A DNA stretch of 64,000 nt from Malacoraja senta (GCA_038087875.1 CM075988.1:4464001-4528000); one strand, 5' to 3'. Shown: positions 1 through 64,000, numbered from the stretch's first letter. The notes: generated from the letters alone by a model not told the origin. Program-made: numbers and translations.

Positions 1-249
1 TTTGTTCCCTTCCCTCACAGTGGGAACCATTGTGGGGGGATGTTTTTATGTTTTATGTTCTTCTTTAATGTAGTGTCTCAAAGATGGCTGCCAGAAGTGA
101 GAATGAACGCTGGCGCCATTAGCTGCCGCTGCGCTCTCTCCGAATTATGTATTGTTGCTTTTGTTTCAATTTATTTATATGTTTGTAATTTGCTTGTTTT
201 GACTGTTAGGTATCCTTGAGTGTCCTGAAAGGCGCCCATAAATAAAATG

Positions 250-283
<34 letters not shown>
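1..283 (+). mobile_element. 3' end of a retroposon with L2-like tail and (ATT)n; same family as the insert at 7123-8083
   Basis: ccttgagtgtcctgaaaggcgcccataaataaaatg+(att)n matches the reverse complement of 7123-7200; the aagatggctgcc motif is also shared. Confidence 0.7.
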
Positions 284-285
<2 letters not shown>

Positions 286-582
286 TTTATGTGTCATTTT
301 TAATTGTTACTGTATGTCGTGTTGTTACTTGCGAGCAGAGCACCAAGGCAAATTCCTTGTATGTGTACATACTTGGCCAATAAACATTCATTCATTCATG
401 ACTTTAAACCTCTTCCTCACTCTATGCCATCTCACCTTGAGCTCACACTGAGACAGCACATCAAAATCTTACACTGTCATCTTTCTGACTTCAACACATT
501 GAACATGGTCATTGGGCCTTTCACAGTACTGTACCCAAAGATGCACAGTAATTTGCTACAGGAGGGTTATGCCACTTATACT

Positions 583-922
583 AGTTTAGGTTAGAGTTTA
601 GTTTATAGGTACAATGCAGAAAAAGGCCCTCCACAGCACCGAGTACATGCATGATCCCCATACACTAGCATTACACCAACTATGATCCCACACACTAGCA
701 CTACCCTGCACACCAGGGACAATTTACAATTGTTACCCAAGCCAATTAACCTACAAACTTGTACGTTTTTAGAGTGTGAGAGCAAACCGAACACCTGGGG
801 AAAACCAATGCAATCGCATGGAGAACATACAAACACCATACAGACCGCACCCATAGTCAGGATCGAACCAGGGTCTCTGGCGCTGTAAGGCAGCAACTGT
901 ACCACTGCGCCACTGTGCTGCC
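583..922 (-). mobile_element. HE1/V-type tRNA-derived SINE
   Basis: Reverse strand has a tRNA-like head (ggcacagtggcgcagtggta...ggttcgatcc), a conserved core and an HER1-like tail. Confidence 0.9.
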
Positions 923-1327
923 ACTTATGCTAATGGGGCTTTAGGTGACCTGCATGAAAAAATTAATAGTCCATGAAAATTATTGGGCCATCAACAGAAA
1001 AGCTCTTCAATCAGTATTTTCCCGGTTTGCTTGCAGAAATAGTAAAAGTTAAACACTCAGAACATCTTCCCTGTGGTGTCGCAGACAAGTTCATGTTTCC
1101 AGATACTCAGCATGGAACAGAGGTAAGTTGTGCTTGCGGCCACGATTTCTGGTAACTTTGACCAAGTTATGAAGTCAGGAGAGGAAGGATTACTTTTTTT
1201 TCTCAGGAGTGGTCCCTTCACCTGGAGTGTGGGAATCTGCAGAGCTCAGTTCGACCCAAAAGGCATAGTTACTGAATATATTCCAGATAAGAGACATTGC
1301 CAGAATAAGGCCACATGCAAACTAGAG

Positions 1328-2614
1328 CAGTGGTTCTTAACCTGGGGGTCATGACACCCTAAGAGGGTCGTTTGGAGCTTTGCCAGGGGGTCATGAAGGG
1401 GACACAAATAACATATCAATTTGTTTAAGAAGGAACTGCAGATGCTGGAAAATCGAAGGTAGACAACTCCTTCTGGTAGATACTTCTTCTCACCCTCCCA
1501 TGGCTATCTGGACTACACTTCTTCCCACCCTGCTTCCTGTAAGGACTCCATCCCCTACTCCCAATTCCTCCGTCTACGCCGCATCTGCACCCAGGATGAG
1601 GTGTTCCACACCAGGGCATTCGAGATGTCCTCATTCTTCAGGGAACGGGGGTTCCCCTCTTCTACTATAGATGAGGCTCTCACCAGGGTCTCTTCTATAC
1701 AAGTTGACTCTGCTCTCACTCCCCATCCCCCCACCCACAACAAGGGCCGAGTCCCCCTTGTCCTCACCTTCCACCCTATCAGCCGTCACATACAACAAAT
1801 AATCCTCCGACATTTTCGCTACTCCAACGTGATCCCACCACTTGCCACATCTTCCCATCTCCTCCCCTGTCTGCTTTCCGCAGAGACCGCTCCCTCCGGA
1901 ACTCCCTGGTCAATTCGTCCCTTCCCACCCAAACCACCCCCTCTCCGGCCACTTTCCCTTGCAACCGCAAGAAATGCTACACTTGTCGCTTCACCTCTCC
2001 CCTTGACTCCATTCAAGGATCCAAGAAGTCTTTCCAGGTGTGGCAGAGGTTCACTTGCATATCCTCCAACCTCATCTATTGCATCCGCTGCTCTAGATGT
2101 CAGCTGCTCTACATCGGCTTCGCCCAACACCTCCGCTCGGTTCGCAATAACCAACATGATCTCCTGGTGGCTCAGCACTTCAACTCCCCCTTCCATTCTG
2201 AATCTGACCTTTCTGTCGCCAGAGTGAGGCCCACCGTAAATTGGAGGAACAGCACCTCATATTTCGCTTGGGCAGTTTGCACCCCAGCGGTATGAACATT
2301 GACTTCTCTAATTTCAGGTATTCCTTACTTTCTTCTCCCCTTCTCAGCTCTCCCTCAGCCCACTGGCCACCTCTTCCTTTCTTCTACCCCCCCCCCCCAC
2401 TCTCACATCAGTCTGAAGAAGGGTTTTGACCCGAGGTTACCTATTTCCTTTGCTCCATAGATGCTGCCTCACCCGCTGAGTTTCTCCAGCATTTTTGTCC
2501 ACCTAACATATCAATTTGTTGAGCCCATGTTTAGGAACCTAACAAAGGTACACACCACAAACAATATTTTGATCACGTATGCGCGTACTGGTGCCAAAAA
2601 GGTTAAGAACCACA
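1328..2614. mobile_element. hAT (Charlie/MER5-like) MITE interrupted by a Penelope element
   Basis: TIRs cagtggttcttaacct (1328) and aggttaagaaccac (2600-2613); 8-bp TSD aactagag at 1320-1327 and 2615-2622. Confidence 0.85.
1426..2503 (+). mobile_element. 5'-truncated Penelope-like element (RT C-terminus, GIY-YIG endonuclease, tail)
   Basis: Frameshifted GIY-YIG SSNLIYCIRCSRCQLLYIG..FAQHL; inverted tail piece at 1426-1466; 17-bp TSD taacatatcaatttgtt at 1409-1425 and 2504-2520. Confidence 0.92.
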
Positions 2615-2622
2615 AACTAGAG

Positions 2623-3110
2623 AAACAGCATCTCGTGTTCCACTTGGCTAGTTTACAACCCAGTGGTATGAACAGTGAATCACCAATTTTGGTACCACCA
2701 TCTCTTTGCCAACACCCCCCCACCCCCCCACACTCTTCTCTATGCCCCACCTGGGTGCATACCAGTACCCTCACCATCCTGCCTCCTTCACCTCTACCCA
2801 CTGACCCCTTCCACCTGTAACCCTTCTGACTTCACATTTCATTCCACTTCTCTCTCTATCTTACGCCCTCTTGTCCACTGTTCATCTCTACCCTTTGGCC
2901 GCCAACCAAAGCCACCTGTATCCACATATCGCTTGCCAGGATTGTTCCACACCCAGCTCTTCTCCAGATTTCTCCCCGCTACTACAACCAAGAGGGTCTT
3001 AATCCAAAATGTCACCTATCCATGTCCTCCAGAGATGCTGCCTGAACAGCTGAATTTCTCCAGCACAAAGTTTTTTTGTAAACCAGCATCTGCAGTTCCT
3101 TGTGTCCCCA
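2623..3110 (+). mobile_element. Older Penelope-like 3' fragment
   Basis: KQHLVFHLASLQPSGMNSE C-terminal motif, pyrimidine-rich UTR and the common tail. Confidence 0.75.
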
Positions 3111-3402
3111 GAAAGAGACTCCCAGATATTGGAAAATGAATGAAATCAAAAGATATGGAGTTAGTCCAGGGAAACAGTGCTTGAAGCAATGGCAAAACAG
3201 GCATGATGGGCCAAATGGCTTCTTACCTTTGCTCTCTAGATTTGCATAGGAGGGGGGGTAGGTAGAAATCCAGTAAAAGATTTTATATTGAGAGAGAGTG
3301 ATCGCTGTCATCTCTGGGATTTAGTGGCTTCTGCATATCCTGGTTGCAACTCTGTCACAGATACAGAGAATGTTAAATAAAAGTGAAAATCCATCTGTTA
3401 AT

Positions 3403-3676
3403 TTAGTTTAGTTTAGAGAACAGCACAGAAACAAGCCCTTCAGCCCACCGAGTCCGCACCGACCAGCGATCCCCGCGCTCTCCTGCGCACACTAGGGACA
3501 ATTTACATTTAGACCAAGCCAGTTAACCTACAATCCTGTATGTCTTTGGAATGTGGGAGGAAACCGGAGACCTCGGGGAAACCCCACGCAGTCACGGGGA
3601 GAACGTCCACACTCCGTACAGACAGCACCCGTGTCTCTGGTGCTGTACGTGCTGTAAGGCACCACCGTGCCGCCCC
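3403..3676 (-). mobile_element. HE1/V-type SINE
   Basis: Same sequence family as 583-922, with (ttag)n tail on +. Confidence 0.88.
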
Positions 3677-4094
3677 TTGCATGACATGTTGTTACATGAC
3701 TGGTACACCTGTCATTGCCAAAGTCTATACGTATACAACACTCGCTGAATAACATCAAGAAAGCTTGAAGTTGATGAAAATGAACTAAATAAGAGTAAAA
3801 AAAGAAATCTTTCTTGGATTCTTAATATAGAGCAATGTCTGTTATATGGTTCATCGAATTTGCATAATACTCTGAGAAATCTCGTCAAATCAAGTTGAGT
3901 TCATTGTCATCTACACAAGTACAAGGAGTTTTAGATTTAGTTACAGATTTATTTAGTTTTAGAGATGCAGCATGGAAACAGGCCCTTCGGCCCACTAAGA
4001 CAACGCTGACCAGCAATCACCCCATACAACAGTTCCATACTACACCCTGGCCCGGTAAGGCAGCAATTCTACCACTGTGCCACCAGCTTCTGTC

Positions 4095-4655
4095 AATTGC
4101 ATCGGGACCCCACCACCAGCCATACTGACCTCTCCCCACCCTTTTCCCCTTCCCGTGGGGACTCCCTCCGCGACCTGCTAGTCCACTCATTCCTCCTCAC
4201 TTCCAACTCCCTGTCCACTTCGACCACAGGAGGTGCAACACCTGTCCCTGCATCTCCTCCTTCACCACCATCCAGGAAGCTTTCTGGTGAGGCAGAGCTT
4301 TCATGAGCGTGCTTCAATCTCATCTACTGCATTCAGTGGTTGCAATGTAGTCTCTTCAACATGGGTGTAGCAGCAATTCAATTCAATTATACTTTATGGT
4401 CATGGAGAGAGGATCAGAGAGCAGGAGGGATCAGAGAGGGAGCAGCGAGAGAGGAACCATTGTTCAAGGCGTTGATTCTTATACATCAGCGAGACAAAAC
4501 ATATACTGGGCGATCGTTTCCATGAACACCTTCGCTCAGTCCGTCTGGTGATCCCCACACACTAACCTGAAGGGTTTTGACCCGAAACGTCGCCTATTTC
4601 CTTCGCTCCATAGATGCTGCCTCACCTGCTGAGTTTCTCCAGCATTTTTGTCTAC
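4095..4655 (+). mobile_element. Degenerate Penelope-like fragments and tail
   Basis: HRDPTTSH..DSLRDLLVHS, aatctcatctactgcattcag and atactgggcgatcgtttc..gaacacctt resemble 1426-2503. Confidence 0.65.
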
Positions 4656-4923
4656 CCACACACTAACCGGTGATCCCCACACACTAACACTGTCCTACCC
4701 ACACTAGGGACAATTTTACTTTGGAGTCACGTAAGTGACTACGTGAAGAAGACCCGTCAGGGCTCCTGCGCGTCATTATGTCAGACGCATTGGCGTGAAC
4801 GGACGTGAGGAGCAGCGCTCCTCTAGTGGAAATGTAGTTGTCAACTACAAGGTAAGTAAAAACGTTTTAAATAGTTTCCGGGTCCATTTGCTGTGGGTCT
4901 GTGGGGATTTTTCCACAGGTACC

Positions 4924-6056
4924 ATGGAAAAAACAGACAAGGGGAAGAGGCGAGCGGCAAAGCCGGTGGAAAGTCGCAAGATTGCGGTCGGCGAACAGCT
5001 GCCTCAGACCCCTGTACAGTCGCCGGCTGGGAGCGTAGCGACTGTGGACTTGGGGTTGAAAAGAACTCAGTCAGCGCCAGTGGGGCGCAAGGCTAAAGTC
5101 AAGTCCATGAGGCCCACGGAGGAGGAGTCCGATCAGGAGGATGCGACTCCAGGGCTGGATACCGCTTTTGAGCGGATTTCTCAGATGAAAAGCCTGTTAC
5201 ACAGGTTACTGGAGAAAAGCACACTCAGGGAGGAGTGTAGCCAAAGCCAGGCTCTAGAAGCCAGGTCAGCAGCACCTAGCAAAGGGCTGTTTAAGAGCAC
5301 CCTCATTGGTGAGGCGCGTGCACAGGGTCAGCAGAGTTTCCGATACAAGCGAAGATGGCAGCTGCCAGATGTTCTATTCCTGGTAGTACGACTCGCTGCT
5401 CTGTGAGAGTTCTGACCCTGAATCTGACGGTGAGGCCGATACAAGCGAAGACGGCAGCTGCCAGATGTTTTACTCCTGGCAGTACGATTCGCTGCCCCGT
5501 CAGTCAGGAGAGCCACTGGGAGAGGAAGTGGCCTCTGCGATCAACTATTGTGTCTTCCATCAGCTCTAGTAGCTTACGATGGATGAAAATGCCAAAAAAG
5601 CATGAGACCCCAAGGAACTGCGTATTGCTGAAAGTACTAGCAATGAACCAAGATATAGGGGGTCAGATGGGCAAGGGCATGTGAGCCTAAGAAAAGTAAA
5701 CTGCAGAGAATATTGAAGCTGCTGGGTTGATGAATAACTGCAATTTTGCAAAAAACAATGGATGGAGGCCAGGGATGGAGATGCATCAAGAGGCACTAGG
5801 GTTGCTATGTAGCGCCCACTTCAAGATGAATTGTTTCAGGAAGTATGCCATTCGGTCCAGCATCAACCCCAAGTTGCAGCAACTCTGTAAAGCCCAGCAA
5901 TGTGCAGTCATTCAACTTACTCTTCAGAGAAAAAACCTCACGAAACGTGGGAAAGAGTTGGATGATGAGGCAAAAACAGCAAGGATGATCAAAACATCAA
6001 TGGCCGGCAAGTCTGCAAAGAGGAGGTGTCCTTTCAGACATCATACAAAATCCTAG
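4924..6056 (+). pseudogene. DIRS gag-like ORF1 remnant
   Basis: Position upstream of RT; basic/charged broken ORFs (MEKTDKGKRR..., IRSSINPKLQQLCK...); internal ~60-bp direct repeat at 5341 and 5436. Confidence 0.55.
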
Positions 6057-6299
6057 GCCTACACCAGGAACAAATCGACCATTGAAGCAGGGGCGCAGTT
6101 GGTGTCCTGCAGCGGGAAAATGAAAAAGCGTGGGGTTTTCTTGCCAGGAGCCAGGGACCACAGGTCACTCAGGTGACAAAGGAGGTAGGTGGACCTGGTT
6201 CTCATGGGAACATATTAAGGCAAAAACAGCCAAATATTGGAAGCAAATTACTTCAGATTTATTATTCTGAGTATTATTCAAAGGTTTCAAATTGATTCG

Positions 6300-7120
6300 A
6301 TCCAAATAGTGATTTGCCATCCAGCATGTTCCAAGCAGAACACTCCAATTTCACAAAAAGGAGTGATGGAGGTTCAAGCTGAATTGAAAACGTGTCTATA
6401 AACAAGTAATTGAAAGGTCGGTTTATCAAAACCACCAAATTGTGTTTAAAATTTCTCGACCTAAAAAGGTGAGGAGTATTTTAGATCTGACAAGTCTTTA
6501 ATATTTTGTGAAGTATAGACACTTCAAAATGGAGACTTTGAGACTGCCACACAACTTATTTCAAAAGATGTTATACGGCACTTATAGATCTGAAAGATGT
6601 ATATTACTCAGTGTCTGTTCATTTGTAAGATAAAAATATTTGAAATTTATCTGAATGAACAATTATGGCAATTCAAAGTTCTGTCTAATGGGTTAACTTC
6701 AGTTCCTAGAATTTCACTAAATTGGTCAAACCAATTTTGGGGCTAATTAGAGTCCAAGGACAGATGTTGATGGCTTAAATGGATGATGTCCTAATTAGGA
6801 CGAACAAGAGAATTAGTGAGTTATCTCTCTCAATTGTTCAATCCACTTTTGAAAGTTGGGTTTAATTCATCCAGTGAGAAATTAAGGTTAATGCCACTTA
6901 CAACAATTGATTATTTTAATTTCACAATTGATTCAATTGACAGGGTAGTAATTTACCCAGGGTAAGGGTAGAGCTGATTGATGGTTGCATTAAGCTGTTG
7001 AAAAAGCAACAATCGTCAATTAAGACAGGTGGCCTGCTTGCTAGGGAAATTAGTGTTATTTCCAGCAATACAGTATGGGCCATAGTACTACCAGCAGCTG
7101 CAGACTGCAAAAAGAAAGAC
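6300..7120 (+). pseudogene. DIRS reverse transcriptase remnant
   Basis: LDLTSL*YFVKYRHFKMETL (6481), IDLKDVYYSVSVH, WQFKVLSNGLTSVPR; catalytic motif reads A*MDDVLI with TAA at 6776-6778. Confidence 0.9.
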
Positions 7121-7122
7121 AC

Positions 7123-8083
7123 TAATAATAATAATAATAATAATAATAATACATTTTATTTATGGGCGCCTTTCAAGAGTCTCAAGGACACCTTACAGTA
7201 TTTAACAAGTAAAAAAACATATAATCGGAGTAAAATAAATAGTAAAGACATCACCAATACATAAATTAAAGACAGAATTTGATCCAAAAACAAAAAAATC
7301 AGAAACACAATGTGAAGAGAGAGCAGCGGCAGCTAAACCGCGCCAGCGTACACTCTCCCTTCCGGCAGCCATCTTGGACACAGACTTCCCCCCACTGGAT
7401 GGTTACCACTGTGGGGGAAGGCACGATGTCCAGTCCCCATCCCCAGTTCTCCCAAAGTCAGGCTTATTGAGGCCTCCACTATTGCCTCTATGGAGGCCCG
7501 ATGTTCCTGGCCGTTCTTGCCGGATGCTGTTGCCCCGGCGACGGGAGAGTCCTCTCAGCGGCTGGGCCACCTGGAACGGCCGCTTCCTTACCGGAGTCCA
7601 CGGCTTCCGAAGCCGACAAGGCCGCGCCGGTTTGGAGCTCCCAGGCTCCCGATGTTGAAGTCGGCGCCGCCCGCTCCGCTCCGCAGACCCGCAGGTGTTG
7701 ACCTCGGCTGTCACAGCTCACCGGAGCTCCAGCGCGTCGATCCAGCGCGGCGACGCAGGCAAGGCATCGCCCGCTCCACTCCGCGATAGCGCTCCAGCGC
7801 TATGCCGCCACCGAAGCCGAGGTGCTGGGCGGTCCCCGCCAGGAAACGGCACTCCACGCCCGCTGGTAGGCCACGAGGACGGGTCGATGGGGCAGCCCGC
7901 AGAAAAAGCTGCCTCACCGACCAGGTAGGGACCTAGAAATATAGTTACCCCCTTCTCCCCCTACATTAAAAAGTCTATTTCTCCCACAAACAGAACACAG
8001 GACTCACTAGAACTACAACCAAAAGTGAATTGAATGGACGGCTGCTGATTAGCAGCCGTTCCCCAAGATGGCTCCTCCTCCTC
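7123..8083 (-). mobile_element. ~960-bp GC-rich non-coding retroposon nested in DIRS pol
   Basis: (AAT)n on + at 7123-7150, L2-like tail matching 200-283, CpG-rich body; DIRS sequence resumes at ~8084 (..DLQWW). Confidence 0.8.
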
Positions 8084-8790
8084 AGATGCATGGTGGCCAT
8101 TTTTGATAAGCCATGCAGTTAAACAACAAATGCTGCTTCTGATTTGCAGTGGTGGATTTATCATGTCTCCAGTAGTTCAAGCAAGATACTGATTGAACAG
8201 CATTCCATGGTCTTACAGACTGATGTCAGTGCACTAGGATTGGTGCCACTGAAAAGGTATCCATCTGTGGACAGATGGTATATGGAAGAAGCATTATTTT
8301 TGCAGACATGGAGAATCGACATTTTACAGCTATTGGAAGGCTTATGAGCTCCAAGCTTGTTGTTAATACAACTAATCTGCATGTCCGGCTTCAAATTAAC
8401 AACACTACAGTAATGGCATGTATTAATTGTATGGGTGGAATTAATTTGGTGTCATATGACAAATTGGTTAATCAAATCTGGACTTGGTGTGTTGACAAAT
8501 ATTTGGTTTCAGCTATTTATCTACTAGGTAGATTCAATATAGTAGCAGACACCAGGTTATGGGAATTTCCATGATAACAAAGAATGGATGTTGAACCTTA
8601 AGATTTTAATGATATAATAGTCAGATTTGGGAAGCCAGATACGACTTGTTTCCATCCAGACTCAATCACCAGTTACAGAGATATGTGTTATGGGAACTAC
8701 ATCGAGAGACAGTAGCAATTGATGTTTCTCGCTACATTAGGGTGGTATGTTTTATATGCATTTTCCATCATTTTGTCTCATAAACCGGTG
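8084..8790 (+). pseudogene. DIRS RNase H and start of the methyltransferase-like domain, decayed
   Basis: LQTDVSALG, LQINNTTVMACINCMGG, IYLLGRFNIVADT, EWMLN, DLFPSRLNHQL, FP.FCLI motifs. Confidence 0.85.
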
Positions 8791-9045
8791 TCACAAGAGA
8801 GTTTCAATACAGACTATTTCCAGATGGATAAAAGAAGTCTTAACAGCTGCTGGTGTTAACATTGATGTTTTTACATTTCACTCAACTAGGGCAGCAGCAA
8901 CGTCGGCGGCCAGGGCAAAAGACGTCCCCGTCGACCATATCCTCGCAGCCGCCGGGTGATCCAATGAGTTGATGTTTCAACATTTTTACCATCGGCCTAT
9001 TGTTAATGCGGGATTGTTTGCAGAAACTATTTTAAGTTCTGTGTA
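8791..9045 (+). pseudogene. DIRS tyrosine recombinase C-terminal fragment
   Basis: HKRVSIQTISRWIK..FTFHSTRAAATSAA..ILAAAG*S..FQHFY: H-x-x-R and catalytic Y present, conserved W replaced by TGA. Confidence 0.9.
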
Positions 9046-9214
9046 AATTCCTCTGGTTTAAAGGGGATCTGATTAATTTCATTATTGAAATGAATTACTG
9101 CATTTGTGGTACAAATGTTATTATGAATGCATGATTGATTATTCTCGTTCCGAGTCAATCAATGCAGTGAGAAGCCGGGATTGATCTACGGCATGAAATC
9201 ACAAAGCTTTAAAA

Positions 9215-9328
9215 TCTTCACGTAGTCACTCACGTGACTCCGAAATAAAATAGTAAGATTAAACGAGAACTTACCTAAGTTTGAAGTTTGATCTTTATTT
9301 TATGAGGAGTTATGTAGGTGATTACGTG
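9215..9328. repeat. DIRS internal complementary region (ICR)
   Basis: 9215-9244 is the reverse complement of 4720-4749 (2 mismatches in 30); 9249-9328 is the reverse complement of 9481-9560 (2 mismatches in 80). Confidence 0.95.
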
Positions 9329-10116
9329 CCCACCACGACCCTAATCTTTATCATAAAGGTCAGATGGAAGTTCTTGTATTACTCGTTTTATTATGAGACT
9401 ATATTACTTCGGTTGTTGTTTTTTGTGATTTCACACCGCTGCTTTGAAGATTGACGCGCAGGCGCACAGGCGGGGTTCTTCACGTAATCACCTACGTAAC
9501 TCCTCATAAAATAAAGATCAAACTTCAAACTTAGGTAAGTTCTCGTTTAATTTTACTATTATCCCTCCCTTCTGTCCTCGCCCCCAAGTGCTCCTGTCAA
9601 AGTGGTGGGTGCATGGAGCGCATGAACTGCTAGTCAAAATAGTACTCTGATGCAGGGAACAGCCAGAATCTTTCATGCTTCATTGAGGATCAGAGCTTTG
9701 CTGAAATTGGTTGGCATCAAACCCGCAGAGCTGTTTTCACAGACTGAAGCTCAAAGAGGGAAGTCAATATTTCTGGTATGGATTTGATGATATTATAATT
9801 CCCATCCTTGGGATACATAAACCTTCACACATTGCATGCAGATAAGATGTGAGTGTAACAATCTTTATTCAGCTGCCAAACTTCTGGCATTGCAGATTTT
9901 TCTGTGGTTAGCTATGTTTGCCAGGTAATTGGAAGATCAAAAGGAGACACTTTGAAGAATGTTTCCTTACCAGATTAATTGGCTCGGGGGTAGAGTCGAC
10001 AACAGAAAGATCATTTCGGATGTCTGGCGGATTAATGTGTTGTGTTGGACATCTTACAGACCAAACTAATTCACCATAGACTCATCAACTGGAACATTAC
10101 ATTACAGATGTATAAG

Positions 10117-10620
10117 AAATAGGTGAGGCTACATTTGAAGTATTGTGTTCAGTTTTTGGCCATCCTGCTATAGGAAGGTTGCCAATAAAGCTGGAATGGG
10201 TGCAGAGATTTACAAAGATTTGCCAGGGCTTGAGGCCCTGAGCTATACGGAGATGTTGAGAGACTTTATTCCTTGAAGTGCAGGAGGCTGACGGGCGATC
10301 GTATAGAGGTGTATAAAATCATGAGTGGACCAGATTAGGTAGATGCACAGAGTCTCTTGCCCAGAAAAGGTGAATCGAGGACCAGAGGACATAGGTTTAA
10401 GGTGAAGGGGAAAAGACTTAATGGGAATCTGAGGGGTAACTTTTTCACACAAAGGGTGGTGGGTGTATGGAACAAGCTGCCAGCAGATGTAGTTGAGGCA
10501 GGGACTATCCCAACATTTAAGAAACAGTTAGACAGGAACATGGATAGAACAGGTTTGGAGGGATATGGACCTAATGTAAGCAGGTGGGACTAGTGCAGCT
10601 GGGACGTGTTGGCCGGTGTG
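10117..10620 (+). mobile_element. CR1 (HER1-like) LINE 3' fragment
   Basis: ESRTRGHRFKVKG..NFFTQRVVGVWNKLP C-terminal motif. Confidence 0.9.
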
Positions 10621-11399
10621 GAGAAGTGTAGGTGGATGAGAAAGTGGGATAACATAGAACTAGTGTGAATGGGTAATCGATGGTCAGCGTGGATTCAGTG
10701 GGCTGAGGGCCCTGTTGGCTGAAGTACCTCAATGGGTCAGGGAGCATCTCTGGAGAAAAAGGATAGGTGACGTTTTGGGTCGGGACTGTTGTTCAGTCTG
10801 AAGTAAGGACCCATCTTACAGTCACCCATCCTTTTTTTCCAGAGATGCTGCATGACTCGTTGAGTTGCTCCAGCACTTTGTGTCATAAGGTCATATGGAA
10901 TCGGAATAGAATTAGGCCATATGGCCCATCAAGTCTACTCCACCTTTCAATGATGGCTGATCTATCTCTCCCTCCTAACCCCAATCTATTTTAATTCACC
11001 AAAAATGTTTTCTCCAATTCACCAATAACCTGCCAACCAATGCCGATTATAGGTTTCTCCAGAACCACTCAAGTACAGTTTTCCAGGGGTCAATTCCAGA
11101 GGGGAAGTGGGAGTGACTTCTCTTGACATCTAGGTAATGTTTGACTGAGTATTGCATCAAATGATCCCGGTAAAAGAACGATTTTACCTTTGGTCTGAAG
11201 ATGGGTCTCGACCTGAAACATCACCCATTCCTTCTCGCCAGAGATGCTCCCAGACCCGTTGAGGTGCTCCAACATTTTGTCTCTATCTTTGGAATAAAAC
11301 AACATCTGCAGTTCTTTGTTTCTACATACTGGAGAATTAATGCAACAACTGTGTCAGCAACACCATCCATCACCTCACTGACGATTGAGAGTCAGCTGA

Positions 11400-11945
11400 T
11401 TCGGGCGTTCGCTCGCTCGTGTGTCAGACGACATTCTGCCATCGCTTTACCACACCCAGTGCCACATTTGTGCCTCTGCAGAGATCGTCCGCAGTGCGTG
11501 CCTCTCCACTGTAAGTCAGTAGGTGGGCCATTGTCTGCACCTCTCCACAGTTGCACTTGTCAGAGTTCGAGAGGCCCCACTTCTTCAGGTTGAGTCTGCA
11601 ACGTTCCACTCCAGTGTGGAGGTGGTTTAGGGCTTTCCAGGTAGTATAAGGTAGGTGGTGTCCTGGTGCCATCTGTTGTATGGTTTTGGTGCCTGGCACA
11701 GTTGGCTCTAGTTCCATGAAGCTGTTCCGACTCTTCAGGCGTTTCTTGGCATGTTGGTGATTGTGCAAGGGGTGGCAGGGGTCTGTGTCCGCATTGAAGC
11801 GTTCTTCAATGGGTGGTGCTTCGGGGGTGATTAGCCAGATTGGACCTGTCTTCCTTTTTCTGAATAGGAGATACATAGTCAATTGTCCACAGGTAGATGT
11901 CAGGTAAACGTCAGTAGTTCCAGAACAGGTTGGCTTGTGAAGCAT
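11400..11945 (-). mobile_element. Vingi/Ingi-clade LINE 3' fragment
   Basis: HPLH..RLKSRNSF..W..LN.LHTG..RC..NL.KWG...C.CGEVQTMAHLL C-terminus; very short 3' tail tgacacacgagcgagcgaac. Confidence 0.8.
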
Positions 11946-12394
11946 GTGGGAAGGTCACTGGTGATGCTTGTTTAAACCAAAGATAGCTCTGAAGAAGGGT
12001 CTCGACTCAAAATGTCACCCATTCCTTCTCTCCAGATATGCTGCCTGTCCAGCTGAGTTACTCCGGCATTATGTGTCTATCTTTACCTTTTGCTAATTAG
12101 TTACACCCAAATGGAATTAGAGGCAGTTGATGTTATTCCTAACAATATTCACAAACTGGTATAATCGGAACCCCCCCCCCCCCCCCCCCCCCCCACCGTT
12201 AATAGAGATGTGATTTAAAACATCACATTTAGTCATTATGGATATCTACTTGCTGAAGGCCTTTTAAGCTGAGGAGAGCATGAAGTTATCTATGCATGAA
12301 AAACTAACACCAGTATCAATGTCCTCTCCATTCTCCACAATGGAAACTCCACACGGGCTTCTCCCAGCCTCTGCTCATTGGTGAGACACGAGTT

Positions 12395-12910
12395 ACAGGA
12401 CCTTTCTGTCCTGGGCCTCCTCCACTGTCAGAGTGAGGCCCAACACAAATTGGAAGAAGAGCACCTCATATTTTGCTTGGGCAGCTATCACCCCAACAGT
12501 ATGAATATTGATTTCTCTAACTTCTCCTGGATTGGTTCCACCCTTCTCTCCCCCCTCCTACACCCTAGTCATCCCACTAGTTCCACAGTTTGCAAACCTG
12601 TAATCCTTGCTTTCCCCCTCTCTCCATCCCTTCCCCATCCTAGTTCTCCGACCAATCTGACTGTCCTGTTTAAGTTTTATATTTATATGCCTCGTTGTAA
12701 ACTTTCCCTCACTAACAGTGATCTATGCTACATTTTACTTGACCTTTGTCCCCTTTGATGTCTCGTTTTCATACCATACCCATCGATATCTCTGTGTCTC
12801 CCTCTCCCCTGACTCCCAGTCTGAAGAAGGATCTCGACCCGAAACATCACGCATTCCTTCTATCCAGAGACGCTGCCTGTCCCGCTGAGTTACTCCGTCA
12901 TTTTATGTCT
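12395..12910 (+). mobile_element. Penelope-like 3' fragment with tail
   Basis: DLSVLGLLHCQSEAQHKLEEEHLIFCLGSYHPNSMNIDFSNF followed by the hammerhead-like tail at 12821. Confidence 0.85.
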
Positions 12911-13689
12911 AGTTTAAATACTAGTTAAATTTGCACCAGTGGACCTGGCTGTGAATGGCCTGCGCTTCCTATGGAGGGACCTTGATTACCTGACTAGGAA
13001 TTGATGGGAACTGTGTCTGATGGACAAGAAACCACAGCAATTCTGCTTTCATCAAGATCCCTGATATTTTACCTCTTGTCTTTTCCCTGATGAACTAATT
13101 CAATCACTTCTCACTCATTCAATACAGAGGTCTTAAGTTTGGTTTTAACTTACTTTTTAATTAACTAATGTTCTTTTGGACAGAGTTTCCAATCTCACTG
13201 AATCTACCTTGTCACACTCTGAACATTTCATGCATTTAGAAAATATTAATCATCATAATTTGAAAACTAAACTTAATCTCTAACCAATCCTTCCTGCTCT
13301 GGCATCCATCAATTCCAGGTACCATCCCTGTTACCCTTTCCCCAGGGAAATGTCTGTTTTGCACAGCATTGTAACTAAATCTGTTGATTGTTATAATGCA
13401 ATAAAAAATGAACTGCAGATGATGGTTTAAACCAATGATTGCCACAAAATGCTGGAGTAACTCAACGGGTCAGGCAACATCTCTGGAGGAAATGGATAGG
13501 TGATGTTTCAAGATGGGCCCTTTCTTCAGGCTAGTTGTAGTGGGGGAGAGAGGGGGGGAAGGGGGGGAAGGGGGGAACGGGGGGGGAGAACTGGAAGCAA
13601 GAAAAGACCGGGATAAAATTATGGGTGGAAATAGATGACATCAGGCAGGGATGTTCCCTGATAGGCCAACTGTTGGCTAGCGACGGTGT

Positions 13690-14290
13690 GATTAGTTTAG
13701 TTTAGTTTAGAGATACAGGGCGGAAACAGGCCCTTTGGAACCGACCAGCGATCCCGCACATTAACACTATCCTACACACTGGGGACAATTTACAATTATA
13801 CCAAGCCAATTAACCTACAAGGCTGTACGGCTGTGGAGGAAACGGAAGATCTCGGAGAAAACCCACGCAGTCACGGGGAGAACGTACAAACTCCGTACAG
13901 ACAGCACCGAAAAAACGGCGACTGTCAGAGTGGAACACACACACACACACACATCGCTTCCTTCACCAGCCCGTGGAAAGTCGGGAAAAACCTCTTTATT
14001 TGTGAGATACAGCGCTGAAACAAGCCCTTCAGCCCACTGGGTCCACGCCGACCAGGGATCGCCCTAACACTAGCACTATCCGACACACTTGCGACAATTT
14101 TACAATTTACTGAAGCCAACTAACCTAAAAATCTGTACGCCTTTGGAGTCTGGAAGGATACACCTGTAAAAAACCCCACGCGGTTATAGGGTGAATGTAC
14201 AAACTCTGTACAGACGGCACCCGTAGTCGGGATCAAACCAGGGTCTCTGGCGATGCAGGGCAGCAACTTAACTGCTGCGCTACTGTGTCC
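13690..14290 (-). mobile_element. Two HE1-type SINE copies (13690-13910 partial; 14005-14290)
   Basis: Family consensus recognisable on the minus strand. Confidence 0.85.
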
Positions 14291-14671
14291 CCCTCAGGGC
14301 TACAGATGCAAGTGATCCTGATGGAACCTAAACTGAGCATAGGTGAGCAATGGATTGGTGAGCTGCTATTTAATTGATAACTTCTATCATTTTGATGACG
14401 ATTGAATATAGATTGATGGGAACAGGATTTAGCTGCATTGGGTTTTTTACTGCTTTTGATGAACAGGCCATACTTGCCTATTATGATTATTGATTAGAAT
14501 ATTAAAGGTGGAAAATAGCCTTAGTAGGACACTCCAGAATTGGCAAGAGGCATTGTTTTATCCAGAGTACGCATCTTCAGTTCAATAAGGATGAACACTG
14601 CAGTAATTGGGATGTAGTCTGGCCTGTGGCCATCACAGTATTCAAGTGCTCTCAGTCATTTCCTGGTGTCA

Positions 14672-15205
14672 GTTGGAGTTTGGGCCCCATATCTGAGGAA
14701 GGATGTGATGGCATTGGAGCGGGTGCAGAGGAGGTTTACCTGCTTGATCCCAGGGGTGATTTGGGGTATCGTACGAGGAGCGTTTGATGGCTCTGGGCCT
14801 GTACTCGCTGGAGTTTAGATGGATGAGGGGAAAATCTCATTGAAACTTACCGAATAGTGAAAGGCCTACTTAGAGTGGACGTGAAGAGGATGTTTCTAGT
14901 GGTGGGTGTGTCTGGGAACAGAGGGCACAGCCTCAGAATAAAAGGACGTATTTTTTAGAAAGAAGATGAGAAGGAATTTCTTTAGCCAGAGGGTGGTGAA
15001 TCTGTGGAATTCATTGCCGCAGACGCTGTGGAGACCAAGTCAATGGGTATTTTTAAAGCAGAAGTTAATTGGTATTTGATTAGTGAAGGCATCAAAGATT
15101 ACGGGGAGATGGCAGGAGAATGGGGTTGAGAGGGAAAGATAGATCTGACTTGATCAAATAGCAGGGCAGTCAATGGGCTGAATGGCCTAATTCTGCCCCT
15201 TTGTT
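14672..15205 (+). mobile_element. CR1 LINE 3' fragment
   Basis: cagttggagtttgggccccatatctgaggaaggatgtg...ttctttagccagagggtggtgaatctgtggaattc. Confidence 0.88.
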
Positions 15206-15289
15206 TCATGATCTTGTGATCTTATGATTTTATGAATGAATTGAATCGACAAAAGACAACCTTCTGTGATGGAAAGATCAGTCGGAAGT

Positions 15290-16030
15290 CAATCGAGCAT
15301 AATCAAGGACGAGTCTCACTGCCTCCTCTCCCTCTTCTCCCCTCTCCCATCAGGCAAGAGGTACAGAAGTGTGAAAACACACAACTCCAGATTCCGGGAC
15401 AGTGTCTTCCCAGCTGTTATTAGGCAACTGAACCATCCTATCGTCATCTAGTTCTTAACCTACCATCTACATTGGAGACCCTCGGGCTATCTTTAGTCGG
15501 ACTTTATTGGATTTTATCTTACACTAAATATTATTCCCTTTATCCTGTATCTGTACACAGGGGATGGATTGATTGTAATCAGTTTAGTTTATTGTCATGT
15601 GTACCGAGGTACAGTGAAAAGCATTTGTTGTGTGCTATCCAGTCAGCAGGAAGACAATACATGATTACAATCGATCCATTTACAGTGTATAGATACATGA
15701 TAAGGGAATAATGTTTAGTGCAAGGTAAAGCCAGCAAAGTCCGATCAAGTGTGTATGAAAGAACTGCAGATGCTGGTGTAAATTGAAGATAGACACCAAA
15801 TGCTGGAGTAACTCAGCGAGACTGGCCGCATCTCTGGAGAGAAGGAATGGGTGACATTTCGGGTAGAGACCCTTCTTCAGACAAGGATCAAGGAAAGTCC
15901 AAGGATCACTAAAGAGGTAAACAGTAGTTCAGCACAATAATCATGCATAGTCTTTCCGCTGACTGGTTAGCACGCAACAAAAAAGCTTTTCACTGTACTT
16001 CAGTACACGTGACAATAAACTAGCTAACTA
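15290..16030 (+). mobile_element. Rex1/Babar-type LINE 3' end with nested short inserts
   Basis: LFSPLPSGKRYRSVKTHNSRFRDSVFPAVIRQLN; tail cacgtgacaataaac at ~16006. Confidence 0.75.
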
Positions 16031-16374
16031 AAGATCATTCACTCATTTGGACATCCTGGATGAAGAAGGCTGCAAATGCTTCATTTATCTCTTTAGTAGT
16101 CACACGCTGGACCCATTTGTACAAAAGCATTTATATTTCCAACAATTACTGACTCCAGCAACTCCGACATGCCTGGAGTCAGTGTGGAAGTACCAGCTGC
16201 TCGTGTAGCCCTCCAGTCACAATCATTACCAAATCGAAATGTAGTGACTACTGCATGGGCAACACAGTGGAACATGTTCACCAGAAGGGCGGAATTGATC
16301 TAATACAGGAGAACTAACACAGCCGTCTGTCCACCACAATTTCACAGAGTACATTTGGTGGAGACAGAGAGTTA

Positions 16375-16688
16375 AGGGCCTGTCCCATTTACGCGACCTT
16401 TACAGGCGACTGCCGGCACCCAGCGACCAGAAAGACGCTACCACTCTTTGGAGACCTCTCACGCCCATAGGAGACCTCTCACGACCACGGTCATGAGAGG
16501 TCACCTGCGACATGTTGCCAGGGGTCGCCTGAATGGTCGTGAAAAGTCTCCTATGGTCGTGCGAGGTCTCCAAAGGGTAGTAGCGTCTTTCTGGACACTG
16601 CTGAATTTTCAACATGTTGAAAATTTTTCGCGACCTATCACGGGTGCTGGCAGTCGCCTGTAAAGGTGGCGGAAGTGGGACAGGCCCT
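16375..16688. mobile_element. PIF/Harbinger-type MITE
   Basis: TIR agggcctgtccca/tgggacaggccct; TTA TSD at 16372-16374 and 16689-16691; internal inverted repeats. Confidence 0.9.
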
Positions 16689-16732
16689 TTAGAGACTGGA
16701 AGACACAAAGAACTGAAGATACTGATTTATGA

Positions 16733-17225
16733 AAGAAGGATGTGCTGATATTGGAAAGGCTCCAGAGGAGGTTTACCTGAATGATCCCAGGGATGATTGG
16801 GTTAAGGCATGATGAGCGTTTGACGGCACTGGGCCTGTGCTCGCTGGAGTTTAGAAGGATGAGGAGGGACCTCATTGAAACTTACCGAATAGTGAAAGGC
16901 ATAGACTGGATGTGGAGAGGATGTTTCCACTCGTGGCAGAGTGTAGGACCAGAGGCCACAGCCTTAGAATAAAAGAACGTAGAAAGGACAAGAGGAGGAA
17001 TTTCTTTAGCCAGAGGGTGGAGATTCTGTGGAATTCATTGCCACAGTTCGCTGTGGAGACCAAGTCAATGGATATTTTTAAGGCAGAGATTCTTGAGTAG
17101 TACGGGTGTCAGGGGTTATGGGGAGAATGCAGAAGATTGGGGTTGAGAGGTAACGATAGATCAGCCCTTATTGAATGATTGAGTAGACTTGATGGGCCGA
17201 ATGGCCAATTTCTGTCCCTATAGCA
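16733..17225 (+). mobile_element. CR1 LINE 3' fragment
   Basis: MIPGM..ERLTALGLCSLEFRRMRRDLIETYRI..NFFSQRVEILWNSLP. Confidence 0.9.
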
Positions 17226-17701
17226 TATGCGTATGAAGATACACACAAAGCGCTGGAGTAACAGTGCGTCAGGCAGCATCTCTGGAGAACATGGTTAGGC
17301 CCTAAGGTCCTTCCAAACCCTCCCTGTGTTTGAGGACCACCTCATATTCTTCCTTTCCTCATTCATCTCCTATTCCATCCCAAGGTCTTTCGCACATATA
17401 TGGGCTTTCCCATCACATTGTTCAAGCATTGCTTAAAGGGTCCCTACCTCAGTGGGCCCCAGTTGCAGGGTGAGGACTCATCTCGTTGACACGACTCACA
17501 GTGAGCTTAAGATGATATTAGGACAGGCCTATGGATCAGGAAGTTTTAGTGGGGTATAGTTTCGAGTGTAGCTGCTGGGTATCTTGGCTTTCAGTCAGCA
17601 GCTCTGGAGAAAAATAATAGGTGGCGTTTCAGACTGAAGGTTCCGACCTGAATCGCCATCTATTCTTTTTCTCGAAAGATGTTGCCTGACCCGCTGAGTT
17701 A

Positions 17702-17938
17702 AAGGCCTGTCCCACTTTCACGACCTAATTCACGACCTCTGCTGAGTTTGCCCTTGATTCATACTCGCAGCATGGTCGTCACAAGGTCGTCGGAGGTCAT
17801 AGGTAGGTCGTAGCAGGCAGTGATGCTAGTCGTGGGTACTCGTGGCATCAAGTAGATCGGGGCGTTTTTCTAGCAAGATGAAAAATGGCCACGAGTAAAA
17901 AAGGTTGTGAATTAGGTCGTGAAAGTGGGACAGGCCCA
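17702..17938. mobile_element. PIF/Harbinger-type MITE inserted in a Penelope tail
   Basis: TIR ggcctgtcccactttcacgacctaattcac; TTA TSD at 17699-17701 and 17939-17941 within gctgagTTActccagc. Confidence 0.9.
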
Positions 17939-17989
17939 TTACTCCAGCATTCTGTGTTATCTTCAGTATAAACCAGCATCTGCAGTTTT

Positions 17990-18352
17990 AGAGATTTTAG
18001 AGGTACAGCTCAGAAATAGGCCCATTGACCCACCGAGTCCACACCGACCAGCGATCACCCCGTACGCTAGCACTATCCAACATGCTAGAGAATTTACAAT
18101 CTTCTACCGAAGCCAATTAACCTACAATCCTGTACGCCTTTGGAGTGTGGGAGGAAATGGGAGCACCCTGGATATTGATTTTAGATGATCAGCCATGATC
18201 ATATTGAATGGCGGTGCTGGCTAGAAGCTGTTTCTATGCTTCTACGTGGACACAGGGAGAACGTATAAACTCCGTACAGACAAGCACCCGTAGTCAGGAT
18301 CGAACCCGGGTCTCTGGTGCTGTAAGGCGGCAAATCTACCACTGCGCCACTG
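17990..18352 (-). mobile_element. HE1-type SINE interrupted by a CR1 tail
   Basis: SINE consensus broken at ~18170-18245 by gatcagccatgatcatattgaatggcgg. Confidence 0.8.
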
Positions 18353-18611
18353 TTCCTTTCAACACATCTCGGCTGGCACGATGAGATGGGCTGAAGGGTC
18401 TATTTCCATGCTGTATGACTCTATGACTAGGAGTCAGTAATCCACTTGCGTAGTTCTGGTCACAAGCACCATAACTGCTGGCCTCTCACTATCTAGGAAG
18501 GCTCCCTTGTTTATTACCCACATCCCATCAGCTACTCATCCTCACTCCATTCAGTCCCAGACTTCCTAATTGGCTTGAACTCCCCAGCTAATCATTAATC
18601 AAATAGTTTCA

Positions 18612-19620
18612 GGGTGCGGCACAGTGGCGCAGCAGGTAGAGCTGTTACCTTAGGGGGCTAAAGACTTGGGCTCGATCCTGTCTGTGTGGCATTTTCACCA
18701 CCCAACAATGACCGTGTGGGTTTCCTCCAGGTGCTCCGGTTTCCTTACACATCGAGTCATAGAGACGTAGAGTTATGGAGTGATACAGCATGGAAGCAGG
18801 CCCTTTGGCGCAACTTGCCCACACCGGCCAACATGTCTCAGCTACCATAGTCCCATCTGCGTTTGGTTCATATCCCTCCAAACCTGTCCTATCCATGTAC
18901 CTGTCTAACTGTTTCATAAATGTTGAGATAGTCCCAGCCTCAACTACCTCCTTTGGCAGCTTGTTCCTTACAACCACTACCCCTCAGATTCCTATTAAAT
19001 CTTTTCGCCTTCACCTTAAAGCCATGTCCTCTGGTCCTCGATTCACCTACTCTGGGCAAGAAACTCTGTGGATCCACCCGATCTGTTCCTCTCATGATTT
19101 TATGCCGCTCTGTAAGATCACACCTCATCCTCCTGCGCTCCAACGAATAGAGACCCAGCCTACTCAACCTCTCCCTATAGCTCAGACCCTCAAGCCCTGA
19201 CAACATCATTTCTATAACCTAGTGCCCAGAGCTGAACACAATACTGTAAATGCGGCCACACCAATGTCTTATACAACTGCAACATGATCTCCCAACTTCA
19301 ATACTATACATCCCAAAGACGTGTAGATTCATATGTCAATTGGACTCTGTAAATACCCCTGGTGTGTAGGGAGTGGATGCAAACTTGGGAAAGCATAGAA
19401 CTAGTGTGAATGGGTGATCAGTGGTTAAGTGGAGATAGTGGGCCAAAGGGCCTGTTGCCATGGAGATAGTGGGCCAAAGGGCATGTTGCCATGGAGACAG
19501 TGGGCCAAAGGGCCTGTTGCCATGGAGATAGTGGGCCAAAGGGCCTGCTGCCATGGAGACAGTGGGCCAAAGGGCCTGTTGCCATGGAGACAGTGGACCA
19601 AAGGGCCTGCTGCCATGCTT
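18612..19620. mobile_element. HE1 SINE (+) interrupted by a CR1 fragment (-, 18755-19305)
   Basis: SINE head 18612-18750 resumes at ~19308 (acatcccaaagac); minus-strand GLEGLSYRERLSRLGLYSLERRR lies between. Confidence 0.82.
19432..19617 (+). repeat. 31-bp minisatellite, 6 copies, derived from the SINE tail
   Basis: Unit gagatagtgggccaaagggcctgttgccatg. Confidence 0.95.
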
Positions 19621-20699
19621 TATCTTTATCAATTAATTGTTTTCAAGTAGGGATGTTTGTTGATTGAAAAAAGTTAAATTCCATTCGCAGTTGCTCAATA
19701 ATTGAACACACCCATGCTTGAATACAGCAAGATCCCGACAACATATAGGGATAGACACAAAATGCTGGAGTAATTCAGTGGTTCAGGTGGGCATCTCTGC
19801 AGAAAATGTGATGTTTCGAGTCGACTCTCAGTCAGAAAAAGTTTCTCGACCCGAAACGTCACCCATTCCTTTTCTCCAGAGATGCTGCCTGTCCCACTGA
19901 GTTAATCCGGCATTTTGTGTCTAACTTCGAATGTAAACCAGCATCTGCAGTTCCCTCCTGAACATCTATGGATGGGTTGATATGTAGAAAGTGGCATTCC
20001 AGCTGTATTTTTCAATGAAGTCCATCAATCAAGCAGGATCATATATGTTCACCTATCCTCTCTCCGCTCCCTCCCCCACCATCAATGGGCTCTGTCCCTG
20101 ACGGCCCCTTCTTATGGTCTATTTGAGCTTCAAACATAGGTAACTCCATTGGGGAGGAAGAAAAAGTCAAGTCAAGTCAAGCTTTGCGGCATGAACGCTG
20201 ATTTCAAGTAACCCTTACATACCTCTCTCCCACCGCCCCCCACCCCCAAACCCCCACCCTAGTCATCCTACTAGTTCCACTGTTCGCATCCCTTCATGAA
20301 GATCTCTTCCACAGCCAACAATGGGCCATGATGGGCTCCACCCTTCCTTGGTCATCTATTGCCAGCCCTGATTTGTTCTGGCCTATTCTTAACTCCAGTT
20401 CCTCCCTCCCCCCCCCTCCCCTATATTCAGTCTGAAGAAGGGTTCCGTTCCGAAGAGATGCTGCCTGGCTCGCTGAGTTACTCCAGCACTTTGTGTCTAA
20501 CTTCTACTCAAGTCAAGTTGAGCTCATGGTAGTTTGCACAGAGATGTTGAGATACAAGGACATTGAAAATCTGGCCTGCAGCAATATCACTGGCATAGAG
20601 ACTCAGACGTCACTTACCTCGATGGAGATGCGACTTTCTCAGTGTCTCATCACCGAACCCCCCTTCCTCCCCCCCCCCCCCCCCCCCCTACCCCCGGCC

Positions 20700-21145
20700 T
20701 AACAACTGGAGCGGTGCGGCCTTTCCTGGAGACCGGCATGAAGCTTCAAGCCAGAAGAAGTGCTCCAAACGCGGGGCCTGTGGACTTTAACACCGTGAAG
20801 CCGCGGTCTCAGGTAATATGTGGCCGACTCGGGAGCTCCATGTTCCGATCCATCCCGACATCGGAGTTTCGATCATCCCAACGAGAGGCCCGAAAATCGG
20901 ACCGTCTGTAGCGGCGAACTGTGGAGGGTTCAAAGGCCCCGACCACGGGTGAACAAAGGAGGAAGATGACTGAACTTTATTGCCTTCCATCACAGTGAGG
21001 AATGTTGATTCCACTGTGGTGGATGTTTATGTTAAATTTTATTTTATGTGTGTATTGTGTTCTTTTCACTTAGTATGGCTGTATGGTAACTCAAAGTTCA
21101 CTGTACATTAACTGGTTAATTGACAATAAATGCAAATTTAACTTG
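20700..21145 (+). mobile_element. GC-rich retroposon 3' portion
   Basis: CpG-rich body, gccttccatcacagtgaggaat motif resembling the start of the window, tail gacaataaatgcaaatttaacttga. Confidence 0.55.
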
Positions 21146-21259
21146 AAAATTATGTAAACTACACATAAATCTGCAAAAAAAGTAAAAAGAAAAAGAATGC
21201 GTGAGTAAACAGAAAAAAGAAAAAATATTACTGCAAAATATGCTTATTAAAGGAAATCG

Positions 21260-21680
21260 TAGTGGTGCAGACTTGCTGTTGCATCACAGTGCCTGAGATC
21301 CAGGTTTGATCCTGACCTTGGGTGCTGTCTGTGTGGAGTTTGCATGTTCTTCCTGTGACTGCGTGAGTTTCCTCCGGGTGCTCCGGTTTTCTCCCACATA
21401 CCTAATGACGTGCGGGCTTGCAGTTCTTCAATTTGGCCTCTGTGGAATTGGCTCTGATGCTCAGGAAGTGAATGAGAAATTAGGTTAACAGAACTAGTGT
21501 AAACAGGTGATCAATGGTCAGTAGACTCCAAATGCTGGAGTAACTCAGCGGGACAAGCAGCATCTCCGGAGAGAAGGAATGGGTGACGTTTCGGGTCAAG
21601 GTCCTTCTTCAGGCTGATCAATGGTCAGTTTGGACTCAGTGGGCCAAAGGGCCTGTTTCTAAGCTGTATCTCTAAATAAA
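21260..21680 (+). mobile_element. HE1-type SINE interrupted by an inverted Penelope tail
   Basis: tgatcaatggtcagt duplicated at 21508 and 21615 around the insert. Confidence 0.82.
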
Positions 21681-21700
21681 GTTCATGCTACTGTGAGAGT

Positions 21701-21787
21701 GGGGATCATGACAGAAGCCTCCTCGTGGCGATCCCGGAAACGACGACATGATGCACTCTGTGATGTGTCGGGTGACTAATTCTGTCA
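21701..21787 (+). ncRNA. HDV/CPEB3-like self-cleaving ribozyme (predicted)
   Basis: P1 (G)GGGAUC/GAUCCC; P2 UGACAGAA/UUCUGUCA; P3 GCC/GGC; L3 UCCUCGU; P1.1 CC/GG; P4 CGAC-ACAU/AUGU-GUCG; J4/2 CUAA with candidate catalytic C21776. Confidence 0.85.
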
Positions 21788-21850
21788 ACGTGTTGGACGA
21801 CGACAGAAGCCAACAGCGAGCTACACGTCGTCTGACACACGAGCGAACGA
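21701..21850 (+). mobile_element. 150-bp non-autonomous Vingi-derived retroposon
   Basis: 11-bp TSD actgtgagagt at 21690-21700 and 21851-21861; 3' 20 nt gtcgtctgacacacgagcga identical to the end of the Vingi fragment (reverse complement of 11413-11432). Confidence 0.85.
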
Positions 21851-21956
21851 ACTGTGAGAGTTGGTTCTCAATGTTCTGGTGCTGAGTTAGAATGAGAGTT
21901 GTGCTCTATTGAACGTGAGTTTGATTTGATTGTATCTATATATGCTTATCTGATCT

Positions 21957-22168
21957 GTGTAGGAATTAACTGCAGATGCTGGTTTAAATGGAAGTTAGAC
22001 CCAAAAGGCTGGAGTAACTCAGCAGGACAGGCAGTCTCTCTGGAGAGAAGAAATGGGTGTTGTTTTGATTCGAGTCTGAAGAAGGGTTTCGACCAGAAAC
22101 GTCACCCATTCCTTCTCTCCAGAGATGCTGCCTGTCCTGCTGAGTTACTCCAGCTTTTTGTGTCTATC
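21957..22168. mobile_element. Palindromic Penelope-tail mini element
   Basis: Head-to-head inverted copies of the tail (gctggagtaactcagcaggacaggca / tgcctgtcctgctgagttactccagc) around a hammerhead-like core at 22076. Confidence 0.8.
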
Positions 22169-23440
22169 TGTTTGGATAGCATGCAAAACACAGCTTTCCA
22201 TTGCACCTCAGTGCAAGTGACTATAATAGACATTGCCCTAACTGCAGATACTGGATTGTCGAGCGAAATACGAAATGCTGGCGAAACGGATGGACGTGGA
22301 TGGGGATGAACAGAAGGGAAGATCGGTGCTCGTGAACGGTCTGGGTTCTCCGAGCCAGCTCCGAGAGGAAAGATGGAGGCACGGAAGCTGAGCCATTTCC
22401 ATCGGAGGCGAAGGATGGTGCATTCATGAGCCGATGTTGAGGAGACTTCTGAATGGGTCGAGTCGGTGGAGTGGGCCGCTGGAAGCCTTGCAGAAGCCTG
22501 GGGCTCCATTAGACCGTGTGCCACTGAAGGCCCTGCAGAAGCCTGGGGCTCCATTAGATCAGGCTCTGTTGCAAGTGGACGTGGCCTGCAGCGGCGGGTA
22601 GCGGAGGAGAAGAGATGGAGGCACATCGCTTGACCAGGCCATTCCCTGAAACTTCGACCCTGTGCCAGCACCAGGACAATGAGCCTTTATGCCCAAGTTA
22701 ATACTCTCCAACATTTTACTTGACATTGAGGGGCTTAAGATGGTGCCTAAAATGTGGTGACTCTTGTGTGCTGACTCCAGTTTGGTCTATTATCTTGCAC
22801 TCTTACACTTGGTCGGAAGAAGGGTTTCAACCCAAATCATCGCTTATCCATTATCTCCACGGATGCTGCCTGATCTTCTGAGTTTCTCCAGCATTTTGCG
22901 TTTTGATTAGGTTGTGAATGTCGGTTCAAGAACCGGATGACTGCAGGAAAGTAGCTGTTGCTGAACATGGTAGTGTGGGGACTTCAGGCGTCTGCACCTG
23001 CTGATGGGCAATGCATGGATTTAAGAGAGAGTTAGATAGAGCGCTAGGGGCTAGTGGAGTCAAGGGATATGGGGAGAAGGCAGGCACGGGTTATTGATAG
23101 GGGACAATCAGCCATGATCACAATGAATGGCGGTGCTGGCTCGAAGGGCCGAATGGCCTCCTCCTGCACCTATTTTCTATGTTTCTATGTTTCTATGAAG
23201 TCTGGGTGTTAGGCCCGATGCGTCACCCAGTAAAAACAGAAGATGGCTTTTGAGAGATACAATATAGAAATAGGCCCTAGAGGTGGTAGAGCTGCTGCCT
23301 TACAGCACCAGAGCACCGGGTTTGATCCTGACTGTCGTTGCTGTCTGCACAGAGTTTGTACATTCTGCCTGTGACCACGTGGGTTTTTCCGAGTGCTCCA
23401 AAAGACATACTCCAAAGGTTTGTAGGTTAATTGGCTTTGG

Positions 23441-23640
23441 NNNNNNNNNNNNNNNNNNNNNNNNNNNNNNNNNNNNNNNNNNNNNNNNNNNNNNNNNNNN
23501 NNNNNNNNNNNNNNNNNNNNNNNNNNNNNNNNNNNNNNNNNNNNNNNNNNNNNNNNNNNNNNNNNNNNNNNNNNNNNNNNNNNNNNNNNNNNNNNNNNNN
23601 NNNNNNNNNNNNNNNNNNNNNNNNNNNNNNNNNNNNNNNN
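23441..23640. other. Assembly gap (200 N)
   Basis: Run of n; a SINE is cut on the left and a poly(A)-tailed retroposon end lies on the right (AATAAA then A-run to ~23757). Confidence 1.
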
Positions 23641-23721
23641 AAGGGAGTACATTAATTGTAAGAAGATATAAATGACGAGTATTAATGTATGTGGCTGTGA
23701 TGTAATGTACTTCTAATAAAT

Positions 23722-23761
<40 letters not shown>

Positions 23762-24165
23762 AATTGGGAGGCTTAAACATAGTTTCATTAAGTCAATGCA
23801 AAAAGTAACAAAAAAAATGTGACAGTCTGTCCTGATATCAATGAGGACAACATCAATAAGTAGGAAGGAACTGCAGATGCTGGTTTAAACTGAAGATAGG
23901 CACAAAAAGCTGGAGTAACTCAGTGGGCCAGACAGCATCTCTGGAGAAAAGGAATTGTTGACGTTTATGGTCGAGACCCTTCTTCCTTGTGGCAGAACTC
24001 TCGCCAGAGGGAGGAGGAGAGCTTCTTCAAAGTTGGCATACTTTGAGGAGATTTTGCAGTGGACCAGATGAAATGTGTAGGAAGGAACTGTAGATGCTGG
24101 TTGAAACCGAACCGAAACGTCACATATTCCTTCTCCCCAGCGATGCTGTCTGGCCCGCTGAGTTA

Positions 24166-24640
24166 AGGGCCTGTCCAACTTGGCCGTTATTTGCACGCCA
24201 TTTACGCGACCTCCAAAAATGTGGCCGTCACGTTGTGATGCACGGGTAGCATGTGGGTACCGCGGGACGGGCGCATGGAGAGGCGTGGAGGAGTGTGGAG
24301 TTGCGCGCGGTATTGCGTGGCGATCCAGGATTACGCGCTGCACGAAATGCGCGCGCGCCACCTGCGTCACGTATCGCGTATGCACGCTGATGCATTGGGT
24401 ACGCACGCTGACGCATTGGCAGCCCCGACGTCTCACGTGTATCGCGTGGTGACGCATGGTTACGTCACCGTGCATAACCATGCATCGCCGCGCGCCGCAG
24501 GGTATTCTAATGACATCACGCGCAACAGACGGCATGATGACACATGATTTGCACGCGACGTCGCGCGTAATGGCGCGTCGACCTATTTTACATACGACGC
24601 ATAAATGAGACGCAAATGATGGCCAAGTGGGACAGGCCCT
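24166..24640. mobile_element. CpG-rich PIF/Harbinger-type MITE in a Penelope tail
   Basis: TIR agggcctgtccaacttggcc/ggccaagtgggacaggccct; TTA TSD at 24163-24165 and 24641-24643. Confidence 0.9.
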
Positions 24641-25145
24641 TTACAGTCCACCAGCTTTTTGTGTCTATGACACATCAACGAGGCAGGGTGCTGTTGATAC
24701 TGCTGTGTGCTTACTGTGTTATCTCGTAACAAGGACATTGTTGTGCATGATGGAGGTGGAAGGTGCTCGCTACAAGGCAATGCAGGTTAGATATCCACAG
24801 TAGGAATGGCAAAGTGAGGGACCTGCCTTTCGTCAAGGCGTGATCGCTGGTCAGTGCGGGCCTAGTGCGCTGAAGTTTCCTCGCAGTATCTCTCAAATCT
24901 AAATTTTAAATCTAAATCTAATTATTGAAGGTCTTCCTCAGTTAATGCAAGTGATTTTTTTTGTTTTAATTTGGTTCCAGATCTGGTAGGTAGCACACAC
25001 ATTAAGTTAATGTGCTGTAAGCATATCTCACACTCAATGTCCATCCCGTTCACAGGAGAACATTGTCCACCAGACCAACACCATCGTATTGCTTTAATGA
25101 CAAATACAAGAAATTCATTTTACCGCTGGTCTTTTCATAAATCAT

Positions 25146-26150
25146 AGTTTAGTTTTTTAGTTCAGTTTAGAGATACAGTGTGGAAACAGGCCTTTCGGAC
25201 CCCTGAGTCTGCACCGACCAGCGATCCTCACACATTAACGCTATCTCCACACACAATAGGGACAATTTACACTTATGCCGAGCCAATTAACGTACATACC
25301 TGTACGTCTTTGGAGTCTGGAAGGAAACTGAAGATCTCGGAGAAAACCCACGCGACCACGGGGAGAACTTACAAACTCCGTGCAGACAGCACCCGTAGTT
25401 GGGATCAAACCAGGGTCTCTGGAGCTGCCAGCGCTGTAAGGCAGCAACTCTATCACTGTGCTAGGACCAGAGGTAGGCCATTTGGCCCATCGAGTCTACT
25501 CCGCCATAACTGATCTATCTTTCCTTCTCAACCCCATTCTCCTGCCTCCTCCCCATAACCGCTGAATGAAACACACTGGACAGTGAGGCTGGGAACTGAA
25601 GCACAGAAGCAAAGAAGGCTGGCTGCTCCCAGCTGATCAGGCATCATCTGAAGGTGCCAGAAGACCTGCTGCCTCACCACACTAGTAACTCAGGTTCAAT
25701 CCTGTCCTTGGTTGCTGCTTGTGTGGAGTTTGCATGTTCCCCTGCCAGTTCCAGTTTCCTCTCTCATTCCAAAATTCTATGGGTTGGCAGCTTAACTGAT
25801 CACTGTGAAGGTGCCTTGTGGGTAAGTTGTAAAATCAGTGGGGGTGTTTGTGAACATGTGGTGAGAATATGTTACAGTGAAAGGTTATGGGGGAACAGGC
25901 CCTTCGGCCCACTGAGTCCACGCTGACCAGTGATCACCCCGTACACTAATACTATCCTACACACTGGGGAAGATTTACAATTTTATGGAAGCCTACAACC
26001 CTGCATGTCTTTGGAGTGTGGGAGGAAACTTGAGAACCAGGAGAAAAAACCACATGGTCACAGGGAGAAAGTACAAACTCCATACAGACAGCACCCGTAG
26101 TCAGGATCGAACACCGGTCTCTGGCAGTATCTCTACTGCTACGCCACTGT
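25146..26150. mobile_element. Cluster of HE1-type SINEs (25146-25460 -, 25655-25870 + old, 25885-26150 -)
   Basis: Family consensus. Confidence 0.8.
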
Positions 26151-26653
26151 ACAGCCCCAGTGCAGAGAAAACTAACCAGTAAAATGAGGAAGGGAGATAC
26201 TAGGAACTGCCGATGCTGGTGTATAAAAAAAGACACAAAGTGCTGGAGTTATTCAGCGGGTCAGACAGCAGTTCTGGAGAACATGGATAGGTGGCGTTGT
26301 GGGTCGAGGCCCTTCTTTAGGAAGGGGGCGGAGAAGAGCAACTGCTGGTGGATCTAGGAGAGGTGGGATGGATTGATGTATGGAGACGGGAAATGGGGTG
26401 GGGTGGAGAGGCTAGGATGTTTTTGTAGTGGAGGTAACCTGGGTCTACAGATAATGGCTTCAGATGGTAACGGAAGGAGGTGCATTGGGTTAACAATAGG
26501 TGGGGGGGGGGGGGGTGGACAGAGGGGATGGTGGGGGAAGGGGCCAGATGAAAGGAGCAGGGATGGGTGAGAAAAAGGCAGTCTGGAGGACAAGGGGTGT
26601 TGTGGGTGGAAGGGTAAAAGTGAGATGATTGTGGTGGATAGATTGAGTGAATG

Positions 26654-26990
26654 TGGCGAGGATGTTTCCACTAGTGGGAGAGTCTAGTACCAGAGGTCAA
26701 AGCCTCAGAATAAAAGGATGTACCTTTAGAAAGGAGATGCGGATAAATTACTTTAGTCGGAAGGTGGTGAATCTGTGGAATTCATTGCCACAGAAGGCTG
26801 CGGAGGTCAAGTAAATGGATATTTTTAAGGCAATTGACAGATTATTCATTAGGATGGGTGTCAGGGGTTATGGGGAGAAGGCAGGAGAATTGGGTTGAGA
26901 GGGAAAGATAGATCAGCCATGTTTGAATGGTAGAGTAGACTTGATGGGCCGAATGGACTATTTATGCCTCAATAATTTATGAACATATAT
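26654..26990 (+). mobile_element. CR1 3' fragment inside a minus-strand Penelope 3' region (26195-27070)
   Basis: gtgggagagtctagtaccagaggtc..gtggtgaatctgtggaattc; Penelope motifs on both sides. Confidence 0.75.
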
Positions 26991-27249
26991 ACATGATGGA
27001 CTGAGAGAGGGGACAGGTTACCTGAAATTAGTAGATTCACATTCATGCCATCGGGTTGTAGACTGCCGAGCCTATTGTGTGCCGAGTTTTACCCCATGCC
27101 CCCACACCCATCCACTCGCTATCTCCCCTCTACTCTTTCAATATAGAGGAAGGGTCCCGACCCGAATCAGCAAATATCCATTTCCCTCCATAGATACCGC
27201 CTTACTAACTAGGTTTCTCCAACAGTGTTAACATGAACTCTATTCCTCT

Positions 27250-27970
27250 TAGAGTCATCGTCATAGAATGATGGAGTGTGGAAACAAGCCCTTTGGACCA
27301 ACTTGCCCACACCGGCCAACATGTCCCAGCTACACTAGTCCCACCTGCCTGCGTTTGATCCATATCCCTCCAAACCCGTCCTATCCATGTACCTATCTAA
27401 TTGTTTCTTAAATGTTGGGATAGTCCCTGCCTGAACTGCTTACTCTGGCAACTTGTTCCATACACCCACCACCCTTTGTGTGAATAAATTACACCTCAGA
27501 TTCCTATTACATTTTTTCCCCTTCACTTTAAACCTTTGTCCTCTGGTCCTCAATTCACATACTCTGGGCAAGAGACTCTGTGGATATACCCGATCTAGAC
27601 ACAAAAAGCTGGAGTAACTCAACGGGACAGGCAGCATCTCTGGAGAGAAGGAATGGGTGACGTTTCGGGATGAGACCCTTCTTCAGACTCTACCCGATCT
27701 ATTCCCCTCATGATTTTATACACCTCTATAAGATCACGCCTCATCCTCCTGCACTCCATGGAATAGAGTCCCGGCCTACTCAACCTCTCCCTATAGCTCA
27801 GACCTTCTAGTCCTGGCAACATCATTGTAAATCTTCTCTGTTATCTTTCCAGTTTGACAACATCTTTCCTATAACATGGTGCCCAGAACTGAACACAATA
27901 CTCTAAATGCAGCCTCACCCAGGTCTTATATGAGTGCAACATGGCCTCCTAGCTTCTATACTCAACACTC
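27250..27970 (-). mobile_element. CR1 fragment interrupted by a Penelope tail (27596-27690)
   Basis: MLPGLEGLSYRERLSRPGLYS..; tacccgatcta duplicated around the insert. Confidence 0.88.
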
Positions 27971-29124
27971 AATACTTCTATACTCTTGCTACAGATGCTG
28001 CCCGACCCCCTGCGTATATCCAGTGCTGACTCTTTGTTGATATCCAACTTGTGCGGGACCCTTTGGCCTCATGTGACCAGAGTACATTTTAAAATAGAAG
28101 GATATTTCTAACCATACAGCGTAACGCAAATGAAGCCTGTAAATATCAGAATGACAAAATTAATCAGCTTGTGATGATCCAGCTCTAATCCAGAACTAAA
28201 CTCCTTAAATCCCTAAACTTTGCCAGGGAGCAGAAGTTTGGGTTAATACTTCCTGTTGAAAACCAAATTATTTTAATACAAATTATTTATTTCCAATCCA
28301 TTTTCCGATGGAACATTCATCACAAGTGCTTTTAGTCATTAAGCTGATGTTAAGGAGCCTTGCCAGTTTCAATTGATCTGAAATATTTTTCATCGCATTG
28401 AATAAATGGGCCTCGAGAAAGACAGACGGGAGGCACTGTGAATATGCACAGATTTTCCCGCTGTTAACCCAATCCATGCTCAGCGCACTCTGTTAATATT
28501 TAAACTGCGCTAAGTGAGTGGATACTGAGCATAATGGATAGTTGAACCGAGCAGATTTAATCAGGGAAAGCTGTCGTTTTTTTTCTTTGTCATGCCGGAT
28601 TAAGATTGTGTGTTTATTTAAACCGGGCAGATGTTTCAATCAGCTTCATGTAGAAAGGATGAATGCCGAGAGATGCACAATTTTTCTAATCCATTAAAGC
28701 GGAATCCATTGGTATGGGGCTTCCGAAGGGATTAGAATGTGATTCGCAGCATTATAAGCATGATCAGGTCTCCGCTCAGTGTTTTAAATATTTACATTCA
28801 TGCTTTCCAAATCACGTGAATTCAACTGGGGGAAAAACAAACAAATGGCTTAGAATGAGGAATCAGTGGAAAGTCATAATTCTGTGCAGGATTCGGACCC
28901 CGCTGAAACTTATTCAGCAGGGGTGCATAGCTGGAATAGTATAAAGGTGAAGAACCTAATCAAATATAATGAGTAGCTCATGGATCAACTACTCATCCCG
29001 CCACCTTAATCTAATCATAAGATCCCAAGCCAACATTTTCCAAGGAAGGCTTGAAGGAGATGTATCAACATTGCCCAGTACATCACAGATCCTGACCTGC
29101 CCACCATCAAAGGAATCTCTCGTG

Positions 29125-29680
29125 GGCCACAGTGGTGCAGCGGTAGAGTTGCTGTCTTACAGTGCCAGACACCCGGTTCGATACTGTACTTTTGTTTGTA
29201 CATTCTTCCCATGACCACGTGGATTTTCCCCGGGTGCTCCAGTTTCCTCCTGCACTCCAAAGATGTACAGGTTTGCAGGTTAATTGGCTTTGATAAAATT
29301 GGAAATTGTTCCTAGTCCTGAGCTACTATCTACCTCATTGGAGACCCTTGGACTATCTTTGATCATACCTTACTGGACTTTATCTTGCAGTAAGCTTTGT
29401 TCACATTATTCCCTTTTTCATGTGTCTGTACACTGTGTGGGTGGCTCGATTGTAATCATGTATTGTCTAGCATGCAGAATGGATAGCACGCAACAAAAGC
29501 TTTACACTGTACCTCAGTACACGTGACAATAAACTGAACTCAACGTGAAATAAACTAAACAGGATAATGCTAGTGTACGGCGATCGCTGGTCAGCGTGGA
29601 CTAGGTGGGCCGAAGGGCCTGTTTCTGCAGCTTGTCTCTAAACTAAACTAAGCTAAGCTAAACTAAACTAAACTAAGCTG
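29125..29680 (+). mobile_element. HE1 SINE interrupted by a Rex1-type tail
   Basis: SINE 29125-29312 resumes at ~29560. Confidence 0.8.
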
Positions 29681-29684
29681 AACT

Positions 29685-30060
29685 ATAGAAGGTGTTGTCT
29701 CAAAAGGCAGCCAGCATCATCAAGGACCCTGGCAATGCTCTTAGTTTACTCCTGCCATCAGGAAGAAGGTCTAAGAAAGGTCTGAAACCTATAACATCCA
29801 GGTTCATGAACAGCTTCTTCCCAACAACCATCAGGCTATTGAACACTATAAGCTCCAATTAAACTGCAAACTCCAAACTGTCTGAGTTCCACTGGATACT
29901 CTGGGCTTTTGGTTTTTGCACTGTATTGGGTTTTTTAAATTTATGGAACGTGTTTTTGTTTGTCTATTATATTATCTACTGAGTACAGTTCTGCACACCT
30001 GTCATGCTGCTGCTAGGAGTGAGAATTTCATTATTTCGTTCTGGAAGATATGACAATAAA
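29685..30060 (+). mobile_element. Rex1-type LINE 3' end
   Basis: KKAASIIKD..LLPSGRR..RFMNSFFPTTIRLLN. Confidence 0.75.
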
Positions 30061-33000
30061 GCCAGCCAATTTCTCTCTACCAACACTCTCCTCCGCATAG
30101 CAGAACTGGTCCTCACCCTTCCTCCAAGTCCAAGGCACAGCTATTCCTCTCACTTCCTCCAAGACATAGAAATAGAAAATAGGTGCAGGAGGAGGCCATT
30201 CGGCCCTTCGAGCCAGCACCGCCATTCATTGTGATCATGGCTGATTGTCCCCAATCAATAACCCGTGCCTGCCTTCTCCCCATATCCCTTGACTCCACTA
30301 GCCCCTAGAGCTCTATCTAACTCTCTCTTAAATCCATCCAGTGATTTGGCCTCCACTGCCCTCTGTGGCAGGGAATTCCACAAATTCACAACTCTCTGGG
30401 TGAAAACGTTTTTTCTCACCTCAGTCTTAAATGGCCTCCCCTTTATTCTAAGACTGTGGCCTCTTGTTCTGGACTCGCCCAACATTGGGAACATTTTTCC
30501 TCCATCTAGCTTGTCCAGTCCATTTATAATTTTATATGTTTCTATAAGATCCCCCTCATCCTTCTAAACTCCAGTGACTACAAGCTTAGTCTTTTCAATC
30601 TTTCCTCGTATGACAGTCCTGCTTTCCAAGGGATTAATCTCATGAACCTACGCTGCACTGCCTCAATCACGAGGATGTCTTTCCTCAAATTAGGAGACCA
30701 AAACTGTACACAATACTCCAGACGTGGTCTTACCAGAGCCCTATACAACTGACTCTTGACTCTTGAAGAAATGGTTTCCTTCCGATGAGAGGTCAGAGGA
30801 AGTGAGTTCCATAAAAAAGCCTATTGAAGGAACTACATGGGTCTGCAAGGTTGCCCATTTTCCAATCTACATAGAATAATAAGATCATAAGATCCCTTGG
30901 ATACCCGCACTTTCATGGGAGAAAAAACCCCAGCGTTTATGCAGTCCCTCCCTCTAAGATTCTTATATATCTCAATAAGGTCTACAAACTTATTTGAGGA
31001 CGACTGTTCGCTGGACGATGCAGGGGGAGGTGACGGCTGCAACAGGCCTTCATAAGTTCATAAATTCATAAGTGATAGGAGAAGAACTAGGCCATTCGGC
31101 CCATCAAGTCTACTCCGCCATTCATTCATGGCTGATCTACCTTTCCCTCCATGAGGCAGTGGAGGACAATTCACTGGATATTTCCAAGAGAGAGTTAGAT
31201 TTAGCTCTTAGGGCAAAATGAATCAAGGGATATGCAAACAAAGCAGGAACGGGGTACTGATTTTAGATGATCAGCCATGATCATATTGGATATATTAATG
31301 ATTTGGACGAGGGAATTGAATGCAACATCTCCACGTTTGAGGATGACATGAAGCTGGGGGGCAGTGTTAGCTGTGAGGAAGATGCTAGGAGGCTGCAAGG
31401 TGACTTGGATAGGTTGGGTGAGTGGGCAAATGCATGGCAGATGCAGTATAATGTGGATAAATGTGAGGTTATCCACTTTGGTGGCAGACACAGGAAAGTA
31501 GACTATTATCGAAATGGTGGCCGATTAGGAAAAGGGGAGATGCAACGAGACCTGGGTGTCATGGTACACCAGTCATTGATAGTAGGCATGCAGGTGCAGC
31601 AGGCAATGAAGAAAGCGAATGGTATGTTAGCATTCATAGCAAAAGGATTTGAGTATAGGAGCAGGGAGGTTCTACTGCAGTTGTACAGGGTCTTGGTGAG
31701 ACCACACCTGGGGTATTGAGTACAGTTTTGGTCTCATAATCTGAGGAAAGACATTCTTGCCATAGAGGGAGAAGGTTCACCAGACTGATTCCTGGGATGT
31801 CAGGACTTTCATATGAAGAAAGACTGGATAGACTCGGTTTGTACTTGCTAGAATTTAGAAGATTGAGGGGGGATCTTATAGAAACGTACAAAATTCTAAA
31901 GGGGTTGGACAGGCTAGATGCAGGAAGATTGTTCCCGATGTTGGGGAAGTCGAGGACAAGGGGTCACAGTTTAAGGATAAAGGGGAAATCCTTTAGGACC
32001 GAGATGAGAAAAACATTTTTCACACAGAGTGTGGTGAATCTCTGGAACTCTCTGCCACAGAAGGTAGTTGAGGCCAGTTCATTGGCTATATTTAAGAGGG
32101 AGTTAGATGTGGCCCTTGTGGCTAAAGGGATCAGGGGGTATGGGGAGAAGGCAGGTACAGGATATTGAGTTGGATGATCAGCGATGATGATATTGAATGG
32201 CGGTGCAGGCTCGAAGGGCCGAATGGCCTACTCCTGCACCTATTTTCTATGTTTATATGTTTGTATGGATGGCGGTGCTGGCTCAAAGGGCCAAATGATC
32301 TACTCCTGCACCTATTTTTCTATGTTTCAATGTTTCTAACCCCATTCTCCTACCTTCTCCCCATAACCTCTGACGCCCGTACTAATCGAGAATATATGTC
32401 TATCTCAGCCTTAAATATATCCACTGGTAGCCTCCACAGCCTTTAGTGGCAAAGAATTCCACAGATTCATCACCCTCTGACTAATGAAACTCCTCCTCAC
32501 CTCCTTCCTAAAAGAACGTCCTTTAATTCTGAGGTTATGACCTCTAGTCCTAGACTTTCCCACTAGTGGAAACATCCTCTTCACATCCACTCTATCCAAG
32601 CCTTTCACTATTCTGCATGTTTCAATGAGGTGCCCCCTCATTCTTCTAAACTCCAGCAAAGTGCAGGCCCAGTCCCGACCAATGCTCAGCATATGTTAAC
32701 CCACTCATTCCTGGGATCGTTCTCGAAAACCTCTTCTGGACCCGCTTCAGAGCCAACACATCCTTCCCACACGCGCATCAACCTTCCACCAACCGATGTT
32801 CCCGATGTTGGGGGAAGTCCAGAACCAGGGCTCACAGTTTAAGAATAAGGGGTAGGCCATTTAGGACTGAGATGAGGAAAAATCTTTTTCACCCAGAGAG
32901 TTGTGAATCTGTGGAATTCTCTGCCACAGAAGGCAGTGGAGGCCAATTCACTGGATGTTTTCAAGAAAGAGTTAGATTTAGCTCTTCGGGCGAACGGAAA

Positions 33001-33795
33001 CAAGGGATATGGGGAGAAAGCGGGAACGGGGTACTGATTTTGGATGATCAGCCATGATCATATTGATCACTGGCTCGAAGGGCCGCATGGCCTACTCCTG
33101 CACCTATTTTCTATGTTTCTATGTTTCTAACCGTCAGCACCCTTAACAACTTCCCCTTCGACTCCTCCCACTTCCTCCAAGTCCAAGGCACAGCTATGGG
33201 CACTCACATGGGCCCCAGCTATGCCCCTAGGGTACGTCGAACAATCCCTGTTCCAAGCATACATTGGCCATATCCACGAACTCTACCTCTGCTACATTGA
33301 TGACTGCATCGGTGCTACCTCCTGCACCCATGCAGAACTCACTGACTTCATTAACTTTAGTACTAATTTCCATCCTGCACTCAAATTCACTTGGAGCTTC
33401 TCCGACATCACCCTACCATTTCTTGATCTCACCATCTCCATCACAGGAGACAGACGATCAACTGACTTTTATTAAAAACCCAATGACTCCAACAGCTATC
33501 TAGACTACACTTCTTCCCACCCTGCGTCATGTAAAGACTCAATCCCCATCTCCCAATTCCTTCGTCTATGCCGCATCTGCGCCCAAGACGAGGTATTCCA
33601 TATCAGGACATCAGAGATGTCCTCATCGTTTAGAGAACTGGGGTTCCCCTCTCCCATCATAGATGAGGCCCTCACTAGGATTTCCTCAATATCATGCAGC
33701 TCCGCTCTTACTCCCCCTCCCCCACAGTCGCAACAGGGACAGAGTTCCCCTAGTCCTCATCTTCCATCCCATCAGCAGTTGCATACAGCACATAG
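30061..33795 (+). mobile_element. Penelope-like RT fragment split by the duplicated block (30061-30161 and 33138-33795)
   Basis: STNTLLRIAELVLTL continues as NNFPFDSSHFLQVQGTAMGTHMGPSYA..YIDDCIG..PFLDL. Confidence 0.85.
30162..33139 (+). repeat. ~2.98-kb direct duplication, copy A (composite of CR1 fragments)
   Basis: Colinear with 36914-39892 at offset ~6752, including all internal junctions. Confidence 0.97.
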
Positions 33796-34312
33796 TCAAA
33801 GGGTGTTGAATCTGTGGAATTCTTTGCCACAGATGCCTGTGGAGGCCAAATCAGTGGATATTTTTAAGGCAGGGATAGATAGATTCTTGATAAGTATGGG
33901 TGTCAGAGGTAATGGGGTTAGGAGGGAGAGATAGATCAACCACGATTGGATGGTGGAGTAGACTCGATGGGCTGATTGGCCTAATTCTGCTCCTATCACT
34001 TATGACATGGTCTACCATACTCCAATTCCTCCGTCCGTCTAATTCCCCACATGTTCCAGCATGTCACCAATCATCCATCTACCTATCAATCCACCCATTC
34101 AGCAGTCATCCCTCACTCCCACCGACCCATCCATCCACATCTCCCTCCCTTCCCCAAGCATCTAAACATCGGCCCGCCCAACTCTGTCCACACATCCATC
34201 CACACATCTGCCATTCCATCAACCATCAACTCCTTCCTCTGCCCATCCACCCACCCATCTCTGCCACCACCCAGCATCTCATACTTTCACCCTTCCATGG
34301 CAATACATATGT

Positions 34313-34602
34313 GGTGGCACAGCAGTACAGTTGCTTCCATACAGCGCCAGAGACCTGAGTTCGATCCTGACTATGGGTGCTGTCTGTACATAGTTTGTAC
34401 ATTCTCCCTTTGACTGCATGGGTTTTTATCCATATGTTTTGGTTTTCTCCCACACTCCAAAGACATGCAGTTAATTGGCTTTGGTAAAATTGTCCCCAGT
34501 GTGTAGGATAGTGCTAGTGTACGGGGTGATCGCTGGTCGACACAGACTTGGTGGGCCGAAGGGCCTGATTCCGCACTCTATCTCTAAAGTCTAAAGTCTA
34601 AA
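34313..34602 (+). mobile_element. HE1-type SINE
   Basis: tRNA head and (ctaaagt)n tail. Confidence 0.9.
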
Positions 34603-34636
34603 TACATCATACGACACTGCTCATTCTGGTTTCAAG

Positions 34637-34801
34637 CAAAGATCCTACAGCGAGCAAGATAGTCCACTCGATGAAAAAGACGTAGTACGGTCATGGGCAG
34701 ATTCATGGGTAATTTTCGGCCCCATTTCCGTAACCGGCTTCCGTCTCCGCACCAAAGATCCCATAGGATAATAGTGCGGAGACGGAAGCTGGTTACGGAA
34801 A
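34637..34801 (+). mobile_element. Truncated copy of the hAT MITE at 55680-56078
   Basis: caaagatcctacagcgagcaagatag...ccatttccgtaaccggcttccgtctccgcaccaaagatccc shared. Confidence 0.85.
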
Positions 34802-34885
34802 CCCCCCCCCCCCCCCACACACACACACAGACGCTGCCTCACCCGCTGAGTTCCTCCAGCACCGTAGCACTCTCTCTTTTACTTG

Positions 34886-35196
34886 GGGAGGCACGGTGGT
34901 GCATCGGTAGAGCTACTGCCTCACAGCGCCAGAGACCCGAGTTCGATCCTGACTACGGGTGCTCGTCTGCACAGAGTTTATACATTCTCCCAGGGAACTG
35001 CGTGGGTTTCCTACGGGATCTTTGGTTTCCTCCCACACTCAAAAGATGTACAGGTTTGTAGGTTAATTGGCATGGTATGGTTGCAAATTGTCCCAAGTGT
35101 GTGAAGGTAAGTGTAAGTGTGCGTGGATCGCTGGTCACCGCGGACTCAGTGGGCCAAAGGGCCTGCCTACCATGCTGTATCTCTAAACTAAACTAA
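34886..35196 (+). mobile_element. HE1-type SINE
   Basis: tRNA head and (ctaaa)n tail. Confidence 0.9.
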
Positions 35197-35475
35197 CCCA
35201 AAGGTAAAGGTTGGAAGGTCCATCACGAGTTCTGACCTCACCACCATTGAAGGGACTTAACAGAGTCGCTGCCTCAAAAAGGCAGCCAGCATCATCAGAG
35301 ATCCACACCACCGTGCCAGCAGGTGAAATGAGTATGTGGCCTGAAAACTGTAACGTCCAGGTTCAGGAACAGCTTGTTCCCTACAGCCATCAGGCTATTA
35401 AACACAACAACCTCAAATAAGCTCATGAACTACAGTATTATTGTTATTATTGCACTATCATTGTTTGTTTGTTTT

Positions 35476-35504
35476 TTATGTGCGTATGTGTGTGCGTGTG
35501 TGTG

Positions 35505-35553
<49 letters not shown>

Positions 35554-36442
35554 GCGTGTGTGTGCGTGTGTGTGTGTGTGTGCGTGTGTGTGCGTGTGTG
35601 TGCGTGTGTGTGCGTGCGTGTGTGTGCGTGTGTGTGCGTGTGCGTGTGTGTGCGTGTGTGTGCGTGTGCATGTGTGTGTGTGTGTGCGTGTGTGTGCGTG
35701 TGTGTGCGTGTGTGTGCGTGTGCGTGTGTGTGTGCGTGTGCGTGTGTGTGCGTGTGTGTGTGTGTGTGCGTGTGTGTGCGTGTGTGTGCCTGTGTGTGCA
35801 TGTGTGTGCCTGTTTGTGCGTGTGCGTGTGTGTGTGTCTGCGTGTGTGTGCGTGTGTGTGCCTGTGTGTGTGCGTGTGTGTGCGTGTGTGTGCCTGTGTG
35901 TGTGTGCGTGTGTGTGCGTGTGTGTGCCTGTGTGTGCATGTGTGTGCCTGTGTGTGCGTGTGCCTGTGTGTGTGCGTGTGTGTGCCTGTGTGTGCCTGTG
36001 TGTGTGCCTGTGTGTGTGCGTGTGTGTGTGCATGTGTGTGCTTGTGCGTGCCTGTGTGTGTGCCTGTGTGTGTGCGTGTGTGTGTGCATGTGTGTACCTG
36101 TGTGTGTGCGTGTGTGTGTGCGTGTGTGTGCGTGTGTGTGTGTGTGCGTGTGTGTGCGTGTGTGTGCGTGTGTGTGCGTGTGTGTGCGTGTGTGTGTGTG
36201 CGTGTGTGTGCGTGTGTGTGTGTGTGCGTGTGTGTGCGTGTGTGTGCGTGTATGTGCGTGTGTGTGCATGTGTGTGTGTGCGTGTGTGTGCGTGTGTGTG
36301 TGTGTGAGTGCGTGTGTGTGCGTGTGTGTGTGTGTGTGCGTGTGTGTGCGTGTGTGTGCCTGTGTGTGTGCCTGTGTGTGCGTGTGTGTGTGTGTGCGTG
36401 TGTGTGCGTGTGTGTGCGTGTGCGTGTGTGTGTGTGTGCGTG

Positions 36443-36476
<34 letters not shown>

Positions 36477-36506
36477 CCTGTGTGTGCGTGTGTGTGTGTG
36501 TGCGTG

Positions 36507-36557
<51 letters not shown>

Positions 36558-36596
36558 CTGTGTGTGCGTGTGTGTGTGTGTGCATGTGTGTGCGTG

Positions 36597-36637
<41 letters not shown>

Positions 36638-36783
36638 GTGTGTGTGTGTGCCTGTGTGTGCGTGTGTGTGTGTGTGCATGTGTGTGCGTGTGTGTGTGCG
36701 TGTGTGCGTGTGTGTGCGTGTGTGTGTGTGTGTGCGCGTGTGTGTGTGTGTGTGCGTGTGTGTGTGTGCGTGTGTGTGTGTGT
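35476..36783. repeat. ~1.3-kb imperfect (GT)n/(GC) microsatellite inside a Rex1-type 3' UTR (35265-36907)
   Basis: Visible directly; left flank RFRNSLFPTAIRLLN, right flank gacaataaatcactcttgactctt. Confidence 0.98.
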
Positions 36784-36913
36784 ATATACATTCTCATTTA
36801 TTATATTGTCTACAGTGTACGATGTTTACATATTCTGTTGTGCTGCTGCAAGTAAGAATTTCATTGTTCTATCTGGGACATGTGACAATAAATCACTCTT
36901 GACTCTTAGACAT

Positions 36914-39892
36914 AGACATAGAAATAGAAAATAGGTGCAGGAGGAGACCATTTGGCCCTTCGAGCCAGCACCACCATTCATTGTGATCATGGCTGATCGT
37001 CCCCAATCAATAACCCGTGCCTACCTTCTCCCCATATCCCTTGATTCCACTAGCCCCTAGAGCTCTATCTAGCTCTCTCTTAAATCCATCCAGTGAGTTG
37101 GCCTCCACTGCCGTTATGGCAGGGAATTCCACAAATTCACAACTCTCTGGGTGAAAACGTTTTTTCTCTCCTCAGTCTTAAATGGCCTCCCCTTTATTCT
37201 AAGACTGTGGCCTCTTGTTCTGGACTCCCCCAACATTGGGAACATGTTTCCTGCATCTAGCTTGTCCAGTCCTTTTATAATTGTATATGTTTCTATAAGA
37301 TCCCCCTCATCCTTCTAAACTCCAGTGACTACAAGCCTAGTCTTTTCAATCTTTCCTCGTATCAGTCCTGCTTTCCCAGGGATTAATCTCATGAACCTAC
37401 GCTGCACTGCCTCAATCACAAGGATGTCTTTCCTCAAATTAGGAGACCAAAACTGTACACAATACTCCAGATGTGGTCTTACCAGAGCCCTATACAACTG
37501 ACTCTTGACTCTTGAAGAAATGGTTTCCTTCCGATGAGAGGTCAGAGGAAGTGAGTTCCATAAAAAAACCTATTGAAGGAACTACATGGGTCTGCAAGGT
37601 TGCCCATTTTCCAATCTACATAGAATAATAAGATCATAAGATCCCTTGGATACCCGCACTTTCATGGGAGAAAAAAACCCAGCGTTTATGCAGTCCCTCC
37701 CTCTAAGATTCTTATATATCTCAATAAGGTCTACAAACTTGTTTGAGGACGACTGTTCGCTGGACGATGCAGGAGGAGGTGACGGCTGCAACAGGCCTTC
37801 ATAAGTTCACAAATTCATCAGGGATAGGAGAAGAATTAGGCCATTCGGCCCATCAAGTCTACTCCGCCATTCATTCATGGCTGATCTACCTTTCCCTCCA
37901 TGAGGCAGTGGAGGACAATTCACTGGATATTTCCAAGAGAGAGTTAGATTTAGCTCTTAGGGCAAAATGAATCAAGGGATATGCAAACAAAGCAGGAACG
38001 GGGTACTGATTTTAGATGATCAGCCATGATCATATTGGATATATTAATGATTTGGACGAGGGAATTGAATGCAACATCTCCAAGTTTGAGGATGACACGA
38101 AGCTGGGGGGCAGTGTTAGCTGTGAGGAAGATGCTAGGAGGCTGCAATGTGACTTGGATAGGTTGGGTGAGTGGGCAAATGCATGGCAGATGCAGTATAA
38201 TGTGGATAAATGTGAGGTTATCCACTTTGGTGGCAGAAACAGGAAAGTAGACTATTATCGAAATGGTGGCCGATTAGGAATAGGGGAGATGCAACGAGAC
38301 CTGGGTGTCATGTAAACCAGTCATTGATAGTAGGCATGCAGGTGCAGCAGGCAGTGAAGAAAGCGAATGGTATGTTAGCATTCATAGCAAAAGGATTTGA
38401 GTATAGGAGCAGGGAGGTTCTACTGCAGTTGTACAGGGTCTTGGTGAGACCACACCTGGGGTATTGCGTACAGTTTTGGTCTCCTAATCTGAGGAAAGAC
38501 ATTCTTGCCATAGAGGGAGTACAGAGAAGGTTCACCAGACTGATTCCTGGGATGTCAGGACTTTCATATGAAGAAAGACTGGATAGATTCGGCTTGTACT
38601 CGCTAGAAGTTAGAAGATTGAGGGGGGGTCTTATAGAAACTTACAAAATTCTTAAGGGGTTGGACAGGCTGGATGCAGGAAGATTGTTCCCGATGTTGGG
38701 GAAATCCAGAACAAGGGGTCACAGTTTAAGGATAAAGGGGAAATCCTTTAGGACCGAGATGAGAAAAACATTTTTCACACAGAGTGTGGTGAATCTCTGG
38801 AACTCTCTGCCACAGAAGGTAGTTGAGGCCAGTTCATTGGCTATATTTAAGAGGGAGTTAGATGTGGCCCTTGTGGCTAAAGGGATCAGGGGGCATGGAG
38901 AGAAGGCAGGTACAGGATACTGAGTTGGATGATCAGCCATGATGATATTGAATGGCGGTGCAGGCTCGAAGGGCCGAATGGCCTACTCCTGCACCTATTT
39001 TCTATGTTTCTATGTTTGTATGGATGCCGGTGCTGGCTCGAAGGGCCAAATGATCTACTCCTGCACCTATTTTTCTATGTTTCAATGTTTCTAACCCCAT
39101 TCTCCTACCTTCTCCCCACAACCTCTGACGCCCGTAATAATCAAGAATATATCTATCTCAGCCTTAAATATATCCACTGGTAGCCTCCACAGCCTTTAGT
39201 GGCAAAGAATTCCACAGATTCATCACCTTCTGACTAATGAAACTCCTCCTCACCTCCTTCCTAAAAGAACGTCCTTTAATTCTGAGGTTATGACCTCTAG
39301 TCCTAGACTTTCCCACTAGTGGAAACATCCTCTTCACATCCACTCTATCCAAGCCTTTCACTATTCTGCTTGTTTCAATGAGGTCCCCCCTCATTCTTCT
39401 AAACTCCAGCAAAGTGCAGGCCCAGTGCTGACCAATGCTCAGCATATGTTAACCCACTCATTCCTGGGATCGTTCTCGAAAACCTCTTCTGGACCCGCTT
39501 CAGAGCCAGCACATCCTTCCCACACGCGCATCAACCTTCCACCAACCGATGTTCCCGATGTTGGGGGAAGTCCAGAACCAGGGCTCACAGTTTAAGAATA
39601 AGGGGTAGCCCATTTAGGACTGAGATGAGGAAAAATCTTTTTCACCCAGAGAGTTGTGAATCTGTGGAATTCTCTGCCACAGAAGGCAGTGGAGGCCAAT
39701 TCACTGGATGTTTTCAAGAAAGAGTTAGATTTAGCTCTTCGGGCGAACGGAAACAAGGGATATGGGGAGAAAGCGGGAACGGGGTACTGATTTTGGCTGA
39801 TCAGCCATGATCATATTGATCACTGGCTCAAAGGGCCGCATGGCCTACTCCTGCACCTATTTTCTATGTTTCTATGTTTCTAACCGTCAGCA
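36914..39892 (+). repeat. ~2.98-kb direct duplication, copy B
   Basis: Colinear with 30162-33139; scattered substitutions and small indels. Confidence 0.97.
38035..38923 (+). pseudogene. CR1 ORF2 RT C-terminal half (also at 31285-32168 and 43304-43860)
   Basis: YINDLDEGIECNISKFEDDTKLGG..NAWQMQYNVDKC..RPHL.YCVQFWSP..RTRGHSLRIKG. Confidence 0.92.
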
Positions 39893-40705
39893 GGCGTCAA
39901 CAGGTGTCAGTTATTATGGGGAGAAGGCAGGAGAATGGGGTTAGGAGGGAGAGATAGATCAGCCATGATTGTATTGCAGAGTAGACTTGATGGGCCGAAT
40001 GGCCTAATTCTACTCCTATTCCTTATGATCTTATGACCTAACCTGTGGGCTCTGGGTCCTAAGATTTCCCTCTTGTATCTCATCACATCTGATTCCTACG
40101 GCAATGAGCAGATTACCGAGCTGTTTCATCACTGGTCATGAGTCGGACATTAGCTCACATTTCCTTGATCCCAGTGCTCCAGAAGTCATCACAGCATCCA
40201 GTGACTCTCACACCAGCTTCTCTTTCTGACATTTTCTTCTTCCCCCCCTACATGTAATCTTACTCCCACTGATCTGAGTTGCACCAAGGTTTGCTCTTGG
40301 TTAACACCAATAAATAAATAATGTGCATGGCAGTGAATTAAATTTAAACCTCAACATTACAATTTAATGGACAGTTTTCCTGCTTCAGATAGAATATGTT
40401 ACACATCTTAACCTGTTGTGGTGTAACCACATTTTAATATTAAAGCTATATCCAACCACGTTAATTTGATGTTCTATTTCTCGGGCTGAATGCAAGGGAA
40501 TTTTATTCTTAGCTTCTGCAACAAAATAAATAATGCAACCGACACTAAACTAAAGTCGATTCAATAAGCTCTGGGATGAAAGTGGGATAAGCATTGTTAT
40601 TCGAGAAATGGAGAAAATGGGATAGGTTCAATGATTAATTGTGATTTACAGCAAACAGCATCATGAGATGACTCTTAAAAGGGGTTTTAATTATTAAATC
40701 ATCAG

Positions 40706-40995
40706 GGTGGTATGATGGTGCAGCGGTAGAGTTGCTGCCATATAGCGCTCGGGCTCCATCCTGACTACGGGTGCTGTCTGTAAGGAGTTTGTACGTGACC
40801 GCGTGGGTTTTCTCCGAGATCTTCGGTTTCCTCCCACACTCCAAAGACGTACAGGTTTGTAGGTGAATTGACTTGGTATAAATGTAAATTGTCCCTAGTG
40901 TGTGTAGGATAGTGTGGGTTTCGTTGGTCGGCGCGGACTCGGTGGGCCGAAAGGCCTGTTTCCGAGCTGTAAATCTAAACTAATTTAAACTAAAT
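40706..40995 (+). mobile_element. HE1-type SINE
   Basis: Family consensus. Confidence 0.9.
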
Positions 40996-40999
40996 GAAT

Positions 41000-41560
41000 T
41001 ATGCAAGTAAAATGGGGCAATAGGTTTCACCCCATTTGGGGTTAGCAATGGTGTTAGACAAGAGGGAATTTTGTCCACAGACTTTTTAATCTTTATATTG
41101 ATGATCTGTCCAAGCAAATGAAAGTCTGTAATACTGGGTGCATGATTGGTAATACTTTAGTGAACCATATTATGTATGCAGATGATCTTGTGGTCTTTAG
41201 TCCATCTAGCGCTGGTCTCCAGCAGCTCCTTACTATATGTTCTGTGTATGGTATGGAACATGATATCAAATATAATGCTGGTAAGAGTGCTGTTATGATC
41301 TATAGAACCAAAGAGGATAAATGTCTAAAATTTCCTGATTTTAAATTGTCTGACAATAATCTTAGTGTCTGTAATAAGGTAAAATATCTTGGACATTTTA
41401 TTACAGAACAAATGACAGATGATGAGGATATTTATAGGCAACGCCGTATTCTGTATGTACAAGCAAATATTCACTTACGCAAGTTTGGTGCATGTACAGA
41501 TGTAGTGAAGATGTCTCTGTTCAGAGCATATTGTACACCACTCTATACTGCACTCTATAC
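41000..41560 (+). pseudogene. RTE-X-type LINE reverse transcriptase fragment
   Basis: FGVSNGVRQEGILS..FNLYIDDLS..HIMYADDLVVFSPS..GLQQLL..KYLGHFI..DDEDIYRQRR.LY.QAN..RKF..C..VK.SLF..YC. Confidence 0.8.
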
Positions 41561-41869
41561 TACAGAAAATTGGCTTGGTATACTGTCCCTAGTGTGTGTA
41601 AGATAGCGTTAGTGTGTCGCGATCACTGGTCGGTGCGGACTCGCTGGGCAGAAGAGGCTGTTTCTGTGCTGTACCTCTAAAACTAAAATTAAAACTAAAA
41701 TCCAGTTCTCACTTACACAAGGTTTATCTCAGACATCTCCCTTTGGGTTCTTGACTATTCCATCTCCATCTTGTGATAGATTAACAACCAAATCTATTGC
41801 AGACCTACATACTTACATGCTCCACTACATCTTCTCCCTCACAGCTTTCTCAGAGGACAACATTCCACT

Positions 41870-42160
41870 CTTAGTTTAGTTTAGAGATACAGCCCGGAAA
41901 CAGGCATGTCAGCCCACTGTGTCAGCGCTGACCAGTGATCCCCGCACATTAACACTATCCTACACACAATGGGGACCATTTACATTTATACCAAGCCAAT
42001 TAACCTACGAACTTTTACATCTTTGGAATGATCTCGGAGAAAACCCACGCGGTCACGGGGAGAACGTACAAACTCCGTACAGAAAACACTCTTAGTTGGG
42101 ATCGATCCCGGGTGGCTGATGCTGTTAACGCTGTAAGGCGGCAACTCTACCGTGCCGCAT
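41870..42160 (-). mobile_element. HE1-type SINE within old Penelope remnants (41700-42700)
   Basis: SINE consensus; LVLTFHSTSVHIQHIILCHFHHFQRDATT at 42356. Confidence 0.75.
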
Positions 42161-43303
42161 ATCCATATCTTCTCCAGGTCCGTTGAATCGGGTGAGAAGC
42201 CAAAACAATGCATCAATGCTTCCAAGGAGTCTGCCTTTTCCCAAAGCCATGGCCACTCCTCGAGCATGGGTTGACAGTACTCCAACTGCATCACTTCCAT
42301 TCCTCACGTGTCTCCGTCAGCCTGTCCTCTCCCACCCAGAGCAAGGGTGGGGTTCCCTGGTCCTTACCTTCCATTCTACCAGCGTCCACATTCAACATAT
42401 AATCCTCTGTCATTTCCACCACTTTCAACGGGATGCCACCACCACCCACACCTTCCTCTTCCCATTTCAGGATTCTGAAAAGCCCACATTCTGCAACTCT
42501 ACGTCTCACTCCTCCATTGTCACTGGCTACTCCACTTCTAACGTCACTGTTCCTCATAGTCGCAGAAGCTCCAATTCCTGCCCTTTGACCTCATTCCTTG
42601 CTGTGATGGTGGGTATTCCAGCTGAAGCACCTCTTCCAATTGAGTGCAATGCAGGCGGTCCTCATAATGTGATCTCCTCGACAGTTCGATCAGATCATTG
42701 TTTTTTTGGAACACATTCGTGCGTTTTCTCCGGGTGCTCCGATTTCCTCCCACACCTCAAAGACTTAGAGGTTTGTAGGTTAATTGGCTTTGGGAAGATT
42801 TGTAACTTGTCCCTAACTTGTAGGATAGTGCTACTGTACAGGGGTGATCGCAGGTTACCACAGATTTGGTGGCCCGACTGACCTGTTTCCACGCTGTATC
42901 TCTAAAGTCTAAAGTGTAAAGTCTTAAGACTTTATCAGTTCTTCATCAAACTGCAAAGTGGAATAACAAGTTTGTTTTAAATCGCAGAGAGAGGGGGTAC
43001 TAAGTAATCAAATAGATGCTTTTCTAAGTGGCACAAGCAAAATGGCACCTATCTCTTTTCTCCAGAAATGCTGCCTGTGCTGCTGAGTTAGATGCTTTCT
43101 AAAACCTGCGCATGAATTGCCAGGATTTACTTTGTCAATTTGCCACAATATGATTTATTCTGCTTACTTTTTTTTTTTCCATGTAAATAAAGATTATACT
43201 ACTGAGCCTATTTATTTTGGATATCTCTGAGGAATGCTAGTCAAAGAATATCTCGGCCACCCACACCACTCCCCTGCCCTCATCACCTCACCCACTTAAT
43301 AAA

Positions 43304-43957
43304 ATGAATGGTATGTTAGCATTCATAGCAAAAGGATTTGAGTATAGGAGCAGGGAGGTTCTACTGCAGTTGTACAGGGTCTTGGTGGGACCACACCTGG
43401 AGTATTGTGTACAGTTTTGGTCTCCAAATCTGAGGAAAGACATTCTTGCCATAGAGGGAGTACAGAGAAGGTTCACCAGACTGATTCCTAGGATGTCAGG
43501 GCTTTCATATGAAGAAAGACTGGATAGACTCGGCTTGTACTCGTTAGAATTTAGAAGATTGAGGGGGGATCTTATAGAAACTTACAAAATTCTTAAGGGG
43601 TTGGACAGGCTAGATGCAGGAAGATTGTCCCCGATGTTGGGGAAGTCCAGAACAAGGGGGTCACAGTTTAAGGATAAGGGGGAAGTCTTTTAGGACCGAG
43701 ATGAGAAACACATTTTTCACACAGAGAGTGGTGAATCTGGAATTCTCTGCCACAGAAGGTAGTTGAGGCCAGTTAATTGGCTATATTTAAGAGGGAGTTA
43801 GATGTGTCCCTTGTGGCTAAAGGGATCAGGGGGTATGGAGAAAAGGCAGGTACAGGATGCTGAGTATCAGCCATGATCATATTGAATGGCGGTGCAGGCT
43901 CGAAGGGCCGAATGGCCTACTCCTGCACCTATTTTCTATGTTTCTATGTTTCTATAT
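43304..43957 (+). mobile_element. CR1 LINE 3' fragment with (tttctatg)n tail
   Basis: Highly similar to 38365-39015. Confidence 0.92.
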
Positions 43958-43964
43958 GGTTACT

Positions 43965-44592
43965 TTGGCACAGAGGTAACATTCTCAGTCTGAGCCACTA
44001 GGGTGGCACATTGGCGCAGTGGTAGAGTTGCTGCCAAACAGGGCCAGAGACATGGGTTCGATCCTGACCTTGGATGCTGCCTGTGTGAAGTTTGCACGCT
44101 CTCCTTGTGACCGCATGGGTTTTCTCCGGGTGCTCTGGTTTCCTCCCACATTTCAAAGATGCGTGGGTATGCAGGTTAATTGGCTTCTATAAATTGTCCC
44201 TAGTGTGTAGGATAGAACTAGTGTATGGGTGCCTGCTGGTCAGTGTGGATTTGTTGGGCTGAAATGCCTGTTTCCACGCTATATCTCTAAACTAAACTAA
44301 ACTAATCTAAACTAAACACCCTTGCTTGGTTTCTAGACTCTCTCCAGAGATCTGTGCATCAGCTAAAGGTTGACCCTCCCATCAGGAATATCTACATTGA
44401 GGAAGATGTAATATTAATTGCAACTTCGTCTTGCCTCTGTAGTCACATAATAAAATCAACATGGATTATATTGAAGGAGAGAAGGGGAGTCATTATCGTT
44501 GTCCTGTCAATACATACTCCTTGAGCAACATCTCTGAAAGATCATCTGGTCATTGCTTCGTTCATGTGTTTGAGATCTCAGTGTACACAATA
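43965..44592 (+). mobile_element. Ancient Deu-domain SINE (SacSINE1/AmnSINE-like) interrupted by an HE1 SINE at 44001-44316
   Basis: Decayed tRNA-like head; aaaatcaacatggattatattgaaggagagaaggggagtc..gtcctgtcaata..agatcatctggtcattgc matches the Deu domain as I recall it. Confidence 0.65.
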
Positions 44593-44599
44593 GGCCCCA

Positions 44600-45250
44600 T
44601 GTTTAGAGTCATAGAGCTGTACGGCGCGGAGACAGACCTTCGGCCCACTTTTGTTTATGCAAACCAAAGTGGGATATTGGATAGTCCCGTATATCTGTTT
44701 TTGACACCTACACCTCCAAACCCTTCCTATCTGTCCAAATGTCTTTTCAGGATCATTTAGATAGGTACATGGAAAGGATAGATTTAGAGGGATGTGAGCC
44801 AAATTCAGGTAGGTGGGAATAGTGTAGGTGTGACATGTTGGTCGGCGTGGGCAAGTTGGGCTGAAGGATGTGTTTCCATGCCAAATTACTCTAAAGTCAC
44901 ACCTGTATCCACTTCTATAGCTTCCTTTGGCAGCTCTTTCAAGGCGGACGATATTTCTGAGTGAAAAAGTTATCCCTGAGATCCCTCTTAAATCTCTCCC
45001 TTCTCTTCTTAAGCCTGTGCACTCTAATTTTAGAATCCTCTACCTTGGGGAAAAAGACTGCGAGCGTTCACTGTATCCATACCCCTCATGATTTTGTACA
45101 CCTCAATACAGCCACCCCTCAGCCTCCTACACTCCAAATTAAAAAAGTCTCAGTCTATCCAAATTCTCCTTACAACGCAAGCCTGTAAGTCCAGGACACA
45201 TGCCGATGAATCTCTTCTGCACCCTTTCCAAATTAATGATATCTTTCCTG
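44600..45250. mobile_element. Old CR1 fragments in both orientations
   Basis: Minus-strand CR1 C-terminus with a short + tail at 44755-44885. Confidence 0.7.
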
Positions 45251-46024
45251 TACCAGTACCTGTTGACAGAAATCAGGAACTTATAAGGAAGATGAATAGG
45301 TTATAGTCTGTTTAACCCTAGAGCTCACAAACTGGGGAAGCATGAAGGGAAAAATGGACAACATAAGATGGTCGGAAGGTAATAAATATGTGTCAACGTA
45401 CTTAGCTTTCACAGCACAGCCTCATTACAATACGTAGCTAAAACTAATACACTCTGCTGAACAGCTAGTTTCTTTATCTATAGAGGTGGGGGGTAGTTGT
45501 CCGCAGTTCTGTCTAGGTTCTTATCCGTTGCAAATTTGAGATTACAGCTGCTCTTCGTCTCTTTGTTTAGCAGACAAGTCTCCTCAAAAGTTAACAAACA
45601 AACTTTTTAATAAGTAGACCCCATCAATTCTCTCTGCAGGAATATTGACATCTATGCTATCTATTTGTTAGATATATAGGAGAGAGATCTTGAAAACAAC
45701 AGGAAATGTAAGGGTAAAGTTAACTCTGGGGAATGACAAAGATGAAAGGTTACAGAGACATTGATCAATGATGATTTATTTACACTCCACGTAGCAATTG
45801 TGTCATGAGGAAATAAAAATGCGCAAGGTACTGTGAATCTTTGAAACACTTTGGGTTCTCTCAGTATGTGTTGAGCAGTGCGCATTGTTAAGGCCTTCAA
45901 TAAACAGCTTTGTTCGATAGACTCACCACGGATCATTGAGTTGTTTTATTTTGTGTCTGTGACGATCTGACTAAAGCCAGATAAAGGGTGTGGGTAGAGT
46001 ACAAAAGATCACAAAATTCCCTCC

Positions 46025-46440
46025 AAACTACTGAACACAAACTCCAAATGTGGTCTCACCCACATTGTACTGAACTTTTGTACTCAATGCCCATCCCAAT
46101 GAAGACAAGGTCGCTAAATACCTTCTTCACAACACTGTCCACCTGCCTCTCCACCTTTAGGGAAATGTGCACCTATACTCCTAGGTCTCTCGGTTCTACA
46201 ACAGCTCTCCAGGCCTCTACCATTTACAGTACAAATCCTGCCCTGGTTTGACATACCTAAGTGTAACACATCCCAATTGACAAAGTAAAATTCCATTTGC
46301 CATTTCCACTTGGCCCACCTTCCCAACTGATCTGTTGTAAAACTTGGGTATCCTTCCTCACTGTCTACTGCCACCAAATATGGGGCCATTTGTAAATCTG
46401 CTATCAATAATAACTACATAATCACCCAAATCATTATGAA
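46025..46440 (-). mobile_element. Old CR1 RT fragment
   Basis: DQLGRWAK*QMEFYF...VLHLG on the minus strand. Confidence 0.7.
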
Positions 46441-47061
46441 TAACAAATAACAGTAGGATCAGCCGCTGCCTCACAGCGCCAGAGACCTGGGTTCGATCCT
46501 GACCATGTGTGCTGTCTGTGTGAAGTTTGCACGTTCTCCCTGTGATTGGGTATCCCGGTTTTCCTCCCAAATCCCAAAAGGCGTGTGGGTTTGTAGGTTT
46601 ATTGGCCTCTGTAAATTTCCCCTCGTGTGTAGGTAGTGGATGAGAGAGTGATAACATAGGATCTCCTCGCCTGATGTTCTGAGACTTCACACAGCTGAAG
46701 TCAACGCTGAGAATGCCTCGTATCTCCACATTGTGCTGACACACCATTGTACCACCACGTCCAGTGAATCCCCTTGAATGACGGGCCAAGATGTACCCAG
46801 GGATCGTTGTGAATGATTAGAGACATTATTTCAATGTTCAGCAATACATTTGAGGGAATATGAATCTATATTTAAAGTAGCAAGACAATAATATGGAGGC
46901 TTCCAGAGAGAAATTTGAATCCCAATTTAAAGGAAGAGTTAAGTTTATTGACGAATGAGGAATAAAATTCTCAAGATGGCGCAGCAGGAGACCCTATGCA
47001 TGCTGGGAAGGGGATCCATTACAATTGCTCCACTCTTTTAAATCTTTACTTTAACAGCAGC

Positions 47062-48060
47062 AGTTTAGTTTTGTTAGTTTCACAGACAATGTGTGGAAAC
47101 AGGTCCTTCAGCCCACCGAGTCCACGCCAACCAGCGATCTCTGCACATTAACACTTTCCTACACACACTAGGGACGGTTTACATTTACACCAAGCCAATT
47201 AAAGTACAAACCTGTTTAAGAAGGAACTGCAGATGCTGGAAAATCGAAAGTAGACAAAAACGCTGGAGAAACTCAGCGGGCGAGGCAGCATCTATGGAGT
47301 GAAGGAAATAGGCAACTTTTCCTATTTCCTTCGCTCCATAGATGCTGCCTCACCCGCTGAGTTTCTCCAGCATTTTTGTCTACCTGAAATGCAAACCTGC
47401 TCGTCTTTGTAGTGTGGGAGGAAACCGAAGATCTCGGAGCAAACCCACGCAGGTCACGGAGAGAACGTAAGACTCCGTATAGACAAGCACCCATAACCAA
47501 GGTGAACCCGGGTCTCATAGAAACATAGAAACATAGAACATAGAACATAGGTGCAGGAGTAGGCCATTCGGCCCTTTCGAGCCTGCACCGCCATTCAATA
47601 TGATCATGGCTGATCATCCAACTCTGTATCCTGTACCTGCCTTCTCTCCATACCCCCTGATCCCTTTAGCCACAAGGGCCACATCTAACTATCTCTTAAA
47701 TATAGCCAATGAACTGGCCTCAACTACCTCTGTGGCAGAGAATTCCAGAGATTCACCACTCTCTGTGTGAAAAATGTTTTTCTCATCTCGGTCCTAAAAG
47801 ACTTCCCCCTTATCCTTAAACTGTGACCCCTTGTTCTGGATCTCCCCAACATCGGGAACAATCTTCCTGCATCTAGCCTGTCCAACCCCTTAAGAATTTT
47901 GTAAGTTTCTATAAGATCCCCCCTCAATCTTCTAACTTCTAGCGAGTACAAGCCGAGTCTATCCAGTCTTTCTTCATATGGAAGTCCTGACATCTCAGGA
48001 ATCAGTCTGGTCTCTGGCGCTGTAAGGCAGCAACTCGCCCGCTGCACCACCATGCTGCCC
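47062..48060 (-). mobile_element. HE1 SINE interrupted by a palindromic Penelope mini (47213-47385) and a CR1 fragment (47517-48008)
   Basis: gggtctc|...|ggtctctggcgctgtaagg continuity across the CR1 insert. Confidence 0.85.
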
Positions 48061-48532
48061 GGACTCCTTACACTGACTGTGCACCCTCATCCTGTATCTG
48101 TACACTGTGGACCACTTGATTGTAATCATGCACAGTCTTTTCACTGACTGGATAACAGGCAACAAAAAAGCTTTTCACTGTACCTCAATGTACATGGTAA
48201 TAATAAGCTAAACATATAACACAAAACCATAGTTTCATTTCTGCTGACAACAGAACAAACAATCTATTTTTTCACCAAAGCTCTTTAGAAAATAAATCTT
48301 CACTTGATTGGCTGATTGATTAATTGAAAGATGCAACTGGGGAAGAGGCCCTTCAGCCCATTGAGTCCATGCTGACCATCGATCTCCCATTCACACTTGT
48401 CCCATGTTATCCACTCCCTACACACTAGGGCATTTTACAGAGGCCAATCAACCTATAAGCCCACACGTCTGGTGGGATGTAGGAGGAAATCCATGCGGTC
48501 ACATGGAGAACGTGCAAACACCACACAGACAG

Positions 48533-48782
48533 CACCTAGACTGTGGAACAGCATCCCTCTCCTCATCAGAACTGCCCCCTCCATTGACTCCTTTAAGTCT
48601 AGACTTAAAACCTATTTCTATTCCCAAGCGTTTCTTGAGCTCCTCTGAGGGAGCGCTGTAAACAGTGTATGTATGTATTGTTAGATCTGTGTACCATTGT
48701 ATGTAGCACGTTAGTACCTACACTTTGGTCAATGAGAGTTGTTTTTAAATGTGCTATACAAATAAAATTGACTGACTGACTT
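48533..48782 (+). mobile_element. L2-type LINE 3' end inserted in a SINE (48335-48850, -)
   Basis: APRLWNSIPLLIRTAPSIDSFKSRLKTYFYSQAF; tail cactttggtc..aaatgtgctatacaaataaaattgactgact. Confidence 0.85.
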
Positions 48783-48914
48783 GGTCAGGATCGAACCCGG
48801 GTCTCTGGCGCTGTGAGGCAATGGCTCTACCTACTGCACCACCGTGCCGCCCTTGCTTCAATATTTGACCCACACACTCAATGCTATTCCACACCAATAG
48901 TGTGGTTGTTGATT

Positions 48915-49710
48915 TTTAATTTAGAGTTCAGAGATAGAAGTTGGAAACAGGCCCTTCAGTCCACCGAGTCCATGCCAGCCATCAATCACCCGTGCACTAG
49001 TTCTATCTTATCCCAGTTTTGCATCCTGCACACTCGGGGCAATTTACAGAAGCCAATCAACCCACAAACCTGCACGTCTTTGTGACGTGGGAGGAAACCG
49101 GAGCACCCCGAGAAAATCCATGTGGTCACAGGGAGAACGTAAAACTCTGGACAGACAGCACCCGCAGTCAGAATCGAACCCGGGTCTCTGGTGATGTGAG
49201 ACATCAACTCTACCACAATTGACCTCTGAACTCAGAATATCAACTTAGTTTAGTTTAGAGATTCAGCATGGAAACAGGCCCTACCGCCAACCGAGTCCGC
49301 TCCGACTGGTGGTCACCCATACACTAGTTCTATACTACACACTAGGGACCATTTATGGAAGCCAATTAACTTACAAACCTGCACGGCACGTCTGAAGTCT
49401 TCAATTCTGAAGAAGGGTCTCAACCCAAAACGTCACCCGTTCCTTCTCTCCAGAGATGCTGCCTGTCCCGCTGAGTTACTCCAGCATTTTATGTCTATCT
49501 TCGATTTAAAGCAGCATCTGCAGTTCTTTCCGACACAACCTACAAACCTGCATGTCTTTGGAGTATGGGAGGAAACCGGTGCATCCGGAGAAAATCCCTG
49601 CGATCGCAGAGAACATATAAACTCCGTACAGACAGCACCCGTAGTCAGGATCGAACCTGGGTCTCTGGAGCTGTAAGGCAGCAACTCTACCGCTGCGCCA
49701 CCATGCTGCC
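48915..49710 (-). mobile_element. Two HE1 SINEs, the second interrupted by a Penelope tail
   Basis: Family consensus. Confidence 0.85.
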
Positions 49711-50302
49711 GTAAACTGTAATCATTGCAAACACAGCCCCCACTGCCCCCACAGCCCCCACAGCCCCCACTGCCCCCACTGCCCTCTCCCCTATTTTCTG
49801 TTTTGTACTGAGTGGTCCATATTGTCCTCAGATTCGCTTCACCATTCACAAGCATTGTGGTTGACTCTTGCCTCATCTGTTCTCCCTGCAGGTCCACAAA
49901 ACCTCAAATGCAGTTCTGCCCATCTTAACCTTGGACATTATGAATGAGAAAGCAACAGTCCTCATTCAGTCTGATGGAACACTGTGAAAATCGTGAATGT
50001 ACAATCCCTAACCTGAGAAAACAGTTCACTCTCACAATAATACACTGCGTCAGGGGGATGGTGTCCATTATTGACGATTCTCCGCTAGAAGAGTAAGGGG
50101 GGTAAATGTTTAGCCAAAGGACGAGAGGGGAGGTTAAGCAAGAGGTGGAGTTGGGGGTGGGTTAAGCAAGAGGGAATTCACGGGCCAGGTAGCAGCAGAG
50201 CCTCCGGCCTACACACGGTGCGCCGGCGATGGGCCCGGTACTCGCGCTGCCTTCACCCTGCTCGTTCTCTCCCCTCCCCCAACCGGATGCTGCCGCCACA
50301 CA

Positions 50303-50619
50303 GGGCAGCACAGTGGGGTAGTGGTAGAGCTGCTGCCTCACAGAGCCAGTGACCCAGGTTCGACCCTGACCATGGGTGCTGTCTGTACGGAGTTTGTACG
50401 TTCTCCCCGTGACCGCGTGGCTTTTCTCCGGGATGTTCGGTTCCCTCCCGCACGTACAGGTTTGTAGGTTAATTGGCTTGGGAAAAATGTGAATTGTCCC
50501 TAGTGTGTGTAGGATAGTATTAGTGTGCAGGGATCGCAGGTCGGTGCGGGCCCGGTGGGCCGAAGGGCCTGTTTCCGTACTGTATCTCGAAGCAAATCTG
50601 AACTAAACTAAACTAAACA
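50303..50619 (+). mobile_element. HE1-type SINE
   Basis: tRNA head, core and tail. Confidence 0.9.
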
Positions 50620-51021
50620 TGGTGCCAGCTCAATGGGATACCTGGCGGAAGGGGGGGGGGGGGGGTCAGTGCAACGGGAACCTCAGTCCTCTATAACCGA
50701 AATCCGCCCCATAGAGGTCTGTTATAGCGAGGGTTTACTGTGTAGCCCTTGGTTTCAGCTTCTTCATCCCGTGAAATTCACCTCTCAGTGTATACCTATC
50801 ATTTCCTCTCAGGATCTCGTGTCATCAGTCAGGGTGTTCTGAGAGGACATCTACTCGAAAATAGCCTGGATACATCACGTACACAACAGGCTGAGCAAAT
50901 CCATTTCAATGAGTTGCCACCTTCAGAATCAACCCGAACTCAGCAATAAAGCAGTGGGAAGTTTTGCTGACTGTTCAACCAGCAAATATTCTGCCCGTCC
51001 TGGCCTCCACCGTGTTCTAAA

Positions 51022-51180
51022 ATGTGTAACTGATCCTGTGTAACTCTGCCAGAGTGTAACCCAGCCAGTGTGCAACAGCCAGTGTGCAACTGAGCCAGTG
51101 TGTAACAGAGCCAGTGTGTAACGGCCAGTGTGTAATTGAGCCAGTGTGTCTATCAGAGTGTGACTCTGCCAGTGTAAGAT
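51022..51180. repeat. Degenerate minisatellite (gtgtaactgagccagt-like)
   Basis: Recurrent gccagtgtg(t/c)aac units. Confidence 0.85.
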
Positions 51181-52364
51181 GCTGCTTGTATAACTGTGTA
51201 AACTTTCCCCAACTTCCCTCATTAATGTCTCACACACTCAACTCTGACAGTGATGGTGGAGAACGCTGCCAACTGATTATGCTTCCCAGGTTTGTGAAGA
51301 GATTTGTAGGAGGCATTGCTAGGGTTGCAAAAATGGGAGGATCTTGATCATTTCCATCAATTATTTGGGACTTGATAGATATAACAGTTCATTTTATGAA
51401 TAAATGCTGTCTTCCTGCTGACAGTGAGTGGGTGTTTCTCGAGCATGTAATTATTTTTACAGACACTTGTGCAAAGCTAATTTTAAAGTTGAGTTTAATT
51501 TATTTTTCTTGTTTTGAGAATGTATTTACATTAAATCTCCAGCTTGTCACCCAACCCCCACCCCACAAGGAAGAGAGATTAGAACATAGACCAGAGAACC
51601 ATCAGCATTTATAGCAATACATACATTCAGCCCATCCAGCCTATTCCAATGAAAAAACGATTCAGATCAATCGCACTTCTTCTCACTTGGGTCATTATCC
51701 TGCAGGTTAGGGTGCAGCTTGTAGAGACACTGCCTCACAGTGTTGGAGACACAGGTTCGATCCTGAACTCGGGCGCTGTCTGTGTGGAGTTTGCTCGTTC
51801 TCCCTGTGACCACGTGGGTTTCCTCCGGTTGCTCCATTTTCCTCCCACATCCTAAAGACGTGCAGGGTTGTAGATTGATTGTAAAACTAAATTCCTCCTC
51901 CTAACGTGTAGGCGATGGGTGGGAAAGTATGGATGGGAAAGTGGGATAACATAGAACTAGTGTGAAAGGGTGATCAATGATCGTCTCGATGGGCCGAAGG
52001 GCCCGTTTCTATGCTGTATCTCTAGACTAAAAACTAAAAGCTACCAGGTAGAAACAAAGAACTGCAAATGTTGGTTTACATAATATGACACAAAGTGCTG
52101 GAGTAACTCAGCGGGTCAGGCAGTATCCCTGGAGAACATGAAGAAGGGTCTCGACCCAAAAAGTCACCTATTCATATTTTCCAGAGATGCTGCCTCCTTA
52201 CCTGCTGAGTTACTCCTGTACTTTGTGTCGCTTTGACTAAAAACTCAGAGCTCCCCTAACAAATGAGATGGGTGAAGAGACCGGACTGTAAAGCTTCATT
52301 TAGGTTCCATGGTCTATGAGTCTTCAGCAATGTCGGTGTTTGTTGTGTCAACCCAAGTGTCTTA

Positions 52365-52992
52365 TTTAGTTTAGAGGCCGATTGGCCCACCAAGTCCACA
52401 CCGACCATTGATCACCCGTTCACACTAGTCATCCCACTAGGAGCAATTTACAGAGGTCATTAATTTACAGAGGTCAATTTACAGAGGTCAATTTACAGAG
52501 GTCATTAGTTTACAGAGGTCAATTTACACAATTTACACAATTTACACAATTGATCACCCGTTCACACTAGTCATCCCACTAGGAGCAATTTACAGAGGTC
52601 ATTAATTTACAGAAGTCATTAATTTACAGAGGTCATTAATTTACAGAAGTCATTAATTTACAGAGGTCAATTTACAGAGGTCATTAATTTACAGAGGTCA
52701 ATTTACAGAGGTCATTAGTTTAGAGGCCGATTGGCCCACCAAGTCCACACCGACCATTGATCCCCTGTTCACACTAGTCATCCCACTACATACTAGGAGC
52801 AATTTACAGAGGTCATTAACCTATAAAGCTGCATGCCTTTAGGATGTGGGTGGAAACCGGAGCACCTGGAGAAAACCCATGCGGTCACAGAGAGAACGTG
52901 CAAACCCCACACAGACAGCACCCGAGGTTAGGATTGAAACCAGGTCCCTGGCTCTGTGAGGCAGCAGCTCTACTGCTGCACCACTGTGCCGC
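52365..52992 (-). repeat. HE1 SINE with internal tandem expansion (aatttacagaggtc[att])n and duplicated tail
   Basis: Blocks ttgatcacccgttcacactagtcatcccacta at ~52408, 52550, 52757. Confidence 0.9.
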
Positions 52993-53007
52993 CCCTGTGC
53001 TTGTAAA

Positions 53008-53800
53008 TGTGGCGGTGGTGAACTGCCTTCTTAAACCACTGCAGTGAAGGTACCTGCACAGCACAGCTGAGTGGGGAGATCCAGGATTTAGCAATGATCA
53101 GGGAACACCATCAATTTCTGTCAATGACCTGGACGGAGCCTTCAATGGAGGTAATGGTAAATGACCTAGATGGCCTTCAATGGTGGTGTTCCCACACTTG
53201 TGATGACATTGTCCTTCTTGGAGAACTAAGAGGAAAGAACAAAGCACCGTACAGCAGAGGACCAGGCCCTTCAGCCCACAATGTCTATGCCAAACATGTT
53301 ATCAAGATACACTAATCCGTATCACTCCATTCCTTGCACATTCTGTTCCTATCTATAAACCTCACAATCTAAAGTCTCGATGGTATCTGTCTTCACCTCC
53401 CCCACTGGCAGTGTGTAGAGGTTGCTCTGTCTTCACCTCCCCCACTGGCAGTGTGTAGAGGTTGCTCTGTCTTCACCTCCTCCACTGGCAGTGTGTAGAG
53501 GTTGCTCTGTCTTCACCTCCCCCACTGGCAGTGTGTAGAGGTTGCATGTTTGGAAAGTGCTGTTGGAGTCACCAAGGCAGATAACTGCAGAGCAATCAGT
53601 TGACAGCCCAATCTAGAACCAGCGTGCATTGGTGGATGTTTAAGGGGATTGAATGGGTACCATCCCATGGGATGGTTTGTTTGGGCTTTGGGTATCAGGA
53701 GGTGAATCACATGCCACAGGCTACTCAGGTCTACACCGTTTTGTAGCCACAGTATTCAATGCTCCATAGCAACCTCCCAGCGTGTTGATGGAGAGCAATG
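53008..53800 (-). mobile_element. Highly decayed CR1-clade LINE 3' region, interrupted
   Basis: Minus strand LQWFKKAVHH C-terminus at 53015-53045. Confidence 0.5.
53386..53545. repeat. 40-bp tandem repeat, 4 near-identical copies
   Basis: Unit tctgtcttcacctcccccactggcagtgtgtagaggttgc. Confidence 0.97.
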
Positions 53801-54763
53801 TTGAAACGTTCATAAATTCTAGGAGCAGAATTAAACCATTCGGCCCATCAAGTCTACTCCGCCATTCAATCATGGTTGTTCTTTCAATCTCTCTCAACCC
53901 CATTCTCCTGGCTTCTCCCAATAACCCCTGACATTCGTACTAATCAAGAATCTGTCAATCTCCGCCTTAAAAATATCCATTGACTTGGCCTCCACAGCCG
54001 TCAGTGGCAGTGAATCCCACAGATTCACCACCTTCTAACTAAATTAATTCCTCCTCATCTTCATAAAGGAACGTCCTGAGGTGTTGCTTTGGAACCCTTC
54101 AACAGACTGAAAACTGGAGTCTGAAGAAGGGTTCTGGCCCTAAACGTCACCTATTCCTTCTCTCCAGAGATGCTGCCTGTCCCGCTGAGTTACTCCAGCT
54201 TTTTTCGTCTATCTTCGGTCTAAACCAGCATCTGCAGTCCCTTCCTACAAGCAAAGTCCCCAGTGTTTTACTGTAACAATAATACTTCAGCCGGGCAGTG
54301 TCATGTCTAGTCTGGTCTAGCTCTGAGTTTTTAATCCGGTAAGTCTAGTCTGCAGCCTCCCCGATCCATCTGATTCATCGTGGAACGTCTTGACCAGACA
54401 ATACACGTATCTCTGGCTAGTGCCTGATGAGTCTTTTATCCCACTCTGGTGTGATTTCCCTGCTCTTATAGTCCCTGTCCGTGCCAATAAGGCAGAGTAA
54501 TGCAAGTGTCCTGCTGTGTGGCCTATGTCAAAACCACTGCGCTTCCTGCTGGTTGCCCCCGGGGATGGTGGGTGACTGGTTCTCTGTCCTCGCCTCACTC
54601 TCTGTCCTGGCTCACTGTCCTCTCCTCTGTGTACCGGGGTGGCCCACAGATTCCATCACACAGTGTGTCACAGGCAGCACACACGGTCACTCACAGAATA
54701 TAGACACAAAATGCCGGAGTAACTCAGCAGGACAGGCAGCATTTCTGGAGAGAAGGAATGGGT

Positions 54764-54791
54764 GACGTTTCGGGTTGAGACCCTTCTTCAG
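54764..54791 (-). ncRNA. Minimal hammerhead ribozyme core in a Penelope tail
   Basis: Minus strand CUGAAGA-A-GGGU(CUCA)ACCC-GAAA-CG-UC. Confidence 0.7.
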
Positions 54792-55039
54792 ACACAGACT
54801 CAGTCTCAGAGTCACAGAGTCATAGAGTGATACAGGGTGGAAACTGGCCCTTCGGCCCTACTTGCCCACACCGGCCAACATGTCCCAGCTACACTAGTCC
54901 CACCTGCCAGCGATGGTCTGTATCCCTCCAAACCTGTCCTATCCATGTACCTGTTTAATTGTTTCTTAAATGTTGGGATAGTCCCTGCCTCAACTACCTC
55001 CTCTGGCAGCTTGTTCCATACACCCACCACCCTTTGTGT

Positions 55040-55670
55040 GAGTCGGCCACAGTCTCTGTCACTGGGTCCATCACAGAGCTAGTCACAGAGTCAGTCACAG
55101 TCACAGACCCAGTCACACAGTCACACGGGCAATCACAGACAGTCACAGACAGTCACAGATTATGTCACAGACTCTGTCGCTGTGTCCGTGACAGGCAGCT
55201 GCAGAGGATGTTACAAAGTCTGTCACAGGGCGTGTCACCAGGTGTGTCCCCAGATCTGTCACCGGCTGTGTCCCAGGGTCTGTATCAGGGGGTTGTGGGT
55301 TCCATCACAGATATGTCACAGGCGGTTACAGGGTCTATGATAGTCACAGGCTGCCCACAGGGTTCATCACAGACGGCCATAGTTCCCATCACACTGTGTG
55401 TCAACTGTCTGCCACAGGCGGCCACAGAGGCTGGTACAGGCGGCCCACACACTGTGTCACAGGTAGGGCAGGAATTGTGGGGTGAGCAGGTCATGCAGGA
55501 GGTCTCATGGCCTTTCCACAACTTCTGTGTGCATCTGGCAAATGGATGAGGTTCTCAGCACCATCCTGCCTGTTGCTACCTCATATCCAGCCTGTTGCTA
55601 CCTCATAACCTGCCTGTTGCTACCTCATAACCTGCCTGTTGCGACCTCATATCCAGCCTGTTGCTACCTC
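55040..55670. repeat. Low-complexity gtcaca(g)-rich tract plus 20-21-bp tandem (cctgttgctacctcata) at 55566-55670
   Basis: Visible directly. Confidence 0.8.
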
Positions 55671-55679
55671 ACTTTGACC

Positions 55680-56078
55680 CAAAGATCCTATGGCGAGCAA
55701 GATAGTCTACTCGACGAAAAAGACGTGGTACGGTCATGGGCAGATTCACGGGTAATTTACAGGCCCCATTTCCGTAACCGGCTTCCGTCTCCGCACCAAA
55801 GATCCCATAGGATAATAGTGCGGAGATCGGAAGCCGGTTACGGAAACATCATCGTAAAAATAAAAGTTATTTGGTAAAAATCTTCTCATTTTCCGAATTT
55901 TAATTTATTAACACAAACTGTTCCCCCACAACGTTGATTACACTGCGAGTCGGGTCGGGTCGGGTCCGGTTACGGAAATGGATGAAAAAAAGGCCCTCGT
56001 TCCGTTCCCTTGCGTACTACACGTCAGCCCATTGCATTTAGCAGGAGTGGTCCATCTTGCTCCGCTATAGGATCTTTG
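55680..56078. mobile_element. hAT-type MITE
   Basis: TIR caaagatcctatggcgagcaaga/tcttgctccgctataggatctttg; 8-bp TSD ctttgacc (55672-55679) vs ctttgaac (56079-56086). Confidence 0.88.
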
Positions 56079-56104
56079 CTTTGAACAACCGTGAGTTGAG
56101 CATT

Positions 56105-56416
56105 TTTAGTTTAATTTAGTTTAGAGATACAGCGTGAAAACAGCCCCTGTGGCCCACCAGGTCCGCACCGACCAGCGATCCCCGCACATTAACACTATCC
56201 TACACACACTGGGGACAATTTACATTTATACCAAGCCAATTAACCTACAAACCTGTACGTCTATGAAGTGTGGAAGGAAACCGAAGATCTCGTAGAAAAC
56301 CCAGGCGGGTCACAGGGAGAACGTACAAACTCCTGACAGAGAGCACCCGTAGTCAGGATTGAACCCACATCTCTAGCGTTGTAAGGCAGTAGCTCCACTG
56401 CTGCGCCACCATGCCA
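56105..56416 (-). mobile_element. HE1-type SINE
   Basis: Family consensus. Confidence 0.9.
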
Positions 56417-56933
56417 CCATTCTCTGAGATCAGTGGGGATCTAATGGTTTCTAAGGAGGCTTTGAGACCACCAATAATTTTTCTCTTCTTCTATCCACCG
56501 CTATTCTCTGGCTGTGATGGACCTCGGAGTTGAGTGTTTGTTTTGGGAGTCTCGTGTTGAACATGCAAACTAAGGTGGGCCACCGCTGGAGCGGAGCGAG
56601 TCAAAGGCCTCCGCGTGGAGGAAAGCAGACGCCTTTTAACAACCTAAGCCCACCTTAGCCTGAGAGAGTACATGACGTTGCTGCACGTATCTTCACAGTG
56701 GATTTGGAGTTCCGTGTAGACATGAGACACAAAATGCTGGAGTAACTCAGCGGGGCAGGCAGCATCTCTGGAAGGAAGGAATGCAGACATTGTCGTTATG
56801 TTTTGTGATTGTGAAGTCCAAATAAAAGGGACGGAGACAGCACTTTCTGCTGTGGTTCACGTTTTAATGGCTTCTGCTCATCACTGCCCTGCTCGCATCA
56901 CGTCAGTATCGAACGCCAAGTGTGTAACACTTA

Positions 56934-57426
56934 AGGGCTGTCCCACTTGGGCGACCTAATTGGCGAGTTTAGAAGAGTTTGAAAAAATGAAATGTTGAAG
57001 ACCTCCTTCGACTATGTAGAAGACTAGCTACGACTAACTTCGAGAAAATTGGACATCGAATAGTGGAGAGTGAAGACTACCTCCTTCGATCTCCCTTCGA
57101 CTATGATGAAGACTATATACGACTACCTTCGACTACCCTCGTTTACATATGACTAACATGCCGACCTACTACGACCTACTACGACTAAACCTACGAGTAA
57201 AAAAAGTATCGATTTTTTCCAAGGCGAGCTTTTTTTACTTGCGGGCATTTTTTAACATATTGAAAAAACCGCCGCGACCACTCTCGAGCATGAAGGAGAG
57301 TTACGAAGACCTACTACGACCTTGTGTCGACCATGCTGCGAGTATGCTGCTGAGCTTGACCATGCTGTGAGTCGAGGGCAAACTTGCCAGAACTCCCGAT
57401 TAGGTCGCCCAAGTGGGACAGGCCCT
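56934..57426. mobile_element. PIF/Harbinger-type MITE
   Basis: TIR ctgtcccacttgggcgacctaat/attaggtcgcccaagtgggacag; TTA TSD at 56931-56933 and 57427-57429; (cgac/ctac) sub-repeats. Confidence 0.9.
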
Positions 57427-58079
57427 TTAATTGGCATGTCATAAAAACATAGCTTCAATATATGATAATACAGTCTGAAGAAGGGTCTCGACCTGAAACA
57501 TCACCTATTTCTTTTCCCCTGAGATGCTGCCTGACCCGCTGAGTTACTCCAGCTTTTTGTGTCTATCTTCGGTTTAAAGCTGCATCTGCAGTTCCTTCTG
57601 ACACATGATAATACAACAATTGTATCCTTTGTAAGTCTGCAGTGCCGTACGGTTTATGATGGAACACACGTCTCTGAAGAAGACAGAAGTTGGAGTTAGA
57701 CATAAAATGCTGGAGTAACTCAGCGGGACAGGCAGCATCTCTGGAGAGAGGGAGTGGGTGACGTTTTGGGTTGATACCCTTCGTCAGACTGAAACGTCAC
57801 CCATTGAGTCTGAAGAAGGGTCTTGATCCAAAACATCACCCATTCCTTCTCTCCATTCCTGTACCCTTTCCAGATTGACGACAGCTTTCCTATAATAGGA
57901 TAACCAAAACTGAACACATTACTCTAATTATGCCTCACCATTGTCGTATGTAACTGTATCTTGATTCCCCAACTTCTATACTCAATATGGTGTACGAGCT
58001 ACAGAGAAAGTGCAGATTATAGCAAAATTACAAAGGCCACACCAAGGTACACTGGAAGATTGGGAATACATTCACGGCA

Positions 58080-58880
58080 TATGTAAGGTTCATTCAAGAC
58101 TCTGATAACAGCAGGCAAGAAGCTGTTCTTGAATCTGGTTATAGTGTAGGGATACGGCACGGAAACAGGTCCTTCGGCCAACTGAAACCACGCTGACCAG
58201 CGATCCCCACACATTAACACTAATCTACACACACACGGGACAATTTACAATAATTACCAAAGCCAATTAACCGGGATGTGAGCAGTTCTTTATAATGTGG
58301 GGTGCTTTCCCGAGGCAGGGTGAAGTGTAGATGGAGTTGATGGTGGGGAGGCTGGTTTTCATGATGGATTCGGCTGCATCCACAACTCTGCAGTGTCTTG
58401 CGGCCTTGGGAAGAGAAGTTGTTATACAGAGCTGTTTCCATGCTGTATGACTCTGTACATTCTGCACTCTGTTTTCTGATTTGGACTACTGGATGTACTT
58501 ACATAAGTTATGACATGACCTAAGGTAGACACAAAATGCTGGAGTAATGCAGCGGACGAGGCAGCATCTCAGGAGAGAAGTACTGGGCGACATTTCGGGT
58601 CGAGACCCTTCTTTAGACTGATGTCAGGGGAGGGGGCGGGATAAAGATGGAATGTTGGTGGAGACAATAAGACTGGTGGGAGAACTGGGAAGGGGATGGA
58701 GAGAGAAAGCTAGGGCTATCTGAAGTTTTCCGCCCATGGTTGGTAGGATGGTTCAGTTGCCCACTAGCAGCAGTTATATGCACTATGACCAGTTTCTCAA
58801 AGCACTTAATGATGGTGGATGCCAGAGCCACCAAAAAGTAGTCCTTAAGGCATGCTACCTTGTTTTTCTTTGGCATAGTT
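58080..58880 (-). mobile_element. Rex1-type LINE fragments interleaved with SINE and Penelope pieces
   Basis: PKKNKVACLKDYFLVALASTIIKCFEKLV (58760-58875); RVVDAAESIMKTSLP..IIKNCSHPG; RFKNSFLPAVIRVLN. Confidence 0.8.
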
Positions 58881-59129
58881 GACCTGGACAGCAGAGAGAG
58901 AGAGTCCCTCTTTAGTTTACATGTCCTTCGGCCTACTGCATCCGCGCCGAACAGCAATCTATGCACATTAACACTATCCTACACACACTAGGGACAATTT
59001 ACACATACACCAAGCCAATTAACATACATACCTGCACGTCATTGGAGTCTCTTCTTTATCAAATTATGCTGCAGGATCCTTTATCTGTTGTGAAAGTTTG
59101 GTCGGAAGGGATTTTATGGTTCACACCTC

Positions 59130-59445
59130 AGAAGTAAGGTGACATCTTCAACACGAAACAGTAACTCTGCCTCGGTACTGCATCCGACAAGCCAGCCTAT
59201 ATTTATGAGCCCATGAATCTGGAATGGAACTTAAACTCACAAGATTCTGACTCAGGGGTAATGGACCATTAACCTGAAATGTTATCTCCATTTCTCTCGA
59301 CAGATTGTGCCTGACCCGCTTCGTTCTTCCAGAACTTTCTGTTTTTTAATTTCAGTTTTCTGGCAGATTTTTTTTTAAAAATCAGTTCTTGAACTCACAA
59401 GCATCTGACTCATAATCAAGAGTGCTATCAAATGAGTCACAGGAG
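59130..59445 (-). mobile_element. Decayed SacSINE/Deu-type SINE head(s)
   Basis: gtactgca..cagcctata..ctggaatggaacttaaactcacaagattctgactcag and ttgaactcacaagcatctgactc..gagtgctatcaaatgagtcac. Confidence 0.5.
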
Positions 59446-59708
59446 GATTTTCAGAAATAATTATCAATCTTAACAGCTAATTATTACATTCAAGATATCT
59501 AACCTTCCTACATATATTCAATGTGGAAACAGCACAATTGTCTTTACAGGGAACCACACAGCACAGATATCTGCTCAACCTCGTCCAAGTTGACTGTGGT
59601 GCCTATGTTGAAACATGTTTGCCGGCATTAGGCCTGTATCTCAGTGCTTTTCCTACCTAATCACCTGCCCAAATTGCTTTTAAAAAGCTTAATTGTACCT
59701 GCCTCTGT

Positions 59709-60013
59709 GTGGCACAGCAGTAGAGTTGCTGCCTTCCAGCGCTGGAGATCCAGGTTCCATCCCGACTATGGGTGCTGTCTGTGTGGAGTTTGTACATTTT
59801 CCCTGTGACCGCGTGCGTTTTCTCCGGGTGCTTTGGTTTTCTCCCAAACTCCAAAGACGTACAGGTTTGTAGGCTGATTAGCTTCGGTAAAATTGTAAAT
59901 TGTCCCCAGTGTGTGGAGGATAGTGTTGGTGTGCGGGGATCGCTGGTTGGCATGGACTTGGTGGGCCGAAGGGCCTGTTTCTGTGCTGTATCTCTAAACT
60001 AAACTAAACTAAA
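59709..60013 (+). mobile_element. HE1-type SINE
   Basis: Full tRNA head to (ctaaa)n tail. Confidence 0.92.
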
Positions 60014-60267
60014 CTTCAGCTTCAGGATGGGAATTTTGCAATAGATGCTCTGTCTCCAAAATATGTTTGCCGAATGCTTCACACCAGATCATCTGGGGCA
60101 GGATTTTTTTTCTGCATTCACATGCAGTGAGATTTTCATCACAAAAAAAATGTGTACTTCAAGATTTCACATAGAGTTGCTGTCTGTTCATTTTTCCTGT
60201 GACCACATGGGTTTTCTCCATTGTTGTAGTGGATGTTGGATGTTTTCCCAACCTGCTTCTTGTAATG

Positions 60268-61345
60268 GCCCACTGACTCCCATGGCTATCTGGACTACAC
60301 TTCTTCCCACCCTGCTTCCTGTAAGGACTCCATCCCCTAGTCCCAATTCCTCCGTCTACGCCACACCAGGGCATTGGAGATGTCCTCATTCTTCAGGGAA
60401 CAGGGGTTTCCCTCTTCTACTATAGATGAGGCTCTCACCAGGGTCTCTTCTATACCCCAGGACTCTGCTCTCACTACCCATTCTCCCCACTTGTAACAAG
60501 GGCAAAGTACAACTTGTCCTCACCTTCCACCCAACCAGCTGTCACATACAACAAATAATCCTCCGACATTTTCGCCACCTCCAACGTGACCCCACCACTT
60601 GCCACATCTTCCCATCTCCTCCCCTGTCTGCTATCCGCAGAGACCACTCCCTCCGTAACTCCCTGGTCAATTCGTCCCTTCCCACCCGAACCACCCCCTC
60701 TCCGGGCACTTTCCCTTGCAACCGCAGGAAATGCTACACTTTTCGCTTTACCTCCCCCTATGACTCCATTCAAGGACCCAAGCAGTCTTTCCAGGTGCGG
60801 CAGAGGTTCACCTGCACCTCCTCCATTTCATCTATTGCATCCGCTGCTCCAGGTGTCAGCTGCTCTACATCGATGAGACCAAGCGTAGGCTTGGCGATCG
60901 CTTCGCCCAACACCTCCGCTTGGTTCGCAATAACCAATCTGATCTCCCGGTGGCTCAACACTTCAACTCCCCCTCCCATTCCGAATCCGACCTTTCTGCC
61001 CTGGGCCTCCTCCATGGCCAGAGTGAGGACCACCGTAAATTGGAGGAGCAGCACCTCATATTCTGCTTGGGCAGTTTGCACCTCAGTGGTATGAACATTG
61101 ACTTCTTTAATTTCAGGTAGTCCTCACTTTCTCCTCCCCTTCTCAGCTCTCCCTCAGCCCACTGTCTCCACCTCTTCCTTTCTTCTTCCCGCCCCCCCCT
61201 CCCACCGTCACTTCAGTCTGAAGTAGTGTCTCGACCCGAAACGTTGCCTATTTCCTTCGCTCCATAGATGCTGCCTCACCCGCTGAGTTTCTCCAGTATT
61301 TTTGTCTACCTTTGATTTTCCAGCATCTGGAGTTCCTTCCTAAAC
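60268..61345 (+). mobile_element. 5'-truncated Penelope-like element, same family as 1426-2503
   Basis: LVLTFHPT..HLQRDPTT..GTFPCNRRKCYT..FQVRQRFTCTS, GIY-YIG remnant, KLEEQHLIFCLG, tail. Confidence 0.92.
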
Positions 61346-61709
61346 CTGAAGAGACATTTATCACTACCCATCCTTAGTTTAGATGAGTTTACTTTAGTTT
61401 AGTTTAGCAGGAGAGGGTACAGAGAAGATTTACCAGGATGTTGCCAGGACTAGAGGGTCTGAGCTACAGGGAGAGGTTGAGCAGGCTGGGACTCTATTCC
61501 TTGGGCTGATGGGCTGAAGGGACTGTTTTCACGCTGTATCACTCTGTGATTCCATGACACTCTCTACGCCACTATGACTAAGCATCTGTCTACCTTTGCT
61601 TGTCTAAAAGACATACTTATCATCACAAAGACAAGTCCATATGCATGTTTTTGTTTAACCAGCCTTTCTGTCACACTGTATCACTCTATGATACTATGAT
61701 GCTAGTAAT

Positions 61710-62690
61710 ACAGAATGGAAACAGGCCCTTCAGCCCATCGTCGAGGCCGCCCATTGATCACCCGCGTATCTATATTATTTCACTTTCTCATCCACTCCCT
61801 ACACACTTGGGGTAATTTACAGAGGCCAATTAACCTACAAACCCGTATGTCTTTGGGATGTGATATGAAACCGAAGCACCCAGAGAAAGCCTATGCGATC
61901 ATTGGGAGAACGTGCAAACTCTACATAGATGGCACCCATAGTCAGGGACCCGGGTCTCTGGTATTGTGAGTCTGCAGCTCTACCAGCTGCGCCACTGTGT
62001 AAAGAGACCTGTTAGGAGCATGATTAAGTTCAGCATTCAGTGTCTCGTCACCAGGATTTTGAGCATTTAATGGGAATTCACTTGTTTCCTGATATTCTTC
62101 CAAACACCCGTTCGACAGCTCTTCCAACACACCCACATTGCCACATCCCTGTCACTTACAGCGATGTGTTCTCTTCACCTAGTTTGTCTCACTTTCACAC
62201 TGAAACTGTCTCCCACATTCTTGCACATTCATTCCCTGATCAACTGTTGTTTTTACATGTTCTTGAAAACTCTAGTTTCTTCAATTAACTATCAGTGATC
62301 CGCGTACAGTACAAGGCCACCTTCTAGGTCCTTCTAAATATTGTCATTTTCTGGCTCAGTGGCACAGTGGTAAAGTTGCCTTACCGCACCAGAAACCTGG
62401 ATTCGATCCTGACTACAGGTGTTGTCTGTATGGAGTTTGTATATTCTCCCCATGACCTCCGTGGATTTGGAAACAGGCCCTTTATCCCACCGAGTCTGGG
62501 CCGACCAGCGATCCCCATACACAAATAGTATCCTACATACTCGGGACAATTTACAATTTTTACCGAAGCTAACTAACCTACAAATATGTATGTCTTTGGT
62601 GTGTGGGAGGAAACCGGAGCACCTGGAGAAAACCCACGTGGTCACGGGGAGAACGTACAAGCTCCATACGCCATTGTGCCACCCACTGTA
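61710..62690. mobile_element. HE1 SINEs (61710-62000 -, inverted pair 62355-62690)
   Basis: Family consensus. Confidence 0.82.
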
Positions 62691-63642
62691 GATGGTGATC
62701 AGCATGGATTCTGGTGGCACCTACAAATTACACCCATCCCACCCCAAATTGGCCTGTCCTTCCTGCAATCTGATCTCCATACATCAACCAAGCTGCATCC
62801 CATGCCAATGTGTTGTCCACAATACTGTGTGCTCTAGCTGGGTCTCATGATCAGTCTGTGTCTGAAGAAGGGTCCCAGCCTGAAAAGTCACCTATCCATG
62901 TTCTCCAGAGATGCTGCTGTCCCACTGAGTAACTCCACTGAGTAACTCCAGCAAATAACTATGGATGCTAACATTCTGATGCAGTGTCGCTGACCTGAGA
63001 TGTTAGTTTCTCCAGCATTTTTGTCGGCCTGAGATGTTAACTCTTTTATCCTCTGCACAATAACTGCAATGGGGTGGAGGTGAATCGGACATCAGTCTGA
63101 AGAAAGGTCTAGACCCGAAATGTCACCCATTTCTTCTATCCAGAGATGCTGCCTGTCCCGCTGATTTACTCCAGCATTTTATGTCTATCTTCGGTTGAAA
63201 CCAGCATCTGCAGTTCCTTCCTACTCATGAATCGGACAGTACTCCAGCTTCTGGACAGACCATTCAGAAGCCTGATAACAGAGGGGAAGTAGCCGTTCTG
63301 GGTCCCTTTCATTTCAGAGAATGTTATTTTTATGTTTTTCCCAATATAATACAATTATCCTTGTTTTTCATTGACATTTACTGGTTTTATATTGAACCTA
63401 GCCTTGTGTTGTGATCATTGTTTCCAAATTATTCTGTTCTCACATCTGTCATCTTCTACATTTTATTCCCCAGATCAACTCGAGCCACATGTGTTTTATT
63501 GCTGTGTAACATCAGAACGTTATTAATGATTCTAATTCTCCAATTTTGTTCTGAATGGTTCGTGAGTTCACTTATGTCCTATCAGTTTGGGTCCCAATCT
63601 TTTCAAAACATAATATTTATGTTCCAACTGATGTGTCTCATC

Positions 63643-63856
63643 GTGTGCAGGAAGGAACTGCAGATGCTGGTTTTAACCGAAGATCGACACAAAATGCTGG
63701 AGTAACTCAACGGGACAGGCAGCATCTCTGGAGAGAAGGGACGGGTGGTGTTTCAGGTCGATGTCTGAAGAAGGGTTTCAACCCGAAACGTCACCAGTTC
63801 CTTCTCGCCAGAGATGCTGCCTGTCCCGCTGAGTTACTCCAGCGTTTTGGGTCTAT
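63643..63856. mobile_element. Palindromic Penelope-tail mini element
   Basis: TSD ctgatgtgtctcatc (63628-63642) vs ctgatgtggctcatc (63857-63871); inverted arms. Confidence 0.85.
63765..63792 (+). ncRNA. Minimal hammerhead ribozyme core in a Penelope tail
   Basis: CUGAAGA-A-GGGU(UUCA)ACCC-GAAA-CG-UC with palindromic ACGU in place of stem III. Confidence 0.7.
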
Positions 63857-64000
63857 CTGATGTGGCTCATCAAACGGATGAGTAAGAAAGAGAGTGGAAT
63901 AGCAGACACCGGAAATGCATGGCATGAGGAGAAACTAATGACAACCATTACTGTGTATGATCATGAGGAGATTTTTCACACAGAGGTTGGTGAGTGTATG

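What the first reader, a model, noticed from the sequence alone, without database searches (positions are those of the whole stretch)
21701..21787. HDV/CPEB3-like self-cleaving ribozyme exactly at the 5' end of a mini-retroposon
Seen: all elements of the nested double pseudoknot occur in order. P1 21701/2-21707 pairs with 21730-21735; J1/2 is A; P2 UGACAGAA (21709-21716) pairs perfectly with UUCUGUCA (21780-21787); P3 is GCC/GGC; L3 is UCCUCGU; GG 21736-21737 can form P1.1; P4 spans 21741-21770; J4/2 ends CUAA with C21776 at the catalytic-C position. The predicted cleavage site falls within 1 nt of the TSD-defined 5' end of the insertion. Established: HDV-like ribozymes process the 5' ends of R2 and of trypanosome L1Tc/ingi elements, and the CPEB3 ribozyme has the same layout. 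Inference: a ribozyme-headed retroposon family in a chondrichthyan, released from read-through transcripts without its own promoter. Caveat: P1 has 6 Watson-Crick pairs and lacks the usual G1-U wobble, so this copy may be weakened. I cannot tell whether the family has been described.
Basis: partly seen in the sequence, partly recalled or inferred. Interest (0 to 1): 0.9.

Follow-up and report, generated by a model that had tools for sequence, protein, structure and literature searches.

The report
Ribozyme-headed mini-retroposon derived from a LINE
A 151-base jumping element starts exactly at the predicted cut site of a hepatitis-delta-type self-cleaving RNA and is a shrunken copy of a 2.8-kb LINE in the same genome, a known kind of arrangement whose relatives here look strikingly like the mammalian CPEB3 ribozyme.

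Summary
Window 21701-21787 has every part of the HDV-type double pseudoknot at the stated coordinates. Rfam's CPEB3 model matches it (26.6 bits, below the cut-off of 35; E 0.0076 for the whole window) and places G1 at 21701, directly after the target-site duplication.

It is one worn copy of a family with at least 534 members. All 30 copies examined have their own duplication, and 27 of the 30 start exactly at G1. Most copies have a 7-pair P1; the window copy has lost one C.

The parent was found. A duplication-flanked 2768-nt LINE encoding an endonuclease and a reverse transcriptase begins with the same ribozyme-plus-leader (about 125 nt) and ends with the same 27-nt tail. The mini-element is therefore an internal-deletion derivative, like R2 SIDEs or NARTc.

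Across six ribozyme-headed families in this genome, 8 of 19 pairs in P1, P2 and P3 show compensatory changes.

Cleavage itself was not tested, and the RNA reads were uninformative.

Verdict: a new member of a known kind.

Side finding: 39 of 59 scored loci pass Rfam's mammalian CPEB3 cut-off. One family is about 81% identical to that consensus, including P2 and P4.

The parts
21690..21700 (+). 5' copy of the target-site duplication, ACTGTGAGAGT
   Evidence: an 11-of-11 match with 21851-21861, ending at the base before G1.
21701..21707 (+). P1 5' strand. G21701 is the predicted first nucleotide after cleavage (G1). It is unpaired in this copy.
   Evidence: CPEB3 model position 12 falls on 21701; the family has a 7-pair P1.
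21709..21716 (+). P2 5' strand, TGACAGAA
   Evidence: In one search, 5 of the 7 P2 pairs counted there (the P2 pairs other than 21709-21787) show compensatory changes across families.
21717..21729 (+). P3 (GCC/GGC) enclosing L3 (TCCTCGT). C21721-C21722 are the P1.1 partners.
   Evidence: T20, C22, C24, G25 and T26 are invariant in 14 of 14 rows. The 11-mer core is the one quoted for R2 ribozymes in PMC5035012.
21730..21735 (+). P1 3' strand, GATCCC. Most copies have GATCCC followed by C or T; one C is deleted here.
21736..21737 (+). GG of P1.1
   Evidence: pair 22-37 is C-G in 14 of 14 rows.
21741..21770 (+). P4 hairpin
   Evidence: Several CpG sites have decayed to TG in this copy.
21771..21779 (+). 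J4/2, with C21776 at the catalytic-C position, followed by T-A-A
   Evidence: this C column is nearly invariant across families and aligns with the C of CGAA in the CPEB3 model.
21780..21787 (+). P2 3' strand, TTCTGTCA
21788..21824 (+). Leader inherited from the parent LINE's 5' end. It includes the 5' arm of the tail hairpin (21790-21802) and a second GACAGAAGCC (21802-21811).
   Evidence: SINE positions 3-125 align at 84% with the 5' end of the full-length LINE (L087). One search gives the fold.
21825..21851 (+). 3' terminus shared with the parent LINE. It holds the 3' arm of the hairpin (21826-21838) and CGAG-CGAA-CGAA repeats (21840-21851). There is no poly(A).
   Evidence: 26 of 27 identical to the LINE 3' end (L086); 77 places carry that LINE tail; the repeat number varies (L032).
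21851..21861 (+). 3' copy of the target-site duplication. A21851 is shared with the end of the element.
11406..11805 (-). 5'-truncated copy of the parent LINE family: the end of the ORF plus the same tail
   Evidence: (match at C12:4475457-4475738, minus strand), and (90% identity to L086 over 393 nt).

Best explanation
Window 21701-21851 is an old, partly decayed copy of a non-autonomous non-LTR retroposon. The family arose by internal deletion of a ~2.8-kb LINE that encodes an AP-endonuclease and a reverse transcriptase. The LINE is RTE-like in size and layout.

The mini-element keeps the LINE's first ~125 nt, made of an 87-nt HDV-type double-pseudoknot ribozyme plus a leader. It also keeps the LINE's last ~27 nt, made of the 3' arm of a hairpin plus CGAA repeats.

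Proposed cycle:
1. A copy lying in any transcribed region is read through by the host polymerase (inferred).
2. The ribozyme folds and cuts just 5' of G1, discarding the host sequence and defining the RNA's 5' end (inferred from the fold, the covariation and the 5' junctions).
3. The LINE's reverse transcriptase recognises the shared 3' hairpin and repeat and copies the RNA at a nicked target (inferred from the shared tail). This leaves 7-14-bp duplications and occasional 5' truncations (shown).

The window copy has lost one P1 pair and is probably weakened or dead.
For: Family:
- 885 first-look candidates. All 40 scored are 92-100% identical and near full length.
- 534 places for the core word, against 0 for the reversed control.

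Junctions:
- 30 of 30 copies have a 7-14-bp duplication with at most 1 mismatch.
- 27 of 30 duplications end exactly at the base before G1.
- 5'-truncated copies with their own duplications exist (L051-L055).

Fold:
- The CPEB3 model matches with G1 at 21701.
- Across 14 natural copies of 6 ribozyme-headed families, 8 of 19 pairs have changes on both sides, in 40 cells.
- Covariation is 0.438 against 0.215 +/- 0.022 in shuffles (0 of 500 reach it) and 0.07-0.14 when partners are slid.
- P2 has 5 of 7 covarying pairs.
- L3 and the catalytic-C column are conserved.
- The nested part of the fold lies within 0.3 kcal/mol of the MFE in L006.

Parent LINE:
- The element at C2:39446230-39448997 (2768 nt) is flanked by a 7-of-8 duplication.
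- Its first 127 aligned columns are 84% identical to the SINE.
- It then continues into an ORF that is 45.6% identical over 68 aa to the endonuclease end of another LINE here (E 4e-21). That LINE hits Pfam RVT_1 and Exo_endo_phos.
- Its last 27 nt match the SINE tail. The tail comparison itself was done on L086, at 26 of 27.
- The LINE family is abundant: 152 matches among 3169 candidates, and 77 tail words against 0 for the control.

No Pol III signature:
- ARAGORN finds nothing.
- The best box A and box B matches have 3-4 mismatches (the box consensus sequences are recalled).

A sister LINE family (3.14 kb, copies 97-98% alike) also starts at G1 of its ribozyme in at least 5 of 7 copies.

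Precedent: passages read in PMC6765202 state that RTE and baggins elements and some SINEs use HDV-like ribozymes to free themselves from co-transcripts.
Against:
- No HDV-family model in Rfam reaches its gathering score on the SINE: 26.6 and 25.6 bits against 35, and 0 hits on 20 further loci.
- Most copies have G1-C, not the G1-U wobble. Passages read in PMC1874588 say HDV requires the wobble. The T variants (7 of 30) fit ordinary CpG decay: C>T counts at the other nine CpG sites range from 0 to 7 of 30 (6-7 at four of them). A counterpoint is that Rfam's F. prausnitzii HDV consensus also closes P1 with G-C.
- Within the family there is no covariation above shuffles. The copies are too young and are decaying neutrally.
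- The cross-family count used 14 rows that I picked. One row (L075) was dropped because an indel put it out of register. P4 was not counted. Relatedness among rows inflates the shuffle control.
- The MFE of the window copy is not better than shuffles (z +0.20). Pseudoknots are not modelled.
- The one full-length LINE copy examined has A at the catalytic-C column and is itself decayed. Its middle ~2 kb was not fetched.
- 5' ends at G1 would equally fit a transcription start.
Confidence: 0.85

Rival explanations
1. The 5' module is kept for a role other than cutting. It could be a binding site for the LINE protein or a structure that helps translation, as has been proposed for R2. On this view the 5' end at G1 is set by transcription initiation or by some other processing step.
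For: - Passages read in PMC6765202 say that the R2 protein binds the 5' pseudoknot and that the ribozyme may act like an IRES.
- Most copies have G1-C rather than the canonical wobble.
- Junctions at G1 cannot tell a cut from a start.
- No pile-up of read starts was seen at G1 (low depth).
Against: - A SINE has no ORF to translate.
- L3, P1.1 and the J4/2 C, which are the catalytic parts, are the most conserved columns across six families, while the helices covary.
- No promoter boxes were found.
- Related LINEs with the canonical G1-U also begin exactly at G1.
Confidence: 0.08
2. The element is an ordinary Pol III-transcribed SINE, derived from a tRNA, 5S or 7SL gene. Its 5' end is then the transcription start, and the likeness to HDV is coincidental.
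For: - Its size (151 nt), copy number and duplications are SINE-like.
- It begins with a G run.
Against: - ARAGORN finds no tRNA.
- The best box A and box B matches have 3-4 mismatches.
- The first 125 nt are the 5' end of a protein-coding LINE.
- The CPEB3 model matches, and covariation supports the fold.
Confidence: 0.03
3. The motif is a chance match in a repeat with no ribozyme history.
For: - The score is below Rfam's gathering threshold.
- The MFE z-score is +0.20.
Against: - E is 0.0076 at the scale of the whole window.
- Every element is in the right order and register.
- P1 is identical to that of a sister LINE's ribozyme that scores 64 bits, while P2 and P3 differ from it by compensatory changes.
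Confidence: 0.01

Closest known systems
R2 SIDEs, the short internally deleted elements of R2 (Eickbush and Eickbush 2012, PMC3414825: abstract seen in a search listing; also described in passages of PMC6765202)
   Same: - Both are non-autonomous derivatives that keep the parent LINE's 5' HDV-like ribozyme and its 3' end and have lost the ORF.
- Both are mobilised in trans.
- The 11-nt P3/L3 core CCUCCUCGUGG quoted for R2 (passage in PMC5035012) is identical here.
   Different: - R2 and its SIDEs insert at one site in 28S rDNA, using a restriction-like endonuclease.
- This family is dispersed, with variable 7-14-bp duplications, and its parent carries an AP-type endonuclease.
- Identity of the core may be convergent (passage in PMC3774820).
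NARTc/L1Tc and other Pr77-bearing elements of trypanosomatids (PMC3383444 and PMC4035085: abstracts seen in a search listing)
   Same: - A dispersed LINE and its truncated non-autonomous partner share a 5' HDV-like ribozyme that frees the RNA from co-transcripts.
- They have duplications of about 12 bp.
   Different: [quoted passage not shown] No promoter evidence was found here.
- The host kingdom and the LINE clade differ.
- Here the tail is a hairpin plus CGAA repeats.
HDV-like ribozymes at the 5' ends of RTE and baggins LINEs (Ruminski et al. 2011: paper not held; content taken from passages of PMC6765202)
   Same: A promoter-less LINE encoding an AP endonuclease and a reverse transcriptase, about 3 kb long, is headed by an HDV-like ribozyme just upstream of its ORF. 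This matches the parent LINE and its sister family here.
   Different: - Those examples are mostly from insects and nematodes, according to the review.
- I found no report for this genome's group in the held library.
- Clade membership (RTE) is inferred here from size and layout only.
Mammalian CPEB3 intronic ribozyme (Rfam RF00622)
   Same: - It is the best-matching Rfam model.
- The P2 core CAGAA/UUCUG and the J4/2 xAA are shared.
- Sister families in this genome reach 44-64 bits.
   Different: - The SINE stays under the cut-off (26.6 against 35).
- Its L3 is of the R2/HDV type (UCCUCGU, not UUCACGU).
- It has two G-C pairs in P1.1, a longer P4 and a longer J4/2.
- It is a multi-copy mobile element, not a single conserved intronic locus.

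Membership tests
HDV-like self-cleaving ribozyme (structural class) | Nested double pseudoknot with P1, P2, P3, P1.1 and P4 in the canonical order and register | tested here: met
   Read directly from the sequence. Supported by cross-family pairing: 88.7% of cells paired and 8 of 19 pairs compensatory.
HDV-like self-cleaving ribozyme (structural class) | Catalytic C in J4/2, three bases before the P2 3' strand | tested here: met
   C21776-T-A-A-P2. The column is nearly invariant in the 14 rows and aligns to the C of CGAA in RF00622.
HDV-like self-cleaving ribozyme (structural class) | A 7-nt L3 with U...G (a reverse wobble) and the C residues that form P1.1 | tested here: met
   L3 is TCCTCGT. 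T20, C22, C24, G25 and T26 are invariant in 14 of 14 rows. The role of the U and G is taken from passages in PMC3774820 and PMC1874588.
HDV-like self-cleaving ribozyme (structural class) | G1-U wobble closing a 7-pair P1 at the cleavage site | tested here: not met
   In the window copy G21701 faces G21736, leaving 6 pairs. In the family the pair is G-C in 18, G-U in 7 and other in 2 of 27 copies. Rfam's F. prausnitzii HDV consensus also has G-C, so this may not be disqualifying.
HDV-like self-cleaving ribozyme (structural class) | Site-specific self-cleavage that leaves a 5'-OH on G1 | not testable with these tools
   The only indirect evidence is that 27 of 30 genomic 5' junctions lie at G1. 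The RNA reads were uninformative.
Rfam RF00622 CPEB3_ribozyme | Score at or above the gathering threshold (35 bits) | tested here: not met
   26.6 bits for the window copy and 25.6 bits for L006. No gathering-level hits on the window or on 20 further loci.
Non-autonomous non-LTR retroposon mobilised by a LINE (SINE in the broad sense) | Many dispersed copies, each with its own target-site duplication, and 5'-truncated copies | tested here: met
Non-autonomous non-LTR retroposon mobilised by a LINE (SINE in the broad sense) | 3' end shared with an autonomous LINE in the same genome | tested here: met
   26 of 27 nt identical to the LINE 3' end. The full-length LINE carries that tail.
Canonical SINE (Pol III, derived from tRNA, 5S or 7SL) | Internal Pol III promoter or a small-RNA-derived head | tested here: not met
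   No tRNA was found. Box A and box B have at least 3 mismatches (the box consensus sequences are recalled). The head is the LINE's 5' end.
R2 SIDE | Insertion at the R2 site of 28S rDNA and derivation from R2 | tested here: not met
   The 30 copies have 30 different flanks and duplications. The parent has an AP-endonuclease-type ORF start.
RTE clade LINE (the parent) | Phylogenetic placement of the reverse transcriptase within RTE | not tested
   Only the size (2.8-3.1 kb), the single ORF and the endonuclease-plus-RT layout were seen.

The most novel reading that the evidence does not exclude
The mammalian CPEB3 intronic ribozyme is a domesticated 5' ribozyme of this lineage of LINE-type retroposons, which is still present as multi-copy families in this genome.

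Evidence for the reading:
- 39 of 59 scored loci pass Rfam's 'mammalian' CPEB3 cut-off, the best at 64.2 bits. All 23 hits that I read fell into five repeat families.
- One family (L073, L074, L076) matches the CPEB3 consensus at 54 of 67 positions, by my count. The matches include P1, P2 and P4, whose sequences catalysis does not dictate. One P2 difference is a compensatory pair.

Convergence of active sites is a known trap (PMC3774820), but it would not explain likeness in P2 and P4.
Probability: 0.4. Interest if true: 0.85.

Novelty: new member of a known kind. Interest (0 to 1): 0.6.

Why it matters
This locus gives a clean, sequence-complete example of how a LINE headed by an HDV-type ribozyme sheds its coding region and becomes a 150-nt parasite of its parent. 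The parent, the deletion junction, the shared tail and hundreds of precise 5' junctions are all available in one genome. I found no report of this in vertebrates; in the passages I read, vertebrate HDV-like ribozymes were R2 elements, the single CPEB3 locus and a lamprey example.

A promoter-less element that frees itself from any host transcript can also cut host pre-mRNAs wherever an active copy sits in sense orientation. Active copies could therefore matter for gene expression.

The side finding is that several retroposon families here satisfy the mammalian CPEB3 model. This makes the unresolved origin of the CPEB3 ribozyme directly testable.

Tried and rejected
**RNA evidence**
- The look-up of sequencing runs listed no RNA holder.
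- One poly(A) RNA run of a coded organism, of which about 6 in 100 was read, laid 124 reads on a family-typical copy.
- Reads came in both orientations and showed no pile-up of starts at G1. Eight reads carried unmatched sequence before position 1500.
- This is no verdict either way.
- The DNA contigs of three coded organisms do hold the family: 3347-3749 contigs were laid, with many loose ends at the element's first base.

**Within-family covariation**
- It is not above shuffles.
- I rejected it as a test because the copies decay neutrally.

**Hunting the parent with 'not-this-base' patterns**
- Searches returned SINE indel variants, a nested insertion (L032) and truncated copies.
- One search returned 0 hits.
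- Searches returned 2 hits each, and these look random.
- These searches failed because the parent shares 125 nt with the SINE, not just the ribozyme.
- The parent came instead from the tail word, a protein search and a comparison of coordinates.

**The 3.14-kb sister LINE as the partner**
- I rejected it. Its tail ends in GAA repeats and shares only a few bases with the SINE tail.

**Searches that could not be run or found nothing**
- My own covariance model could not be run on the genome.
- On the window, that model finds only the element itself.
- Earlier scan notes held nothing relevant.

**Endogenous deltavirus**
- I considered and dropped this idea. The element is 151 nt, is flanked by a duplication, and is derived from a LINE.

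**Papers not held**
- Ruminski 2011 and Webb and Luptak 2011 were not held.
- Their content is cited only through other papers.

**Searches for the family or a CPEB3-retroposon link in print**
- Searches found no such report in the held library.
- Subscription papers, Repbase and Dfam were not searchable.

Full report
**1. The observation**

- P1: GGGATC (21702-07) pairs with GATCCC (21730-35).
- J1/2: A21708.
- P2: TGACAGAA (21709-16) pairs perfectly with TTCTGTCA (21780-87).
- P3: GCC/GGC, closing the 7-nt loop TCCTCGT.
- P1.1: GG 21736-37 lies opposite CC 21721-22.
- P4: a hairpin at 21741-70.
- J4/2: ends C21776-T-A-A.

The duplication ACTGTGAGAGT sits at 21690-21700 and 21851-21861, so the inserted DNA starts at 21701.

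Rfam results:
- The default scan lists nothing for the window.
- With E-value reporting, the CPEB3 ribozyme model aligns end to end, with its first ribozyme base on 21701. The score is 26.6 bits against a cut-off of 35. E is 3.1e-5 on 261 nt and 0.0076 on the whole window.
- A plain MFE fold is no better than shuffles (z +0.20). This says little, because pseudoknots are not modelled.

**2. It is a family, and the window copy is a worn member**

Copy number:
- The window's own genome is 1.94 Gb. The window is C12:4464001-4528000.
- It gave 885 first-look candidates. All 40 that were scored are 92-100% identical and essentially full length.
- A 24-nt core word occurs at 534 places within one mismatch. 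The reversed control gives 0.

Junctions in the 30 fetched copies:
- All 30 have their own 7-14-bp duplication.
- In 27 of 30 the duplication ends at the base before G1.
- In the other 3 it ends two bases earlier.

The 3' end and truncated copies:
- There is no poly(A). The 3' end is a short run of CGAA-type repeats whose length varies (L032).
- Copies truncated at the 5' end, with their own duplications, exist (L051-L055).
- These are hallmarks of target-primed reverse transcription.

P1 in the family:
- Most copies have a 7-pair P1, so the window copy has lost one C from the run.
- The closing pair is G-C in 18, G-U in 7 and other in 2 of the 27 copies with letters there.
- The T variants look like ordinary CpG decay. 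That site has 7 C>T and 6 G>A changes, against 0-7 C>T (6-7 at four of nine sites) at other CpG sites. CpG columns carry 3.4 changes on average and other columns 0.64.

Other differences between the window copy and most copies are mostly C>T, including the base next to the catalytic C.

**3. Is the fold real?**

Within the family there is no signal above shuffles. This is expected for young copies that decay neutrally. The useful comparison came from elsewhere in the genome.

The CPEB3 model across the whole genome:
- Searching with Rfam's CPEB3 model scored 59 of about 102,000 loose candidates.
- 39 of the 59 are above the cut-off, the best at 64.2 bits.
- The same search on 14 control prokaryote genomes gave none over the cut-off.

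The 23 hits that I read fall into at least five repeat families, and each begins at a ribozyme.

I aligned 14 natural copies from six families: three SINE copies and eleven others. I then counted P1, P2, P3 and P1.1:
- One row, L075, was dropped because an indel put it out of register.
- P4 was not counted because it does not align.
- 88.7% of cells are paired.
- 8 of 19 pairs have changes on both sides, in 40 cells.
- The covariation score is 0.438, against 0.215 +/- 0.022 in shuffles (0 of 500 reach it).
- With the partners slid, the score is 0.07-0.14 and 0-1 pairs are compensatory.
- P2 carries 5 of 7 covarying pairs.
- L3 and the J4/2 C stay fixed.

Caveats: I chose the rows, they represent only about six lineages, and relatedness inflates the shuffle control. 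The slid control does not suffer from that.

The SINE shares its P1 with one LINE family exactly. It differs from that family in P2 by two compensatory pairs and in P3 by one.

**4. The parent**

The sister LINE:
- It is 3.14 kb long and its copies are 97-98% alike.
- Its single ORF of up to 940 aa hits RVT_1 and Exo_endo_phos.
- In at least 5 of 7 copies the duplication ends at G1.
- Its tail ends in GAA repeats, so it is not the partner of the SINE.

Finding the partner's tail:
- Patterns built to find the SINE tail behind a different upstream sequence first returned only SINE variants.
- Two odd hits then led to a tail word that occurs at 77 places, with 0 for the control.
- That word belongs to a LINE whose ORF C-terminus runs almost to the end of the element (L086).
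- The last 27 nt of that LINE match the SINE's at 26 of 27, and in both they form the 3' arm of a hairpin.
- A protein search with the C-terminus found 152 matches among 3169 candidates. One is a truncated copy in this very window, at 11406-11805 on the minus strand.

The full-length copy:
- Comparing coordinates showed a SINE-type ribozyme core 2.4 kb upstream of a LINE C-terminus, on the same strand of C2.
- The two ends of that element were fetched as L087 and L088.
- It starts at G1.
- It matches SINE positions 3-125 at 84%.
- It then continues into an ORF that is 45.6% identical over 68 aa to the endonuclease end of the sister LINE (E 4e-21).
- It ends with the SINE-type tail.
- It is flanked by a 7-of-8 duplication.
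- It spans C2:39446230-39448997, which is 2768 nt.
- This copy is decayed, with A at the catalytic-C column.

The mini-element is therefore the LINE's first ~125 nt joined to its last ~27 nt. The junction falls at 21824/21825, give or take one or two bases of microhomology.

**5. How it most likely works**

Shown:
- A dispersed family with precise 5' junctions at G1.
- Duplications and 5' truncations.
- The head and the tail are shared with an autonomous LINE.
- The helices covary and the core is conserved.
- No tRNA-like head was found.
- There is no convincing Pol III box (the box consensus sequences are recalled).

Inferred:
- Copies are transcribed as part of host transcripts.
- The ribozyme cuts 5' of G1.
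- The LINE's reverse transcriptase recognises the tail hairpin and repeats and copies the RNA to its cut end.

This is the mechanism described for R2, RTE, baggins and L1Tc elements and their short derivatives (passages read in PMC6765202; abstracts of PMC3414825 and PMC3383444 seen in listings).

Points about the cleavage site:
- The base before the cut in the window copy is T. Passages read in PMC1874588 report that a U at -1 is the most favourable in HDV.
- The same paper says the G1-U wobble is required in HDV. That counts against full activity of the common G1-C form.
- Rfam's consensus for the F. prausnitzii HDV-like ribozyme also closes P1 with G-C.

The window copy has a 6-pair P1 and is probably weak or dead.

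**6. RNA evidence**

No run on record as RNA holds the stretch. One poly(A) RNA run gave 124 reads in both orientations, with no pile-up of starts at G1. This is uninformative. DNA contigs from three coded organisms hold thousands of family pieces whose matches break at the element's first base.

**7. Comparison and novelty**

The closest systems are:
- R2 SIDEs, which are built the same way but are rDNA-specific and have a different endonuclease.
- NARTc/L1Tc, which has the same logic but where the head is also a promoter.
- Ribozyme-headed RTE and baggins LINEs.

The P3/L3 core is identical to the one quoted for fly and zebra finch R2 (PMC5035012). PMC3774820 warns that such identity can be convergent.

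The element fails Rfam's CPEB3 threshold and lacks the wobble in most copies. I therefore file it as an HDV-like ribozyme by architecture, not as a member of any named Rfam family.

Searches of the held library found no description of this family or of ribozyme-headed retroposons in cartilaginous fishes. Repbase, Dfam and most subscription papers could not be searched.

Verdict: a new member of a known kind.

**8. The side finding**

Several retroposon families here satisfy the model built from mammalian CPEB3 ribozymes. One family is identical to that consensus at 54 of 67 positions by my count, including P2 and P4.

[quoted passage not shown] If this genome is non-mammalian (not verified here), these families are candidate relatives. 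They suggest that the CPEB3 ribozyme began as a retroposon head. I did not establish what kind of element that family is.

Noticed in passing
L056-L065 and L073-L085 (own genome; places listed): At least five other repeat families begin with ribozymes that pass Rfam's mammalian CPEB3 cut-off (44-64 bits). One family (L073, L074, L076, L083) resembles the CPEB3 consensus along its whole length, P4 included. Another (L080, L081, L084, L085) has almost no P4.
   Followed up: partly
window 11406-11805, minus strand: A 5'-truncated copy of the SINE's parent LINE lies 10 kb from the SINE in the same window. It holds the ORF C-terminus and the same hairpin-plus-repeat tail.
   Followed up: yes
window 21802-21811 compared with 21710-21719: GACAGAAGCC occurs twice: once as the P2/P3 5' strand and once in the loop of the tail hairpin. 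The P2 3' strand could pair with either copy about equally well (-9.2 and -9.1 kcal/mol in L006). This could be a competing fold that modulates cleavage.
   Followed up: partly
G000:C1:270656565-270656622, minus strand: A single place shares a 20-nt word of the SINE leader (GACAGAAGCCAACAGCGAGC) but has unrelated sequence on both sides. It was not fetched and is unexplained.
   Followed up: no
window 21520-21640 and 21990-22165: Copies of another very abundant repeat (core ...GGAGTAACTCAGC...) flank the insertion. The downstream one contains two inverted copies that could form a long hairpin. The same repeat gives the huge depth peaks beside L006.
   Followed up: no
window 47267-47367: A palindromic stretch matches miRNA-precursor and plastid 3'UTR models on both strands, far below their cut-offs (45 bits against 73). 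It is probably just a long hairpin or inverted repeat.
   Followed up: no
L032 973-1570: A SINE copy is split by a nested insertion of about 470 nt from a different repeat. Its 3' end carries 4-5 CGAA units instead of 2-3.
   Followed up: partly
L060 and L064: A further ribozyme-headed family (78-nt ribozyme) shares only about 30 nt downstream of the ribozyme before the two copies diverge. It may be another very short retroposon.
   Followed up: no
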